This document shows, in pieces, positions 1 through 53,660 of a stretch of 53,660 nucleotides of DNA; within the stretch, counting starts at the first letter, position 1, and the number at the start of each line of letters is the position of its first letter. The position numbers and the translations under genes were made by a program. The DNA comes from an uncultured Bacteroidota bacterium (GTDB lineage: Bacteria > Bacteroidota > Bacteroidia > Flavobacteriales > TMED113), in assembly GCA_902520385.1 (NCBI GenBank), contig CABYOB010000004.1:1-53660 (forward strand), read 5' to 3'. Below the pieces are notes generated by a model. That model did no database searches, had not been told where the DNA came from, and was given only the letters and a program-made list of their open reading frames with translations.

Positions 1-1
1 T

Positions 2-1927
2 GAGGATCTTGATAACATTGGAGCAGGCACATATGATGTAGTTGTAACAGATGTTAATGGATGTACAATTTCAGCAACTGTAGTTATTACAGAATCAGAA
101 GCAATGACATTAGTAGTTGATGAGGTTACTGAAGGCCCTCATGTTTTAGGTGATATTAACGATGGTTTTGGTTCTATTTCAATTACTGTTAATGGCGGTA
201 CAGGAAATTATACTTACGAGTGGACGGCTTCATTAGCTGATGGTACAACTACGTGGGAGAATGGTGATGATATAGATGGTTTATTTGCAGGTACATATTC
301 AGTGCTTGTAAGTGATGTTAATGGTTGTACAATTTCATCTGAAATAACAGTTCCTTTTTATACACCATCTGCATGGTCTGTAGAAGAAACAGATTGTACT
401 CATTCTATTGAAGTTCCTGTTAATGCTGATATAAGTATTGACAATGACGCAATTACTTATGGAGACTGGATTGCAGCTTCTTTAGATGGTCAAGTTGTTG
501 GTATGATGATGTGGAATTTAGAAGCGTCTACGATGACTATATTTAGCGAATCAACTTTAGTAGGTGATAATTTTGAATGGTTTATATGGAATGCTAACGT
601 AGCTAATGAAGATGGTTTCGGTGGTGATTCTGATGGTGCATATTACAGTGCAGAAGCAACTTATGATGATTCTTATCCTAACGAAGGAGATTTTGCTTGT
701 GGCGGATTAAGTAAAGTATTAGATATTGTTGCAAGAACTGTTTATATGCAACAAATTGACATTCAAGAAGGTTGGGGAATGTACTCTACATTTATTTCTC
801 CAGATGACGCTTCTTTAGAATCTGTATTAGTAGATATTGAGGGAGACCTTGTTATAATGAAGGATGAAGATGGTGATGTTTTTTGGCCAGATCTTGGTAT
901 TAATACAATAGGATCATTGATTGATGGAGAAGGTTATTCTATTAAAGCAGAGTCAGTAAATATGTTAGAAATTTCAGGGGATTTAATACCTTCTAATTTA
1001 CCAATATTTATGCCTGCTGGATGGAGCTTTATAGGTTATTTACATCAAGAGCCTGCAGATGCAGCTGGAATGATGTCTTCTCTAGTTGAAGCAAGTAATT
1101 TAATTATAATGAAGGATGGTGATGGTCAGGTATTTTGGCCTTTAATTAATGTGAATACTATTAGTGATGGCTCTGGTATGATGAATCCTGGTCAAGGTTT
1201 TGCTATAAAAGTAGGGACAGAGGTAGGGCCAGATGCCCCATTTAGTTATCCTGCTATAACTAATGCACAAAGAATTGGCTCACCTTCACCAACATATCCA
1301 TTGTATAATTATTCGAAAGCAATAAATACTGGAGATAATATGGTTATAGGTATTCCTTTGAATTCATGGAACAATATTCCTGAAGTTGGGGATGAAATTG
1401 CAGCATATAATTCGAAAGGAAATTTAGTTGGTAGTGTAACATTTAATGGAGAGTCAACTGCATTAACAGTTTGGGGAGATGATCCAACAACAGATTTTGT
1501 TGAAGGGTTATTAGAAGGAGAAAATGTTAAATTGGAAATTTGGAAAAAATCTGACAATTCAATTGAAACAATTAGTGTTGATAATTGGATTGAAGGAGGT
1601 GATGTTTATATATCTAATGGTATTGCAATTGCAGGTGATGTTAGATTTAATAAATCTATGGAAATGGGATATGAATTATATTCAAACTTCCCGAATCCAT
1701 TTGATTCACAAACTACAATAAGTTTCTTCGTTCCTGAAAATGGAAATGTTAGTGTAGCGGTTTATGATTTGGTAGGAAACATGGTTGAAGAATTAACTAA
1801 TACTAATTTTGAACCAGGTATGTATAATCTACTATTTAACGCTGAAAACCTTGCGCAAGGAACATATTTTGTGCGAATGCAAGCAGCGAATACTATTTTA
1901 ACAAAGAAAATGGATGTAGTAAAATAA
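2..1927 (+). CDS. Large T9SS type A secreted protein with SprB-like repeats (5' truncated by window edge)
   Basis: Frame is open from base 2 (EDLDNIGAGTYDVVVTDVNGC...). GTYxVxVxDxNGC SprB-type repeats are present. C-terminal NFPNPF...YDLVG...GTYFVR...KKMDVVK sorting domain. Confidence 0.85.
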   Translation, partial: EDLDNIGAGTYDVVVTDVNGCTISATVVITESEAMTLVVDEVTEGPHVLGDINDGFGSISITVNGGTGNYTYEWTASLADGTTTWENGDDIDGLFAGTYSVLVSDVNGCTISSEITVPFYTPSAWSVEETDCTHSIEVPVNADISIDNDAITYGDWIAASLDGQVVGMMMWNLEASTMTIFSESTLVGDNFEWFIWNANVANEDGFGGDSDGAYYSAEATYDDSYPNEGDFACGGLSKVLDIVARTVYMQQIDIQEGWGMYSTFISPDDASLESVLVDIEGDLVIMKDEDGDVFWPDLGINTIGSLIDGEGYSIKAESVNMLEISGDLIPSNLPIFMPAGWSFIGYLHQEPADAAGMMSSLVEASNLIIMKDGDGQVFWPLINVNTISDGSGMMNPGQGFAIKVGTEVGPDAPFSYPAITNAQRIGSPSPTYPLYNYSKAINTGDNMVIGIPLNSWNNIPEVGDEIAAYNSKGNLVGSVTFNGESTALTVWGDDPTTDFVEGLLEGENVKLEIWKKSDNSIETISVDNWIEGGDVYISNGIAIAGDVRFNKSMEMGYELYSNFPNPFDSQTTISFFVPENGNVSVAVYDLVGNMVEELTNTNFEPGMYNLLFNAENLAQGTYFVRMQAANTILTKKMDVVK

Positions 1928-1948
1928 TTATACCCTAATTATGTTTTT

Positions 1949-1982
1949 AAAAATACCCCTTCTTTTTGAAAGGGGTATTTTT
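1949..1982 (+). terminator. Intrinsic terminator
   Basis: AAAAATACCCCT...AGGGGTATTTTT inverted repeat just after the stop codon. Confidence 0.8.
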
Positions 1983-2008
1983 ATATATTTAAAGAAAAAT
2001 ATATTTAT

Positions 2009-3142
2009 ATGAAAAAATTCTCTCAAGTACTAATTATTCTAGTAACAGCAAATTTAGTTTTTTCACAAGTTCCTTGCGAAGGAAGATATAGTGAGGAAAT
2101 TTTTAATGACGTACAAGTAACAACAGTTACATACTCTGATGTTAATAATTTACAAATGGATATATATCAACCAGTTGGTGATTTGGAAACTAAAAGACCG
2201 CTTATAATTTTTGCTCATGGGGGAACATTTATTTTTGGTAGTAAGAATAATGCTACTGCAGTAGATTTTTGTGAAGCATTTGCAAAACGAGGCTATGTAA
2301 CAGCTTCAATTAATTATAGGCTTGCAAGTGATATAGTCGGCTTTCTACAACAATTTACCTACTACCAAGATACGGAAAGTGCATATGAAGTTGTTTTAAA
2401 TGCTACCATGGATGGGAAAGCAGCAATAAGATATTTTAGAAAAGATTTTTATGAAAATAATAATACCTATGGTATAGATCCAGATCAAATTTGGGCTGGA
2501 GGTAATTCAGCTGGTGGTGTTTTATTTTTACATGCTGGTCATGTATGGAGTATTGATGAATTTACGAATTCACTTGATGATAATAGAGCCTCTATTGCAC
2601 AAGACATTTTCGAAGAATTAGGTGGAATTGAGGGTAGTAGTGGTAACCCAGGATACTCTTCTTCTCTTTCAGGTGTAATAAGTTTAGCAGGCGCATTACA
2701 TAGGTCTGAATATGTAGACATGAATGATGTTCCAACAGTTTTTTGTCATGGAGATGCAGATGACACTGTTCCTTATGACTGCAATGGTTTTCAAAATAAC
2801 TCGAATTTTGATCAATTGTGTGGAGGTGGTGCATTATATCCTGAATTTAGCTCATTAGGATTAGGCACAGAGCTATTAACTTTTCCAAACGATGGGCATT
2901 GCCCTTGGTCATCTAGTTCATCTAAAATGGATCAAGTTATTTCTTTTGTTTCAGATTTTGTTTTTGAAAGAATTGAATGCGATGATCAGTTCTCTGCATT
3001 AAATGGTAGCTTAATGTCTTCACCGATTTTAATTAATCAAGTAAATTTATTAGGTAGATCATTTAATAATAGCGATAACGGATTTGTTTTTTCTATTTTT
3101 GAAAATGGCAAAGTGGAAAAAAAGTATATACTTAATAAGTGA
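2009..3142 (+). CDS. Secreted alpha/beta hydrolase (carboxylesterase family) with short T9SS-like C-terminal tail
   Basis: Signal peptide, HGG oxyanion motif, GNSAG nucleophile elbow, HGDADDTVP, downstream His (DGH). Confidence 0.85.
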   Translation: MKKFSQVLIILVTANLVFSQVPCEGRYSEEIFNDVQVTTVTYSDVNNLQMDIYQPVGDLETKRPLIIFAHGGTFIFGSKNNATAVDFCEAFAKRGYVTASINYRLASDIVGFLQQFTYYQDTESAYEVVLNATMDGKAAIRYFRKDFYENNNTYGIDPDQIWAGGNSAGGVLFLHAGHVWSIDEFTNSLDDNRASIAQDIFEELGGIEGSSGNPGYSSSLSGVISLAGALHRSEYVDMNDVPTVFCHGDADDTVPYDCNGFQNNSNFDQLCGGGALYPEFSSLGLGTELLTFPNDGHCPWSSSSSKMDQVISFVSDFVFERIECDDQFSALNGSLMSSPILINQVNLLGRSFNNSDNGFVFSIFENGKVEKKYILNK

Positions 3143-4295
3143 TTTTTTTGTAGGGGTACCTAATAGACTGCGCTTCACAAACTTTTTTATATAATAAATC
3201 CTTAAACTTATTAAGTGTTTTTTTATTTAAAGCAGATATAAAAACACTATTATTATTTGTTTTTTTCATCCACGTTTTTTCCCAATATGCAAGATCATAA
3301 TTTTCAAATCCCCACTCACTTAAATCATCAGATTCTTTTTTTGTGTATGAAAACAAATCTATTTTATTAAATACAATTATTTGGGGCTTTTCTAGAGCAC
3401 TAAGTTCTTTGAGTGTCTTATTCACGGACTTCATATGTTCTTCAAAATTAGGATTAGAAATATCCACCACATGTATTAAAATGTCTGACTCTCGGACTTC
3501 ATCTAAAGTGGATTTAAATGATTCAACTAATTGGGTTGGCAGTTTACGAATAAAACCCACAGTATCAGATAACAAGAAAGGAGTATTGTTTATGACTACC
3601 TTTTTCATTTTAGTGTCTAATGTTGCAAATAATTTATTTTCTGCTAAAACCTTTGATTTACTAATAATGTTCATTAATGTAGATTTGCCGACATTAGTAT
3701 ATCCAACTAAAGAAACTCTAATCATATCTTTTCTTTTTTTTCTTTGGGTTTCCATTTGAATATCAATTTTTTTTAGTTGTGATTTCAAAAGGCTAATCTT
3801 TTTTCTAATCACTCTTCTATCTGTTTCAATTTCTTTTTCACCAGGACCTTTCATTCCAATACCCCCTTTTTGCTTTGATAAGTGAGTCCAAAGATTAGTT
3901 AGTCTTGGTAAAAGATATTGGTATTGAGCTAATTCAACCTGTGTTCTTGAATATGCTGTAGATGCTCGAAATGCAAAAATATCTAAGATTAAATTTGTTC
4001 GGTCTAAAATTTTACAATTTAAAATTCTTTCTATATTTCGTAGTTGGGATGGGGATAATTCATCATCAAAAATAACAACATCAATTTTTTCTGATTCTAA
4101 AAAATCTTTTACTTCATTGATCTTACCTTTTCCAATAAAAGACTTACTATTTTTTTTTAACATTTTTTGTAAAACTTTTTTTTTGGTTTCTGCACCAGCA
4201 GTTAAGGCTAGAAATTCAAGTTCATTAATAGACTCAATTGCAATATTTTCTGGTTGATTTTGAGTTATTATTCCAATTAAAAGTGCTTTTTCCAA
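3132..4295 (-). CDS. hflX: GTPase HflX
   Basis: GYTNVGKST, LFATLD, DTVGFI, NKID and GPGEKEIETDRR motifs; TTG start. Confidence 0.96.
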   Translation of the reverse strand: MEKALLIGIITQNQPENIAIESINELEFLALTAGAETKKKVLQKMLKKNSKSFIGKGKINEVKDFLESEKIDVVIFDDELSPSQLRNIERILNCKILDRTNLILDIFAFRASTAYSRTQVELAQYQYLLPRLTNLWTHLSKQKGGIGMKGPGEKEIETDRRVIRKKISLLKSQLKKIDIQMETQRKKRKDMIRVSLVGYTNVGKSTLMNIISKSKVLAENKLFATLDTKMKKVVINNTPFLLSDTVGFIRKLPTQLVESFKSTLDEVRESDILIHVVDISNPNFEEHMKSVNKTLKELSALEKPQIIVFNKIDLFSYTKKESDDLSEWGFENYDLAYWEKTWMKKTNNNSVFISALNKKTLNKFKDLLYKKVCEAQSIRYPYKKITY

Positions 4296-4304
4296 GATAA
4301 TATA

Positions 4305-4673
4305 TTATTTATCTTGTCGTGCCTGAATAAAACTTTTTATAAACACTACCATAGCAAAAATGGAAGAAATTAGCATTACGCCAATTCTAAAAAACCTTAC
4401 AATATTAAATGTTGCATCTGGTCCCGGGCAAAATGTTTTGTATAGTGGAAAAATGAGAGCTAATAAAATCATTAACGTAAGTAAAACAACAATGTGAGCA
4501 ATTATTTTGTTTTCTTTTTTCAATCCAAATGTCAGTAATAATATAATAAGCCCAAAAATAGGAGCAACTAATGCGGACTTGTTGATATCACCATCCATTG
4601 TTGCTATAAAACCCCAGGATCCAAATATTATTAGAATGATACTATTAATTAAACTAGCTTGATATGGTCTCAT
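4305..4673 (-). CDS. Small 4-TM membrane protein, function unknown
   Basis: Four hydrophobic segments; co-oriented upstream of hflX with a 9-bp gap. Confidence 0.7.
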   Translation of the reverse strand: MRPYQASLINSIILIIFGSWGFIATMDGDINKSALVAPIFGLIILLLTFGLKKENKIIAHIVVLLTLMILLALIFPLYKTFCPGPDATFNIVRFFRIGVMLISSIFAMVVFIKSFIQARQDK

Positions 4674-4740
4674 AAAAAAATGTTTTTATATTTATCTACT
4701 AAATTAATCAATTTTACCCTAAGTTTAGGCCATTATAGTT

Positions 4741-7593
4741 ATGAAAAAAAAACTCATCTTTATTTTTTTATTTCCGCTTATATTTTTTGGCCAAGAAAAC
4801 TTCCCTATTAATGGCGTTAAACAAACAGCACAAGCAACTCACGCATTTATAAATGTAAATATTTATTTAAATTATAATGAGAAAATTGAAGATGCAACTT
4901 TAATTATAAAAAATGACAAAATATTAGATGTTGGAAAAAATATTAAAATACCTGCGGAATCTATAATTCATGACTTAACTAATTTTACTATTTGCCCATC
5001 ATTTATAGATATTTTCACAGATTACGGTCAATCCAATGAGATTAAAAATGAAAAAACCATAGGATCTTGGAATGAAGCCCTGAATATAGAATATAATGCA
5101 GTTAATAATTTTTATATAAATAATAATGAAGCCAAAGGTTTTATTAATTCTGGATTTGGGCTTGTCAACTCATTAAAAAGAGATGGAATTATTAGGGGAA
5201 CATCCACGTTAGTTTCATTAACTTATGAAAAACCAAATACATCTATTTTTTTAAGCAAGTCAGCTTTATGTATGTCGTTTAATAAAGGCAGCTCCCCACA
5301 ATCTTATCCTAATTCATTAATGGGCTCTATTGCACTTTTAAGACAAGCATATTATGATTTAGATTGGTATGAAAATGGCTCTACGGGTCATGATAATTCT
5401 TTAGAAGCCTTTAGTCAAAATAAAAATTTACCAAAGATATTTGAAGTTAGTGATTATCAGTCAATTTTTAGGGCTAATGAAATAGGTGAAGAGTTTGATG
5501 ATAATTATATAATTAAAACATCAGGAGATGAATATCAAAGAATTAAGGAGTTAAAAAATATAAATAGAAAATTAATAGTTCCTTTAAACTTCCCAAATAT
5601 TGATTTGCCAAATGATCCATATGAAAATTTAGAAACATCCGTAAAGCAATTAAAACATTGGGAGAGCGCGCCATTTAATGCATCTATATTATCAGAAAAT
5701 AACATACAAATTGCTTTTACAACTTTTGGGCAAAGTCCCACAGATTTTTTTAATAATTTGAAAACGGCTATTTCGTGTGGCCTATCTCAGAAAAGTGCTT
5801 TAAAAGCTTTAACCTATAATCCTGCAAAATTCTTAAAAGTATATAATCAAGTTGGATCTATAGCTAAAGGAAAAAAAGCAAATTTTATAATTTTTAGTGG
5901 CGATTTGTTTTCAAAAGATTTTTTAATATATGAAAATTGGATTAATGGAAAAAAGCATGAAATAAATAATAAGAATATTGTAAAATTATTAGGTAATCAT
6001 TCATTATTTGTAGATGAAAAAGAGATTGGAGACATTCAGTTTAATCTTGCAAACAAAAAGTTGGTTGGAAAATTTTCAGGTGATAGTTTAGAAAAAAGAT
6101 TTTTAACTAATATAGAATTAGTTGGTGATAGAATTTCTTTTTCACAAAAGAATAATTTGTATAGCGGCATTTTTGAATCAGACATTTTTGGTGAGATGAG
6201 GGACTCCTTGAGTGATTGGAGAAATTGGAGATTAGTAAAAAATAATAGAAAGACTCAGTCAGTAAAAAGCCCAGGAATAAAACAAAAAGATAGTGTAGAA
6301 ATTTTGTTTCCAAATATGGCCTATGGTTTAAAAGAACAACCTAAAAGAGAGTCGCTATTATTTAAAAACGCAACTGTTTGGACTAATGAGTCTAGGGGTA
6401 TTATTCAAAACTGTGATGTTGCTATAGAAAGGGGTAAAATTATTGCAGTAGGAAAAAAAATCAAAAAAAGTATTTTTAGAAACTCTAAAGATGTTAGGGT
6501 TATTGATGCGTCAGGAAAACATATTACCTCTGGTATAATTGATGAGCATTCCCATATAGCAATAAGTAAAGGTGTTAATGAGGGGACTCAGGCTATAACA
6601 TCTGAGGTTAGAATAGGAGATGTTATTAATGCAAATGATATAAATATATATAGGCAACTAGCTGGGGGCGTTACAGTGGCTCAGTTATTACACGGCTCTG
6701 CGAATCCAATAGGTGGTCAATCAGCAATTATTAAATTGAGATGGGGGCAGTCAGCTGAAAAATTAAAGTTCTTAAAATCAAAACCTTTTATCAAATTTGC
6801 CTTAGGGGAAAATGTAAAGCAATCTAATTGGGGCGGGCGGCATAAAACTAGATTTCCTCAAACAAGAATGGGCGTTGAACAAATCATGTATGATGCGTTT
6901 AGCAGAGCAAAAGAATATGAATATAATATTAAAAATTATAAAAAAAATAAAACATTAAAGCCAAGAAAAGATCTAGAGCTAGATGCGCTAGTTGAGATAT
7001 TAAATAAAAAAAGATTTATTACGTGCCATTCCTATGTTCAATCCGAAATAAATATGTTAATTAATTTAGCCGAAGCCTTTGATTTTAAAGTCAACACATT
7101 TACTCATGTATTAGAAGGTTATAAAGTGGCAGATAAATTAAAAAAACATGGCGCAAGTGCATCTACTTTTTCTGATTGGTGGGCATATAAGTATGAGGTT
7201 AATGATGCTATTCCTCATAATGCATCAATTTTGAACAAAATGGGTGTTAATACAGCTATAAACTCGGATGATGCAGAAATGGGAAGAAGGCTAAATCAAG
7301 AAGCGGCCAAAATGGTTAAATATGGCAACACATCACAAGAAGATGCTTGGAAAATGATTACATTAAACCCTGCTAAAATGTTACAAATAGATAAATATGT
7401 TGGAAGTCTTCGAAAAAATAAAGATGCTGATATTGTGGTTTGGTCAGATAACCCATTATCTATTTATTCAATAGTTGAGGCAACTTATGTGGACGGGAGG
7501 TGTTATTTTTCTGTTCCAAAAGATAAAGAACATAGAACTTACATTCGTGAAGAAAGAAATAGAATATTAAATAAATTAATGAATAAAAATTAA
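4741..7593 (+). CDS. Secreted amidohydrolase-family protein with two amidohydrolase domains
   Basis: Signal peptide; C-terminal domain has GIIDEHSH, CHSY, THVLEG and NSDD; TxNPAK...GS repeated in both halves. Confidence 0.85.
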   Translation: MKKKLIFIFLFPLIFFGQENFPINGVKQTAQATHAFINVNIYLNYNEKIEDATLIIKNDKILDVGKNIKIPAESIIHDLTNFTICPSFIDIFTDYGQSNEIKNEKTIGSWNEALNIEYNAVNNFYINNNEAKGFINSGFGLVNSLKRDGIIRGTSTLVSLTYEKPNTSIFLSKSALCMSFNKGSSPQSYPNSLMGSIALLRQAYYDLDWYENGSTGHDNSLEAFSQNKNLPKIFEVSDYQSIFRANEIGEEFDDNYIIKTSGDEYQRIKELKNINRKLIVPLNFPNIDLPNDPYENLETSVKQLKHWESAPFNASILSENNIQIAFTTFGQSPTDFFNNLKTAISCGLSQKSALKALTYNPAKFLKVYNQVGSIAKGKKANFIIFSGDLFSKDFLIYENWINGKKHEINNKNIVKLLGNHSLFVDEKEIGDIQFNLANKKLVGKFSGDSLEKRFLTNIELVGDRISFSQKNNLYSGIFESDIFGEMRDSLSDWRNWRLVKNNRKTQSVKSPGIKQKDSVEILFPNMAYGLKEQPKRESLLFKNATVWTNESRGIIQNCDVAIERGKIIAVGKKIKKSIFRNSKDVRVIDASGKHITSGIIDEHSHIAISKGVNEGTQAITSEVRIGDVINANDINIYRQLAGGVTVAQLLHGSANPIGGQSAIIKLRWGQSAEKLKFLKSKPFIKFALGENVKQSNWGGRHKTRFPQTRMGVEQIMYDAFSRAKEYEYNIKNYKKNKTLKPRKDLELDALVEILNKKRFITCHSYVQSEINMLINLAEAFDFKVNTFTHVLEGYKVADKLKKHGASASTFSDWWAYKYEVNDAIPHNASILNKMGVNTAINSDDAEMGRRLNQEAAKMVKYGNTSQEDAWKMITLNPAKMLQIDKYVGSLRKNKDADIVVWSDNPLSIYSIVEATYVDGRCYFSVPKDKEHRTYIREERNRILNKLMNKN

Positions 7594-7594
7594 G

Positions 7595-8905
7595 ATGTTA
7601 AAATTAATATTTTTTATAACTTTTTCGTACTCAATTTTTTCTCAAGAAAAAATCATTGAAGATACAGATAGATATATTTTGGTTGGAGGGTTTGCTCATA
7701 TTGGGAATGGAGAAGTTATAGAAAATTCAACAATAATAATTGAAGGTGAGAAAATAGTGGCCATAGGGCCTTCGGATTTGGTAATCGTTAATAAAGAGAG
7801 AGGAAAAACGTATGATTTAAGTGGAAAGCATATTTACCCTTCTTTTATTTTACCAAATACAACGTTAGGATTAGTAGAAATTGATGCGGTAAGAGCAACA
7901 AGAGATGAAAGAGAAACAGGTGACTTAAATCCGAATGTTCGGTCTCAAATAGCATATAATACAGAATCTATAGTTTCTAGTACAGTTAGAACAAATGGAA
8001 TACTAATAGTACAGATTACCCCAAGAGGAGGTTTGATATCAGGAACATCATCTTTAATGAAATTAGATGGTTGGAATTGGGAAGATGCAACCTATTTAAA
8101 GGATGATGGAATACATTTAAACTGGCCAGAGTTACACGACTTTCATTATCATGGTCATAGTCATGTTTTTACGGCCTCAGATAATTCCGTTGAAAATGAA
8201 GAAAAGGAGGATGTTCTGAAATCACTAAGCATTTTAAGTTCGTTATTTAATGAAGCTAAAAAATATTCTAAAATAAAAAATAAGCATATTGATTTACGTT
8301 TACAATCGTTGCAAGATTTGTTCAATGGAAATAAAACATTATATATTCATGTAAATGGAGCAAATGGTATAAAAGAGTCAGTATTATTTGCAAAAAAAAA
8401 TAATGTCAAAAAAATTGTTTTGGTAGGGGCGTCAGAATCTTGGAGGGTAACAGATTTTATCTCTTCAAATAATATTCCAGTTATTTTGGGTAGATTACAT
8501 AGTTTGCCAAATTATACTGAAGACGATATTGACCAACCATATAAAACTCCTAAAATATTACAAGAATCAGGTATTCTTTTTTGTTTAGATTATTCAGGAG
8601 ATATGCCTAGAATGGGATCAAGAAACTTGCCATTTTTGGCTGGGACAGCAGCGGCTTACGGCCTAAACAAAGAAGAGGCATTACAACTTATAACGTTAAA
8701 TACAGCAAAAATTTTGGGAATAGATAATAGAACAGGATCCCTTGAAACCGGTAAAGAAGCAAATTTATTTATTTCTACAGGCGATGCCTTGGATATGATT
8801 TCACATAATGTTGAAATGCTATTTTTAATGGGTAAAAAGGTATCACTAGACAACCATCAAACTAAACTTTATAAAAAATTTTCTGATAAGTTTGACATAA
8901 AATAA
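7595..8905 (+). CDS. Amidohydrolase-family protein (partner subunit)
   Basis: GKHIYPSFI, TLNTAKILG...GSLETGKEAN; 1-bp gap after the previous gene. Confidence 0.85.
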   Translation: MLKLIFFITFSYSIFSQEKIIEDTDRYILVGGFAHIGNGEVIENSTIIIEGEKIVAIGPSDLVIVNKERGKTYDLSGKHIYPSFILPNTTLGLVEIDAVRATRDERETGDLNPNVRSQIAYNTESIVSSTVRTNGILIVQITPRGGLISGTSSLMKLDGWNWEDATYLKDDGIHLNWPELHDFHYHGHSHVFTASDNSVENEEKEDVLKSLSILSSLFNEAKKYSKIKNKHIDLRLQSLQDLFNGNKTLYIHVNGANGIKESVLFAKKNNVKKIVLVGASESWRVTDFISSNNIPVILGRLHSLPNYTEDDIDQPYKTPKILQESGILFCLDYSGDMPRMGSRNLPFLAGTAAAYGLNKEEALQLITLNTAKILGIDNRTGSLETGKEANLFISTGDALDMISHNVEMLFLMGKKVSLDNHQTKLYKKFSDKFDIK

Positions 8906-8924
8906 ACTAATTATTTAATAGATT

Positions 8925-8952
8925 AAAAAGAGGGCAATTGCCCTCTTTTTTT
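8925..8952 (+). terminator. Intrinsic terminator
   Basis: Palindrome AAAAAGAGGGCAATTGCCCTCTTTTT followed by more T residues. Confidence 0.85.
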
Positions 8953-8968
8953 ATGTCTAAAAAAAAGT

Positions 8969-8984
8969 TTGGCACGGCATTTGA
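8969..8984 (+). promoter_or_regulatory. Putative sigma54 (-24/-12) promoter
   Basis: TTGGCAC-GGCAT-TTGA matches TGGCAC-N5-TTGC with one mismatch; lies between a terminator and the next gene. Confidence 0.6.
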
Positions 8985-9032
8985 TTTAAAGAGAGATGTA
9001 TGAAATCAAAGTTTAATTTAAATAATAATATT

Positions 9033-9359
9033 ATGAAAACTCTACACAAAACCACGGTACTATTTTTATTAGCATTTTTATTTTCAACGTTTTCTAATTC
9101 ACAAGTTGTTATTGGAAAAAAATTAGATACACCTGAGAATCAAATTTATAGTAACTCTAATAGAGCGCAAGTTTGGATGAGTGGCGAGTGGGTTGTTTCT
9201 AATCAAAAATATGTTTGGCAAGAAGGATCTTGGGTAGATAAAAAGCCTGGTTATATATTTTTACCTGGTTATTGGAAAAAAGTTAAAGGTGGATGGACTT
9301 GGGTTTCAGGTTCCTGGAAAGCTATTAGTATGGAACAGTGGAATAATATTTACGCATAA
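9033..9359 (+). CDS. Secreted YXWGXW-repeat protein
   Basis: Signal peptide from M at 9033 (ORF track starts at 9000); repeats VWMSGEW, YVWQEGSW, YIFLPGYW, WTWVSGSW. Confidence 0.75.
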   Translation: MKTLHKTTVLFLLAFLFSTFSNSQVVIGKKLDTPENQIYSNSNRAQVWMSGEWVVSNQKYVWQEGSWVDKKPGYIFLPGYWKKVKGGWTWVSGSWKAISMEQWNNIYA

Positions 9360-9383
9360 AACATTAATATAAAAAGCATCGCT

Positions 9384-11276
9384 ATGAAAACAATACAAAA
9401 TTTTTTAATCGCTTTAATACTTATCAACTCTAATTTATCTGCCCAAATTCCGGGTGAAATAAAAGAAGATTATAAGGGTTCTTTTGTTGAGTTTAACATG
9501 GATAATAACTCAAACGATTCAAATAATTGGAACAACTTGTTTAATGAAAAAGAAGAAATTAAAGATAAAACGATACCAATAATGATTTCATCTGATTTTA
9601 TAAATAAGGTGTTGGAAGACAAACAGGAATCTATAAATGTTACTATTCCTTTTTATGACAATAATGAAATTGATATAAAATTAATAAAAAGAGATTTTGA
9701 TTTTAGCACTTTTCAATTAGTTGTTAGAACAGAAAATGGTGATATAGAGAGGCAGTATAATCCAGGCTTTATAGCTTATGAAATTGAACATGGAGAGTTT
9801 GGCGGAATAATGATATTTTCTAAATCGGGAATTAACTCAGTATTTCATAATTCACAAGAAACTTATGAGTTGGCAAAGCTTGATGGTAAAAAATCATCAA
9901 AATTTAAAGAAGATTTATATATTTTGAGTAACATAAGTAATAATCCAAAAAATAATCAATTCACATGTGGAGTAGATCATTTAGATCATGTTGATATGGG
10001 GCATATTCATACTTCACATAATGAAAACAGATTAGGATCATCACTTAGTTGCATGAATATTGCAATTGAGATTGATTATTTTACTAGTCAAGGCTTTGAA
10101 TCTATTAATGAGTCTGTAGATTGGGCGTTATCAATTTTAGCTGGTGTAAGTTTAATATATGAACAGGAACTAAATATTAAACTAAGTTCTAATTATGCAT
10201 ATGTTTGGGACATAGAAGATCCTTATAACGATTATGTAGATCAGTCATCTGAAATGTTATATGCTATAAAAGATAAGTGGAATAATGATGAAAATTTGAG
10301 TAATATTGAAAGACACATAGTTCATTTATTTACTAAAAGACAAGATACTGGCACTGGGGGTATTGCTTTTGTAAATGGCGCAGGTAGTGAAAGCTATGGC
10401 TTTGGTTACAGTAGCAATTTAACATCTGACATGGAATATGCAGAAATACCTTCACCATTTTTTCATTGGAACTTATTATGTGCAGCTCACGAACTAGGTC
10501 ATAATTTAGGGTCTATGCATACTCAGTGGTGTGGTTGGCCAGGTGGGCCAATCAATAATTGTGTTGATTTAGAAGAGTCTATTCCAGGTCAGTGTGATGC
10601 TTATATTAATAACCCTACTGCGCAAATAGGAACAATAATGAGTTATTGTCATACTTGGAATCAAAATCAAGGTGGGGGCATTGTTATGAAATTTGACCCA
10701 CTTGTTCAAGAAGTTATATTAGCTAAAGTGAACACCTTAAGTTTGCCTATTTGTGAAGAAGTTCCCGATGATATTATATATGGTTGTATGGATGATTTGG
10801 CTTGTAACTTTAACGATTTGGCAACGCAAGAAGATGGAGGGTGTCTATATTCAGATTTATATTATGATTGTAGTGGAAATTGTATTTTAGATCAAGATGA
10901 AGATGGAGTTTGTGATGAATTAGATAATTGTCCAGAAGATTCTAATCCAACTCAAGCAGATATAAATGAAAATGGGGTTGGAGATAGATGTGAAGGTTTG
11001 TTGCCTCTAGAAGAAATGAATAATTTAGATGTTTTGATGGCTTATCCAAATCCAACAACAGGGATTGTTAATATTTCTTATAATACTGATCAAGCTAAAG
11101 ATATTTCAGTAGAAGTTTATAATGTTTTGGGTGATAAGATCGCCTGTGGTTATCCAGATATTTTTGGAAAAGAAGTAACAATGGCTTTAGATTTATCCCA
11201 ACAATCAAAGGGATTTTATTCTGTAATAGTAAAAACAAGCGATAATATTTCTTCCAAAGGCATAATCCTCAAGTAA
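9384..11276 (+). CDS. Secreted M12/reprolysin-like zinc metallopeptidase with Cys-rich/TSP3-like repeats and T9SS type A CTD
   Basis: HELGHNLGSMH zinc motif, Met-turn TIMSY, cysteine-switch-like FTCG, DQDEDGVCDELDNCP repeat, YPNP...YNVLG CTD. Confidence 0.88.
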   Translation: MKTIQNFLIALILINSNLSAQIPGEIKEDYKGSFVEFNMDNNSNDSNNWNNLFNEKEEIKDKTIPIMISSDFINKVLEDKQESINVTIPFYDNNEIDIKLIKRDFDFSTFQLVVRTENGDIERQYNPGFIAYEIEHGEFGGIMIFSKSGINSVFHNSQETYELAKLDGKKSSKFKEDLYILSNISNNPKNNQFTCGVDHLDHVDMGHIHTSHNENRLGSSLSCMNIAIEIDYFTSQGFESINESVDWALSILAGVSLIYEQELNIKLSSNYAYVWDIEDPYNDYVDQSSEMLYAIKDKWNNDENLSNIERHIVHLFTKRQDTGTGGIAFVNGAGSESYGFGYSSNLTSDMEYAEIPSPFFHWNLLCAAHELGHNLGSMHTQWCGWPGGPINNCVDLEESIPGQCDAYINNPTAQIGTIMSYCHTWNQNQGGGIVMKFDPLVQEVILAKVNTLSLPICEEVPDDIIYGCMDDLACNFNDLATQEDGGCLYSDLYYDCSGNCILDQDEDGVCDELDNCPEDSNPTQADINENGVGDRCEGLLPLEEMNNLDVLMAYPNPTTGIVNISYNTDQAKDISVEVYNVLGDKIACGYPDIFGKEVTMALDLSQQSKGFYSVIVKTSDNISSKGIILK

Positions 11277-11290
11277 TTCTTTTTTATCTC

Positions 11291-11322
11291 AGAAAAGGCC
11301 TCCTTGCGAGGCCTTTTCTTTT
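11291..11322 (+). terminator. Intrinsic terminator
   Basis: AGAAAAGGCCTC-cttgc-GAGGCCTTTTCT-TTT. Confidence 0.85.
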
Positions 11323-11377
11323 GGTAAAAAGAATAAATGTTTTATTTTAGTTTTTATAAATTATAAATTATAAAAAT

Positions 11378-12007
11378 ATGGGACTAGTAGGCACTAAAGC
11401 ACCAAAATTTTCAACAAATGCTGTTGTAAATGGTGGAGACACCGTAAGTGATTTTTCATTAGATCAATTTATTGACAAGAAATATGTTATTTTATTCTTC
11501 TACCCTAAAGACTTCACTTTTGTTTGTCCATCAGAATTACATGCATTTCAGGAAAAATTAGATGAGTTTAAAAAGAGAAATTGTGAAATTGTAGCTTGTT
11601 CTACTGACACTGCAGAGACTCATTGGGGTTGGTTACAATTACCTAAAGATAAAGGGGGCATTCAAGGAATAACATATCCATTAGTTGCTGATACCAGTAA
11701 AACTATTTCTGATGCGTATGATGTATTAAATGGAGAATATGATTATGATGATGAGGGTTGTCTAATTGCTACGAATTCAATGATAGCTTATCGTGGATTA
11801 TTTTTAATTGACAAAAAGGGAATTATTCAACACCAGTTAGTAAATAATTTGCCGCTTGGAAGAAATGTTGATGAGGCTATTAGAATTTTAGATGCCCTAA
11901 TATTTCATGAGGAAAATGGAGAAGTTTGTCCAGCTAATTGGGAACCAGGAAAAGAAGGCATGAAGGAAAGTCATGATGGTGTAGCTGATTATTTAGCTAG
12001 ACACTAA
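11378..12007 (+). CDS. ahpC: 2-Cys peroxiredoxin (AhpC/Prx1)
   Basis: FYPKDFTFVCPSE and GEVCPANW motifs. Confidence 0.93.
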   Translation: MGLVGTKAPKFSTNAVVNGGDTVSDFSLDQFIDKKYVILFFYPKDFTFVCPSELHAFQEKLDEFKKRNCEIVACSTDTAETHWGWLQLPKDKGGIQGITYPLVADTSKTISDAYDVLNGEYDYDDEGCLIATNSMIAYRGLFLIDKKGIIQHQLVNNLPLGRNVDEAIRILDALIFHEENGEVCPANWEPGKEGMKESHDGVADYLARH

Positions 12008-12972
12008 ATTCCTAATTTATTTTTAACTCTTTGAAGGACAGAGGAAGCTATTTTTTTAGCTTTTTCTGATCCTTCTTTTAGTTTTAGTTCAATTTCCTCA
12101 GTGTTTTCCATTAATTCAGAATAAATTTTTCTTTCAGCTGAAAACTTTTTTAGAATTAATTCTAATAATGCATTTTTTGCATGTCCGTAACCAAATCCAC
12201 CATTTAAATAGTTTTTTTTCATATTTTCTATTTCATCATCGCTGGCAATTAATTTATAAATATTAAAAATATTGCAAGTATCAGGTTCTTTTGGCTCTTC
12301 AAGACCTAATGAGTCAGTAACAATTTTCAGTATTTGTTTTTTTAGACTTTTTTCATCAGCAAATATATTTATAGTGTTGTCGTATGATTTACTCATTTTT
12401 CTACCGTCAACACCAGGAACAATCATAAAATTTTCAGTTACTTGAGATTCTGGTAAAATAAGTGTTTCACCCATTAAATGATTAAACGTTCCGGCAATAT
12501 CTCTGGTCATTTCTAAATGTTGAAGTTGGTCTTTTCCAACAGGAACCTTATTAGCATCATATAGTAAAATATCAGCAGCCATTAATACAGGATAGGTGAA
12601 TAGACCTGAATTAACATCTGATAAATTTTCAGATTTATCTTTAAATGAATGCGCATTAGCTAACATAGGATAAGGAGTGAAACAATTTAAAATCCACATT
12701 AATTCAGTGACTTCAGAAATATCGGATTGTCTATAAAAAATATTTTTTTTAGTATCAAAACCAAATGCTAGCCACGCGGCTGCAGTAGCATAAGTATTAT
12801 GTTTTATTTTTTCGGCATTTTTTATAGTTGTCAAAGAATGAAGGTCTGCAATAAAAAAAAGAGATTCATTTTTATTAGATTTCGACATTTCTATAGCGGG
12901 CAGAATAGCCCCTAAAATGTTACCGAGATGAGGAATTCCAGAACTTTGGATACCTGTTAATATTCGCGCCAT
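12004..12972 (-). CDS. trpS: Tryptophanyl-tRNA synthetase
   Basis: TGIQSSG-HLGN, VPVGKDQLQHLE, KMSKS. Confidence 0.97.
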   Translation of the reverse strand: MARILTGIQSSGIPHLGNILGAILPAIEMSKSNKNESLFFIADLHSLTTIKNAEKIKHNTYATAAAWLAFGFDTKKNIFYRQSDISEVTELMWILNCFTPYPMLANAHSFKDKSENLSDVNSGLFTYPVLMAADILLYDANKVPVGKDQLQHLEMTRDIAGTFNHLMGETLILPESQVTENFMIVPGVDGRKMSKSYDNTINIFADEKSLKKQILKIVTDSLGLEEPKEPDTCNIFNIYKLIASDDEIENMKKNYLNGGFGYGHAKNALLELILKKFSAERKIYSELMENTEEIELKLKEGSEKAKKIASSVLQRVKNKLGI

Positions 12973-13062
12973 TGATTTCTTTTAATTAAATATAGAAAAA
13001 TGTTGTCACAAATAAACTTTATAATTTTATGAATTCATCAATAAAGTTTTTAATATTATAAA

Positions 13063-13359
13063 ATGAAAATTGATAAATCCACCGTAGAGCGTTTAGCAAA
13101 GTTGTCAAAGTTAGAATTTTCAGATGAAGAAAAATCTGAAATGGTTGAGGACTTTAAGAAAATGGTGGGTTTTGTTGATACATTAAAGGAAGTTGATACT
13201 GAAGGCGTGAAGCCACTTATATATGTTAATGAAGATATAACAAATATATTAAGAGAAGATGAAATTGGTGGAATGTTAAGTAGCGAAGATGCACTTAAAA
13301 ACGCACCAGATAAAGATTCAAGTTATATTAAAGTGCCAAAAGTAGTAAAGAAAAATTAA
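13063..13359 (+). CDS. gatC: Asp/Glu-tRNA amidotransferase subunit C
   Basis: LAKLSKL...VDTEGVKPL...LRED...ALKNAP...KVPKV signature. Confidence 0.9.
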   Translation: MKIDKSTVERLAKLSKLEFSDEEKSEMVEDFKKMVGFVDTLKEVDTEGVKPLIYVNEDITNILREDEIGGMLSSEDALKNAPDKDSSYIKVPKVVKKN

Positions 13360-13769
13360 CAAAACTCATTATAGGCAGCCGACAGATTTTCTGCGATAGT
13401 TTCTTTTAAATTACCCTCAATATTATGTCTTTCAACAAAGTGAACTAACTCACCATCTTTGAATAAAGCAATGGATGGAGAAGAAGGAGGATAGGGTAAC
13501 ATGTATGCACGAGCCCTTTCCGTTGCTTCTTTATCTTGACCAGCAAAAACAGTAGTTAAAAAGTCAGGTTTTTTTTCGTTTTCCAATGATAACAAAGCCC
13601 CAGGTCTACATGAACCGGCGGCGCAGCCACATATAGAGTTAACTAAAACTAATACTGTACCTTCCTTTTTATTTAACATTTCGTCAACTTGCTCAACGGT
13701 TCTTAATTCTTTAAATCCTGCTGAGGTTAATTCTTCTCTCATTGGTGTACATACTTCTTCTGGATACAT
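13356..13769 (-). CDS. BrxA/BrxB-family bacilliredoxin
   Basis: NSICGCAAG (CGC motif), TVFAGQD, PPSSPSIALFKDG. Confidence 0.9.
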   Translation of the reverse strand: MYPEEVCTPMREELTSAGFKELRTVEQVDEMLNKKEGTVLVLVNSICGCAAGSCRPGALLSLENEKKPDFLTTVFAGQDKEATERARAYMLPYPPSSPSIALFKDGELVHFVERHNIEGNLKETIAENLSAAYNEFC

Positions 13770-13771
13770 AT

Positions 13772-14227
13772 TTATTTTTTTTTATCTAATTTACGTTTTT
13801 TTTCAAAAAAAGATGTCAATAAGTAAGCACATTCTCCCATTAAAACACCCCCTTTGATTTTTGTTTTAGGGTGCATGATATTTTTATCAATTAAAAAAGC
13901 ACCCTCTTTTTCATCCCTAGCACCATATACAACTTTTCCAATCTTAGCCCAAAACAAAGCGCCAGCACACATTACACATGGCTCTAAAGTAACATACATA
14001 GTACACTCATTTAAATATTTAGATTGAAGGTAATTACAAGCTGATGTGATTGTAGTCATCTCAGCATGAGCTGTAGGGTCTTTTAATCTTTCACACATAT
14101 TATATCCCCTAGCAATAATAGTATCATTATGAACAATAATTGCACCAACAGGGACCTCATCTTCTTGAAATCCTTTTTTAGCCTCTTTCAAAGCTTCTCT
14201 CATATAAAACACATCCATATCTATCAT
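13772..14227 (-). CDS. tadA: tRNA adenosine deaminase / nucleoside deaminase
   Basis: EVPVGA, DPTAHAE, TLEPCVMC. Confidence 0.9.
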   Translation of the reverse strand: MIDMDVFYMREALKEAKKGFQEDEVPVGAIIVHNDTIIARGYNMCERLKDPTAHAEMTTITSACNYLQSKYLNECTMYVTLEPCVMCAGALFWAKIGKVVYGARDEKEGAFLIDKNIMHPKTKIKGGVLMGECAYLLTSFFEKKRKLDKKK

Positions 14228-14305
14228 AATTATAAATTTATGTAAAATAGGAACAAGACCTAATTTATTATCTCATTTTTGTACTTTTACAGCAAATAAT
14301 ATTTT

Positions 14306-16048
14306 ATGTATAGAACAGTAAATAACGGTGAGTTAAGCAAAAAAAACATTGGACAACAAGTTACAATGTGTGGTTGGGTTCAAAAATCTAGGGATTTAGG
14401 AGGAATGACATTTGTTGATTTGAGAGATAGATATGGAATAACTCAACTTGTTTTTAATATGGAAACAAATTCAGAATTATGCGAAAAAGCAAGGAGTTTA
14501 GGAAGAGAGTTTGTAATACAAATTGTGGGCAAAGTAATTGAACGTGCTTCAATTAATAAAGAAATGAAAACGGGAGAAATTGAAGTCGCTGTAGATCAAA
14601 TCATTATTCTAAATAAATCTAAAATACCACCATTTACTATTGAAGATCAAACGGATGGTGGTGACGATCTAAGAATGAAGTATAGATATTTAGATCTTCG
14701 TAGAGAACCTGTTAAGAACAATCTAATCCTTAGATCAGAGGTTGCATTTCATACTAGGACATATTTAAAAAATCAAGGTTTTTTAGAAATTGAAACACCA
14801 GTGCTAATTAAATCAACTCCAGAAGGGGCTAGAGATTTTGTTGTTCCATCTAGATTAAATCAAGGAGAGTTTTACGCACTCCCTCAATCTCCACAAACCT
14901 TTAAACAATTGTTAATGGTTTCTGGCTATGATAAATATTATCAAATTGTAAAGTGTTTTAGAGATGAAGATTTTAGAGCTGATCGTCAGCCTGAATTTAC
15001 ACAAATAGACTGTGAGATGGCATTTGTAGAAACAGAGGATATTTTAAAGACATTTGAGGGTTTGATGAAAAATATTTTGTTTGAAACAAAAGGAATTAAA
15101 ATTGATGAAGTGCCTAGGATGACTTACGCTGATGCCATTAGAGACTATGGAACTGATAAGCCCGACTTAAGGTTTGAGATGAAAATAATGAATTTAGAAT
15201 CAGTTTGTAAGGGTTCAGGATTCAACGTTTTTGATAGTGCTGAAACGGTACTTGGAGTTGTTGTTCCAGGAGGCGCAGAGTTTACCAGAAAGCAAATAGA
15301 TAGTTTAACAGACTGGGTTAAGAGACCACAAATTGGGGCAACTGGAATGATTTACTGCAAGTTTAATGAGGGTGGTGAAAACAAATCATCAGTGGATAAA
15401 TTTTTTGACGTAAGTGCATTAAAGTCATGGAAAGAAATTAGTGGGGCAAGTGATGGAGATATGCTTTTAATTTTAGCAGGAAAAAAATCAGTTACTATAA
15501 ATGCTATTGGAAATTTAAGATTAGAAGTTGCTGAAAGATTAAGTCTTAGGGACCCTAATTTATATAAACCAGTTTGGGTAACAGATTTTCCTTTATTTGA
15601 ATTTGACGAGGAAACAAAAACATATCATGCAATGCATCACCCTTTCACTTCACCTAATATTGATGATATGAAGCTATTAGAAACAGACCCAAAAATGGTT
15701 CGAGCAAATGCGTATGACATGGCGTTAAATGGCACAGAAATAGGAGGAGGTTCAATTAGAATTCATAATAAAGAATTACAACAAAAAGTGTTTAATTTAC
15801 TCGGATTTAGTGATGAAGAGGCACATGAAAAATTTGGATTTCTTATGGAAGCTTTTGAATATGGTGCTCCCCCGCATGGTGGTATAGCATTTGGCCTTGA
15901 TCGAATTTGTGCGGTGATTGCAGGATCAGATAGTATTAGAGATTTTATTGCATTTCCAAAAAATAATTCAGGTAGAGATGTAATGTTAGACGCACCTTCT
16001 AAAATAGATAACGATCAACTTAATGAGTTAGGATTACAAACAAAATAA
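14306..16048 (+). CDS. aspS: Aspartyl-tRNA synthetase
   Basis: [46 protein letters not shown]. Confidence 0.98.
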
Positions 16049-16056
16049 ATTTTATT

Positions 16057-16752
16057 ATGATTCCATTTGGGACACTATTTAATGTTGCTACTGTATTAAT
16101 TGGAAGCACATTAGGTCTTATATTTAAAAAAATGATCAACCCTGAATTAAACAAAAAAGTTTTTTTTGTGATGGGTTTGTTTACATTGGTTTTAGGATTT
16201 AGTATGTCCATTAAAAGTTCAGATTTCATATTAATGTTCTTGTCTCTTGTTTTTGGAACAATGTATGGTGAGTATTGTAATTTAGATAAATTGATTACAA
16301 ATTTTACTGAAAAAATTAAAATCAAAATTAATGTAAAGGACACAAAATTTACTGATGGTATAGTTACTGCGTTTTTACTTTTTTGTATTGGGTCAATGAC
16401 CATTGTAGGAGCTATTGATGAGGGTTTGGGAAAAACACCAGACATATTATTTACTAAGTCGGTGATGGATGGAATTAGTTCAATAATTTTAGCATCAGCA
16501 TTTGGTGTTGGGGTTTTGTTTTCTATTTTCCCAATGCTAATTTTCCAAGGAGGAATAACCATTTTAGTTTTTTATTATAAAGATTTTTTACCAATAGAGT
16601 TGATAGATCATATAAGTGCAGTTGGAGGTGTGCTAATAATTGCAATTGGATTAAAAATATTAGGCTATAAAAAAATCAACCCAACCAATATGCTTCCCTC
16701 ACTTTTATTTTTAGTGTTGTTGTTTTTTTTAAAAAAAGAATTAGGTATTTAA
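16057..16752 (+). CDS. DUF554-family membrane protein
   Basis: GTLFN..., FLLFCIGSMTIVGAI, KSVMDG, FQGGIT, NMLPSL pattern; multiple TM helices. Confidence 0.8.
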   Translation: MIPFGTLFNVATVLIGSTLGLIFKKMINPELNKKVFFVMGLFTLVLGFSMSIKSSDFILMFLSLVFGTMYGEYCNLDKLITNFTEKIKIKINVKDTKFTDGIVTAFLLFCIGSMTIVGAIDEGLGKTPDILFTKSVMDGISSIILASAFGVGVLFSIFPMLIFQGGITILVFYYKDFLPIELIDHISAVGGVLIIAIGLKILGYKKINPTNMLPSLLFLVLLFFLKKELGI

Positions 16753-16761
16753 TTTATTTTT

Positions 16762-16769
16762 TAATTTTG
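16762..16769 (+). promoter_or_regulatory. Bacteroidota housekeeping promoter -7 element
   Basis: TAATTTTG (TAnnTTTG), 5 nt upstream of the structured RNA start. Confidence 0.6.
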
Positions 16770-16774
16770 TAATA

Positions 16775-16893
16775 GCATCAAGAGTTACTTGAAAGTATGC
16801 CAACCGACCCTAACCAGGGCGGCGGTGGAAAAAAGATGTGAGGTGATCATCCTAAAACAATATGGTAATCAAATCACTATTTTTAATTGATGC
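16775..16893 (+). promoter_or_regulatory. SAM-I/IV-variant-like riboswitch (aptamer ~16775-16870 plus alternative-pairing tail)
   Basis: P1 GCATC/GATGT. J1/2 AAGAG. P2 TACT-TGAA-AGTA. P3 core CCAACC...GG with CCCT-AACC-AGGG. P5 AGG...CCT. 3' AACAATATGGT can pair with loop ACCA (pseudoknot). Downstream TTGATGC can sequester the 5' GCATCAA. Family call is by eye. Confidence 0.65.
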
Positions 16894-16944
16894 AATAATG
16901 TTAAATGTTAAATTATTGTATTATGAAAAATATACGTAAAAAAA

Positions 16945-17265
16945 TCAGTCTTCATTTAGTAAGTTTTTTAAACCCAATCTTTTCAAAATTTTTTTTTCTT
17001 GTTTCCAAAAAAAATCAAATTGACCAAACAAAAAAGCAACTACTAAAAGAGTGAATTGATAGGCAATAAAAATAATTAAAATTCTAAGTGGGTAGTATAA
17101 ATACCAATTAAGTGAATCATTGTTTATTCCAAATAAGTTTAGTAGAGGTCTTGATATTAATAAAGAACTAAAACCGCTAATTGCAAAAACAATGTTTATT
17201 ATAAAAAACTGAAAATTGGAAGTAATCTCCCATTTAGACTTAAGCTTTTGAAACAACTTTAACAT
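16945..17265 (-). CDS. Small membrane protein, DUF6787-like
   Basis: KLKSKWEITSNFQ...VFAISG...YQFTLL...GQFDFFWKQEKKILKR pattern typical of a conserved Bacteroidota family. Confidence 0.7.
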   Translation of the reverse strand: MLKLFQKLKSKWEITSNFQFFIINIVFAISGFSSLLISRPLLNLFGINNDSLNWYLYYPLRILIIFIAYQFTLLVVAFLFGQFDFFWKQEKKILKRLGLKNLLNED

Positions 17266-17292
17266 ATAGTATAAATATAAAAATAAATAATT

Positions 17293-17649
17293 ATGAAATA
17301 TTCAAAAATTAAATCACCATTTATAAAAAAAAAATTAAAAAAAACTGTTTGGAAAAATCGAATTTATATTGATGATTTAATCCAATTACATAAATACATG
17401 ACTAAAGGAATTAATTCCTGGATTGCGGCAAGTCTTTTTTCTGAATTGAAATTTAAATATGAAGGCGAGTATTTAAAATTGATTGAAGAAGACACTAGGC
17501 TAAACCCAAATGAAAAAAGAATTATGATGTATCCAAAGCAAATACATGATTTAAAATTAAGAAAAAAGAAAATTATAAAATGGAAATTAGATGAATTTAA
17601 GCTTGAAATGTTATTAAAGAAAGATTGGATAAATTGTGGGGGGGGGTAA
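17293..17649 (+). CDS. Hypothetical basic protein (118 aa)
   Basis: ORF with AT-rich upstream region; no recognised motif; ends in a G9 tract. Confidence 0.55.
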   Translation: MKYSKIKSPFIKKKLKKTVWKNRIYIDDLIQLHKYMTKGINSWIAASLFSELKFKYEGEYLKLIEEDTRLNPNEKRIMMYPKQIHDLKLRKKKIIKWKLDEFKLEMLLKKDWINCGGG

Positions 17650-17791
17650 AATCATAATACAATGAAGGGATATTTATTAATTTTGAAATACGGTTATAGT
17701 TTTCTTCATTATTTTAAATATAGTTGTTTAATAAAATAGCTATAAAATAAAATTTAGTATATTATTTAAGAAATCATATTTATGATAATTA

Positions 17792-19231
17792 ATGAAAAAA
17801 TACTTTAATTTTGATTTAACAGAACAACAATTAAAGGTTTTTAATTCTTTAAAAATCTTTGTTCAAAACCACAGTGAAAAAGTATTTATTTTAAAAGGTT
17901 ATGCCGGCACAGGTAAAACAACCCTAATGTTTGGGTTAATAAAATATCTTCAAGAAATAAAAAAAAATTTCGATTTACTTTCATCAACTGGTAGGGCAGC
18001 CAAAATATTATCAGATTTAACAGGTCACCGAGCCTCCACTATTCATAGTAGAATATACACATTTAGTGATTTAAGTGATGATTTAGAGGATATACATAAG
18101 AAAAGAAAAAAAAACATCACAGATAATAAAAGTTTAAATTTATTATTTTCTCTATCACAAATAGATGCAGATCAGTCAAAAAAAAAAATTATATACATCA
18201 TTGATGAGTCATCTATGATATCTAATCAAAAAGATAAATCAATTTCTTTTGCTCAATTTGGGGACGGAGAGCTTTTAAATGATTTAATAAATTATGACCC
18301 AAACGGTAAATTTATATTTATAGGAGACCCTTGTCAATTACCCCCGATTAAACAAAAAGAATCCCCAGCTTTAAGCAAAGAATACATAGAGCAGAAATTT
18401 AATTTTAATGTAAAGGAACACATGCTTACCACAATAGTGAGACAGCAAGGGGTCAATAATGGAATAATACAAGCATCTTTAAATACTAGACGTCTTTTTT
18501 ATAATCCCCCTCAAATTAAATGGCCTAAGCTCCCATTAGGAAAGAATAATAATATTAAATTATTGAGTTCAGATTTTCAGTTAGCTAATGAGTATCTTAA
18601 AGAAATCAATGAAAATGGCACAGAAAATACTACTATTATTTGTCAATCAAATAGAGATTGTAAGGAGCTTAATAATTTTGTTAGGTCTAGATTATTTAAA
18701 GATACTTCCAGTATTCAAGTAAATGATTTATTATTAATAACTCAAAACAATCAAAAAGCAAATTTAGTTAATGGAGATTTGGTAAAAGTCTTAAGTATTG
18801 CCCCAAAAGAAAATAGATGTGGTCTTTCTTTTTGGGAGGTTCAGGCCCAAGAGTTATCATCTAAAAGGATAATAAATTCTTTATTAATTAATGATATTCC
18901 CTATTCAAATTCGACAAATATAAGTGAGGAAAAACATAAAGACCTAATGATTGATTATTATTTGAGAATGAAAGAAAAGGGAATTAAACAAGGAGATAGA
19001 TTATTTAAAGATAACATGTTGAAAGATGAATATTTAAATGCGATTAAATGTGTGTTTGGGTATGCTTTAACATGCCATAAGTCTCAAGGTGGAGAATGGG
19101 ATAAGGTTTTTTTATATATTAAACAAAAAATTTATGGAATTCCTAGACCAGGATTATTTCAGTGGTGGTACACAGCAATTACTAGAGCTAGAAAAAAATT
19201 ATTTATTGTAGATGATTGGTTTATTTCGTAA
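17792..19231 (+). CDS. RecD-like SF1B DNA helicase (AAA_30 / UvrD_C_2 type)
   Basis: GYAGTGKT, STGRAA, TIHS, IIDESSM, GDPCQLPP, VRQ, YALTCHKSQGGEW, YTAITRAR. Confidence 0.9.
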   Translation: MKKYFNFDLTEQQLKVFNSLKIFVQNHSEKVFILKGYAGTGKTTLMFGLIKYLQEIKKNFDLLSSTGRAAKILSDLTGHRASTIHSRIYTFSDLSDDLEDIHKKRKKNITDNKSLNLLFSLSQIDADQSKKKIIYIIDESSMISNQKDKSISFAQFGDGELLNDLINYDPNGKFIFIGDPCQLPPIKQKESPALSKEYIEQKFNFNVKEHMLTTIVRQQGVNNGIIQASLNTRRLFYNPPQIKWPKLPLGKNNNIKLLSSDFQLANEYLKEINENGTENTTIICQSNRDCKELNNFVRSRLFKDTSSIQVNDLLLITQNNQKANLVNGDLVKVLSIAPKENRCGLSFWEVQAQELSSKRIINSLLINDIPYSNSTNISEEKHKDLMIDYYLRMKEKGIKQGDRLFKDNMLKDEYLNAIKCVFGYALTCHKSQGGEWDKVFLYIKQKIYGIPRPGLFQWWYTAITRARKKLFIVDDWFIS

Positions 19232-21926
19232 TATTCTTGATAAATATATATGTGTTTTTCACCATTTCATACTCATCAATTTCTGGCACAGGCTTTTCAG
19301 AAAGCAAGATTCTCGAATAATGTTCAATTTTGTTTTTTAACGCCTCTATAGATTTAAATGAATCTTCAGGGAGTATTCCCTGTTTTTTTTCGTTTTTTAT
19401 AATTTCATTAAACCCATTTTCAGATTTCAATTTTTCTTTATAATTTTTTAATGTTTGTATTTCATCTTTTTTGAGTTTTCTATGATTTTCTAAATCTTGC
19501 CCATCTTTCTTAACATACAGAATTGGCATGATTAATTCGGTATTTTCTAAATCATATACTTTTTCAATACTATAATAAAATTCAATATCCTCATTGAAAC
19601 ACCCAAATTCTAGAACTTTTTCTAAATATTTTAATGCATTTTCCAAATCCTTATCAAGAAAATAAACAACAGCGCGATTATATGTTAGCATAGGAAATAA
19701 GTTAGTATACTCTTTAGATGACGGATCCCATGACTCCATTTCTTTAATTAGAAAGTCAAAAATTTCCTTGGCTAACTCTTTTTTGCGTCTTAGACAAATA
19801 AAACCGAGGCTGTTCAATGGATTGTCTAAAATGTTATTTCCTTTATTTCTATCAAATATTTTTTTTAAATCTGTAAAATATGCTTCAGGAAGTGTAAAAT
19901 CAAATCCGCGTTCTTTTCTTGTGTAATGGGTAATTAATTTCAAAACGAATTGCTCTATATACTGTTCTTCAAAAAATTTAACTCCAGAGTTTAAGCTTTG
20001 GTTAATTAATTCATCCGTTGTACAAATATTGGATTTAGGAATTTTATAAATTTTAAATGAAAAATTCGGATTTCTTTTATTAAGTGAAGACAAATATTTT
20101 TCTGTTCTTAAAGGATACGAATTATCAAAGTCTATTCCCACTCCTTGAAATGCTTTTTTTAATTCCGGATTTTTCAAATTAATATCATAGATATATAAAT
20201 CCGGATGGTTATCTATAGATTTATGTGAAATTTGACAGGTATATGAAACAAACTGCCATCTAGTTTTCTCTGCAAGTGTCTGAAAATCAATAGTTCCATT
20301 TTTCAGATTTTCAAAAAATTTAAAAAAATCAACAGGGACTTCTTCATCATCATAAAAGCCATCACCATTAAAAACCATGTTTTTGTTTTCTTCTGTAAAT
20401 CTGAATGTAGAAGCGGCGAAATTACAGATTGGCCTATTCGTAATTTCCTTCCAAAGATTTTGAGCTTCTTCACCACTATCTAAATTATACTTAATATGAA
20501 AAGGAGCGTTATATTTTTCCATATATTTTAATCTCAATTCTGCTTGTTCTTTTTTATTTCCTGTATAAACAACTCTATTTGAAAGGTTTTCTTCTTTTTT
20601 TTGAACAGGTGATTCATATCCTATTTTATTTTCCAGGGCAACTGTATTTTCTACACCTACATAATACAGAATATTATTTTTTACTAAATCTGCAATAAAA
20701 TTAGAAAAGGTTATTTTGTCCCAGCTATTTTCATTCGTAAAAAATATTGAATACCATGAAAAAATTTTTCCAAGAGGCGTAAATGGGGAATTAATAATAA
20801 TAAATTGCAACCACTTTCTTTGGTTTTCATCAAAATGTAATATTTTTTCAACTCTTTCAGGATTATGACTAAGTCCATCTGCCACTTCATTTTCATCACT
20901 ACTTATTTGTTCATTTACTACTTTGTCTAGCATGTTTCCGGTAAGTCTCATTTTATAACCATTTTCAGCTCCCTTGTCATACATAATTCGCCCAAGTTTA
21001 ATAATAATATCAATGGAGCCACTTGAGTAGTCATAAATTTCTTGACATACAGATGGCCAATTTTTAAAACATTTTTTATAATCACTTTCTTTCCATTCCA
21101 CCATGTTTAATCTAGCTTCAAAAAATGTTTTCACATCATCTTTGTCATTAAAATAATTTAGATTATATGTTTTAAAATCCCTTCCGACTCCTCCAAAAAT
21201 TTCATGTATTTTATGGTTATCTTTAATCCTTGGCCCGGCAAAAACGAAACCAACGCTATTTTCTTGATCAAGTATAATTCCTCTAATTATTTCTATGATA
21301 TCCTGAGAGTTATAAATATACTCTGCCTCATCAACAAGAAACACAATTTTTTTATCAACATATTCTGAGAATTTTTTTAAGTCTCGATTTATCGTGTTTA
21401 TATTAGGATTACTTTTTTCACCTTTGTGAACATATGCATTAATAAACTCAAAATTTACCTTCACGGGATTTCCGTAATTAGGATTAAATTCCTCCTTTTT
21501 CTTACTATCATCAGAGCCCGTAATGTCTTTATGTATTATTCCTGTCTGCAGTATGTTTTTTGAATCACGAAAGGCTATTCTTTTTTCTCTATGAAGATTT
21601 TTTTCTTCTAACAATTCAGTTAGTAAATCGCAGTATAGTTCTTTGTAAAATTCCCATGCACTTCTAGTAGTGCTTTTTGTTAAAGTTATTTTAATTGAAA
21701 TAAACCCAAGATCTAAACCCCAGTTTTTAATAATATTTATGAAACTAGTTTTTCCAACACCCCGGTCTCCTAATATTAAAAAACCTTTATTCCACTTTGA
21801 TTCATTTTTATTTTTTCTCATATCCTGTTTTATAGACTCTATTTGAGATCTGTGGTTTACTCCGGATATTTGTTCTTCCTTGTTGCTTTGGCGCTCAAAT
21901 GGATTGGGTTTTTCAAAAAAGTGCAT
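19221..21926 (-). CDS. STAND-like P-loop ATPase (901 aa) with C-terminal TPR-like segment
   Basis: NPF N-terminus, Walker A GDRGVGKT (21747-21770), Walker B VFLVDEAE, FVFAG, IYDYSSG helical motif, C-terminal YNRAVVYF...ENALKYLEKVLE. Confidence 0.7.
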   Translation of the reverse strand: MHFFEKPNPFERQSNKEEQISGVNHRSQIESIKQDMRKNKNESKWNKGFLILGDRGVGKTSFINIIKNWGLDLGFISIKITLTKSTTRSAWEFYKELYCDLLTELLEEKNLHREKRIAFRDSKNILQTGIIHKDITGSDDSKKKEEFNPNYGNPVKVNFEFINAYVHKGEKSNPNINTINRDLKKFSEYVDKKIVFLVDEAEYIYNSQDIIEIIRGIILDQENSVGFVFAGPRIKDNHKIHEIFGGVGRDFKTYNLNYFNDKDDVKTFFEARLNMVEWKESDYKKCFKNWPSVCQEIYDYSSGSIDIIIKLGRIMYDKGAENGYKMRLTGNMLDKVVNEQISSDENEVADGLSHNPERVEKILHFDENQRKWLQFIIINSPFTPLGKIFSWYSIFFTNENSWDKITFSNFIADLVKNNILYYVGVENTVALENKIGYESPVQKKEENLSNRVVYTGNKKEQAELRLKYMEKYNAPFHIKYNLDSGEEAQNLWKEITNRPICNFAASTFRFTEENKNMVFNGDGFYDDEEVPVDFFKFFENLKNGTIDFQTLAEKTRWQFVSYTCQISHKSIDNHPDLYIYDINLKNPELKKAFQGVGIDFDNSYPLRTEKYLSSLNKRNPNFSFKIYKIPKSNICTTDELINQSLNSGVKFFEEQYIEQFVLKLITHYTRKERGFDFTLPEAYFTDLKKIFDRNKGNNILDNPLNSLGFICLRRKKELAKEIFDFLIKEMESWDPSSKEYTNLFPMLTYNRAVVYFLDKDLENALKYLEKVLEFGCFNEDIEFYYSIEKVYDLENTELIMPILYVKKDGQDLENHRKLKKDEIQTLKNYKEKLKSENGFNEIIKNEKKQGILPEDSFKSIEALKNKIEHYSRILLSEKPVPEIDEYEMVKNTYIFIKNITK

Positions 21927-21930
21927 AATT

Positions 21931-22686
21931 TTATTTAATTTTTTCCTTTATTTCGTTTAGGAATTGGTTATTATCTTGTTTCCAAAGATTTATGTCTAGT
22001 TGATTTCCTGTAAAAGTTATATTGTTGTAATCTTTAATTAATTTTAAGAATTTATTTGCTTTATCACCTATTGTTTTCCGAAGAATACTTTCTTCGTTAT
22101 TGATTAAATTTATAAATACTGAAATATTTTTTGAAAGTCGAATATTATCTATTACAGTTTTAATTATTCGCAATTCGGCATGTTCAATTTCAATTTGTCG
22201 ATTTAGATAGCTTTCTAAATTGATTATATCGTTATTTATGGTGTTAAAATCTCTTTTTAAAATTTTCAATTCTTTATCAGAAATTATTCTTGAGTGAGCC
22301 ATATTATTTCTAATTGGAGTTATGTTTTCAATTAAAGAGATTAAATTTTTAATTTCACGTAAGTTTATCCCTAAACAATTTTCATTTATTTTATATATTC
22401 TCCCACCTGGACAACAATCTTTAATTAAGTTCTTGAGTTCCCCAAAAGAGAGCATATATATAAGATTAATTTTTTTTGCAGTTTCCCAGTCATTTTTTTT
22501 ACTCCATTTTTCTTTTTCTTCAATATCTTTAATGAGTGTATTTGAAAAAACACCCTGACCACTTTTATCCAAATCCCAATCTTTTCCTAGAATTTTATCA
22601 AATTTCTTAATAAGAAACTCTCTTAGACCTATTTCAAGCTTCAAAACATATTCATATGCTTGGATATTTTTTTTAAAAACACTCAT
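21931..22686 (-). CDS. Swt1-like HEPN-domain protein (putative RNase)
   Basis: LEIGLREFL, LSFGELKNLI and RxxxxH motif RNNMAH (22294-22311). Confidence 0.8.
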   Translation of the reverse strand: MSVFKKNIQAYEYVLKLEIGLREFLIKKFDKILGKDWDLDKSGQGVFSNTLIKDIEEKEKWSKKNDWETAKKINLIYMLSFGELKNLIKDCCPGGRIYKINENCLGINLREIKNLISLIENITPIRNNMAHSRIISDKELKILKRDFNTINNDIINLESYLNRQIEIEHAELRIIKTVIDNIRLSKNISVFINLINNEESILRKTIGDKANKFLKLIKDYNNITFTGNQLDINLWKQDNNQFLNEIKEKIK

Positions 22687-23138
22687 TATTTACATAAATA
22701 ATTAATTATTTCCTTCCAACTTGGAAACGCACTACTGCCAAATTGTATCCATTCCCCTTTAAATTCTTTAGCGCCATTCCATGGGTTATCATCAATTAAA
22801 TAATCTCCAAGTTGTAAGTGTTTATGATGTGATAGGATTAATTTTTTTCTAATATATGCCCCTAAGTTTTTCTCCACCCAAAGTCTTTTATGTGTCCATG
22901 AATCATAGTTATCCCATGATGGAGAGCTTAGAATATATACATCAAATTTTTTTATTAAAATCTCAAGGCTTTCTTTAGCGCCATTGATTAAGTCTAAATT
23001 TTTAAAAATATTAGGTAATAAATCAGGCCTGCCAGGGTATAATTCTTTTTGAGGGTGTTTTTTTGCAGCTTTATTAAAATCACACAAAACCCCATCCATA
23101 TCTACATAAATAATTTTTTTTCGAACGCTGGCTTTCAT
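22686..23138 (-). CDS. HAD-family 5'(3')-deoxyribonucleotidase (NT5C-like)
   Basis: YVDMDGVLCDF, ILSSP, KRLWVEKNLG, K..GDYLIDD, F.GEWIQF. Confidence 0.88.
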   Translation of the reverse strand: MKASVRKKIIYVDMDGVLCDFNKAAKKHPQKELYPGRPDLLPNIFKNLDLINGAKESLEILIKKFDVYILSSPSWDNYDSWTHKRLWVEKNLGAYIRKKLILSHHKHLQLGDYLIDDNPWNGAKEFKGEWIQFGSSAFPSWKEIINYLCK

Positions 23139-24877
23139 TATCTAACCCTAATTTTTATTAAAGATGAATTAATTGTGTTACTTAATGATCTAAATACAGG
23201 TTTTACTTCAATAGAGTCTCCCACATTAACTAAAGTTGCTAACTGACTCATTTCAATTTCTTTAGAGTAAGTTGTTGTTGAGCTTGATGAATCCTTATGT
23301 TTCCAGTTTTCTTCTGTCCAGATTGGTTGTTGGCTTGTTCGATTTGGAAACCCAGTTTTTTCTATTGTAATATCTCCTGAGCTTTTAGCATTTAGAGGCC
23401 ACGCAACTTGAGTTACTCTATGTCCTTCATTAAAATTAGCACAAAATTCTAATTCTATTTTTAAGTACTTTTTTGTTGGGTTACCTTTATTAATTACTGT
23501 AGCACTTTTTGTCAAACAAACAATATTGTCTGGTTTCATCATTAGCCAATTATTAATTGAGTTTTTACATTTAGTATTATTAACAGGGCAAGGGGCAATT
23601 AAAAATAATTGCACAAGTACTTTTCGTATCAACGATAAACTAGAATCATTATGAAATGCTCCAAATTGACCATCCCATTTTATAGGATCAACATACCCAA
23701 TCTCTTGCTCATATAAACTTGAACTAATCGGAAAAGTGTATCCATGATTCATTAGTCTTTTTGTAGCGCATTCAAATACATCTAACATTAATCGAAATAC
23801 TCCTTTTTGTTGTAGAGCCCCTAATCTTTGCCTAGCCTGATCCCAATAATGAGCTGGGTAAACAGAAATTAATGCATTTATATAATTTTCTAAAGTATCT
23901 ATAACATCTTGATTGTTATAATTGTAATCAAGAGTTCCGTTTTCAAACCATTTACAAAGGAAATCATTTGTTAATCTAAATACATCTACAATATCCATTC
24001 TAATTGTGATATCTCGCTCAATCATTGTTACCCTGCCCTCAGGTTGAACATTGGCCCATGGAGAGCTTCCAAGATTTAAACCAGAAGCAATTTCATAAGA
24101 CTTTAATCTAATTCTTCCTTTTCGTGTATTTTGATTATATGTTGGTTTAAGTCGGAATTTAGCTAATAAAAACTCTTTATGTAGTTTACTTAACTGAACT
24201 GCAGCAGAAGTAATTTCGGTAAATATTTTGGCAACTTCAGTCATGGTAAAGCCATCATTTTTACATAACCAAGTTGAAAAAACTTTTTCTTTATGATTGT
24301 TATTTTGGTCAGGAGAATAAGACATTCCTCTTATCCTGTGCTGACCATCAACAATAACAGCTGGTCGGTCACAATAATTACAATTTGGGCAACAATCGGC
24401 ATACCATCCTAATTTATCAGATCCATAAGTTTGTTCAACTGACCAATTACAATTTGGACAGTTTTGAAAACACCAATCAGCGGGATTTAAAGATCCTTCA
24501 AAAGTATCGGCCCTTTCTGAATCAGTTACATTTAAATCTTTAAAAAAAAGCACACTATTGTTTGGGCTAATAGGTCGTCCACTTCCTTTCCACCAGCTAT
24601 TAATTTCAGGGACACGGTCTATATTTAATTTTCTTTGCCAAGGAATATCTTGTTGCAAAAATAAATCAGCCATTTCTTTATTATTTCTATTTCCTATTTC
24701 AGGTGTTCTTGAAATTCTGTCTAATTCTTGAACAGTTAAAGAAATACAACGAATTTTACGCCCGTGCTGATCTATAAACATACCCCACAAATTTATTTCA
24801 TGTTGGTCAGGTTGTTCATATAAATAAATAGGCTCACTAGATGAATTAACAGGAGCTCGCCACTTAATTTTTGTCAT
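23138..24877 (-). CDS. DGQHR-domain (DndB/ParB-like) protein with Zn-ribbon insertion
   Basis: WQRKL, PNN, IVDGQHR (DGQHR at 24335-24349), AKIFTEIT; two CPNC motifs before DGQHR. Confidence 0.8.
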   Translation of the reverse strand: MTKIKWRAPVNSSSEPIYLYEQPDQHEINLWGMFIDQHGRKIRCISLTVQELDRISRTPEIGNRNNKEMADLFLQQDIPWQRKLNIDRVPEINSWWKGSGRPISPNNSVLFFKDLNVTDSERADTFEGSLNPADWCFQNCPNCNWSVEQTYGSDKLGWYADCCPNCNYCDRPAVIVDGQHRIRGMSYSPDQNNNHKEKVFSTWLCKNDGFTMTEVAKIFTEITSAAVQLSKLHKEFLLAKFRLKPTYNQNTRKGRIRLKSYEIASGLNLGSSPWANVQPEGRVTMIERDITIRMDIVDVFRLTNDFLCKWFENGTLDYNYNNQDVIDTLENYINALISVYPAHYWDQARQRLGALQQKGVFRLMLDVFECATKRLMNHGYTFPISSSLYEQEIGYVDPIKWDGQFGAFHNDSSLSLIRKVLVQLFLIAPCPVNNTKCKNSINNWLMMKPDNIVCLTKSATVINKGNPTKKYLKIELEFCANFNEGHRVTQVAWPLNAKSSGDITIEKTGFPNRTSQQPIWTEENWKHKDSSSSTTTYSKEIEMSQLATLVNVGDSIEVKPVFRSLSNTINSSLIKIRVR

Positions 24878-24881
24878 GACA

Positions 24882-25355
24882 TTAAATTAAAAAACATCTT
24901 AAAGCAAGTCCAATTCCTATTGAACCACCTTTAAATGATTGGTTATGTATTTTACAAATTAACAAAGAATTTTCATGCTCATCAAAAAATTTTGACAAAC
25001 TATCGGTGTACGATGATTTTGGTAAGATATGATCTTTTTCTAAACTTCCGATGAAATTACATTCTGGAAATTGACAGGTTCCATGGTTTTTGCCAATTAC
25101 TTTAGCCTTTTTAGATTCATCAAAAAGATTTTTTTTTTGTAAAAAATTTGTATGTTGAGTTATATAAAGATCACAAATATTATGAGCGGATATGTTTTGA
25201 ATATTGAACTTTTTTACAGATTCGAATAATTCATTTCTCATAGATATGTAATCTGAGCTTGTTCTATTGCTCAAAACAGATGCATTATATTTACTTAGCA
25301 CCTTGATGCATTCATAATCTAGTTTGAAACCGTTGACTAATGACTTGAACTCCAT
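24882..25355 (-). CDS. HNH endonuclease with Zn-binding Cys/His
   Basis: CQFPEC ... EKDHILPKS ... NSLLICKIHNQSFKG. Confidence 0.78.
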   Translation of the reverse strand: MEFKSLVNGFKLDYECIKVLSKYNASVLSNRTSSDYISMRNELFESVKKFNIQNISAHNICDLYITQHTNFLQKKNLFDESKKAKVIGKNHGTCQFPECNFIGSLEKDHILPKSSYTDSLSKFFDEHENSLLICKIHNQSFKGGSIGIGLALRCFLI

Positions 25356-26483
25356 TTATATTAGCGTTCCCCTCCTTTGTTGTTCAGCCTCAATAGCTTC
25401 AAAAAGAGCTTTAAAATTTCCTTTACCGAATGATTGAGCTCCTTTTCTTTGAATAATTTCAAAAAATAAGGTTGGTCGATCTTCTACTGGTTTTGTAAAA
25501 ATTTGAAGTAAGTATCCTTCTTCATCCCTATCCACTAAAATGCTTAGGTCTCTTAGTTTAATTATATCTTCATCAATTTCTCCAACTCGATCTAGTACAG
25601 TATCGTAATATGTTTTAGGGACATGTAAAAACTCTACTCCTCTAGCCTGCATTTTCTTCACAGTATCAATAATATTATCTGTTGCAATGGCAATATGTTG
25701 GCACCCGGGACCATTGTAGAATTCTAGGTATTCTTCAATTTGAGATTTTTTTGCACCTTCAGCGGGTTCATTTATAGGGAATTTAATCCTACCATTTCCA
25801 TTAGTCATAACCTTACTCATCAAAGCAGTGTATTGAGTAGATATGTCTTTGTCATCAAATGTAATTAAGTTTGCAAAACCCATTACATCGCGATAAAAAT
25901 CTTCCCAAACATTCATTTCATTCCAACCCACATTACCAACCATGTGGTCTATATACTTTAATCCTATTGGTTCTGGATTGTATGAAGATTCCCATTTTTC
26001 GAATCCAGGGAGAAAAATACCATTGTAATTTTTTCTTTCTACAAAAACATGAACAGTGTCTCCATAAGTATGAATTCCTGATTGAATTACTTCACCATGC
26101 TCATCTTCAATTTTATTTGGATCCATATATGATTTTGCGCCCCTTTTGGTAGTCTCCTCCCAAGCTTTTGTGGCATCATCAACCCAAAGTGCAATAACTT
26201 TAACACCATCGCCATGTTTAGTAATATGTTCTTCAATTACAGTATTGCCAGACATTGGTGTTGTTAGCACAATTCTTATTTTATCTTGAACTAAAACATA
26301 TGATGTTTTAGTTGAATCTCCAGTTTCCAGCCCTGAGTATGCTAATGATTGAAAACCAAATGCAGTTTTATAAAAGTGAGCTGCTTGTTTAGCATTACCC
26401 ACATAAAACTCCACGTAGTCTGTGCCCTTTAAGGGAAGAAAATCTTGTGCTTTAGGAAATATTTTTTTTAAATCTTCGCTCAT
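25356..26483 (-). CDS. hppD: 4-hydroxyphenylpyruvate dioxygenase
   Basis: HGDGVK, DHMVGN, INEPA, KSQIEEYL, QHIA, EIIQRKG..FGKGNFKALF; likely start is the ATG at 26483, overlapping the hmgA stop (TAATG). Confidence 0.96.
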   Translation of the reverse strand: MSEDLKKIFPKAQDFLPLKGTDYVEFYVGNAKQAAHFYKTAFGFQSLAYSGLETGDSTKTSYVLVQDKIRIVLTTPMSGNTVIEEHITKHGDGVKVIALWVDDATKAWEETTKRGAKSYMDPNKIEDEHGEVIQSGIHTYGDTVHVFVERKNYNGIFLPGFEKWESSYNPEPIGLKYIDHMVGNVGWNEMNVWEDFYRDVMGFANLITFDDKDISTQYTALMSKVMTNGNGRIKFPINEPAEGAKKSQIEEYLEFYNGPGCQHIAIATDNIIDTVKKMQARGVEFLHVPKTYYDTVLDRVGEIDEDIIKLRDLSILVDRDEEGYLLQIFTKPVEDRPTLFFEIIQRKGAQSFGKGNFKALFEAIEAEQQRRGTLI

Positions 26484-27640
26484 TATTCTATCCAAGATTT
26501 ATAATATTCTCCATCATCTAAATTCATGGCAGCTTTAGTCAATTTCAGTGGTCTGAAAGTATCTACCATTACAGCTAATTCTTGCGTTTCTTTTTGACCT
26601 ATAGATCTTTCCATGGCTCCTGGATGAGGTCCGTGAGGAATACCCGCGGGGTGTAAACTTATGTATCCTTTTTCAACATGATTTCTACTCATAAAATCTC
26701 CGTCAACATAATATAAAACCTCATCAGAATCTATATTACTATGATTATATGGAGCTGGTATTGAATCAGGGTGATAATCATATAATCTTGGGCAGAAAGA
26801 GCAAACGACAAAAGCGTCTGTTTCAAAAGTTTGATGCACAGGTGGTGGTTGATGTATTCTTCCAGTGATAGGTTCAAAGTCATGAATTGAAAAAGCATAC
26901 GGATAGTTATAACCATCCCAGCCCACAACATCAAAAGGATGAGAGCCATATATAACGTGATGCATCATGCCTTCTTTTTTGATCATCATTAAGAAGTCTC
27001 CTTTTTCATCTTTTGTAATTAAATCTTTTGGCCTTCTTATATCTCTTTCACAATATGGGGAATGTTCTAATAATTGACCAAAGTGATTTCTATACCTTTT
27101 AGGAGTATACATAGGATGAAAAGATTCAACAATAAATAATCTATTATCTTCATCATTAAACTCTATTTGATAAATAATTCCCCTTGGAATTAAAAGGTAA
27201 TCACCATATGAAAAATCTAAATTACCAAGCATTGTTTTTAATGTTCCAGAACCCTTATGAATAAAAATTAATTCATCTGCGTCAGTGTTTTTATAAAAGC
27301 TTTCAGTCATTGATTCACTGGGCGCAGCTAGAGAAATATGGCAATCATTATTTACAAGAATAGGTGTGCGACTTTCTAAATAATTTTTTCCCTTCGGTAA
27401 ATCAAAACCCTTTAATAGTCTCGATTTTATATTATTTTCAACTGCAATTTCAGGTTGCAGATTTTCTTTTTTTAGAACTTCTTTTACTTGTGTTGGTCTT
27501 TGTGTATGATATACAAGTGAAGACATTCCAACAAATCCAATTGTTCCAAATAACTCTTCGTAACGGTGTTTACCAGATTCGGATTTAAACACAGTGTGTC
27601 TTTTATTTGGTATGTCACCTAGTTTGTGATAAAAAGGCAT
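26483..27640 (-). CDS. hmgA: Homogentisate 1,2-dioxygenase
   Basis: HPFDVVGWDG, HQPPPVH, PYNHSNIDSDE, HPAGIPHGP; adjacent to hppD. Confidence 0.93.
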   Translation of the reverse strand: MPFYHKLGDIPNKRHTVFKSESGKHRYEELFGTIGFVGMSSLVYHTQRPTQVKEVLKKENLQPEIAVENNIKSRLLKGFDLPKGKNYLESRTPILVNNDCHISLAAPSESMTESFYKNTDADELIFIHKGSGTLKTMLGNLDFSYGDYLLIPRGIIYQIEFNDEDNRLFIVESFHPMYTPKRYRNHFGQLLEHSPYCERDIRRPKDLITKDEKGDFLMMIKKEGMMHHVIYGSHPFDVVGWDGYNYPYAFSIHDFEPITGRIHQPPPVHQTFETDAFVVCSFCPRLYDYHPDSIPAPYNHSNIDSDEVLYYVDGDFMSRNHVEKGYISLHPAGIPHGPHPGAMERSIGQKETQELAVMVDTFRPLKLTKAAMNLDDGEYYKSWIE

Positions 27641-27669
27641 AGTTTAATTATTATTTGTAAATATAATTA

Positions 27670-28731
27670 TTATAGAGAGTTTATGTTTCTTTCAGCAATA
27701 TTTTCTTGCGGGCGAATACTTTTTTTAAATGAAGTTAGTGATGGTCTTTTTCTAGCTTTTCTAATTTTTCTCTGCTCATCTTTAGGTAGCTTGGACATTT
27801 TCCGACAATTATTATTGCAACAACCTTTATATTTTTCTTCACATTTTTTACATTGTATAAAAAGTAGATTACAGTCTACATAATTACAATTTGTGTAATC
27901 ATCACATGGTCCACCACATTGATCACACGTGCCAATTACATCATTTGAAATTCTTTCACCTAGCCGATCATCAAATACAAAATTTTTACCAATAAATTTA
28001 TTTTCTAAATTATTTTCTTTGATTTGCTTAGCATAATCTATGATTCCTCCATGTAGTTGATTTACATCTTTAAATCCATGATGTTTTAAATATGAACTTG
28101 TTTTTTCACATCTAATTCCTCCTGTACAATAAAGTAAAATTTTTTCTTCTTTTTTATCTTTTAATTTTTCTTTGATTAGTGGGAGTTCTTCTCTGAATGT
28201 GTCAACATCAGGCTTTAAGGCTCCTTTAAAATGCCCAATTCTACTTTCATAATGATTTCTTACATCGACTACTGTGGCTCCATTATTAATACACTCATTC
28301 CATTCTTTAGCTGAGAGGTGATTACCCACATTAGTTACATCGTACTCATTATCATTGAGCCCATCTGCCACAATTTGTTTTTTTATTTTAATTGTTAATT
28401 TTAAAAAAGATGACAGATTTTCTTCTAACGCAATCTTAAATGGAATGTTTTCAAGGCCCTTAGTTGAGTGAACAGACTTAACAAATTTATCCCAATGGGT
28501 TTGAGGACAAGATAATTGAGCGTTTATTCCTTCTTTAGCAATATAAATTCTTCCTTTTATTTTTAATTCATCCCATTTAATGAACAGTTCTTTTCTCATT
28601 GCCAATGGGTCATCAATTATAACATATTTGTAAAAAGACAGAGTAGTTCTTTTAAAATTTTCCTGAGCCAATTGTTTTTCTAAATCTTTTCTTCCAAACT
28701 TATTATGTAAAATTTTATTTTTTTCCTTCAT
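27670..28731 (-). CDS. trhO: Rhodanese-related tRNA hydroxylase (YceA/TrhO family)
   Basis: SFYKY, EGINAQ, DVRNHYE, YCTGGIRCEK, FVFDDR, Cys-rich C-terminus. Confidence 0.88.
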   Translation of the reverse strand: MKEKNKILHNKFGRKDLEKQLAQENFKRTTLSFYKYVIIDDPLAMRKELFIKWDELKIKGRIYIAKEGINAQLSCPQTHWDKFVKSVHSTKGLENIPFKIALEENLSSFLKLTIKIKKQIVADGLNDNEYDVTNVGNHLSAKEWNECINNGATVVDVRNHYESRIGHFKGALKPDVDTFREELPLIKEKLKDKKEEKILLYCTGGIRCEKTSSYLKHHGFKDVNQLHGGIIDYAKQIKENNLENKFIGKNFVFDDRLGERISNDVIGTCDQCGGPCDDYTNCNYVDCNLLFIQCKKCEEKYKGCCNNNCRKMSKLPKDEQRKIRKARKRPSLTSFKKSIRPQENIAERNINSL

Positions 28732-28738
28732 CTTAAAT

Positions 28739-28766
28739 CAAAGATAATTAATAGATTATATATTTG
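28739..28766. promoter_or_regulatory. Back-to-back Bacteroidota -7 promoter elements
   Basis: TATCTTTG on the minus strand (28739-28746) and TATATTTG on the plus strand (28759-28766) in a divergent intergenic gap. Confidence 0.55.
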
Positions 28767-28783
28767 TTACTATATTCATATTT

Positions 28784-29746
28784 ATGTCGTCACAAAAAAA
28801 AATTTTGGTAATAGGGTCAAATGGTCAAATAGGAACTGTTTTAACTAATAAGTTGGGTGAAAAATATGGTTATGAGAACGTTGTGGGCAGTGATTTAAGA
28901 TGCCCTGAAAATCAACCTAAATTTATTTTTGAAGAATGTAGTGTTTTAGATAAGGATCAACTGGGGCTAATAATAAAAAAATATAACATAACAGATGTTT
29001 ATTTGTTGGCTGCATATTTATCTGCAAAAGGTGAAAAAAATGTTAATAAAGCTTGGGATTTAAATATAAATGGATTGCGTCATATTTTAAATTTTGCGAA
29101 AGATAAAAAAATTGAAAAAATATTTTGGCCTAGCTCAATAGCGGTCTTTGGCCCCACTACTCCCAAAAATAATGTTGATCAATATGCTAGAACAGAGCCT
29201 ACTACAATTTATGGTGTTAGTAAATTAGCAGGTGAAAGTTTGTGTAACTATTATTATAATAAGTTTGCAGTTGATGTACGTAGTATAAGGTACCCTGGTT
29301 TAATTGGCTGGGAATCAATGCCCGGAGGAGGAACAACAGATTATGCAGTAGATATATTTCACGCAGCCATTAAAAATGAAGAGTATTTATGTTTTTTATC
29401 AGAAGACAGAAAGCTTCCTATGATGTATATGAATGATGCTATTAAAGCCACAATTGGCATAATGGATGCGCCCTCAGAATTTATAAAAATAAGAACCTCT
29501 TACAATTTATCTTCTTTAAATTTCAGTCCTAAACAAATTGAAGAGGAAATAAAAAAACACATAAGAAATTTTAAAGTATCATATAATCCTGATTTTAGAG
29601 ATCAATTAGCAAAAGACTGGCCACAATCAATCAATGATAATCATGCAAGAAATGATTGGGGATGGGAGCCAAATTTCAATTTACCGCAAATGGTTAATGA
29701 TATTATCTTAAATTTGAAGAATAGATATAAGAAAGAAAAAATTTAA
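28784..29746 (+). CDS. NAD-dependent epimerase/dehydratase family, likely L-threonine 3-dehydrogenase (SDR type)
   Basis: GSNGQIG, PSSIAVFG, YGVSK, PGGGTTDYAV, LPMMYM. Confidence 0.85.
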   Translation: MSSQKKILVIGSNGQIGTVLTNKLGEKYGYENVVGSDLRCPENQPKFIFEECSVLDKDQLGLIIKKYNITDVYLLAAYLSAKGEKNVNKAWDLNINGLRHILNFAKDKKIEKIFWPSSIAVFGPTTPKNNVDQYARTEPTTIYGVSKLAGESLCNYYYNKFAVDVRSIRYPGLIGWESMPGGGTTDYAVDIFHAAIKNEEYLCFLSEDRKLPMMYMNDAIKATIGIMDAPSEFIKIRTSYNLSSLNFSPKQIEEEIKKHIRNFKVSYNPDFRDQLAKDWPQSINDNHARNDWGWEPNFNLPQMVNDIILNLKNRYKKEKI

Positions 29747-31213
29747 ATGCAAACTTTAAAAATATATAATACATTAAGTGGTAATAAAGAGGTGTTTGAG
29801 CCAATTAACCCAGATTCTGTTTCAATGTATGTTTGTGGACCTACGGTATATGGCGAAGGTCATTTAGGTCATGCTCGGCCAGCCATTACATTTGATACAT
29901 TATTTAGGTACTTAAAAATATTAGGCTATAAAGTACGCTATGTTAGAAATATAACTGACGTAGGGCACTTATTAAATGATGCAGATGATGGTGGCGATAA
30001 AATTGGAGAAAAGGCAAAGGCTTTACAATTAGAGCCAATGGAGGTTGCGCATTATTACACAAAAAAATACCATGAATCAATGTATAAACTCAATGTAGAG
30101 AACCCTAGTATTGAACCTTTAGCGTCAGGGCATATAATTGAGCAAATAGAAATGATAAAAAAGATTATTGATAACGGTTTTGGTTATGAGGTGAATGGCT
30201 CTATTTATTTTGATGTGGTAAAATACAATGAGTCTAATGAATATGGAATGCTTTCTAGAAGAAAAATTGAGGATATGCTAGAGAATACAAGAGAATTAGA
30301 TGGGCAGTCAGATAAAAAAAATCAAGTTGATTTTGCTTTATGGAAAAAAGCTTCACCTGAACATATTATGAGATGGCCGTCACCTTGGGGAGATGGTTTT
30401 CCGGGCTGGCACTTAGAATGTTCTGCAATGAGCTGTAAGTATTTAGGTGAAGAGTTTGACATTCATGGTGGTGGTATGGATTTAGTATTTCCTCATCATG
30501 AAGCAGAAATAGCACAATGTTGCGCTGCAAATAATAATAAAGGAGCAAAATATTGGATGCATAATAACATGATTACTATTGGTGGGCAAAAGATGGGGAA
30601 GTCATTAGGCAATTTCATAACTCTAAATGAATTTTTTAATGGCTCTCATGAAAAACTAGATCAAGCCTATCATCCAATGGTAATAAGGTTTTTCCTTTTA
30701 CAGGCTCATTACAGAAGTACAATTGATTTTTCAAATGACGCTTTACAAGCAGCTGAGAAGGGGCTAATAAGATTATTTAATGCGATAAAAACTTTAAATG
30801 AAATTTCACCAAAAGAAAATTCAAATATTGATGTTTCTTCATTTCCAAATAAGTGTGATGATGCAATGAATGATGATTTAAATACACCAATTGTTTTATC
30901 TCACCTGTTTGATTTAGTTAAAGTTATTAATTCCTGCAAAGAGGGCAAACATGATTTGTCGGCTAATGATATAGATTTACTTAAAAATTTACTTAATAAG
31001 TATGTAACAGAAATTTTCGGCCTTCAAAGTATTTTAAAAGAAAACAATTCAACAGACATTAATACATTAATGTCATTTGTTTTAGATCTTCGAAGTCAGT
31101 TGAAGGAAAATAAAGATTGGGCAACAGCAGATAAAATTAGAGATGGTTTAAACGATATAAATATTGAAATTAAAGATACTAAAGATGGCTCTACCTGGGA
31201 TTATAAGAAATAG
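29747..31213 (+). CDS. cysS: Cysteinyl-tRNA synthetase
   Basis: [32 protein letters not shown]. Confidence 0.97.
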
Positions 31214-32174
31214 TTTTTACTTAATAATATTGTTGTTTTTATTTGCTTGTACAAAAAATCAAAAAAACCAAAAACCAACAGTTAATAATGAAAAAGTTGA
31301 AAAGAAAGTTGATGTGCCTAATTTTAACGCGGACTCAGCTTATTTTTTTGTAGAACAACAAGTTTTATTTGGCCCTAGGGCTCCTAATTCACAAGCACAT
31401 AAAAAATGTGGGAATTATTTAGTTGCTAAATTAGAAGAATATGGAGCAAAAATATTTATACAAGAATCGGTTGAGCAAAGATTTGATGGTGAAAAACTTA
31501 ACATGAAAAATATTATTGGCTCATTTTCTCCAGATAAAAATGAAAGAATATTTCTATGTGCTCATTGGGACTCAAGGTTTATTGCTGATCATGATACAAC
31601 AAGAACAAAAGAAGCTATAGATGGAGCTAATGATGGTGCTAGTGGTGTTGGCGTATTATTAGAAATTGCTAGACAGGCTTCTATTATGAAGCCAGAAATA
31701 GGGGTTGATATTATTTTTTTTGATTTAGAAGACCAAGGTGAAGGTGGAACAGGTGACGTTTTAAGTTGGTGTATTGGATCTCAGTACTGGTCAAAAAAAC
31801 CTCATGTTTCTAATTATAATGCAGAATATGGAATTCTTTTAGATATGGTTGGTGCCCCTGGCGCTATATTTACACAAGAGGCATATTCTGTGGAATATGC
31901 CAAAGAAATTGTAGATAAATATTGGAATCAGGCTATAGAATCAGGATTTTCTGATTACTTTTCTTTTGAACAAACCCCAGGAATAATTGACGACCATTTA
32001 CCTATTAATGAAATATTGAAAATACCTACTATTGATATTATAGAATATGATCCATCAACTGAAAATCATTTTAATAAGTACTGGCATACTCACGGAGATG
32101 GTATGAATAATATTTCAAGGGAGACACTAAAAGCAGTAGGTCAAACTGTAATGGATGCGTTGTATAATGAATAG
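31185..32174 (+). CDS. M28-family lipoprotein, glutaminyl cyclase-like
   Basis: Lipobox [33 protein letters not shown]; start taken at the ATG at 31185. Confidence 0.85.
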
Positions 32175-32176
32175 AT

Positions 32177-33529
32177 TTATTTAATATCCCAGGGTTTTGT
32201 TTTAAGAGGATTTAGCCAAGTGTTAGTTTTATAAGTTGAATTAGTAATTTTTGTTAAATCAATATTAGGATCAAATAACAATTGTTTTTCCCTTCCCATG
32301 AAACCAATATTGCATTCTCCGTTAATAATTAAATCAACTGCTACTTTTTCTTGAATTAAGACTTCTATTTTTTTTGCGAATTCAGGTATCATATTAGGGT
32401 AATAAAATAAATTAGTTTTTTGTCGTTCTGTTAAATACACATTAATTTTTTTCCCTTTAAATTCTGCCACTTCCATAGGATCTTCTGCAAGATTAAAAGT
32501 GGACATTATAGTCGAGTTATTTTTAACTAACAGCCTAAATTTAATGATTTCCTGATCGTGTTTTTTATACATGTTTTTTAGTCTCCATGAAAACCTTTGA
32601 CCAATTCCATTATAATCTACATAACCTTCGAAAAAAACATGTCTAAATGGAATAATAATTTGAAAAAATAAAAATACTAGTAATATATATGAAATCTTTT
32701 TATTTAAATGTTGTCGGCTTAATAACCTAGCATTATTTTTTAAAATTTTGCTCTCAATAAACTTAGGGTCTAAAAAAAGAATCAAAGTGCTTATCATGAT
32801 AAATGGAAAAAATCCAATTTCTCCACCTACCAAAATAAAAATTATAAAATTCATTAGGTGGAATAAAATGGCTGCAACAAATCCAATAAAGCGTGTTTTT
32901 TTAATTAATAAAATAGGACCAATGAGTAAATCAAAAAACAGACCTAAATATGCAAAGAAAGGAATGAAAACGGAGGCCTCATTTATTCCAACTTTTGATA
33001 AGATATGTGTCATAGGCTGAATGTCGACCAACCAATAAGGATTTAACTTATTTAATCCTGCAATAAAATAGATTATAATAATTAGCAATTGTAGTGAATA
33101 AAGGTGAAGTTTTGGAATACGAATTTTTTCTGATTTAGAAAATGGTGTTTTTGAAAAAAGTAATAAAAAACAAATGATGGAAATTAAGTAATAATGATTA
33201 TTAAAATAACCTTGACAAAGCAACCATAAGTATGTAAATGAAAATAAGTATATAGTTAACCCAATCCTATAAAACTTATTAGTCATTATGCAAATAGAAC
33301 TAATTAATAGAGATCCATTTAATCCAAAATTCATTAATGTATCATCTAAGGGTTCTAATCCTTTGATAAATGGAAATAAAAAAGTGGGATCTATTATATT
33401 CTTTTGAATAAAACCTATAATAATCCAATATATACTTTGCAATGAAAGGATAAAACCAAAAAAAATTCTAAAAATAGAAATAGAAATCCCAGGAATTTCA
33501 ACACTTAAATAAGAAACTATTTTCTTCAA
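32177..33529 (-). CDS. HTTM-domain membrane protein (vitamin K-dependent carboxylase-like)
   Basis: FRIFFG, YFNNHYYL, YFIAGLNKLNPYW, IGFFP, RFSWR. Confidence 0.82.
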   Translation of the reverse strand: MKKIVSYLSVEIPGISISIFRIFFGFILSLQSIYWIIIGFIQKNIIDPTFLFPFIKGLEPLDDTLMNFGLNGSLLISSICIMTNKFYRIGLTIYLFSFTYLWLLCQGYFNNHYYLISIICFLLLFSKTPFSKSEKIRIPKLHLYSLQLLIIIIYFIAGLNKLNPYWLVDIQPMTHILSKVGINEASVFIPFFAYLGLFFDLLIGPILLIKKTRFIGFVAAILFHLMNFIIFILVGGEIGFFPFIMISTLILFLDPKFIESKILKNNARLLSRQHLNKKISYILLVFLFFQIIIPFRHVFFEGYVDYNGIGQRFSWRLKNMYKKHDQEIIKFRLLVKNNSTIMSTFNLAEDPMEVAEFKGKKINVYLTERQKTNLFYYPNMIPEFAKKIEVLIQEKVAVDLIINGECNIGFMGREKQLLFDPNIDLTKITNSTYKTNTWLNPLKTKPWDIK

Positions 33530-33595
33530 ATTAATATTTAAAATAAATTATATAACTAATGTATACTTTTTTAATTAAATTTAATGATATACACT

Positions 33596-36328
33596 ATGAT
33601 TACCCAAGGAGAGAAAAAACTTTTTTTATTAGATTCATATGCTTTAATATATAGGGCTTACTTTGCATTTATTAAAAACCCAAGAATAAATTCTAAGGGA
33701 TTAGACACTTCAGCGATTTATGGATACTTAAATAGCTTGTTAGAACTTATTAGAGAGGAAAGGCCAACTCATTTGGCCGCGGTTTTTGATTTAAAAGGAC
33801 CAACTTTCAGACATAAAAAATACCCAGAATATAAAGCAAATAGGGACGCTATGCCAGAAGGTATTTCAGGGGCTATACCCTACATAAAGATGTCTTTAGA
33901 GGCCCTAAATATTCAGCAAGTTTCTTTAGAGGGTTATGAAGCTGATGATGTTATTGGAACTTTAAGTAAACACGCTGACCAAGAAGGTTTTCAAACATAC
34001 ATGATTACACCTGATAAGGATTTTGGCCAGCTAGTAACGGATAATTCTTTTATATATAAACCGGGGACTCGTTTTAGTGGACCAAAAGTGATGGGAAAAA
34101 ATGAAGTTTGTGAAAAATTTGGTTTAAATAGCATTGAACAGTTTATTGATTTTCTGGGAATAATGGGTGACACTTCTGATAATATTCCTGGAGTTTTTGG
34201 AGTTGGTGAAAAAACAGCTCAAAAGTTAATTAATGAATTTGGTTCTATAGAAAAAGTTTATGAAAATATAGATAGCATTAAAGGTAAGCTAAAAGAAAAA
34301 TTAGAGAATTCTAAAGAGAATGCTTTCTTATCTAAAGACTTAGTCACAATTTCTACTGATGCTCCAGTTCAATTTTCATTTAATGATTTTAAAACACAGG
34401 AACCTAATTTTCAAGAAATAGAAAAATTATTCAAAGAATTAGAATTTAATAATATTTTAAATAGAATAAAAAAAATATTTATTCCAACAAATAATAATGA
34501 TCAAAGTCTTGGCAAAAAAACTAATATAGGATTGCAAACCGATTTATTTTCACAAATAAATCAAGATGATTTAAAAATCAATGAATCCAAAGATTATTAT
34601 TCTTCTCATAAAATTATTCAAACCAGTGATGATTTAAATAATTTTAAAAATCAATTAAATGATTATAATCAAATTTCATTTCAATGTTTCAAAAACGACA
34701 AGGAGAATGTCATATTTAGTTTTTCTTTAGACGGAGATACTGTATTTCTTTTGAAGGAAAATCATAATGATATAAACATTGAAATAGTACGAGAGTTCAT
34801 TAAGAACTTATTTATTTTAGATATTGAAAAAATATGTTTTGATGTAAAGAGTTTGTGGAAGATTTTAAATTTGGATTTTGACTTTAATATAAACCAAAAT
34901 TTATTTGATGTTTTATTGGCCGCTTATATAGTAAATCCAGACGACAGAAACAATAATAATGTGTTAATTAAGCGAATTTTAAATATTGACTTAGATCCTA
35001 ACACAAAAAGTATTGAAGAATTAGATCGGTATGTTTCTAACTTAACCGTGTTAAATTTTAGACTTCAATCAAAAATGCTTGACACTTTAAATAACTCCAA
35101 TACAATTGATTTATTTAGAGATATTGAAATGCCACTAACTTTTATTTTATTCCAAATGGAAAAAGAAGGATTCAATATAAATAATAGCACATTGTCAAAT
35201 TTTGCTCAAAAAATTAAATCAGAAATAATAAAAATAAAGGACAACATATTTAAAATTTCAGGAAAAGAATTTAATATATCTTCTCCAAAACAATTAGGGG
35301 AAATTTTATTTGTGGAGTTAAATTTGGATAAAAATGCTAAAAAAACAAAAACAGGACAATTTTCAACTTCAGAGCAAAATTTACAAAGATTAAAAAAAAA
35401 TCATCCTATAATTAAGCTAGTTTTAAAGTATAGATCTCTTGACAAATTACTTTCAACATATGTTGATTCGTTACCAAATTTAGTTAACAAGCAAACGAAA
35501 AAAATACATACCACATTTAATCAGGCAGTAGCTGCAACAGGAAGATTGAGCTCAAAATCTCCTAATCTTCAAAATATCCCTATAAGAACTAAATATGGTC
35601 AAGAAATTAGAAAAGCATTTGTTCCGTCTGTAAATAACATTTTGTTAGCAGCTGATTATTCTCAAATAGAGCTACGTTTAATTGCAGAATTAAGCTCTGA
35701 GCCATCTATGACGCAAGCGTTCTTAGATGATAAAGATATACATGCTATAACAGCATCTAAGTTATTTAATGTTTCTTTTGAAAATGTTACTAGAGAAATG
35801 AGATCAAATGCTAAGACAGTGAATTTTGGAATTATATATGGGGTCTCAGCTTTTGGTTTAAGTCAACAAACAAATTTAAATAGAAAGGAATCGGCAGAAT
35901 TAATTAACACATATTTTGCTCAGTATCAAAAACTCAAATCATATATGAATAATCAGATAGCGCTTGCTAGAGATAATGGCTATGTTGAAACTATTTTAGG
36001 TAGAAGGCGTTATTTAAAGGATATAAATTCTAGAAATGCACTATTAAGAAGTCATGCTGAGAGAAATGCAATCAACGCACCAATTCAAGGTTCAGCGGCA
36101 GATATTATTAAAAAAGCAATGATAGATATTTATAAAGAATTTGATGCATTGAAACTTCAATCAAAAATGATTTTACAAGTTCACGATGAATTAATTTTTG
36201 ATGTTCACAGGAGTGAAAAAGAAATAGTGAAAAAAATTGTGAAAATAAAAATGGAAAATTCACATAAAACTAATATTCCATTAAAAGTAGAATTAGGTTT
36301 TGGGGAAAATTGGTTACAAGCCCATTAG
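33596..36328 (+). CDS. polA: DNA polymerase I
   Basis: N-terminal 5'-3' exonuclease (YRAY, EADD, DKDF, GDTSDNIPG); motif A DYSQIELR, motif B AKTVNFGIIYG, motif C QVHDEL. Confidence 0.97.
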   Translation: MITQGEKKLFLLDSYALIYRAYFAFIKNPRINSKGLDTSAIYGYLNSLLELIREERPTHLAAVFDLKGPTFRHKKYPEYKANRDAMPEGISGAIPYIKMSLEALNIQQVSLEGYEADDVIGTLSKHADQEGFQTYMITPDKDFGQLVTDNSFIYKPGTRFSGPKVMGKNEVCEKFGLNSIEQFIDFLGIMGDTSDNIPGVFGVGEKTAQKLINEFGSIEKVYENIDSIKGKLKEKLENSKENAFLSKDLVTISTDAPVQFSFNDFKTQEPNFQEIEKLFKELEFNNILNRIKKIFIPTNNNDQSLGKKTNIGLQTDLFSQINQDDLKINESKDYYSSHKIIQTSDDLNNFKNQLNDYNQISFQCFKNDKENVIFSFSLDGDTVFLLKENHNDINIEIVREFIKNLFILDIEKICFDVKSLWKILNLDFDFNINQNLFDVLLAAYIVNPDDRNNNNVLIKRILNIDLDPNTKSIEELDRYVSNLTVLNFRLQSKMLDTLNNSNTIDLFRDIEMPLTFILFQMEKEGFNINNSTLSNFAQKIKSEIIKIKDNIFKISGKEFNISSPKQLGEILFVELNLDKNAKKTKTGQFSTSEQNLQRLKKNHPIIKLVLKYRSLDKLLSTYVDSLPNLVNKQTKKIHTTFNQAVAATGRLSSKSPNLQNIPIRTKYGQEIRKAFVPSVNNILLAADYSQIELRLIAELSSEPSMTQAFLDDKDIHAITASKLFNVSFENVTREMRSNAKTVNFGIIYGVSAFGLSQQTNLNRKESAELINTYFAQYQKLKSYMNNQIALARDNGYVETILGRRRYLKDINSRNALLRSHAERNAINAPIQGSAADIIKKAMIDIYKEFDALKLQSKMILQVHDELIFDVHRSEKEIVKKIVKIKMENSHKTNIPLKVELGFGENWLQAH

Positions 36329-36334
36329 GCCTAT

Positions 36335-36562
36335 TTAACTTTTCTTATTAAGAATAGTGTATAAAAATAATAAAGAAGCTATTCCTACAAACGTATTTTG
36401 CCCCAACTTGCCGATAGCTTTAGAAATATTACCAACTACATCCCAGCCAAGAATGGGATCACCAATAATTAATTGTATTGTTATTCCAAAACAAAGAAAA
36501 GAAAATGCAAGTGGTGTAATTTCCTGAATTATCGTGCTGACTTTTTCAAATATATTTTTCAT
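36335..36562 (-). CDS. Small membrane protein (75 aa), paralog of the neighbouring gene
   Basis: Two hydrophobic helices; GWDVVGNI motif shared with 36628-36852. Confidence 0.7.
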   Translation of the reverse strand: MKNIFEKVSTIIQEITPLAFSFLCFGITIQLIIGDPILGWDVVGNISKAIGKLGQNTFVGIASLLFLYTILNKKS

Positions 36563-36584
36563 AGAAAATCTTATTTTTTAACTT

Positions 36585-36609
36585 AAAAACCCGCCATAAA
36601 GGCGGGTTT
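36585..36609 (-). terminator. Intrinsic terminator between the paralogous genes
   Basis: AAACCCGCC-N5-GGCGGGTTT with a T run on the minus strand. Confidence 0.75.
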
Positions 36610-36627
36610 ATTAAGTAATAATCAAAA

Positions 36628-36852
36628 TTATTTTTTGATTAATGACAGAACAACAATCAGTGTTACTAGTCCAGCAAATCCACCGTTAGCGAAATCTGTA
36701 ACAAATCCTTGGATGTTACCGATTACGTCCATACCAGCACCCATTGCTTCTCCTAATAATACTTGAGCTACTATTCCTAGCCCTAAAAGCGACATGAATA
36801 AGCCAGCTAAGCCAGCTATAAAGTCGCCAAATGATTTAAATACTGAATTCAT
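36628..36852 (-). CDS. Small membrane protein (74 aa)
   Basis: Likely start at ATG 36852 (MNSVFK), because a TAAATTTG promoter element at 36880-36887 overlaps the longer ORF start; GMDVIGNI motif. Confidence 0.75.
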   Translation of the reverse strand: MNSVFKSFGDFIAGLAGLFMSLLGLGIVAQVLLGEAMGAGMDVIGNIQGFVTDFANGGFAGLVTLIVVLSLIKK

Positions 36853-37164
36853 AGCATTCGTTTTTTTGGTTAAACATGTCAAATTTATATAGAATGTGCG
36901 ATTTTTCTAAAATATCTACTATTTGATCAAAATATTTCGAAATAAAACTTTTTTCAATTTTACTTTTAATTTTATTTCATATACCTCAGTAAAATAAAGT
37001 TTTAGGAAATATTATTTGTTTTATTTATCAACATCAAATAGTGAATTAAAAAAAATGTGTATAAATATCTAAAAATCAACATGTTAAGGCAATATACGCT
37101 GCAAAAATAATAAGAAATAGAAAAATATCAGAAAAATGTAAATTTTAGTAGTTTAAATGTCGAA

Positions 37165-37848
37165 TTAAGTGTTAATTTCCACGAATTTTTTAATATCCTG
37201 TGTGGATCCAAATAAAATTAAGATGTCATTTTTATCTATTATAGTTTCAGCAGATGGTATGCCAAATATATTGTGGCTAATTTCATCATTTTTAGTTTTA
37301 GACCCCCTCAATATAGTTATTAGATTGAGCCCAAAGTCTTCACGTAATTTAATTTCACCTAATTTATCACCTAATAATTTTTCAGGAGCTTTAATTTCAG
37401 CTATCAAGTAGTTATCTGGAAGTTCAAGGCTAAATAAAATGTTAGGATTTAATAAGCTAGTTGTAATGCTTCTACCAATTTCATCTTCAGGGGAAAGGAT
37501 TTCGGTGATTCCTAGTTTCTTCAGAATCAATCTTTCATTTTCTCCCATTACTCTACTAACAATTCTTTTAATTGATAGTTCAGTTAAAATATTTGCACAT
37601 AATATCATGGATTTAAAATCTTCCCCGATGGCAATAATTACCGCATCCATTTCTTCTATATTTTGATTTATTAAAGCTTGTTTATCTGTTGCGTCTATTG
37701 AAACTGCATATGACACAAACTCTTTAACATGTTCTATTTTATTTATATCCTTATCAATAGCAATTACTTCAGCTCCTTTCTTTGATAAAGTTTTGGCTAT
37801 TGCCATTCCAAATTGACCTAGTCCAATTATTGCAAACTTGTTTTTCAT
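37165..37848 (-). CDS. TrkA/KtrA-family potassium uptake NAD-binding subunit
   Basis: IIGLGQFG Rossmann motif, DAVIIAIG, ILSPE, RCK_C domain. Confidence 0.9.
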   Translation of the reverse strand: MKNKFAIIGLGQFGMAIAKTLSKKGAEVIAIDKDINKIEHVKEFVSYAVSIDATDKQALINQNIEEMDAVIIAIGEDFKSMILCANILTELSIKRIVSRVMGENERLILKKLGITEILSPEDEIGRSITTSLLNPNILFSLELPDNYLIAEIKAPEKLLGDKLGEIKLREDFGLNLITILRGSKTKNDEISHNIFGIPSAETIIDKNDILILFGSTQDIKKFVEINT

Positions 37849-37857
37849 ATTTTAGAT

Positions 37858-39009
37858 TTATTTCAATTTATTAAAAGATTTTGATAAATCATTTATCAAA
37901 TCTTCATGATTTTCTATCCCAACACTAATTCTAACTAAGGAATCTGTAATTTTATTTTTTAATTTTAATTCAGCAGATAAGCTAGCATGTGTCATTGAAG
38001 ATGGGTGAGAAATTAAAGATTCCACTCCACCTAAAGATTCCGCTAGTGTAAATATTTTTAGATTAGATAGAAATTTTTTCACAATACCGAAGTTGTTCTT
38101 TTTTAACTTGAATGATACCATTCCGCCAAAACCTTTCATTTGTTTTTTTGCAACTCTGTGATTTGGATGAGTTTTTAAACCAGGCCAAAAAACTTCTTTT
38201 ACCATTTTATGAGAAGATAAAAATAATGCTATTTTTTTGGCATTAAAGCAATGTTTTTCCATCCTTAGATGCAGTGTTTTGATGCCCCTAAGTGTCAAAA
38301 AACAATCCATAGGCCCAGGTATCCCCCCACAACTTTTTTGAATTAAGTATAACTTGTCAGATAAATATTTTTTATTTGTTATTGCGGCGCCTAGTACTAA
38401 ATCAGAATGCCCTCCCAAATATTTTGTTGCAGAGTGAGTAACAATATCGGCACCCAAGTCAAGGGGTGTTTGTAAATAAGGGCTTGCAAATGTGTTATCA
38501 ACCACAGTTAATATTTTGTGTTTTTGTGAAAAATCAGTTATTTTTTTAATGTCAATTATATTCATCATAGGATTAGATGGGGTTTCTATCCAGATCATTT
38601 TTGTCTTCTTAGTGCATAAATTTTTTAATTCTTTGGTAGATTGCAAATCGGAAAAAATAAATTTAAAATTTTGTCTAGTATATATTTGATTAAAAAGTCT
38701 AAAGGTTCCACCGTAGATATCATTTGAACAAATAATTTCATCACCAGGCTTTAATAATCTTAATATACAATCTATTGCAGCCATTCCACTAGCAAAACAA
38801 TAACCATATTTTCCGTTTTCTAAACTACTTACGTTTTGCTCAAGTGCCTTTCTTGTTGGGTTTGAACTTCTAGAGTATTCATATCCGAGATTTTTTCCCG
38901 GACTTTTTTGAATATATGTAGATGTTTGATATATAGGCGTAATAACAGCTCCAGTAGGTTTTTGGTCTGGTTGTAATCCAGAATGAATTATTTTTGTTCC
39001 AAATTTCAT
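37858..39009 (-). CDS. Cystathionine gamma-synthase/lyase (PLP transsulfuration enzyme)
   Basis: YSRSSNPT, ASGMAA, ETPSNP, DNTFASP, HSATKYLGGHSD, LAESLGGVES. Confidence 0.92.
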   Translation of the reverse strand: MKFGTKIIHSGLQPDQKPTGAVITPIYQTSTYIQKSPGKNLGYEYSRSSNPTRKALEQNVSSLENGKYGYCFASGMAAIDCILRLLKPGDEIICSNDIYGGTFRLFNQIYTRQNFKFIFSDLQSTKELKNLCTKKTKMIWIETPSNPMMNIIDIKKITDFSQKHKILTVVDNTFASPYLQTPLDLGADIVTHSATKYLGGHSDLVLGAAITNKKYLSDKLYLIQKSCGGIPGPMDCFLTLRGIKTLHLRMEKHCFNAKKIALFLSSHKMVKEVFWPGLKTHPNHRVAKKQMKGFGGMVSFKLKKNNFGIVKKFLSNLKIFTLAESLGGVESLISHPSSMTHASLSAELKLKNKITDSLVRISVGIENHEDLINDLSKSFNKLK

Positions 39010-39167
39010 TTTAATTAATCTTATATTGTATATACAAACTAGTGAATCGAATTTATGTTATTAATTACATTTTTGCAAAAGTTTAGACATTAGATTTATT
39101 TAATGATATAGTATTTTTTTATAATGCGAAAATACACTTTTGTATATTGCGACTTAAATATATTTTT

Positions 39168-40025
39168 ATGATTTATTCAATGACAGGTTATGCGGTGAAA
39201 TCGCAAGAAATTTTGAAAGATACAGTAACTATTGAGATTAGATGTTTAAATAGTAAAATGTTCGACTTTAGTTTAAAATGCCCAGAAGTATTTTTTTTAT
39301 TAGAGAATCAAATAAAAAAACTTGCAAAAAAAAACTTAAAAAGAGGGAAAGTAGAAATAAAAATTAAAAAGTCGAATAATAGTCAGTCTTCAGAAAAATT
39401 AGATTTAGTGGAAATAAATAAAAAAATGGCGTATTTAAAAAAAATAAGTCCCAAAAGTTCAAATGAAAAATTACTTGAACTTTCATTATTAATACCAAAA
39501 AGTAATCAACAGAGATCTCATAGAATATCAAGAAATTATCAACAAAAGTTTTTAAAATTAGTAATTAGTGTAATAAAAGAAGTGGTAAGTTATAGAGCTA
39601 ATGAGGGTGAATCTTTAAAAAAAGAATTAATTAATTATGTAAATCAAATTTCAACCCAATTGTCAAAAATAATAAGAAGAGATAAGAAAAGAATAGAGAA
39701 TAAAAGAGCAAAAATAAAAACAAAATTTAAAAGTATCATTAAAACATATGATAAAATAAGACTAGAGGAGGAGGTGATTTATTATTTGGAAAAAATGGAT
39801 ATTTCTGAAGAGATAGTTAGATTAAAACACCATATAAAATTTTTTTTACAAATCATGAATAGCAACAAAGAATTAGGTAAAAAAATTAATTTTTTGACAC
39901 AGGAAATGTTGAGAGAAACTAATACAATTGGCTCAAAATCAAATGATTTTGAATTACAGAAAAGTGTTGTGGAAATAAAAGAAAAATTAGAAAACATCAA
40001 AGAGCAAATTCAAAATGTACTTTAA
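39168..40025 (+). CDS. yicC: YicC-family endoribonuclease
   Basis: SMTGY N-terminus; DISEEIVRL, GKKINF..QE..RETNTIGSK, KEQIQNVL. Confidence 0.9.
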   Translation: MIYSMTGYAVKSQEILKDTVTIEIRCLNSKMFDFSLKCPEVFFLLENQIKKLAKKNLKRGKVEIKIKKSNNSQSSEKLDLVEINKKMAYLKKISPKSSNEKLLELSLLIPKSNQQRSHRISRNYQQKFLKLVISVIKEVVSYRANEGESLKKELINYVNQISTQLSKIIRRDKKRIENKRAKIKTKFKSIIKTYDKIRLEEEVIYYLEKMDISEEIVRLKHHIKFFLQIMNSNKELGKKINFLTQEMLRETNTIGSKSNDFELQKSVVEIKEKLENIKEQIQNVL

Positions 40026-40590
40026 AAGAGGAAAAGTTATCATTATTTCTGCCCCAAGTGGATCGGGGAAAACTACTATTACTAAATTTCTGTTAGCTCA
40101 AGATTTAAATTTACATTTTTCAGTTTCTGCTACAAGTAGGAGAAAAAGAGAACATGAAAGAAACGGGGTGGACTATTATTTTTTAGATATAAATCGTTTT
40201 AAAAAGGGAATACAAGATGAAGACTTTTTAGAGTGGGAAGAGGTATATCAAAATACATTTTATGGCACTTTAAAAAATGAGGTTCAATCGATGATACAGT
40301 CAGGCAAGAATATAATTTTTGACATTGATGTAAAAGGTGCTATAACATTGAAAAATTTTTTTAAAAAAAATGCATTTTCCATTTACATTGATGTTCCTTT
40401 TAAAACTATTGAAAAGCGATTAAGGAATAGAGGCACTGAAAAGGAACAGGAAATTTTAAAAAGAATCCAAAAAATAAAAAAAGAGCAGGTTTATAAAAAT
40501 AAGTTTGATGCTATTATGATTAATCTAGATTTAGATAAATTAAAAAAAGACATATTAATAGAGGTTAAAGATTATTTAAAAAATAAATAA
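40015..40590 (+). CDS. gmk: Guanylate kinase
   Basis: SAPSGSGKTT, SVSATSR, GVDYYF, YGT, DIDVKG. Confidence 0.95.
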   Translation: MYFKRGKVIIISAPSGSGKTTITKFLLAQDLNLHFSVSATSRRKREHERNGVDYYFLDINRFKKGIQDEDFLEWEEVYQNTFYGTLKNEVQSMIQSGKNIIFDIDVKGAITLKNFFKKNAFSIYIDVPFKTIEKRLRNRGTEKEQEILKRIQKIKKEQVYKNKFDAIMINLDLDKLKKDILIEVKDYLKNK

Positions 40591-41156
40591 TGAAAGTAGG
40601 TTTGTTTTTTGGAACGTTTAACCCAGTTCACAATGGTCATGTCGAAATTGTTTCCCAATTGTTAAATAAAAAAATATTTAATCAAATATGGATTATCCTA
40701 TCTCCTAGGAGCCCACATAAAAAATTTAATTTAATAAATAAGGAAGCGCGATTAGAAATGTTAAATATTACATTTAAAAATTATGATAATGTTGTAATAA
40801 GTGACGTTGAATTTAAATTTAATCCGCCGAATTATACTATTGATACGTTATCTTATTTAAGTAATAAATTCTCAAAAATTTTTTTTGCAATTATTATGGG
40901 TTCTGATAATTATATTAAAATAAATAGTTGGAGAAACAGTCAAGAGATACAAGAAAAGTATAGTATATATGTTTATCCAAGAGAGGGGGCTCAAATTAAA
41001 AACAAGAATTCTAGAAAGATTAATTATTTAGATTTTCCCATAATCAAAATTTCATCTACTAGTATTAGAGAGGGAATTGCTAATAAAAAAGATATTATAA
41101 CAAGATATCTGCCCCCCAACGTTTATGATTTTATTAAAAAAAATAATCTATATTAA
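40590..41156 (+). CDS. nadD: Nicotinate-nucleotide adenylyltransferase
   Basis: GTFNPVHNGH, YTIDT, IMGSDN, ISSTSIR. Confidence 0.93.
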   Translation: MKVGLFFGTFNPVHNGHVEIVSQLLNKKIFNQIWIILSPRSPHKKFNLINKEARLEMLNITFKNYDNVVISDVEFKFNPPNYTIDTLSYLSNKFSKIFFAIIMGSDNYIKINSWRNSQEIQEKYSIYVYPREGAQIKNKNSRKINYLDFPIIKISSTSIREGIANKKDIITRYLPPNVYDFIKKNNLY

Positions 41157-41158
41157 TT

Positions 41159-41174
41159 TTGGCACGATTGTTGT
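41159..41174 (+). promoter_or_regulatory. Putative sigma54 (-24/-12) promoter with no downstream CDS on this strand
   Basis: TTGGCAC-GATTG-TTGT. Confidence 0.5.
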
Positions 41175-41204
41175 ATAATATGTCAGCAGATAGTATTGGG
41201 GTGT

Positions 41205-41268
41205 GAAGGCAGAATATATATAATTAAATTAGGTGCTACTAAATTTATATATATTCTGCTTTCCTTTT
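41205..41268. terminator. Long stem-loop between convergent nadD and purQ
   Basis: GAAGGCAGAATATATATAA (41205-41223) pairs with TTATATATATTCTGCTTTC (41245-41263), one G-U pair. Confidence 0.7.
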
Positions 41269-41950
41269 AAATGTTTTCAATAATAGATTCAAAAATAAGT
41301 TTGCCATCTATATTATTTAAGTTTTCATCACATGCTCTTTCTGGGTGCGGCATCATTCCAAAAACATTTTTCGCTTTATTACAAATTCCCGCAATATTTT
41401 TCATTGAGCCATTTGGGTTGAACTCCATATTAACTTCTCCATTAGCATCACAATATTTAAATATTATTTGTTTATTAGAAACAAGCGATTTTAATGTTTT
41501 CTGGTCTGTATAGTATCTTCCCTCTGCATGTGCTATAGGAATCTTAAGGGGGGTTTTTGAGTTAATTTTTTTTGTAATTAAACAAGAGTTACTTGATTTA
41601 ATATATAAATTTTTACATATAAATTTTTGATTTATATTCCTAAGCAAGGTGCCAGGTAACAAATTGCATTCACATAAAATTTGAAAACCATTGCAAACGC
41701 CTAACACATATTTACCTTTTCGTGCATGCTCAATAACAGATTTCATAATTGGAGAGAATTGAGCAATTGCTCCAGATCTAAGATAATCTCCATATGAAAA
41801 TCCACCAGGCAGAATAATAAAATCACATTTTTTCAAACTAGTTTCTTTGTGCCACAAAAACTCCACGTCTTGTTTTAGTTTAGTTTTTAGATTATAATAC
41901 ATATCGTGATCACAATTAGAACCAGGAAAAACTACTACGCCAAATTTCAT
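41267..41950 (-). CDS. purQ: FGAM synthase glutaminase subunit
   Basis: FPGSNCD, GGFSYGDYLRSG, GVCNGFQ, AHAEG, MMPHPER. Confidence 0.96.
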   Translation of the reverse strand: MKFGVVVFPGSNCDHDMYYNLKTKLKQDVEFLWHKETSLKKCDFIILPGGFSYGDYLRSGAIAQFSPIMKSVIEHARKGKYVLGVCNGFQILCECNLLPGTLLRNINQKFICKNLYIKSSNSCLITKKINSKTPLKIPIAHAEGRYYTDQKTLKSLVSNKQIIFKYCDANGEVNMEFNPNGSMKNIAGICNKAKNVFGMMPHPERACDENLNNIDGKLIFESIIENI

Positions 41951-42060
41951 TTTTTTAAATTAAATATTTTTATGAAGTTAAAATAGATTTTTAGTAAAAC
42001 AATTTTTTGGTTGCAGATATTTATAAAAAAACTATTTTTGTATTATAAAATTTAATTTTT

Positions 42061-42201
42061 ATGACAGATTTTTTTAATTCTCTAGCAAATATTTTCGAAA
42101 AATCTTTTGAGGTACTTCCTTTTTTGGGGAATTATGCTAATTATTTTTTTATTTTTCTAGCTTGCGTAGCATTTGTAATTTCGGCCAAAAAATTTATTTA
42201 G
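42061..42201 (+). CDS. Small membrane protein (46 aa), possibly DUF6341-like; not in the ORF track
   Basis: MTDFFNSLANIFEKSFEVLPFLGNYANYFFIFLACVAFVISAKKFI; TATTTTTG promoter element at 42033-42040. Confidence 0.6.
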   Translation: MTDFFNSLANIFEKSFEVLPFLGNYANYFFIFLACVAFVISAKKFI

Positions 42202-43474
42202 GTATTAAATCTAAACCAATATCTTTTCTATAATAAACCCCATCAAAATGGATTGCTTTAATTCTTTTATAAGAATTTTGAGTAGCCTGCTTGATACTTT
42301 TACCTAAACTACTTACAGCTAGTACTCTTCCCCCATTTGTTATGATTTTATTATTTTCTTTTTTCGTTCCGGCATGAAAAATAATATTTTGGGCTTCTGA
42401 TGTATTTAATCCAGATATTGATTGTCCGGTAGTATATTTCTCAGGGTACCCTTTAGAGCTTAAAATTACAGTACTGCAACATTTAGCACTAATTTCTAAT
42501 TTTTCTAATTTAAATGCATGTTCATCTTCTATCTTCGAGAATAAATTAACAAGATCAGACTTAATTCTTGGCAAAACAACTTGTGTTTCCGGATCACCTA
42601 AACGTACATTGTACTCAATAACTTTTGGCTCATTATTAACTTTGATAAGGCCTAAAAAAATAAAGCCATAATATTTTATGTTTTCTTTTTTTAAACCTTC
42701 AATTGTTGGTTTAATAATTAAGTTTTCTATTTTTTGCATGAATGCTTTATTTGCAAATGGAACTGGGGAAACAGAGCCCATCCCCCCAGTATTTAATCCA
42801 GTATCTCCTTCACCAATTCTTTTATAGTCTTTAGCTGTAGGTAAAATTTTATAATCAATACCATTAGTTAGAACAAAAACAGATAATTCAATTCCAGATA
42901 AAAACTCCTCAATTAAAACCTCATCACTTGCCGCACCAAATTTATTATCGATTAGCATCTCTTTTAACTCCTTTTCAGCCTCTAATTTATTTTGTAAAAT
43001 AACAACTCCCTTTCCTGCTGCTAATCCATTTGCTTTTAAAACATATGGGGCTTTAATTGATTTCAAATAATTAACAGCTTGTTTAAATTGATTTTTTTTA
43101 AATGATGCATACTTAGCTGTAGGTATTTTATATTTTTCCATGAACTCTTTTGCAAATCGCTTGCTTCCTTCAAGTAAACTGGCTTTTTTTGAGGGAGCAA
43201 TAATAGTTAAATTTGGAAATTTAGGCTTTAGATAATCATATATTCCCTCTACAATAATATTTTCTGGCCCGACAATTAAGATATTTATTTTTTCTTTTAA
43301 AATAAAACTCCCGATACTACTAAATTTTTTAGTATTTAAATTAATGTTGGTCCCTAAGTTATTAGTTCCAGCATTTCCTGGCGCAATAAATAATTTTTTT
43401 AATTTTTTACTAGTAGATAATTTCCAAGCAATAGCATGTTCTCTTCCCCCTGATCCAAGTAATAAAATATTCAT
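42194..43474 (-). CDS. purD: Phosphoribosylamine--glycine ligase
   Basis: GSGGREHA, LEGSK, GLAAGKGV, GLNTGGMG, EYNVRLGDPE, TNGGRV. Confidence 0.97.
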   Translation of the reverse strand: MNILLLGSGGREHAIAWKLSTSKKLKKLFIAPGNAGTNNLGTNINLNTKKFSSIGSFILKEKINILIVGPENIIVEGIYDYLKPKFPNLTIIAPSKKASLLEGSKRFAKEFMEKYKIPTAKYASFKKNQFKQAVNYLKSIKAPYVLKANGLAAGKGVVILQNKLEAEKELKEMLIDNKFGAASDEVLIEEFLSGIELSVFVLTNGIDYKILPTAKDYKRIGEGDTGLNTGGMGSVSPVPFANKAFMQKIENLIIKPTIEGLKKENIKYYGFIFLGLIKVNNEPKVIEYNVRLGDPETQVVLPRIKSDLVNLFSKIEDEHAFKLEKLEISAKCCSTVILSSKGYPEKYTTGQSISGLNTSEAQNIIFHAGTKKENNKIITNGGRVLAVSSLGKSIKQATQNSYKRIKAIHFDGVYYRKDIGLDLIPK

Positions 43475-43479
43475 AGTAT

Positions 43480-44211
43480 TTAATCTTCAATAATTTCTAA
43501 TGAATGAAAAACGTCTTGAACATCATCGTCTTCTTCAAATTTTTCTATCATATTTAAAATGGTGTTCGCGTGATCCTTGCTAATTTTTTTTGTTTCAAGG
43601 GCTAGTCTTTCAAGTCGTGCATTTTTAGGAACTATTTTTAATTCTTCAAGTTTTTTTTGCATTAGTCCAAAGTTTTCAAAGTTAGTAGATAAAAAATAAG
43701 CATCACTCATGGTTTCAAATTCTTCTAGCCCTCCGTCTATTAAGGACATTTCTAGCTCTTCTTCAGAAAAATTCCCAATATTTTTATCTAATTCAAAAAC
43801 ACTGATTCGATTGAATAAAAATTCTAAAGAACCATTTTTACCTAACTCTCCATTAAATTTATTAAATATGGCCCTTATATTAGCTACAGTTCTGTTGATA
43901 TTATCTGTTGTGCATTCTATAAAGAACGCTACGCCTCCTGGACCATATCCTTCGTAAGTAGTTTCAACATAAGTGTCAGAATCTTTTGAAGATGCTTTTT
44001 TGATTGCCCTTTCAATTGTGTCTTTGGGCATATTTACACCTTTGGCGTTTTGTATCGAAGTTTTTAATTTAGGATTAGAAGAAACATCATCACCACCTTC
44101 TTTTACTGCTACATAAATATCTTTTATACAGCGTGTAAATAACTTTCCTCTTTTTTTATCTTGCGCTCCCTTTCTGTGTTTGATGTTTGCCCATTTACTA
44201 TGGCCAGCCAT
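43480..44211 (-). CDS. yebC: YebC/PmpR-family protein
   Basis: MAGHSKWANIKHRK, YEGYGPGG, TDNINRT, DDVQDV. Confidence 0.95.
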   Translation of the reverse strand: MAGHSKWANIKHRKGAQDKKRGKLFTRCIKDIYVAVKEGGDDVSSNPKLKTSIQNAKGVNMPKDTIERAIKKASSKDSDTYVETTYEGYGPGGVAFFIECTTDNINRTVANIRAIFNKFNGELGKNGSLEFLFNRISVFELDKNIGNFSEEELEMSLIDGGLEEFETMSDAYFLSTNFENFGLMQKKLEELKIVPKNARLERLALETKKISKDHANTILNMIEKFEEDDDVQDVFHSLEIIED

Positions 44212-44212
44212 T

Positions 44213-44551
44213 TTATTGTCTTTTATCTAAATAATCATCAGTTCCATTTCTTTTATTTAAATAACTATTATTGTTATTTTTAGTGGACTGAGGAATATAT
44301 TCAGCATCTTCGTTTTTAGAATTTTTATTTACCCTCTCCTTTTTTACTTTTACTTTTTCTTTTGTATTTTTTACTTTTTTAGTTTTTGTAGTTTGCTCAT
44401 CACCCCTTCCCATAAGTATTAATATGCCTAGTACAATAATTACTAAAATTGCAATTCTACGCCCATTTGAGCTGGTTTCAATTTGAGGCTCAACAATTGG
44501 TTTTGCTTTTTTTCTTGCTGTTTTTTTAGCTGGTTTTCTTTTCGCTGCCAT
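44213..44551 (-). CDS. Hypothetical Lys-rich single-TM protein
   Basis: Basic N-terminus, one TM helix, basic C-terminus; TATATTTG element on the minus strand at 44577-44584. Confidence 0.65.
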   Translation of the reverse strand: MAAKRKPAKKTARKKAKPIVEPQIETSSNGRRIAILVIIVLGILILMGRGDEQTTKTKKVKNTKEKVKVKKERVNKNSKNEDAEYIPQSTKNNNNSYLNKRNGTDDYLDKRQ

Positions 44552-44590
44552 TTTTTCGGGTTTTTTAATTAGTCAACAAATATAATAAAA

Positions 44591-46393
44591 CTATTCATTT
44601 AATTTTAAAACTGCTAGAAAAGCAGATTGTGGAATTTCAACATTTCCAAGTTGTTTCATTTTCTTTTTCCCTTTCTTTTGTTTTTCTAGTAATTTTCGCT
44701 TTCTTGTTATATCTCCACCATAACATTTTGCAGTCACATCTTTTCTTAAAGCTTTAACTGTTTCTCTAGCAATTATTTTAGAGCCGATAGCTCCTTGAAT
44801 AGCAATATCAAATTGTTGTCTTGGAATTAATGTTTTTAGTTTAACGCACATTTTTTTTCCAATGTTAAATGCATTATCTCTGTGAATAAGGGAAGATAAA
44901 GCATCTACTTGTTCACCGTTTAATAAGATGTCTACTTTTGTTAAATGAGTTATTTGCATATTTAAGGGCTGATAATCAAATGATGCATAACCCTTGGAGA
45001 TACTTTTTAATCTGTCATAGAAATCAAATACAATTTCCGATAAAGGCATTTCAAGAGAGATTTCTACTCTATTAGTTGTGATATATACTTGATTTTTTAA
45101 TATTCCTCTTTTTTCTATACAAAGATTCATAATGGGTCCAATAAATTGACTATCTGTAATTATTTGGGCTTTAATAAAAGGTTCTTCAACACGCTCTAGA
45201 TGGTTTGATTCAGGTAAGTCAGAGGGATTGTTAACTTGTATAATTTCTCCTTTCTTTGTGTACGCATAATAAGAAACGTTAGGAACAGTGGTTATAACAT
45301 TCATATTGAATTCTCTATCTAAACGTTCTTGAATAATTTCCATATGCAACATGCCCAAAAATCCGCAACGAAATCCAAACCCTAGAGCCATAGATGATTC
45401 AGGTTCAAAAGTTAAGGATGCATCATTTAGTTTTAATTTTTCCATTGAATTTCTTAATTCTTCATAATCATCTGTGTCCACTGGATAGATTCCGGCAAAA
45501 ACCATTGGTTTTACATCTTCAAATCCTTCAATTGGTTTATCACAAGGGGTTTCGATAGAAGTTATGGTGTCTCCGACCTTTACTTCATTAGCATCTTTAA
45601 TTCCAGAAATTATATATCCTACATTTCCAGTAGAAATTGATTCACATTTTTCTTGTTTAAATTTTAATATCCCAACTTCTTCGGCAATATATGATTTGCC
45701 TGTTGCAAAGAACTTTACTTTATCTCCTTTAGAAATAGTTCCATTAACAACTTTAAAATAAGCTTCTATACCCCTAAATGGATTATATACAGAGTCAAAA
45801 ATTAATGCTTGTAATGGCAGTTTTCTGTTACCAGATGGAGATGGTATTTTTTCAATAATATTTTTTATTAAGACTTCGACCCCTAGTCCAGTTTTTCCAG
45901 ATGTCCAAATTATATCTTCTCTTTTACAACCGATTAAATCAATAATTTGATCAGAAACCTCTTCGGGGTTAGCGCTGTCTAAATCTACCTTATTTAGTAC
46001 TGGTATAATTTCAAGATCATTTTCTAAGGCTAAATAAAGATTAGAAATGGTCTGAGCTTGAATTCCTTGTGCAGCATCTACAACCAATAAAGCCCCTTCA
46101 CAAGCTGCAATGGATCTTGATACTTCGTAAGAAAAATCAACATGCCCAGGGGTGTCAATTAGGTTTAAACAATAATTTTCATTATTAAACATTGTTTGCA
46201 TTTGAATAGCGTGGCTTTTAATTGTAATTCCTCGCTCTCTTTCCAAATCCATATTGTCTAATAATTGATTTTGAAGATTTTTCTTTTCAACTGTTTTAGT
46301 AAATTCAAGCAATCTGTCAGCAAGAGTACTTTTCCCATGGTCAATATGGGCGATAATACAGAAATTTCGAATAAAATTTTGTTTATCAGGCAT
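44591..46393 (-). CDS. lepA: Elongation factor 4
   Basis: [42 protein letters not shown]. Confidence 0.98.
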
Positions 46394-46507
46394 GATTAAT
46401 AATAAAGATTACAAATCTACTTTTTTAATTCTATATTTAATCCTATGTTAAAAAATATTTCTTTATTATAACTATATTTGTTATATCAACACTCAAATTA
46501 AAACTAA

Positions 46508-49000
46508 ATGATGCAGCAATTTTTAAAAACAATTATGATTTTTTGTATGTTAATATCTACCGATTTATTAACTGCTCAAATTGTAGCTTCTGAAGATGTC
46601 TATTTGTGTGAGCCTACAGAGATAACTTTACAAGCCACTGCTAATGGGACTTCTGGAACTGACTCTGGTATTTCTAGTGATGATACTTTTGGAGGATTAG
46701 TTAATTTAGGTTTTAATTTTGATTTTTATGGGGTCACTTATAACCAATGTGTTATTTCTTCAAATAATTATTTGTCATTTAATGCTGCAAATGCTGGTGG
46801 TTATTCTGGTTGGAATATTGGTGCAGCTGTGCCTAATAATTTTGACGCTCCAATGAATGCAATACTGTGCCCTTGGCAAGATATAAATCCAGGGATAGGT
46901 GGAAATATTCAGTATAGTTTATCAGGTGATGCTCCTAATAGAGTATTTACAGTTACTTTTTGCGCAATACCTATGTTCTCATGTACTGATATATGTTATA
47001 CTAGTCAAATAAAATTATTTGAAACAAGTAATATTATTGAAACTCATATATCTGAAAAGCCATTATGTGCAACATGGAATGATGGGGCAGCTATACATGC
47101 TTTACATAATAACACGGGGACTATAGCTAATGTAGTTACAGGGCCTGATGGTATAGTAAGAAATTTTCCTAATCAATGGACAGCGTTACAAGATGGATAT
47201 AGATTTACGCCAAATGGCCCAAATGATTATATAATAGAACAAATTCCTTACCAACCTGTAATTACTGGCAATACAGTTACATGGTTAGATGTTGATGGAA
47301 ATATTGTTGGTTCAGGTAACACTTTAACTGTTAATCCAACTGAATCAACCACATACTATGCTCAGGCGCAACTTTGTGAGGGAGGGGGGTGTTCTGGAAA
47401 TGGAGGAGGAACAGTTGAAGACGAGGTAAGTATATTTTTTGAAGAAATTTCAATTGATTATGAGACTACCTCAGCTTCTTGCGGCTGGGAAAATAATCCA
47501 GATGGACAAATAATTTCTAGCCCAGTGGGAACAGGTCCATTTGATTTTATCTGGACTAATGAAAATGGTGAAGTAGTTCAAGAAACAATAGCACAAAACA
47601 CAGACATTTTAAATAATATTCCACCAGGAAATTATATTTTAAGTGTATCCACTCAATTAGGTTGTTTTGATGAAGAAACAATCTCAGTTGAAATGGATGG
47701 CTTAATGCCAGAGGAGGCTTTGGCAGGGGATGACCAAGAAATATGTTCAACTTTAACAACTCTGTCGGCAAATAGTACTCAGGCACAAGATAATGTTGTA
47801 CAATGGGAGTTAATATCAGGAAGTGGCATCATAAGCGATATCGATAATCCATCTTCTAATGTTACTGGACTATCGATTGGGGAGAATGTTTTTCAATGGA
47901 GCGTTACAAATGATTGTGGGACAAATACAGATCAAGTTACAATTACTGTATTAGATGGAAACCCCGTGATTTCGGAGCCATTAAGTCCGGTGACTTGTTT
48001 GTTAAACACAAGTTTAAATGCAAGTGTACAAGGAGATGTGATGGTGTGGTCGGGTTCGGGCCCTGGAAATATTAATTTTTCTTCACCGAATGATTTGTCA
48101 ACAAATGTAACTGTTGATCAATATGGTCTGTATACGTTTAATTTTATGGGCTGTGCAGGTACTCAAACAGTTTCGGTTGAATTTGTTACTGAAACACCAC
48201 AAATAATTAATGAAGAGACTGTTTATTGTGACTTTCAGACTGAGCTAGAAGTTAATTATATTGAAAATATAAATGGGTGGTCACTTTTTTCTAGCCCTAA
48301 TGGCTCAAATGTCACTTTTTCTTCACCGAACGATTTAAGTACAAATGTAACAGTAGATCAATATGGAACTTATCAATTTATGTTTGAAGCATGTGATTCA
48401 TATGATGTTATTCCTGTTACTTTTGCACCTGATGAACCAACTGTTGTTGGGCCGCAGCACCAAGATTGCATTTTATATGCAGATTTGGTAGCTTATACAG
48501 AGGCTGAAAATGGTGGGCCTTGGACACAAATTTTTGGGCCAAGCGGAGTTGTTTTTTCTGACCAATGGTCTCCAGAAGTTCAGGTTACTGTACCAGACTA
48601 TGGTATTTATATGTTTCAATATACAGCATGTAATATAGATACATATATTGAGGTAGGGTTTTCGTGCGAACTAGTATTACCGAATGTTATCACCCCTAAT
48701 AATGATGGCATTAATGATGAGTTTATTATTGATGGTTTAGATCCTACCATCTACACTAACAGCTTATTTACTGTTTTTAACAGATGGGGAGGTGTTGTAT
48801 ATATTGAAAGTGATTATGGTTTAAATGATGTTTGGTGGGATGGAGAAGTTGTCTTGGATAGTTATATTAGAGATTATTCGGAAAGTTCTGAGAAACAACT
48901 GGTAAATGATGGTGTTTACTATTATGTTTTGGATGTATTTAATCAAGCTCAAAATCAAAAAGAATATTATACGGGCCACCTTACAATTTTAAAAGACTAG
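46508..49000 (+). CDS. Secreted protein with gliding-motility-associated (T9SS type B / CHU_C) C-terminal domain
   Basis: Signal peptide; LGFNFDFYG N-terminal domain; Ig/PKD-like repeats; PNVITPNNDGIND...FNRWG...WDG...GVYYY. Confidence 0.88.
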   Translation: MMQQFLKTIMIFCMLISTDLLTAQIVASEDVYLCEPTEITLQATANGTSGTDSGISSDDTFGGLVNLGFNFDFYGVTYNQCVISSNNYLSFNAANAGGYSGWNIGAAVPNNFDAPMNAILCPWQDINPGIGGNIQYSLSGDAPNRVFTVTFCAIPMFSCTDICYTSQIKLFETSNIIETHISEKPLCATWNDGAAIHALHNNTGTIANVVTGPDGIVRNFPNQWTALQDGYRFTPNGPNDYIIEQIPYQPVITGNTVTWLDVDGNIVGSGNTLTVNPTESTTYYAQAQLCEGGGCSGNGGGTVEDEVSIFFEEISIDYETTSASCGWENNPDGQIISSPVGTGPFDFIWTNENGEVVQETIAQNTDILNNIPPGNYILSVSTQLGCFDEETISVEMDGLMPEEALAGDDQEICSTLTTLSANSTQAQDNVVQWELISGSGIISDIDNPSSNVTGLSIGENVFQWSVTNDCGTNTDQVTITVLDGNPVISEPLSPVTCLLNTSLNASVQGDVMVWSGSGPGNINFSSPNDLSTNVTVDQYGLYTFNFMGCAGTQTVSVEFVTETPQIINEETVYCDFQTELEVNYIENINGWSLFSSPNGSNVTFSSPNDLSTNVTVDQYGTYQFMFEACDSYDVIPVTFAPDEPTVVGPQHQDCILYADLVAYTEAENGGPWTQIFGPSGVVFSDQWSPEVQVTVPDYGIYMFQYTACNIDTYIEVGFSCELVLPNVITPNNDGINDEFIIDGLDPTIYTNSLFTVFNRWGGVVYIESDYGLNDVWWDGEVVLDSYIRDYSESSEKQLVNDGVYYYVLDVFNQAQNQKEYYTGHLTILKD
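48077..48366 (+). repeat. Two ~50-bp imperfect direct repeats 240 bp apart (FSSPNDLSTNVTVDQYG)
   Basis: 48077-48126 and 48317-48366 encode the same 17-aa peptide with synonymous differences. Confidence 0.85.
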
Positions 49001-49580
49001 CCGTCCTGTCAATTTGTTTTGAAATCATATCAAATTCTAGATTAACTTTATCATTTTTCTTTATAAACTGAAAAGTTGTTTCTTTAAGAGTATGTGGGAT
49101 TATCCAGACTTCAAATGACATTTCTGAGTCTTTAATTTTTGAAACAGTTAGGCTAACACCGTTAATACAGATTGACCCTTTTTCAAATATTAAATTTTGG
49201 AATTTTTTTGGATATTGAAATATAAAAAAAACATTACCGTCTTCCTTATTAATAAAGGAACAGTTTCCAAGACAATCTACGTGACCCTGTACAAAATGAC
49301 CACTTATTCTAGAGGACATTTTTAAACTTCTCTCTAAGTTAATTTTATCTCCCACTTTTAAGGTTCCTAAATTTGTTTTAAGAAGAGTTTCTTTTACGCA
49401 GGTCACTTTATAAAATTTTGGACCAATGTGCGTTACAGTTAAACAAACTCCGTTATGAGCTACACTTTCACCTATTGCTAGTTCATTCGTGAAACTTGAT
49501 TTTATATAAATATTATAATTTGAGATGTTGTTCTCAACTTTCATTATTTCACCAATATTTTCGATTATTCCAGAGAACAT
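48981..49580 (-). CDS. ribE: Riboflavin synthase (alpha chain)
   Basis: MFSGIIE, GVCLTV, NLER, GHFVQGHVD, GVSLTV, IPHT, VNLEFD. Confidence 0.95.
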   Translation of the reverse strand: MFSGIIENIGEIMKVENNISNYNIYIKSSFTNELAIGESVAHNGVCLTVTHIGPKFYKVTCVKETLLKTNLGTLKVGDKINLERSLKMSSRISGHFVQGHVDCLGNCSFINKEDGNVFFIFQYPKKFQNLIFEKGSICINGVSLTVSKIKDSEMSFEVWIIPHTLKETTFQFIKKNDKVNLEFDMISKQIDRTASLLKL

Positions 49581-49643
49581 ACAATTAGCTTGTTTATTAA
49601 TAATAAATAATTACTTTAGTTATCTAAATTTACTAATAAGATT

Positions 49644-50978
49644 ATGATAAAAATATATTTATTAGATAAAAAATCTAATTTAAAACCAGAAACGCACAAA
49701 GAATACATTTGTTTACCTAATTCATTTCTTGAAATTAGAAAAGAGGCAGTAAAAATTTATAAATGGCTTAAGGCTATTGAGCAAAGGCATATACAAAAAC
49801 TTTATGATCAAAAATATTCATTGGGCGTGGACATAATTAATCAATCAAAAAATGAGCAAGGTGCAGCGGTTTTTTTGGAAAGTATTTTTTTATTGAATTA
49901 CAGGTTTGATAAATATCAAAAACTAAAAAAAAATAGATTTAATATTTCGTTTAAAAATAATAGTCTTTTTAAAAAAGAGATAGTAGAGGGTGTTTTTTTG
50001 GCTAGAGATTTAGTAAATGAGCCATTATCATTTTTAACAGCAACACAATTATCTAAAGAAATTAAAAAAGCTTCTAAAAATGCAAAATTTAATTTAAAAG
50101 TTTTAGGTCAAAAACAAATACAATCTTTGGGAATGGGGGGCGTTCTAAGTGTTAATAGAGGTTCAGTAAATCCCCCTACATTTAATATACTTAGTTATTT
50201 ACCCAAAAAAAATAATCAAAAACCAATTATATTAGTTGGAAAAGGGGTGGTTTATGACACGGGTGGCTTAAGCTTAAAGCCTACTCCAAATTCCATGGAC
50301 TGTATGAAAAGTGATATGGGGGGTGCGGCAGCAGTTATCGGAGCAATATACGCAATATCTAAAATGAAGTTAAATGTTAATGTAATTGGTCTAATCCCAG
50401 CAGTTGAAAATAGGCCTGGCGGAAACGCATATGTTCCCGGGGATGTGGTAACCATGATGGATGGTAGTAGTGTAGAGGTACTTAACACTGATGCGGAGGG
50501 TCGAATGATATTGGCAGATGCTTTACATTATGCAAAAGGATTTGATCCTAAATTAGTGTTAGATGTTGCTACATTAACTGGTTCTGCGGCAAGGGCGGTA
50601 GGTAAATATGGAATAGTAGCTATGGGAAATGCGAGTAAAAAAATCTGTGATATTGTTGAAAAATCAGGACATGAAATGTCTGAAAGAGTTGCTTTTCAGC
50701 CTTTTTGGGATGAATATTCCCAAGAGCTAGAGTCTAATATAGCGGACTTAAAAAATATAGGATCGGCTGAAGCGGGTCATATAACAGCAGGTAAATTTCT
50801 AGAGCACTTCACTAAAGATGCAGGAAAAAAATGCTATCCTTGGATTCATTTAGATATTGCTGGCTCTGCTTTTCTTCAGTCTGAATATTTTTTACATCCA
50901 AAGGGTGGCACGGGCTCTGGTGTAAGGCTAATATGTAGATTTTTGCAATTTATTGCTAAAAACGGTTTGCCAGAATAA
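49644..50978 (+). CDS. pepA: M17 leucyl aminopeptidase
   Basis: GKGVVYDTGG, MKSDMGG, NTDAEGR, ATLTG, HLDIAG. Confidence 0.92.
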   Translation: MIKIYLLDKKSNLKPETHKEYICLPNSFLEIRKEAVKIYKWLKAIEQRHIQKLYDQKYSLGVDIINQSKNEQGAAVFLESIFLLNYRFDKYQKLKKNRFNISFKNNSLFKKEIVEGVFLARDLVNEPLSFLTATQLSKEIKKASKNAKFNLKVLGQKQIQSLGMGGVLSVNRGSVNPPTFNILSYLPKKNNQKPIILVGKGVVYDTGGLSLKPTPNSMDCMKSDMGGAAAVIGAIYAISKMKLNVNVIGLIPAVENRPGGNAYVPGDVVTMMDGSSVEVLNTDAEGRMILADALHYAKGFDPKLVLDVATLTGSAARAVGKYGIVAMGNASKKICDIVEKSGHEMSERVAFQPFWDEYSQELESNIADLKNIGSAEAGHITAGKFLEHFTKDAGKKCYPWIHLDIAGSAFLQSEYFLHPKGGTGSGVRLICRFLQFIAKNGLPE

Positions 50979-51014
50979 ATTAAAAACCAGTTAGTATTTA
51001 ACTATATAGATTAA

Positions 51015-52019
51015 ATGAAAAAAATAACCAAGATAGGCGTTACATGTGGAGATCCTAATGGAGTTGGGTTGCAGGTTTTAATACAGTCTTTTAATAGTAT
51101 TTTTGTTAAAAACAAAGATGTAAAAGTAATTTTATTTGCATCTAAATGTTTATGGGATTTTTATTTAAAATTACTAAAAATCAACGGCTTAAGGTGTACG
51201 TTGATACAAAATGTAGAAGATGCTCGAAATGAAACTATAAATATAATTGAATGTTTTTCATCAAAATTAAATATTCAACCTGGTAAAGTCACACGAGCCG
51301 CCGGTCTTGCTGCTGCAAAATCATTAGTGGTTGCTTCGGATTATTTAATCTTAAATAAAATAGATGCTTTAGTTACAATGCCCGTAAGTAAGTCAAATAT
51401 GCATTTTGAAAATGGATATAAGTTTATAGGTCATACTGAGTACTTAAGAGATAGATCAAATGCATATGAAACTTTAATGATTTTAATAACAAAAGGTTTC
51501 AAAGTAGCAACTGTCACAAATCACGTGCCTATTGCTAAAATTTCAAAACAGATCACTAAAAAATTAGTGACTTTAAAATTAAAGCTACTCATTAGTAGTT
51601 TAGAAAATGACTTTTCAATAAATAATCCTAAAATTGCAGTTTTAGGATTAAATCCTCATATGGGAGATGGAGGGTTAATAGGAAAGGAAGAGATAAATAT
51701 AATAAAACCAGTTATTGAAAAATTTGATCATCAGGGTTTTAATGTTTCTGGGCCCTTTTCGTCTGATGCTTTCTTTGGAAAATTGTTGTATAAAAATTAT
51801 GATGCTGTTCTTGCGATGTATCATGACCAAGGTCTTATTCCTTTTAAAATGGAATCATTTAATAAGGGTGTAAATTTTACAGCGGGCATGAATTATATTC
51901 GCACATCACCTGATCATGGTCCAGCTTTCGATATTGTAGGAACAGAGCATGTAAATAGCGAATCATTTTTAAACTCAATATTTTTCGCGAATAAAATTTA
52001 TAAATCTAGATTAGTGTAA
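51015..52019 (+). CDS. pdxA: 4-hydroxythreonine-4-phosphate dehydrogenase
   Basis: GDPNGVG, GHTEYL, GLNPH, MYHDQGL, RTSPDHG. Confidence 0.95.
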   Translation: MKKITKIGVTCGDPNGVGLQVLIQSFNSIFVKNKDVKVILFASKCLWDFYLKLLKINGLRCTLIQNVEDARNETINIIECFSSKLNIQPGKVTRAAGLAAAKSLVVASDYLILNKIDALVTMPVSKSNMHFENGYKFIGHTEYLRDRSNAYETLMILITKGFKVATVTNHVPIAKISKQITKKLVTLKLKLLISSLENDFSINNPKIAVLGLNPHMGDGGLIGKEEINIIKPVIEKFDHQGFNVSGPFSSDAFFGKLLYKNYDAVLAMYHDQGLIPFKMESFNKGVNFTAGMNYIRTSPDHGPAFDIVGTEHVNSESFLNSIFFANKIYKSRLV

Positions 52020-52066
52020 AGAAGAAGAAAAGTATTATATTAGCCTTCCAATTTTAAATTTGATTT

Positions 52067-52567
52067 ATGGGAAGTTCTAATTTTGAAGTAAATCTCCCTA
52101 GTCTTTTTGGAAAAAAGATGCTCGCAAATTTTGAATTAGATAGTAAGTTCTTTGAATTTTCTGAATACTTTTTGATAGACAGTTATTTGATTAATTGTAC
52201 TGTTGAGATAGAGAAAAAAAATGCTTTCTGGCAGTTAGATTTAGCATTAAGTGGATCTGTTAAAACTTATTGTGATAGGTGCGGAGATCCATTAGTTTTG
52301 AGTTTACATGGATTAGAAACATATTTTTTAAAAAAAGAAATAGATGACAACTCTCAATCTCATAATATAATTTATTTAAATCATACGGCAGAACCAGTAA
52401 ATTTGGAAGGTGTTATAAAGGAGGCTATTTTTTTTCTTATTCCAAGAACTAAAAAGCATAAAACCAATGAATGTAACCCTGAAGCAATAGAGAAATTAGA
52501 GTTTTATCAAAAGGGCAATAGTAAGAATACTTTATCAGATCATTTAAAGAGAAAATTAAAAAAATAG
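52067..52567 (+). CDS. yceD: YceD/DUF177-family protein
   Basis: CDRC motif; position directly upstream of rpmF. Confidence 0.8.
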
Positions 52568-52571
52568 TAAA

Positions 52572-52748
52572 ATGGCACATCCTAAAAGAAGAGTTTCTAA
52601 AACTCGAAAAAATAAAAGAAGAACTCACTATAAAGCAAAAAGTGAGGTTGTATCTATTTGTAAAGAAACAGGTGAGGCTCATGTTTATCACAGAGCTTAT
52701 ACTCACGAAGGGAAGATTTATTATAAAGGAAAATTATTTTCAGAATAA
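52572..52748 (+). CDS. rpmF: 50S ribosomal protein L32 (not in the ORF track)
   Basis: [19 protein letters not shown]...[11 protein letters not shown]...YYKG, 58 aa. Confidence 0.95.
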
Positions 52749-52804
52749 TTTTTTTCATACCACTTTAATTTTAACTTTAAAGACATAAAATAAATTTATA
52801 ATTT

Positions 52805-53660
52805 ATGTCGAAAAATTTATCTTGTGCCATTACCGCAGTTGCAGGCTGGGTTCCAGATACCAAATTAACAAATGAAGATTTGGCCAATATGGTCGACACT
52901 TCAGATGAATGGATAACTACAAGAACTGGCATTAAGGAACGAAGAATTTTAAAAGACTCAGATAAGGCCACTGCGCACATGTCTTCAAGGGCTATTGAAA
53001 GGCTATTATCTAAAAGAAACATTAAAGCAAATGAAATCGATTTAATAATTTGCGCTACTGTAACTCCGGACATGCTTTTCCCTTCAACCGCATCAATCAT
53101 TATTGATTCAATTGGGGCTACAAATTCGTTTGGCTTTGATTTGTCGGCAGCGTGTTCTGGATTTTTATTCGCATTAAAAACGGGAGCTTCGTATATAGAA
53201 AGTGGCTCATGTCAAAAGGTTATTGTAGTTGGTTCAGATAAAATGTCTTCCATAGTAGATTATTCGGATCGTCAAACATGCATTATTTTTGGAGATGGTG
53301 CGGGTGCAGTTCTTTTAGAGCCAACGAAAGAATCTTTGGGAATTCAGGATTCTATATTGAAGGTTGATGGCTCTGGAAAGCAATATTTAAAACAAATTGC
53401 AGGAGGGTCCTTAAACCCCTCTTCTCATAAAACTGTAGATAATAAAGAACATTATATTTTTCAAGATGGTAAAACAGTATTTAAGTTTGCAGTTAGTAAA
53501 ATGGCTGATGTTGCGGCAGAAATCATGCAGAAGAACAAATTAAAACCTGAAGATATTTCTTGGCTTGTTCCGCACCAAGCTAATTTAAGAATAATAGACG
53601 CTACAGCTAGACGTATGGGGTTAGACAATAAAAAGATTATGATTAATATTCAAAAATATG
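52805..53660 (+). CDS. fabH: 3-oxoacyl-ACP synthase III (3' truncated by window edge)
   Basis: ATG at 52805; DTSDEWITTRTGIKERR, AACSGF, FGDGAGA, VPHQANLRII. Confidence 0.95.
   Translation, partial: MSKNLSCAITAVAGWVPDTKLTNEDLANMVDTSDEWITTRTGIKERRILKDSDKATAHMSSRAIERLLSKRNIKANEIDLIICATVTPDMLFPSTASIIIDSIGATNSFGFDLSAACSGFLFALKTGASYIESGSCQKVIVVGSDKMSSIVDYSDRQTCIIFGDGAGAVLLEPTKESLGIQDSILKVDGSGKQYLKQIAGGSLNPSSHKTVDNKEHYIFQDGKTVFKFAVSKMADVAAEIMQKNKLKPEDISWLVPHQANLRIIDATARRMGLDNKKIMINIQKY

Follow-up and report, generated by a model that had tools for sequence, protein, structure and literature searches.

Defence proteins of the STAND/NLR type operate by a sensor-switch-effector logic. Among systems built around ParB-like proteins, GmrSD and SspE use a DUF262 ParB-like NTPase to detect modified DNA and, in response, to switch on a nuclease of the HNH (DUF1524) type, as described in parts of two sources (PMC4619093; PMC12065111, section 12). 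According to the pertinent passage of the first, GmrS and GmrD may be separate proteins or genes (PMC4619093). For Menshen (NsnABC), the portion of PMC12065111 devoted to this system describes a ParB-DUF262 sensor, an ABC ATPase transducer, and a nuclease effector. The DGQHR domain is given as the signature of DndB, a regulator of the dnd operon, in an excerpt of PMC4507180.

Five genes that invite comparison with these systems form a cluster of ~6.1 kb in the DNA analyzed here, a window of 53,660 nt from an uncultured Bacteroidota bacterium (Table 1). A sequence-only reading had proposed that they constitute one undescribed defence operon, with two merged modules as a fallback. We consider it probable that the cluster is a stack of separate units in a strain-variable defence hotspot after the HPPD gene, rather than an obligate five-gene system. 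These units would be module A (P0001 and P0002), module B (P0004 and P0005), and the lone gene P0003.

Table 1. Positions of the cluster genes and surrounding features in the window
Feature	Positions	Strand	Basis
Strain-variable island (hotspot), from a conserved ORF (17293-17649) to the HPPD stop codon (gene at 25356-26495), both excluded	17650..25355	.	Synteny with G004 and G006
RecD-like SF1 helicase, 479 aa	17792..19231	+	AAA_30 E 1.3e-18; UvrD_C_2 E 9.3e-13; PADLOC PDC-M16A E 3.6e-122
P0005, P-loop ATPase with TPR, STAND-like putative sensor, 901 aa, second gene of module B	19221..21926	-	Walker motifs, sub-threshold profiles
P0004, Swt1-like HEPN protein, putative RNase effector, 251 aa, first gene of module B	21931..22686	-	RNxxAH motif
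P0003, HAD-family 5'(3')-deoxyribonucleotidase (NT5C), 150 aa	22686..23138	-	Pfam NT5C E 5.5e-15, 56.1 bits (cut-off 24.8 passed)
P0002, DGQHR protein, 579 aa, second gene of module A	23138..24877	-	TIGR03187 and ParB-fold model
P0001, putative HNH-like (His-Me finger) nuclease, 157 aa, first gene of module A	24882..25355	-	Motif and sub-threshold profiles

The co-oriented arrangement that had been reported for these ORFs was borne out. P0001 and P0002 (TAA-TGTC-ATG) and P0004 and P0005 (TAA-AATT-ATG) are separated by 4-nt gaps, and P0003 overlaps each of its neighbors by 1 nt at a TAATG sequence. Because conserved relatives of four of the five products exist elsewhere, the ORFs represent real genes. 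Close packing is no special mark of the cluster, but is ordinary in a window that is 93% coding: with the four internal junctions excluded, 9 of 23 same-strand junctions are no longer than 5 nt, and the housekeeping HPPD gene abuts P0001 with a 0-nt gap. The GC content of the cluster region (0.26-0.33) also lies inside the range of the whole window (0.22-0.37).

The domain assignments of the sequence-only reading were broadly right, although they differ in strength. P0002 carries a DGQHR domain at approximately residues 32-229, interrupted by a four-cysteine element (C140, C143, C163, and C166) and followed by a helical domain (~250-437) and an FN3/Ig-like beta-sandwich (~442-579). Its match to TIGR03187 (E 2.6e-8, 33.9 bits) does not reach the cut-off of 58.85. 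The AF2 models (pLDDT 77.6 at full length, 69.9 for residues 1-440) support the identification of P0002 as a ParB-fold DGQHR protein. VIA-align returned just four chains at Z of at least 5, all with ParB/Srx folds: PadC (6ryk_B, Z 6.6), KorB (Z 5.6), the Pnob8 ParB N-terminal domain (Z 5.2), and sulfiredoxin (Z 5.2); the ParB-fold scores, 5.2-7.7, fall in the range where the tool warns of a common arrangement. The C terminus matches the FN3-like chain 8pmu_A (Z 8.7). The family is rare, with 13 other clusters among 5.8 billion, and Q81-R82, the four cysteines, and D177-R181 are invariant in 13 sequences.

The evidence for the partner gene is of a weaker kind. P0001 has a helical N-terminal region of ~90 aa, and ten residues are invariant among the 10 sequences of its family alignment (C94, C99, D108, H109, P112, N129, C134, H137, N138, and K142). 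These motifs, together with matches to HNH_4 (E 0.12) and the PHROG HNH endonuclease (E 0.041), all below curated thresholds, weakly suggest an HNH-like nuclease. Of 10 family members, one each matches HNH_4, HNH, and HNH_5 (E 0.12-0.18).

The pairing of these two genes recurs. Of 14 metagenome loci (L003-L016) with a DGQHR protein alignable along the greater part of its sequence, 13 have a P0001 homolog immediately upstream, and in the fourteenth (L006) the contig ends ~100 nt upstream of the DGQHR gene. None of the 22 DGQHR loci holds an ORF matching P0003 (phmmer) or the profiles for the HEPN protein (A4) and the ATPase (A2), even at E of 1 or below. The genes downstream differ from locus to locus and include a WYL regulator with AAA_15 and type I restriction-modification (RM) genes (L004), a BglII-like gene (L016), NOV_C (L013), and convergent genes (L005 and L007). 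Judged by these sequences, module A is a rare two-gene candidate cassette that recurs alone.

By analogy with GmrSD, BrxU, and SspE, which comprise type IV restriction enzymes and a phosphorothioate-sensing nickase, module A is best read as a split pair of ParB-like sensor and HNH nuclease. P0002 would bind DNA and a nucleotide triphosphate and recognize invading DNA by one of its features, perhaps a modified base or backbone; it would then license P0001 to nick or cut this DNA. The likeness comprises the ParB/Srx fold, the QR and DGxxR motifs, the helical domain that follows, and the HNH-type partner. The structural echoes are faint: BrxU (7p9m_B) is the best Foldseek match of residues 1-440 (E 0.034), and VIA-align places BrxU on the helical domain at Z 3.7 and SspE at Z 3.5. 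In contrast to these systems, P0002 carries DGQHR rather than DGQQR, module A matches neither Pfam DUF262 or DUF1524 nor a PADLOC model of this type, and the nuclease gene comes first and encodes just 157 aa. The four-cysteine insert and the FN3-like domain appear in none of the descriptions of this family in the source sections consulted. Menshen, as partly described, resembles module A as proposed here in teaming a ParB-like sensor with a nuclease effector, and likewise has a helical DNA-binding domain after its ParB domain. However, the window has neither an AAA_15/DUF3696 NsnB-like ATPase nor an inPIN-type NsnC, and P0005 is an ATPase of the AAA_22/AAA_16 type that belongs to a different pair from P0002.

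The DGQHR pentapeptide and QR pair also recall DndB, and distant relatives of P0002 weakly match Pfam DndB (PF14072, E 1.1e-5 to 1.6e-3). Module A might therefore be a DndB-like regulator, an accessory to DNA modification, or a selfish mobile HNH cassette, in which case the island genes would have no defence role. We regard this as improbable. P0002 itself scores under the curated cut-offs, and the constant partner of its family is the HNH gene, not dnd genes. Neither dndC nor dndD was found in the source genome (63% complete), in keeping with the lack of dnd genes remarked on earlier, and no modification gene consistently adjoins the pair in the other annotated loci. Repeats, tRNA genes, or integrases that would mark mobility are absent from the window, the neighboring genes are of the RM, WYL, and Abi types, and the site itself is a defence hotspot.

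P0003 is the most securely assigned of the five products. In addition to passing the NT5C threshold, it retains the DxD motif (D13 and D15) and matches the PHROG 5'-3' deoxyribonucleotidase (E 6.9e-8), making the assignment from sequence solid. Homologs occur in 4 of 61 related genomes, the source genome included, with unrelated neighbors, but in none of the 15 from the same family. They are also present in 90 phage records, 49 of them Vibrio phages, and the best of these genes, carried by large Vibrio phages, are ~50% identical to P0003. The proposal that a HAD phosphatase tunes a nucleotide signal gains no support: profile searches with Pfam and PADLOC models found no cyclase or other signal-making enzyme, as had been noted for cyclases, and the nearest relatives are phage dNMP nucleotidase genes. 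P0003 is best read as a sporadic, stand-alone gene of phage type tied to neither pair. At most, this dNMP 5'(3')-nucleotidase, travelling alone, would add drainage of the nucleotide pool.

In module B, P0004 shows eight residues invariant in all 20 aligned sequences (E18, R22, W37, Y77, R126, N127, A130, and H131), of which R126-H131 form RNxxAH, an Rx4H motif. Abi_2 (E 1.2e-3) and HEPN_Swt1 (E 0.067) fall short of their cut-offs. The closest Atlas clusters bear HEPN_Swt1 (score 0.94), and a relative found with the A4 profile (L083) passes the Pfam HEPN_Swt1 threshold at E 1.4e-13. P0005 has Walker A (G53-T60) and Walker B (D199-E200) motifs and, beyond an extended middle region, a TPR at the C terminus (749-773). 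Its STAND-like label is a weak one, drawn from these motifs and from matches to AAA_22 (E 6.7e-5), TPR_1 (E 3.8e-4), and nSTAND3 (E 0.038) that reach no curated threshold. Atlas neighbors are ATP-binding/TPR clusters, and some of the 13 distant homologs, of ~800 aa (one of 601 aa), match AAA_22, AAA_16, or TPR_12.

This pair is likewise a rare two-gene candidate module and recurs alone, in a single other genome (G491) of the same order but another family. There, the ATPase homolog (A2 E 7.5e-21, 36% identity) is an N-terminal fragment, cut by the contig end, whose first 14 nt overlap the gene for a HEPN homolog (A4 E 2.1e-59, 31% identity). Upstream, across a 345-nt gap, lie AbiEii, a DUF6088 protein, and a tyrosine integrase, and no HNH, DGQHR, or NT5C gene is present in the 12 kb covered. 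As in NLR/Avs-type proteins, P0005 would be the sensor or switch, and P0004 an RNase effector that may halt growth or trigger abortive infection. In having a large, TPR-ended P-loop NTPase beside a HEPN effector, the pair resembles Avs, whereas in Avs proteins the effector is a fused N-terminal domain rather than a separate gene, and P0005 lies under every STAND/Avs model threshold.

HEPN proteins are common toxins of toxin-antitoxin and Abi systems, and both the weak Abi_2 match of P0004 and the AbiE toxin-antitoxin module on the integrase-bearing element in G491 would suit a pair in which a HEPN toxin is restrained by the ATPase, with regulation but no dedicated phage sensor. This arrangement seems to us quite unlikely. 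The 900-aa, TPR-bearing ATPase far exceeds known antitoxins in size, and the invariance of its Walker A and B motifs in all 13 aligned sequences (A2) suggests an active switch. Abortive infection and toxin-antitoxin behavior are not mutually exclusive, so the two interpretations of module B overlap.

A PADLOC run agreed with the earlier impression that the combination is not a named system. No system model matched either pair, and none of the five proteins matched a GmrSD-, SspE-, Menshen-, or Avs-type model. Membership in the PADLOC candidate systems PDC-M01 or PDC-M34 was rejected: P0001 has a weak match to PDC-M01B (E 1.3e-4) and P0004 a match to PDC-M34B (E 5.5e-6), but their partners P0002 and P0005 match no model of either system even at E of 10 or below.

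That each pair recurs without the other bears on whether the genes act as one system, in which the DGQHR protein and ATPase sense, the HNH and HEPN proteins execute, and the nucleotidase adjusts the level of a nucleotide signal or pool. The continuity of close junctions even at the proposed module borders speaks for such a system, as does the lack of any full-length product in the same-genus genomes searched. Tight spacing is nevertheless the rule here, and the full combination, absent from all 22 DGQHR loci and from the G491 locus, was seen nowhere else. A single integrated system appears unlikely, and the fallback of two merged modules agrees with the data.

The surroundings give the separate units a common setting. 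The cluster and a helicase gene convergent to it, whose 3' end overlaps that of P0005 by 11 nt, occupy a site whose flanks are conserved: HPPD is 96% and 88% identical in the syntenic genomes G004 and G006, and the ORF on the far side is 69% identical in G004. The description of the cluster as set among housekeeping genes thus holds on the HPPD side only, since the helicase on the other side was not found in any of the five relatives searched. The helicase shares the variable island but stands outside the present finding. At the same HPPD-flanked site, G004 carries Z1, DUF4420, a DGQHR-like protein of 779 aa, a C5 methylase, and a BglII-like gene; G002 carries McrBC at a contig end; and G006 carries a Na/H exchanger. 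Because sister genomes hold RM or McrBC genes at this position, a defence role fits the context, and it is from context that we infer the biochemical activities, the physical partnership within each pair, and an anti-phage role. This part of the original interpretation is retained, while its single system is not. Since the TAATG overlaps span the module borders, the five genes are probably co-transcribed in the source genome and could cooperate there.

The sequence-only reading had described five co-oriented ORFs as a candidate defense operon. All five were found on the minus strand of the window (see table), and their junctions, taken in order from the HNH-like gene (P0001) to the P-loop ATPase-TPR gene (P0005), are those it had reported: a 4-nt gap, two TAATG overlaps, and a second 4-nt gap. 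However, this tight packing is not distinctive in the window because a rough gene map indicates that ~93% of the window is coding, 9 of the 23 same-strand junctions other than the four internal to the cluster are also 5 nt or shorter, and the housekeeping HPPD gene adjoins P0001 with a gap of 0 nt (HPPD end at 25356, P0001 start at 25355). Scans for transcription signals gave counts not above expectation, both for promoters (76 vs 70.5±9.4 in shuffled sequence) and for terminators (8 vs 5.5±2.3). A search for sequencing runs listed only DNA data, in three runs whose word share is 5-6%, and no RNA run.

Features of the window and of the loci compared with it
Feature	Location	Strand	Description
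P0001, HNH-like gene	24882-25355	-	ORF, 157 aa
P0002, DGQHR gene	23138-24877	-	ORF, 579 aa
P0003, NT5C nucleotidase gene	22686-23138	-	ORF, 150 aa
P0004, HEPN gene	21931-22686	-	ORF, 251 aa
P0005, P-loop ATPase-TPR gene	19221-21926	-	ORF, 901 aa
RecD-like SF1 helicase gene	17792-19231	+	479 aa; convergent with P0005, 11-nt end overlap
SAM-I/IV riboswitch aptamer	16770-16869	+	Rfam RF01725, 47.8 bits vs gathering score of 41.1
Nearest plus-strand ORF following the riboswitch	17293-17649	+	function unassigned
Long stretch with no ORF of at least 90 aa	31214-32176		963 nt
Long stretch with no ORF of at least 90 aa	36329-37164		836 nt
HPPD stop and cargo start, source genome	25353-25358		
HPPD stop and cargo start, G004	L031 3251-3258		
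HPPD site cargo, G004 (same genus)	L031 3258-11164		Z1-domain helicase (918 aa), DUF4420 (337 aa), 779-aa DGQHR-like protein, C5 methylase, BglII-like endonuclease
HPPD site cargo, G002			McrBC, at contig end
HPPD site, G001			contig breaks there
HPPD site cargo, G006			Na/H exchanger only
Genes after the HNH-DGQHR pair, metagenome locus L004	11778-15343		WYL/WCX regulator, AAA_15/AAA_21 ATPase (508 aa), 332-aa protein of unknown function

The five genes are part of a variable defense hotspot of ~7.7 kb that starts at the HPPD stop codon. The basis for this assignment is that the flanks, comprising the rhodanese-HgmA-HPPD genes on one side and the genes left of 17650 on the other, are syntenic in related genomes, whereas the cargo between them differs. 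The 779-aa protein encoded at this site in the genome of the same genus has no Pfam match and is 25% identical to P0002 over 202 residues of its DGQHR-like stretch; therefore, a different ParB/DGQHR protein resides in the same hotspot. The GC content of the island region (0.26-0.33) lies inside the range of the whole window, and no repeats, tRNA, or integrase marking the island were found in the window. Cargo starts 0-6 nt from the HPPD stop both in the source genome and in its relative of the same genus, and a precise, recurrent insertion point at that stop, lacking an obvious attachment repeat, is suggested. The RecD-like helicase gene that converges on P0005 was not found in any of the five related genomes searched and probably belongs to the cargo of this hotspot as well. 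Its product matches the PADLOC model PDC-M16A with an E of 3.6e-122, but the match ends near position 485 of the 721-position profile.

Two other features of the window were recorded. The SAM-I/IV riboswitch aptamer lies between a DUF554 gene and a minus-strand DUF6787 ORF, and the nearest plus-strand ORF that follows it is 424 nt away. In addition, the two stretches listed in the table as free of longer ORFs are unusually long for so densely coding a window, and neither yielded a match to a tRNA or an Rfam family.

The first two genes, P0001 and P0002, recur together elsewhere. The DGQHR family of P0002 is rare, with 13 other clusters among 5.8 billion, two distant relatives among species-representative genomes, and 20 metagenome loci carrying a relative. 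Profile searches of a viral contig collection revealed no relative of P0002 or P0005, and tblastn gave no match to either protein in plasmids or to P0002 in phages. A P0001 homolog is located immediately upstream of a near full-length DGQHR relative in 13 of 14 loci (L003-L016), and the 14th is ended by a contig edge. Relatives of P0003, P0004, and P0005 occur at none of 22 DGQHR loci, even when profiles are applied at E values up to 1. Moreover, what lies 3' of the pair varies: WYL, AAA_15, and type I restriction-modification (RM) genes at L004, and a BglII-like gene, NOV_C, or convergent genes at other loci. For these reasons, the HNH and DGQHR genes are a self-contained two-gene cassette. 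At locus L004, a complete type I RM system lies beyond the genes listed in the table, forming a dense defense island. More distant DGQHR relatives at four other loci (L017, L018, L020, and L021) are 684-769 aa long, carry N-terminal extensions of 190-290 aa and a weak Pfam DndB match in mid-protein, and have no P0001-like gene upstream.

P0002 falls below the cut-offs of the NCBIfam models it resembles, scoring 33.9 bits (E 2.6e-8) against 58.85 for DGQHR TIGR03187 and 14.3 bits against 450 for TIGR04172. No Pfam family matches it, and DUF262 is absent even at E values up to 10. An alignment with 12 relatives nevertheless reveals an invariant QR pair, four invariant cysteines (C140, C143, C163, and C166), and an invariant DGQHR motif, and the third ParB/Srx motif takes the form F219-x3-T where DUF262 has FxxxN. 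Two AlphaFold2 models were made, one of full-length P0002 (pLDDT 77.6) and one of residues 1-440 (pLDDT 69.9). In a wide structural search, only four chains matched the N-terminal model with a Z of at least 5, and all are ParB/Srx folds: PadC (6.6), KorB (5.6), Pnob8 ParB-N (5.2), and sulfiredoxin (5.2). Values of Z below 8 may reflect a common arrangement, and so a predicted ParB fold for P0002 is supported chiefly through the agreement of these matches with the sequence motif. The helical middle domain weakly resembles BrxU (Z 3.7; Foldseek E 0.034) and SspE (Z 3.5), and the last 140 residues are modeled as an FN3/Ig-like sandwich (Z 8.7). When the full-length model is submitted to Foldseek, this C-terminal β-sandwich dominates the matches and the search is uninformative about the N-terminus.

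The partner protein, P0001, lies under every curated threshold (HNH_4, E 0.12), and among 10 family members, HNH_4, HNH, and HNH_5 each give a sub-threshold match to one member and DUF1524 to none. Its family alignment contains an invariant C..C..DH..N..C..HN pattern, which is typical of zinc-bound His-Me finger nucleases. Sequence-profile searches of the PDB with the family alignments of P0002 (A1), P0005 (A2), and P0001 (A3) returned nothing usable, the best matches being Cas9 for A3 (E 0.63) and a kinesin-light-chain TPR for A2 (E 0.004). Co-folding of P0002 with P0001 from alignments A1 and A3 (score 0.00, mark 0.32) carries no weight either way on pairing.

In GmrSD and SspE, as described in PMC4619093 and PMC12065111, recognition of modified DNA by a ParB-like DUF262 NTPase activates a DUF1524 nuclease of the HNH type, and GmrS and GmrD can be separate proteins. 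The ParB fold modeled for P0002 and its invariant QR and DGQHR motifs recall GmrSD, BrxU, and SspE, yet the protein has no Pfam DUF262 or PADLOC match; likewise, the adjacent P0001 offers an HNH-like pattern and sub-threshold HNH matches in the place of the nuclease, but no DUF1524. PMC3632139 reports that HNH, PD-(D/E)xK, or HEPN nucleases are often joined to DGQHR/COG1479 domains, and according to PMC12704722, the ligands of ParB-fold proteins are CTP, ATP, or GTP, and those of a DndB-like protein are ATP and GTP. By analogy, the cassette may be a split, divergent relative of GmrSD/SspE logic, in which P0002 would sense DNA and NTP and P0001 would serve as the nuclease. Type IV-like or other non-methylation-based discrimination would be most likely because no methyltransferase or dnd gene accompanies the pair. 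Assignment of P0002 to DndB was rejected, given its scores under the family cut-offs and the lack of a dnd-like neighbor in annotated loci. Neither DndC nor DndD turned up in the source genome; at 63% completeness, this does not prove that they are absent.

The last two genes, P0004 and P0005, are a candidate second pair. P0004 scores below the Pfam cut-offs for Abi_2 (19.6 vs 25.6) and HEPN_Swt1 (13.9 vs 27.5). An exhaustive HMMER search uncovered 23 distant relatives, and the sequence R126-N-x-x-A-H131 (RNxxAH) is invariant in all 20 sequences of the alignment, in keeping with the Rx4-6H catalytic motif of a predicted HEPN protein. One relative (locus L083) matches the P0004 family profile (A4) with an E of 4.5e-17 and passes Pfam HEPN_Swt1 with 51.6 bits, and the Atlas neighbors of P0004 are Swt1-HEPN clusters. 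The P0005 family has invariant Walker A and Walker B motifs, and P0005 itself gives sub-threshold matches to AAA_22 (23.6 bits vs 27), nSTAND3 (E 0.038), and one TPR (E 3.8e-4). Its 13 distant homologs are ~800 aa long (one is 601 aa), and some contain AAA_16 or TPR_12.

Evidence that this second pair recurs comes from a genome of the same order but another family (G491), which, out of 400 other genomes searched in the order, holds the one true P0005 match. In this genome, the gene for a HEPN homolog (profile E 2.1e-59, 31% identity) extends 14 nt into the gene for an ATPase homolog that is 36% identical over 95 residues before the contig edge ends it. Because both families are so rare, chance adjacency is unlikely even for this one instance. 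A 345-nt gap separates the pair from genes for AbiEii, a DUF6088 protein, and a tyrosine integrase, and no HNH, DGQHR, or NT5C relative lies in the 12 kb of sequence examined. With P0005 alone as the query, no match was obtained across 400 other genomes of the phylum, where its profile gave only short P-loop/TPR matches, the best covering 74 profile positions at an E of 2.1e-7. Among 27 phylum genomes with a match to the HEPN profile, 11 were searched for ~8 kb on each flank, and none has an A2-like ATPase near the HEPN gene at E values up to 0.01. The neighbors are instead MmeI-like RM genes, a DEAD/MZB helicase, and ClpB. Thus, more distant Swt1-like HEPN genes occupy other contexts. P0005 is at most a putative STAND NTPase (NLR/Avs-like): the Walker motifs are invariant and the nSTAND3 similarity is weak, and no PADLOC Avs model matches it. 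The pair could represent an NLR-like arrangement, with an ATP-driven TPR sensor or switch and a HEPN RNase effector.

Between the two pairs lies P0003, which by sequence is clearly a predicted deoxyribonucleotidase of the NT5C family within the HAD superfamily, with a Pfam NT5C (PF06941) match well above threshold (E 5.5e-15, 56.1 bits vs 24.8) and the HAD DxD motif at D13-M-D15. It was found in four of 61 related genomes, counting the source genome, whereas 15 same-family genomes gave no match; its neighbors in the other genomes that carry it are unrelated. Homologs of up to ~50% identity occur in 90 phage records, mostly from large Vibrio phages, under the annotation 5'(3')-deoxyribonucleotidase. 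P0003 may be no more than a passenger, or its effect may be to drain dNMPs.

The proposal that all five genes form one system does not fit these distributions: the pairs recur without the other genes, and the combination is best regarded as an accident of island assembly. That the five-gene block, probably co-transcribed, cooperates is improbable. A more elaborate version, which we consider doubtful to a similar degree, holds that, in this streamlined genome, translational coupling welded a dNMP nucleotidase of phage origin and two immune modules, each undescribed and made up of two genes, into one layered transcription unit. The ParB-DGQHR/HNH pair would cut invading DNA, the nucleotidase would dephosphorylate the released dNMPs so that phage could not recycle them, and the ATPase-TPR/HEPN pair would trigger RNA cleavage if the first layer failed. 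If this were true, each pair would also be a new defense family in its own right.

We favor the view that the two pairs are separate, apparently undescribed variants of known immune kinds. The PADLOC comparison proposed by the sequence-only reading was carried out, and no system model fits either pair. The sole matches of P0001 and P0004 are weak ones, to the B components of the candidate systems PDC-M01 and PDC-M34, respectively; neither P0002 nor P0005 matches an A model even at E values up to 10, and membership in these systems was rejected. For P0002, P0003, and P0005, no match to a PADLOC v2 model falls below an E of 0.01. At E values up to 10, there are chance-level single matches for P0002 (AbiEi, 0.014) and P0005 (an RtcR-type model, 0.036) and none for P0003. 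Menshen (NsnABC) was also rejected because the five proteins give no match to AAA_15 or DUF3696, the domains of its NsnB ATPase, and no PADLOC Menshen match at E values up to 10. The open-access full texts searched gave no description of either pair; of PDC-M01, PDC-M16, and PDC-M34, they mention only PDC-M01, in lists.

If both pairs are confirmed as defense systems, each would be a rare new branch of known immune logic. The first would be a split cassette of ParB sensor and HNH nuclease, marked by an FN3-like tail and an unusual insert of cysteines, and could reveal what is sensed by a ParB/DGQHR fold that has no modification system beside it. The second would be an NLR-like ATPase-TPR protein with a separate HEPN effector. 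For genome scanning, the locus is a caution that gap-free packing is no proof of functional unity in compact genomes. It also illustrates that a marine genome streamlined to ~1.2 Mb retains a dedicated hotspot, placed directly behind the stop codon of HPPD, at which sister strains swap whole defense cargos.

Follow-up and report, generated by a model that had tools for sequence, protein, structure and literature searches.

The window, a 53,660-nt stretch from an uncultured Bacteroidota bacterium (contig CABYOB010000004.1), carries at 23138..24877 an open reading frame for a DGQHR/ParB-fold protein of 579 aa and, directly upstream at 24882..25355, a gene for a partner protein of 157 aa, a predicted HNH (beta-beta-alpha-Me) nuclease. 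Both genes, and every feature given below with coordinates save one helicase gene, lie on the minus strand. The sequence-only reading had described the larger protein as a DGQHR protein with an inserted double-CPNC zinc ribbon and an additional C-terminal beta-rich domain, but had missed the HNH gene. With this adjacent gene, what had looked like a lone and unusual DGQHR protein reads as one half of a nuclease cassette of two genes.

The DGQHR protein is a divergent one. The match to TIGR03187 (DGQHR) reaches 33.9 bits (E 2.6e-8), below the cut-off of 58.85, and a Pfam search of the protein gave no match, PF14072 included; PF14072 matches five of the 36 members of the family (best 9e-8). The QR, DGQHR and FTEIT motifs are all present in the open reading frame. 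In an AlphaFold2 model of the 579-aa protein (pLDDT 92.1, pTM 0.87) a ParB-like domain is followed by a helical domain and then, at the C terminus, by an FN3-like beta-sandwich.

The first part (residues ~1-230, insert included; 24188..24877) is an NTPase-type domain predicted to adopt the ParB/sulfiredoxin fold. Its QR motif (Q81-R82; 24632..24637) is found in 36/36 sequences of alignment A2 and is invariant also in alignment A4, which includes DndB-like proteins. All five residues of the DGQHR pentapeptide (residues 177-181; 24335..24349) are likewise conserved in 36/36, and by analogy the pentapeptide is presumed to be the NTP phosphate-binding motif; the analogues are DGQQR in SspE and DpdB and GxxRxxA in ParB, as given in the available portion of PMC10164549. 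FTEIT (residues 219-223; 24209..24223) is a variant of FxxxN, a motif defined, together with the QR pair and the nearly invariant DGQHR, in the accessible part of PMC4619093. Among the 36 sequences F219 is kept in 35 and E221 in all, while position 223 is T in 28, S in 2 and N in 6.

The middle domain (residues ~231-446; 23540..24187) is alpha-helical in the model, with helices throughout residues 231-446, and is covered by BFVD alignments of 360-480 columns to viral proteins named DndB or DUF262. It is probably a DNA-binding domain of the 'ParBDB' type, a concept set out in the available sections of PMC12065111. Residues 447-579 (23141..23539) form a predicted seven-strand FN3/Ig-like beta-sandwich. 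The C-terminal domain noted from the sequence is thus real in the model, but it may not be peculiar to the ribbon-bearing clade: in alignment A4 the ribbon-less relatives P0014, P0053 and P0056 (530-684 aa) appear to align through the beta-rich C-terminus. Foldseek matches of the whole model to the PDB, Brr2 Sec63 and Integrator among them, have TMq of at most 0.16 and are driven by the helical and Ig-like parts, and no conclusion is drawn from them; searching the PDB by sequence with the A1 profile and the HNH protein returned only chance-level matches. In the ESM Atlas the two nearest clusters, one without a name (0.92) and one called 'putative DGQHR' (0.91), gave no new lead.

The cysteine-rich segment (residues 135-170; 24368..24475) reads W-x4-C140-x2-C143 ... 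D161-x-C163-x2-C166 and lies just N-terminal to DGQHR, in the hairpin that precedes the DGQHR strand. Modelled with a pLDDT of 95-98 over residues 131-170, and with short strands at 137, 139, 159-162 and 169, it has the predicted features of a zinc ribbon: two CxxC-type knuckles, four conserved ligands and short beta-hairpins. C140 and C163 are kept in 36/36 family members, C166 in 35/36 and C143 in 33/36, with His in the other three, and the cysteines are expected to bind zinc. Alignment A4 shows gaps over this stretch in the DndB-like and DpdB-like relatives, and in the 70 residues before DGQHR five of six DndB-like Bacteroidota proteins contain no Cys and the sixth contains two. These six comparators were taken from the seven matches to TIGR03233 found across 301 genomes of the phylum, all seven of which fall below the cut-off. 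The segment is therefore a genuine insert, conserved within its own family and absent from the DndB-like and DpdB-like relatives examined. Neither of the findings named beforehand as counting against the sequence-only reading, an insert widespread among characterised DGQHR families or cysteines that vary, was made. The double CPNC, by contrast, is specific to the window protein: since the family conserves only the CxxC...CxxC ligands, its reading as a meaningful repeat is not supported, and the idea that one CPNC unit was duplicated within the protein is rejected because the residues in between lack conservation.

The HNH protein is predicted to consist of an N-terminal four-helix domain (residues 1-75) and an HNH core (residues ~90-145). 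Canonical HNH nucleases show the catalytic pattern D/E-H ... N ... H/N with flanking Cys/His zinc ligands (compare Table 2 of PMC4619093). By sequence the partners conform: C94, C99, D108, H109, N129, C134, H137 and N138 are invariant in 12/12. Pfam recognises few of them, with PF01844 matching one of 12 at 1.4e-4 and HNH_5 one of 12 at 2.2e-3; a database homologue of the HNH protein (P0111) carries a precomputed PF01844 match. The association of the two genes is strict. The HNH gene adjoins the DGQHR gene in 13 of the 13 zinc-ribbon loci that could be tested, as against none of 11 loci without a ribbon, and it is the sole conserved neighbour of the ribbon-bearing gene. Among 102 proteins scanned for motifs, none had HNH fused to DGQHR. 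The ribbon-bearing DGQHR protein and the small HNH protein constitute a rare two-gene unit, the most likely function of which is restriction of foreign DNA.

In the window the cassette sits within an island of ~7.7 kb that is absent from relatives, with zero spacing from the hppD stop codon. Its backgrounds range from 31 to 52% GC; in one locus (L014) housekeeping genes lie on either side of the insertion, and the neighbours of ribbon-cassette loci are restriction or restriction-modification (RM) and defence genes. Neither integrase nor transposase, intron or intein context was seen in the scanned flanks. Downstream of the DGQHR gene, and overlapping its stop by 1 nt, begins a gene for an NT5C-like HAD 5'(3')-deoxyribonucleotidase of 150 aa (22686..23138; PF06941, E 5.5e-15), no homologue of which lies beside the cassette in the 25 loci L001-L025, which places it outside the conserved cassette. 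It is followed by a HEPN/Abi_2-like protein of 251 aa (21931..22686; PADLOC PDC-M34B 5.5e-6; Abi_2 1.2e-3 and HEPN_Swt1 0.067 in Pfam, both under cut-off) and a P-loop ATPase with a TPR region, of 901 aa (19221..21926; AAA_22 6.7e-5 and TPR_1 3.8e-4, both sub-cut-off), neither of which is conserved with the cassette. The plus-strand gene at 17792..19231 encodes an SF1 RecD/PIF1-like helicase of 479 aa (AAA_30 1.3e-18, UvrD_C_2 9.3e-13) that found no match in five relatives.

Judged by sequence, the lineage of the ribbon family is DpdB-like: the PADLOC DpdB model matches 11 of the 36 members, with a best value of 6e-15. DpdB itself is the ParB-like ATPase of the Dpd system, which modifies DNA with 7-deazaguanine, and the family differs from it in several respects. 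Scores against the DpdB equivalog model NF041060 all fall far short of its 300-bit cut-off: P0028, the top scorer of the family, reaches 33.8 bits, and the window protein has no match at E<=0.1. In 30/36 sequences T or S takes the place of the N of FxxxN, and the ribbon insert and FN3-like tail set the protein apart. The partner of DpdB is the transglycosylase DpdA, whereas that of the ribbon protein is an HNH nuclease. The nearest ribbon-less relatives do pair with DpdA-like transglycosylases. In a tblastn search with two DpdA-like queries matches were confined to three loci (L001, L020 and L022), all ribbon-less; neither the window nor any of the 14 loci with a ribbon gave one. With DndB, the DGQHR regulator/ATPase of dnd phosphorothioation clusters, where it is encoded alongside dndCDE (and dndA/iscS), the protein shares the QR, DGQHR and F motifs, which are invariant in A4, but it matches neither PF14072 nor the DndB equivalog TIGR03233; its sole related NCBIfam match is TIGR04172 (dnd-associated DGQHR; E 0.016, 14.3 bits, cut-off 450). 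DndB-like proteins (~410 aa) lack the Cys insert and the C-terminal ~170 residues. As the sequence-only reading had held, no dnd or dpd genes accompany the gene: dnd genes are absent from the window and the related loci scanned, and in the source genome assembly, which is 63% complete, DpdA (NF041059), DndC (TIGR03183) and DndD (TIGR03185) gave no match.

In its logic the cassette resembles systems such as GmrS/GmrD, GmrSD, BrxU and SspE, in which a DUF262 ParB-like NTPase is combined with a DUF1524 His-Me nuclease for type IV or PT-sensing restriction. Common to both are a ParB fold with motifs of the QR/DGxxR/FxxxN set, a helical domain after it that binds DNA (in the cassette, probably), coupling to a nuclease of the beta-beta-alpha-Me type (in the cassette, a predicted one) and occurrence in defence islands; GmrS and GmrD, moreover, are sometimes two separate proteins, like the DGQHR and HNH pair. 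The D-H-N-N catalytic pattern of the HNH partner is also that listed for GmrD in the available parts of PMC4619093 and PMC12707154. Against this, no DUF262 or DUF1524 Pfam match was obtained for the DGQHR protein, the HNH protein or their families. The cassette has DGQHR where those systems have DGQQR, and D-H-I-L-P, within a Cys/His-zinc HNH, where they have the nuclease motif EHxxP. Its partner is a classical Cys/His-zinc HNH protein with its own N-terminal helical domain, encoded first, and its ParB-fold protein has a zinc-ribbon insert in the ParB domain, an FN3-like end and a DpdB-like lineage. Septu (PtuA/PtuB) and other defence pairs of an ATPase and a small HNH protein offer a further parallel, in that neighbouring genes encode an NTPase and a small, free-standing HNH nuclease. 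The ATPase PtuA belongs to the ABC/AAA_15 type, unlike the ParB-fold DGQHR protein, and the matches to PtuB are weak and non-significant, coming from one HNH member each (E 0.003 and 0.0095). In the accessible text of the DGQHR, DndB, HNH and defence literature neither a zinc-ribbon nor an HNH-paired DGQHR form is described; the gene-neighbourhood supplements to PMC10853773, PMC12065111 and PMC12704722 may list one.

Conservation of the gene pair, motifs and ligands, the predicted folds, the defence-island setting and the kinship to DpdB form the basis on which we read the cassette as a GmrS/GmrD-like restriction module from the DpdB lineage, an NTP-gated ParB-fold sensor or loader with a separate HNH effector. 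We give this reading about an even chance of being correct. We infer zinc binding, NTPase and nuclease activities, a physical interaction between the two proteins, a target and a role in defence. The module would follow the logic of GmrS/GmrD, BrxU and SspE, where an NTPase with a ParB fold detects or clamps the DNA and has a His-Me nuclease under its control, with the two activities split over separate proteins and the NTPase of DpdB, not DUF262, descent. The QR/DGQHR/FTE(I)T pocket of the DGQHR protein would take up NTP, and its helical middle domain would contact the DNA; the protein would probably act as a dimer, a form shown for DpdB. The zinc ribbon would be a clade-specific adaptation to the HNH partner, and may serve either as a docking surface for the N-terminal helical domain of the HNH protein or as an extra DNA-contact element beside the nucleotide pocket. 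Binding or hydrolysis of NTP would then license the HNH protein to cut target DNA, with D108-H109, N129 and N138 as putative catalytic residues and C94, C99, C134 and H137 as a structural Zn site.

Because no modification gene is conserved with the cassette, it would most simply tell its targets apart by their modification (type IV-like) or by responding to a cue from the invader. Modified DNA of a particular kind may be the target. Phages of marine Flavobacteriia with 7-deazaguanine-modified or otherwise hypermodified DNA exist, and no restriction enzyme specific for such DNA is known to us. Given the DpdB ancestry and the marine host range, an NTPase of the DpdB lineage that once assisted a transglycosylase in placing 7-deazaguanine in DNA might have been re-purposed to steer the HNH protein, with the acquired ribbon as the coupling element, and might effect type IV restriction of such phage DNA; we regard this reading as a long shot.

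The same gene pair may be viewed as an abortive-infection or toxin-antitoxin-like system, in which the DGQHR protein keeps the HNH protein, a toxin that degrades DNA in general, inactive and frees it on sensing infection, for example through a change in the NTP pool or a phage protein, so that the cell is killed and invader DNA is not selectively cut. This overlaps heavily with the restriction module, target selectivity being the chief difference. A strictly co-inherited pair, with a small nuclease first and a larger, regulator-like protein second, would suit it, as would the operon-like array in the window with the HEPN/Abi_2-like gene and large ATPase, and the lack of a conserved modification gene for self-protection. 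Similarity to known toxin-antitoxin and Abi families is nevertheless limited to sub-threshold matches, and the DNA-binding-type helical domain and DpdB kinship favour action on DNA over sequestration; on balance we think it rather unlikely. Closeness to DpdB models and the pairing of ribbon-less relatives with DpdA-like genes could instead mark the protein as a DndB/DpdB-type NTPase or regulator accessory to DNA modification, with its partners elsewhere and the HNH protein an unrelated neighbour or a restriction arm. Modification genes may be missing from the incomplete assembly; but the ribbon-bearing loci are without a DpdA-like gene, the DndC, DndD and DpdA searches were all negative and the HNH gene alone is conserved, and we consider an accessory role improbable.

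A selfish, mobile cassette is a further candidate. HNH genes are classic homing endonucleases, and a homing-type HNH with a ParB-like partner might promote its own spread and maintenance with no benefit to host defence. The varied GC backgrounds, the insertion between housekeeping genes and the zero spacing to hppD would fit. Against it, searches of 50,697 phage records, of 72,556 plasmids and of IMG/VR viral contigs turned up no relatives; mobility genes were unseen in the flanks scanned, and the genes around the cassette are of the kinds usual for defence and RM. We judge a selfish cassette to be similarly improbable. Least credible in our estimation is a nucleotide-pool effector, whereby the ParB fold, with the NT5C-like nucleotidase, would degrade NTP or dNTP and starve phage replication, the HNH protein being secondary. 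Nucleotide degradation by conflict-system ParB/Srx proteins has been proposed (available part of PMC10853773), and the NT5C-like gene overlaps the DGQHR gene in the window; yet it stands beside the cassette in 0 of 25 loci, whereas the HNH gene always does, and a simple nucleotidase leaves the large helical and FN3-like domains unexplained.

NTPases of the ParB fold increasingly look like general switches linking nucleotide state to DNA transactions, as in ParB clamps, DpdB in DNA transglycosylation and the DUF262 proteins of GmrSD, BrxU, SspE and Menshen. Read as a restriction module, the cassette would be a case of a DpdB-like protein wired to another enzyme, a stand-alone HNH nuclease, with the zinc ribbon, a distinct new structural element, arising exactly where the partner changes. 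This coincidence poses a testable question, namely how a ParB-fold NTPase communicates with an enzyme acting in trans. For DpdA and DpdB no stable complex was seen (PMC10164549). Among 185,579 species representatives only three distant loci were found, all ribbon-less. Members of the family are very scarce in today's databases, and its general importance is accordingly limited unless the mechanism or specificity proves new. No RNA run is listed, and five DNA sequencing runs contain only 5-11% of the sampled words. The cassette would offer a compact two-gene candidate for the defence-system catalogue of uncultured marine bacteria.

The DGQHR gene (23138..24877, minus strand) encodes a protein of 579 residues, and its translation contains the layout of QR, PN, WCFQNCPNC-x18-CCPNCNYC, DGQHR and FTEIT described in the sequence-only reading. 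In order, the motifs are Q81-R82, P105-N106, a cysteine-rich segment, D177GQHR181 and F219-TEIT223; the segment runs W135-CFQN-C140-PN-C143, x18, C162-C163-PN-C166-NY-C169, followed by RPAVIV-D177GQHR181-IRG. The same reading had noted that the two CPNC units are near-identical in DNA. The coding 12-mers (24460..24449 and 24391..24380, minus strand) indeed match at 11 of 12 bases, but this likeness is trivial, because identical residues share codons in a 30% GC genome, and it fails as a meaningful repeat, since the residues between the cysteines vary in homologues. Internal duplication of the CPNC unit was rejected for the latter reason.

Among 5.8 billion clusters, a word-indexed search gave 14 proteins (query included). 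HMMER, run in full over 1.84 billion representatives, found 91 matches at E<=1e-3, with 35 reaching <=1e-10 and 16 reaching <=1e-30. Alignment A2 comprises 36 full-length members with 20-52% identity to the window protein. QR, DGQHR and E221 are each present in 36/36. The possibility that the cysteines lack conservation, raised earlier, does not hold: the four ligand columns are kept in 33-36 of 36 (C140 and C163 in all, C166 in 35, C143 in 33, the remaining three having CPxGH, with a histidine on offer). Three additional cysteines of the window protein are kept in just 7/36, 10/36 and 10/36. Position 223, the asparagine of the canonical FxxxN (a motif defined in a passage of PMC4619093), is threonine in 28, serine in two and asparagine in six members.

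Within the 70 residues preceding DGQHR, five of six DndB-like proteins from same-phylum genomes have no cysteine and one has two. In alignment A4, which adds DndB-like and ribbon-less relatives, QR, N106, DGQHR and F219 remain aligned, and the cysteine segment (~35-45 residues) is gapped in those six proteins and in the ribbon-less P0014, P0053 and P0056; its description as an insert is thereby confirmed. Judged by alignment, the segment is a conserved, predicted metal site inserted relative to other DGQHR proteins, and its four conserved ligands presumably bind zinc. A second group of DGQHR proteins (P0058, P0068, P0073, P0080, P0081 and P0082; ~390-660 aa), with a different N-terminus, carries a similar half-ribbon, 'WFDxCxxCxWxG[RK]PG-IIDGQHR'.

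An AlphaFold2 model built from A2 (pLDDT 92.1, pTM 0.87) has three parts: an alpha/beta N-domain to residue ~230, which contains the ribbon (pLDDT 95-98 at residues 131-170), an all-helical domain (231-446) and, where the earlier reading had placed one, a C-terminal, FN3-like beta-sandwich (447-579). Foldseek against viral models matched proteins named ParB-like nuclease, GmrSD N-terminal domain (DUF262) and DndB (360-480 columns, E 4e-7 to 1e-2). With the whole model as query against the PDB, only low-TM matches were obtained; these were disregarded.

The window protein has no match in Pfam and nothing significant in PADLOC, where the sole row is AbiEi (E 0.014); TIGR03187 (DGQHR) matches at E 2.6e-8 with 33.9 bits, below the 58.85 cut-off. 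Among the 36 members, the PADLOC DpdB model matches 11 (best 6e-15), PF14072 DndB five (best 9e-8) and the PADLOC DndB model one, while NCBIfam DpdB matches P0028 at 1.6e-8, far under cut-off. These family-level matches, stronger for DpdB than for DndB, point to the ribbon-bearing clade as a divergent offshoot with DpdB nearest. The protein falls outside DndB, DpdB and GmrSD, because at least one tested defining feature fails for each. The cassette is a variant of a kind already known, a ParB-fold NTPase plus a nuclease. Neither a DGQHR protein with a zinc ribbon nor an HNH-DGQHR pair turned up in the searched literature on DGQHR, DndB-like proteins and DndB/HNH defence, including PMC10853773, PMC12704722, PMC12065111, PMC12839542 and PMC12707154; supplementary tables could list one.

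Upstream by 4 nt lies the HNH partner gene (24882..25355, minus strand; 157 aa). Invariant in twelve orthologues are C94, C99, D108, H109, P112, N129, C134, H137, N138, K142 and G149, residues that fit an HNH pattern of the D-H-N-N type plus a structural Cys3His site and so predict the partner to be an HNH protein. The reference is the canonical HNH catalytic pattern. Part of that pattern is given in Table 2 of PMC4619093.

Eight window proteins were compared by tblastn with 25 loci carrying DGQHR-gene relatives (L001-L025) and with the copy in the window itself (L026). In 13 loci the gene immediately upstream of the DGQHR gene encodes a homologue of the HNH protein; no foreign locus has a match to the NT5C-like, HEPN-like, ATPase or helicase neighbours. 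An upstream ORF with an HNH motif is present in 13 of the 14 loci with at least four cysteines before DGQHR, the sequence of the fourteenth (L009) stopping 77 nt upstream, and in none of the 11 with three or fewer. Including the window, the ribbon clade has the partner in 14/14 testable loci, with gaps of 3-40 nt between the genes; a motif scan of 102 proteins turned up no fusion of the two. Over 11 loci, distances among the DGQHR proteins track those among their HNH partners (Mantel r 0.86, reached by 0/5000 permutations), which, because the loci are kin, reflects co-inheritance of one unit, not many independent events. In L013 (1353-2272) the DGQHR gene is matched in more than one frame, by overlapping pieces at 1353-1643 and 1598-2272, a frameshift from assembly error or a decaying copy; the HNH partner upstream is intact.

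Downstream of the nearest ribbon-less relatives, of the P0014 type (~685-705 aa), lie genes for divergent DpdA-like transglycosylases that match NCBIfam DpdA (NF041059 1.1e-18 and 1.2e-17, well below cut-off). The pairs occupy L020 454-3761, L022 538-3835 and L001 1127-5859, the last, in a Thermoplasmatota MAG, with a ResIII helicase gene in between. They resemble a small, divergent DNA-modification module of Dpd type in marine and archaeal contigs. The window and the ribbon-bearing loci all lack a DpdA-like gene.

In the best-supported reading, held with belief and doubt about equal, the cassette is a two-component restriction-type module in which a ParB-fold NTPase controls a separate HNH nuclease; the DpdB/DpdA and DUF262/DUF1524 precedents support it. 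Passages of PMC10164549 report that DpdA action on DNA needs the ATPase of DpdB; parts of PMC4619093, PMC12707154 and PMC12065111 describe DUF1524 nucleases gated by DUF262 NTPase domains in GmrSD, BrxU and SspE. The DGQHR protein would bind DNA and NTP and then control the nuclease, using the invariant QR, DGQHR and E221, a helical domain of DNA-binding type and a probable dimer, as in DpdB. The ribbon may couple it to the HNH partner or add a DNA contact, a role proposed solely from their perfect co-occurrence. Since no modification gene is conserved, our guess is that target choice would be type IV-like; a modification-protected mode is also possible, given the Dam genes beside L015 and L017.

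Other explanations are less probable. Abi/TA-like control of a toxin is unlikely; in the window the cassette lies with a HEPN/Abi_2-like gene (PADLOC PDC-M34B 5.5e-6). An accessory role for a modification system encoded at a distance is improbable, and a selfish homing cassette equally so. Least probable of all is a nucleotide-pool effector; an NT5C-like nucleotidase gene is a neighbour. In other loci, HsdM, two WYL-WCX regulators and an AAA_15/21 ATPase flank the cassette in L005, AAA_23 and ResIII-type helicases in L006 and L008, PD-(D/E)XK in L011, a Dam methylase, DUF6996/6997 and a MutH-like nuclease in L015, and Dcm, PDDEXK_11, Dam, a BglII-like nuclease and a 1752-aa DEAD helicase in L017; in L014 there are housekeeping genes either side and a NOV_C gene. 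Dam genes in L017 and L015 possibly link more distant members to adenine methylation. Host GC of the loci ranges from 0.31 to 0.52. Phage, plasmid and viral-contig collections gave no relatives, and 185,579 species genomes gave just three, all distant. In L017 (1745-6141), PDDEXK_11, Dam-type methylase, HNH, DGQHR and BglII-like nuclease genes form a tight same-strand array, with just 2 nt between the end of the methylase gene and the start of the HNH gene.

DNA of 25 relatives matches the window only at 16000-17635 and 25354-29000, with one 233-nt exception in G017; as the flanks alone match, the ~7.7 kb between (17650-25355) is an island specific to this strain. Its plus strand carries an SF1 RecD/PIF1-like helicase gene, its minus strand genes for a 901-aa P-loop ATPase-TPR protein, the HEPN/Abi_2-like protein and the NT5C-like nucleotidase, which with the cassette are joined by 1-nt overlaps or 4-nt gaps. 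The hppD stop TAA (25358-25356) abuts the HNH ATG (25355-25353) with zero spacing, and AGGAGG begins 17 nt upstream of that ATG, within hppD; readthrough from the hppD-hgd operon may extend into the cassette. In the same-family relative G011 (L031, G011:C39, 140-1495) a gene for a multi-pass, 451-aa membrane protein lies 6 nt after hppD, instead of the island. This gene is missing at the window position, which suggests that the island arrived by replacing it and not by plain insertion. The G017 exception (G017:C73:2210-2445 against window 22714-22946; 75% identity over 233 nt) covers part of the NT5C-like gene; no other stretch of the island has a DNA match in a relative. The matching sequence sits on another contig, in a genome of the same order.
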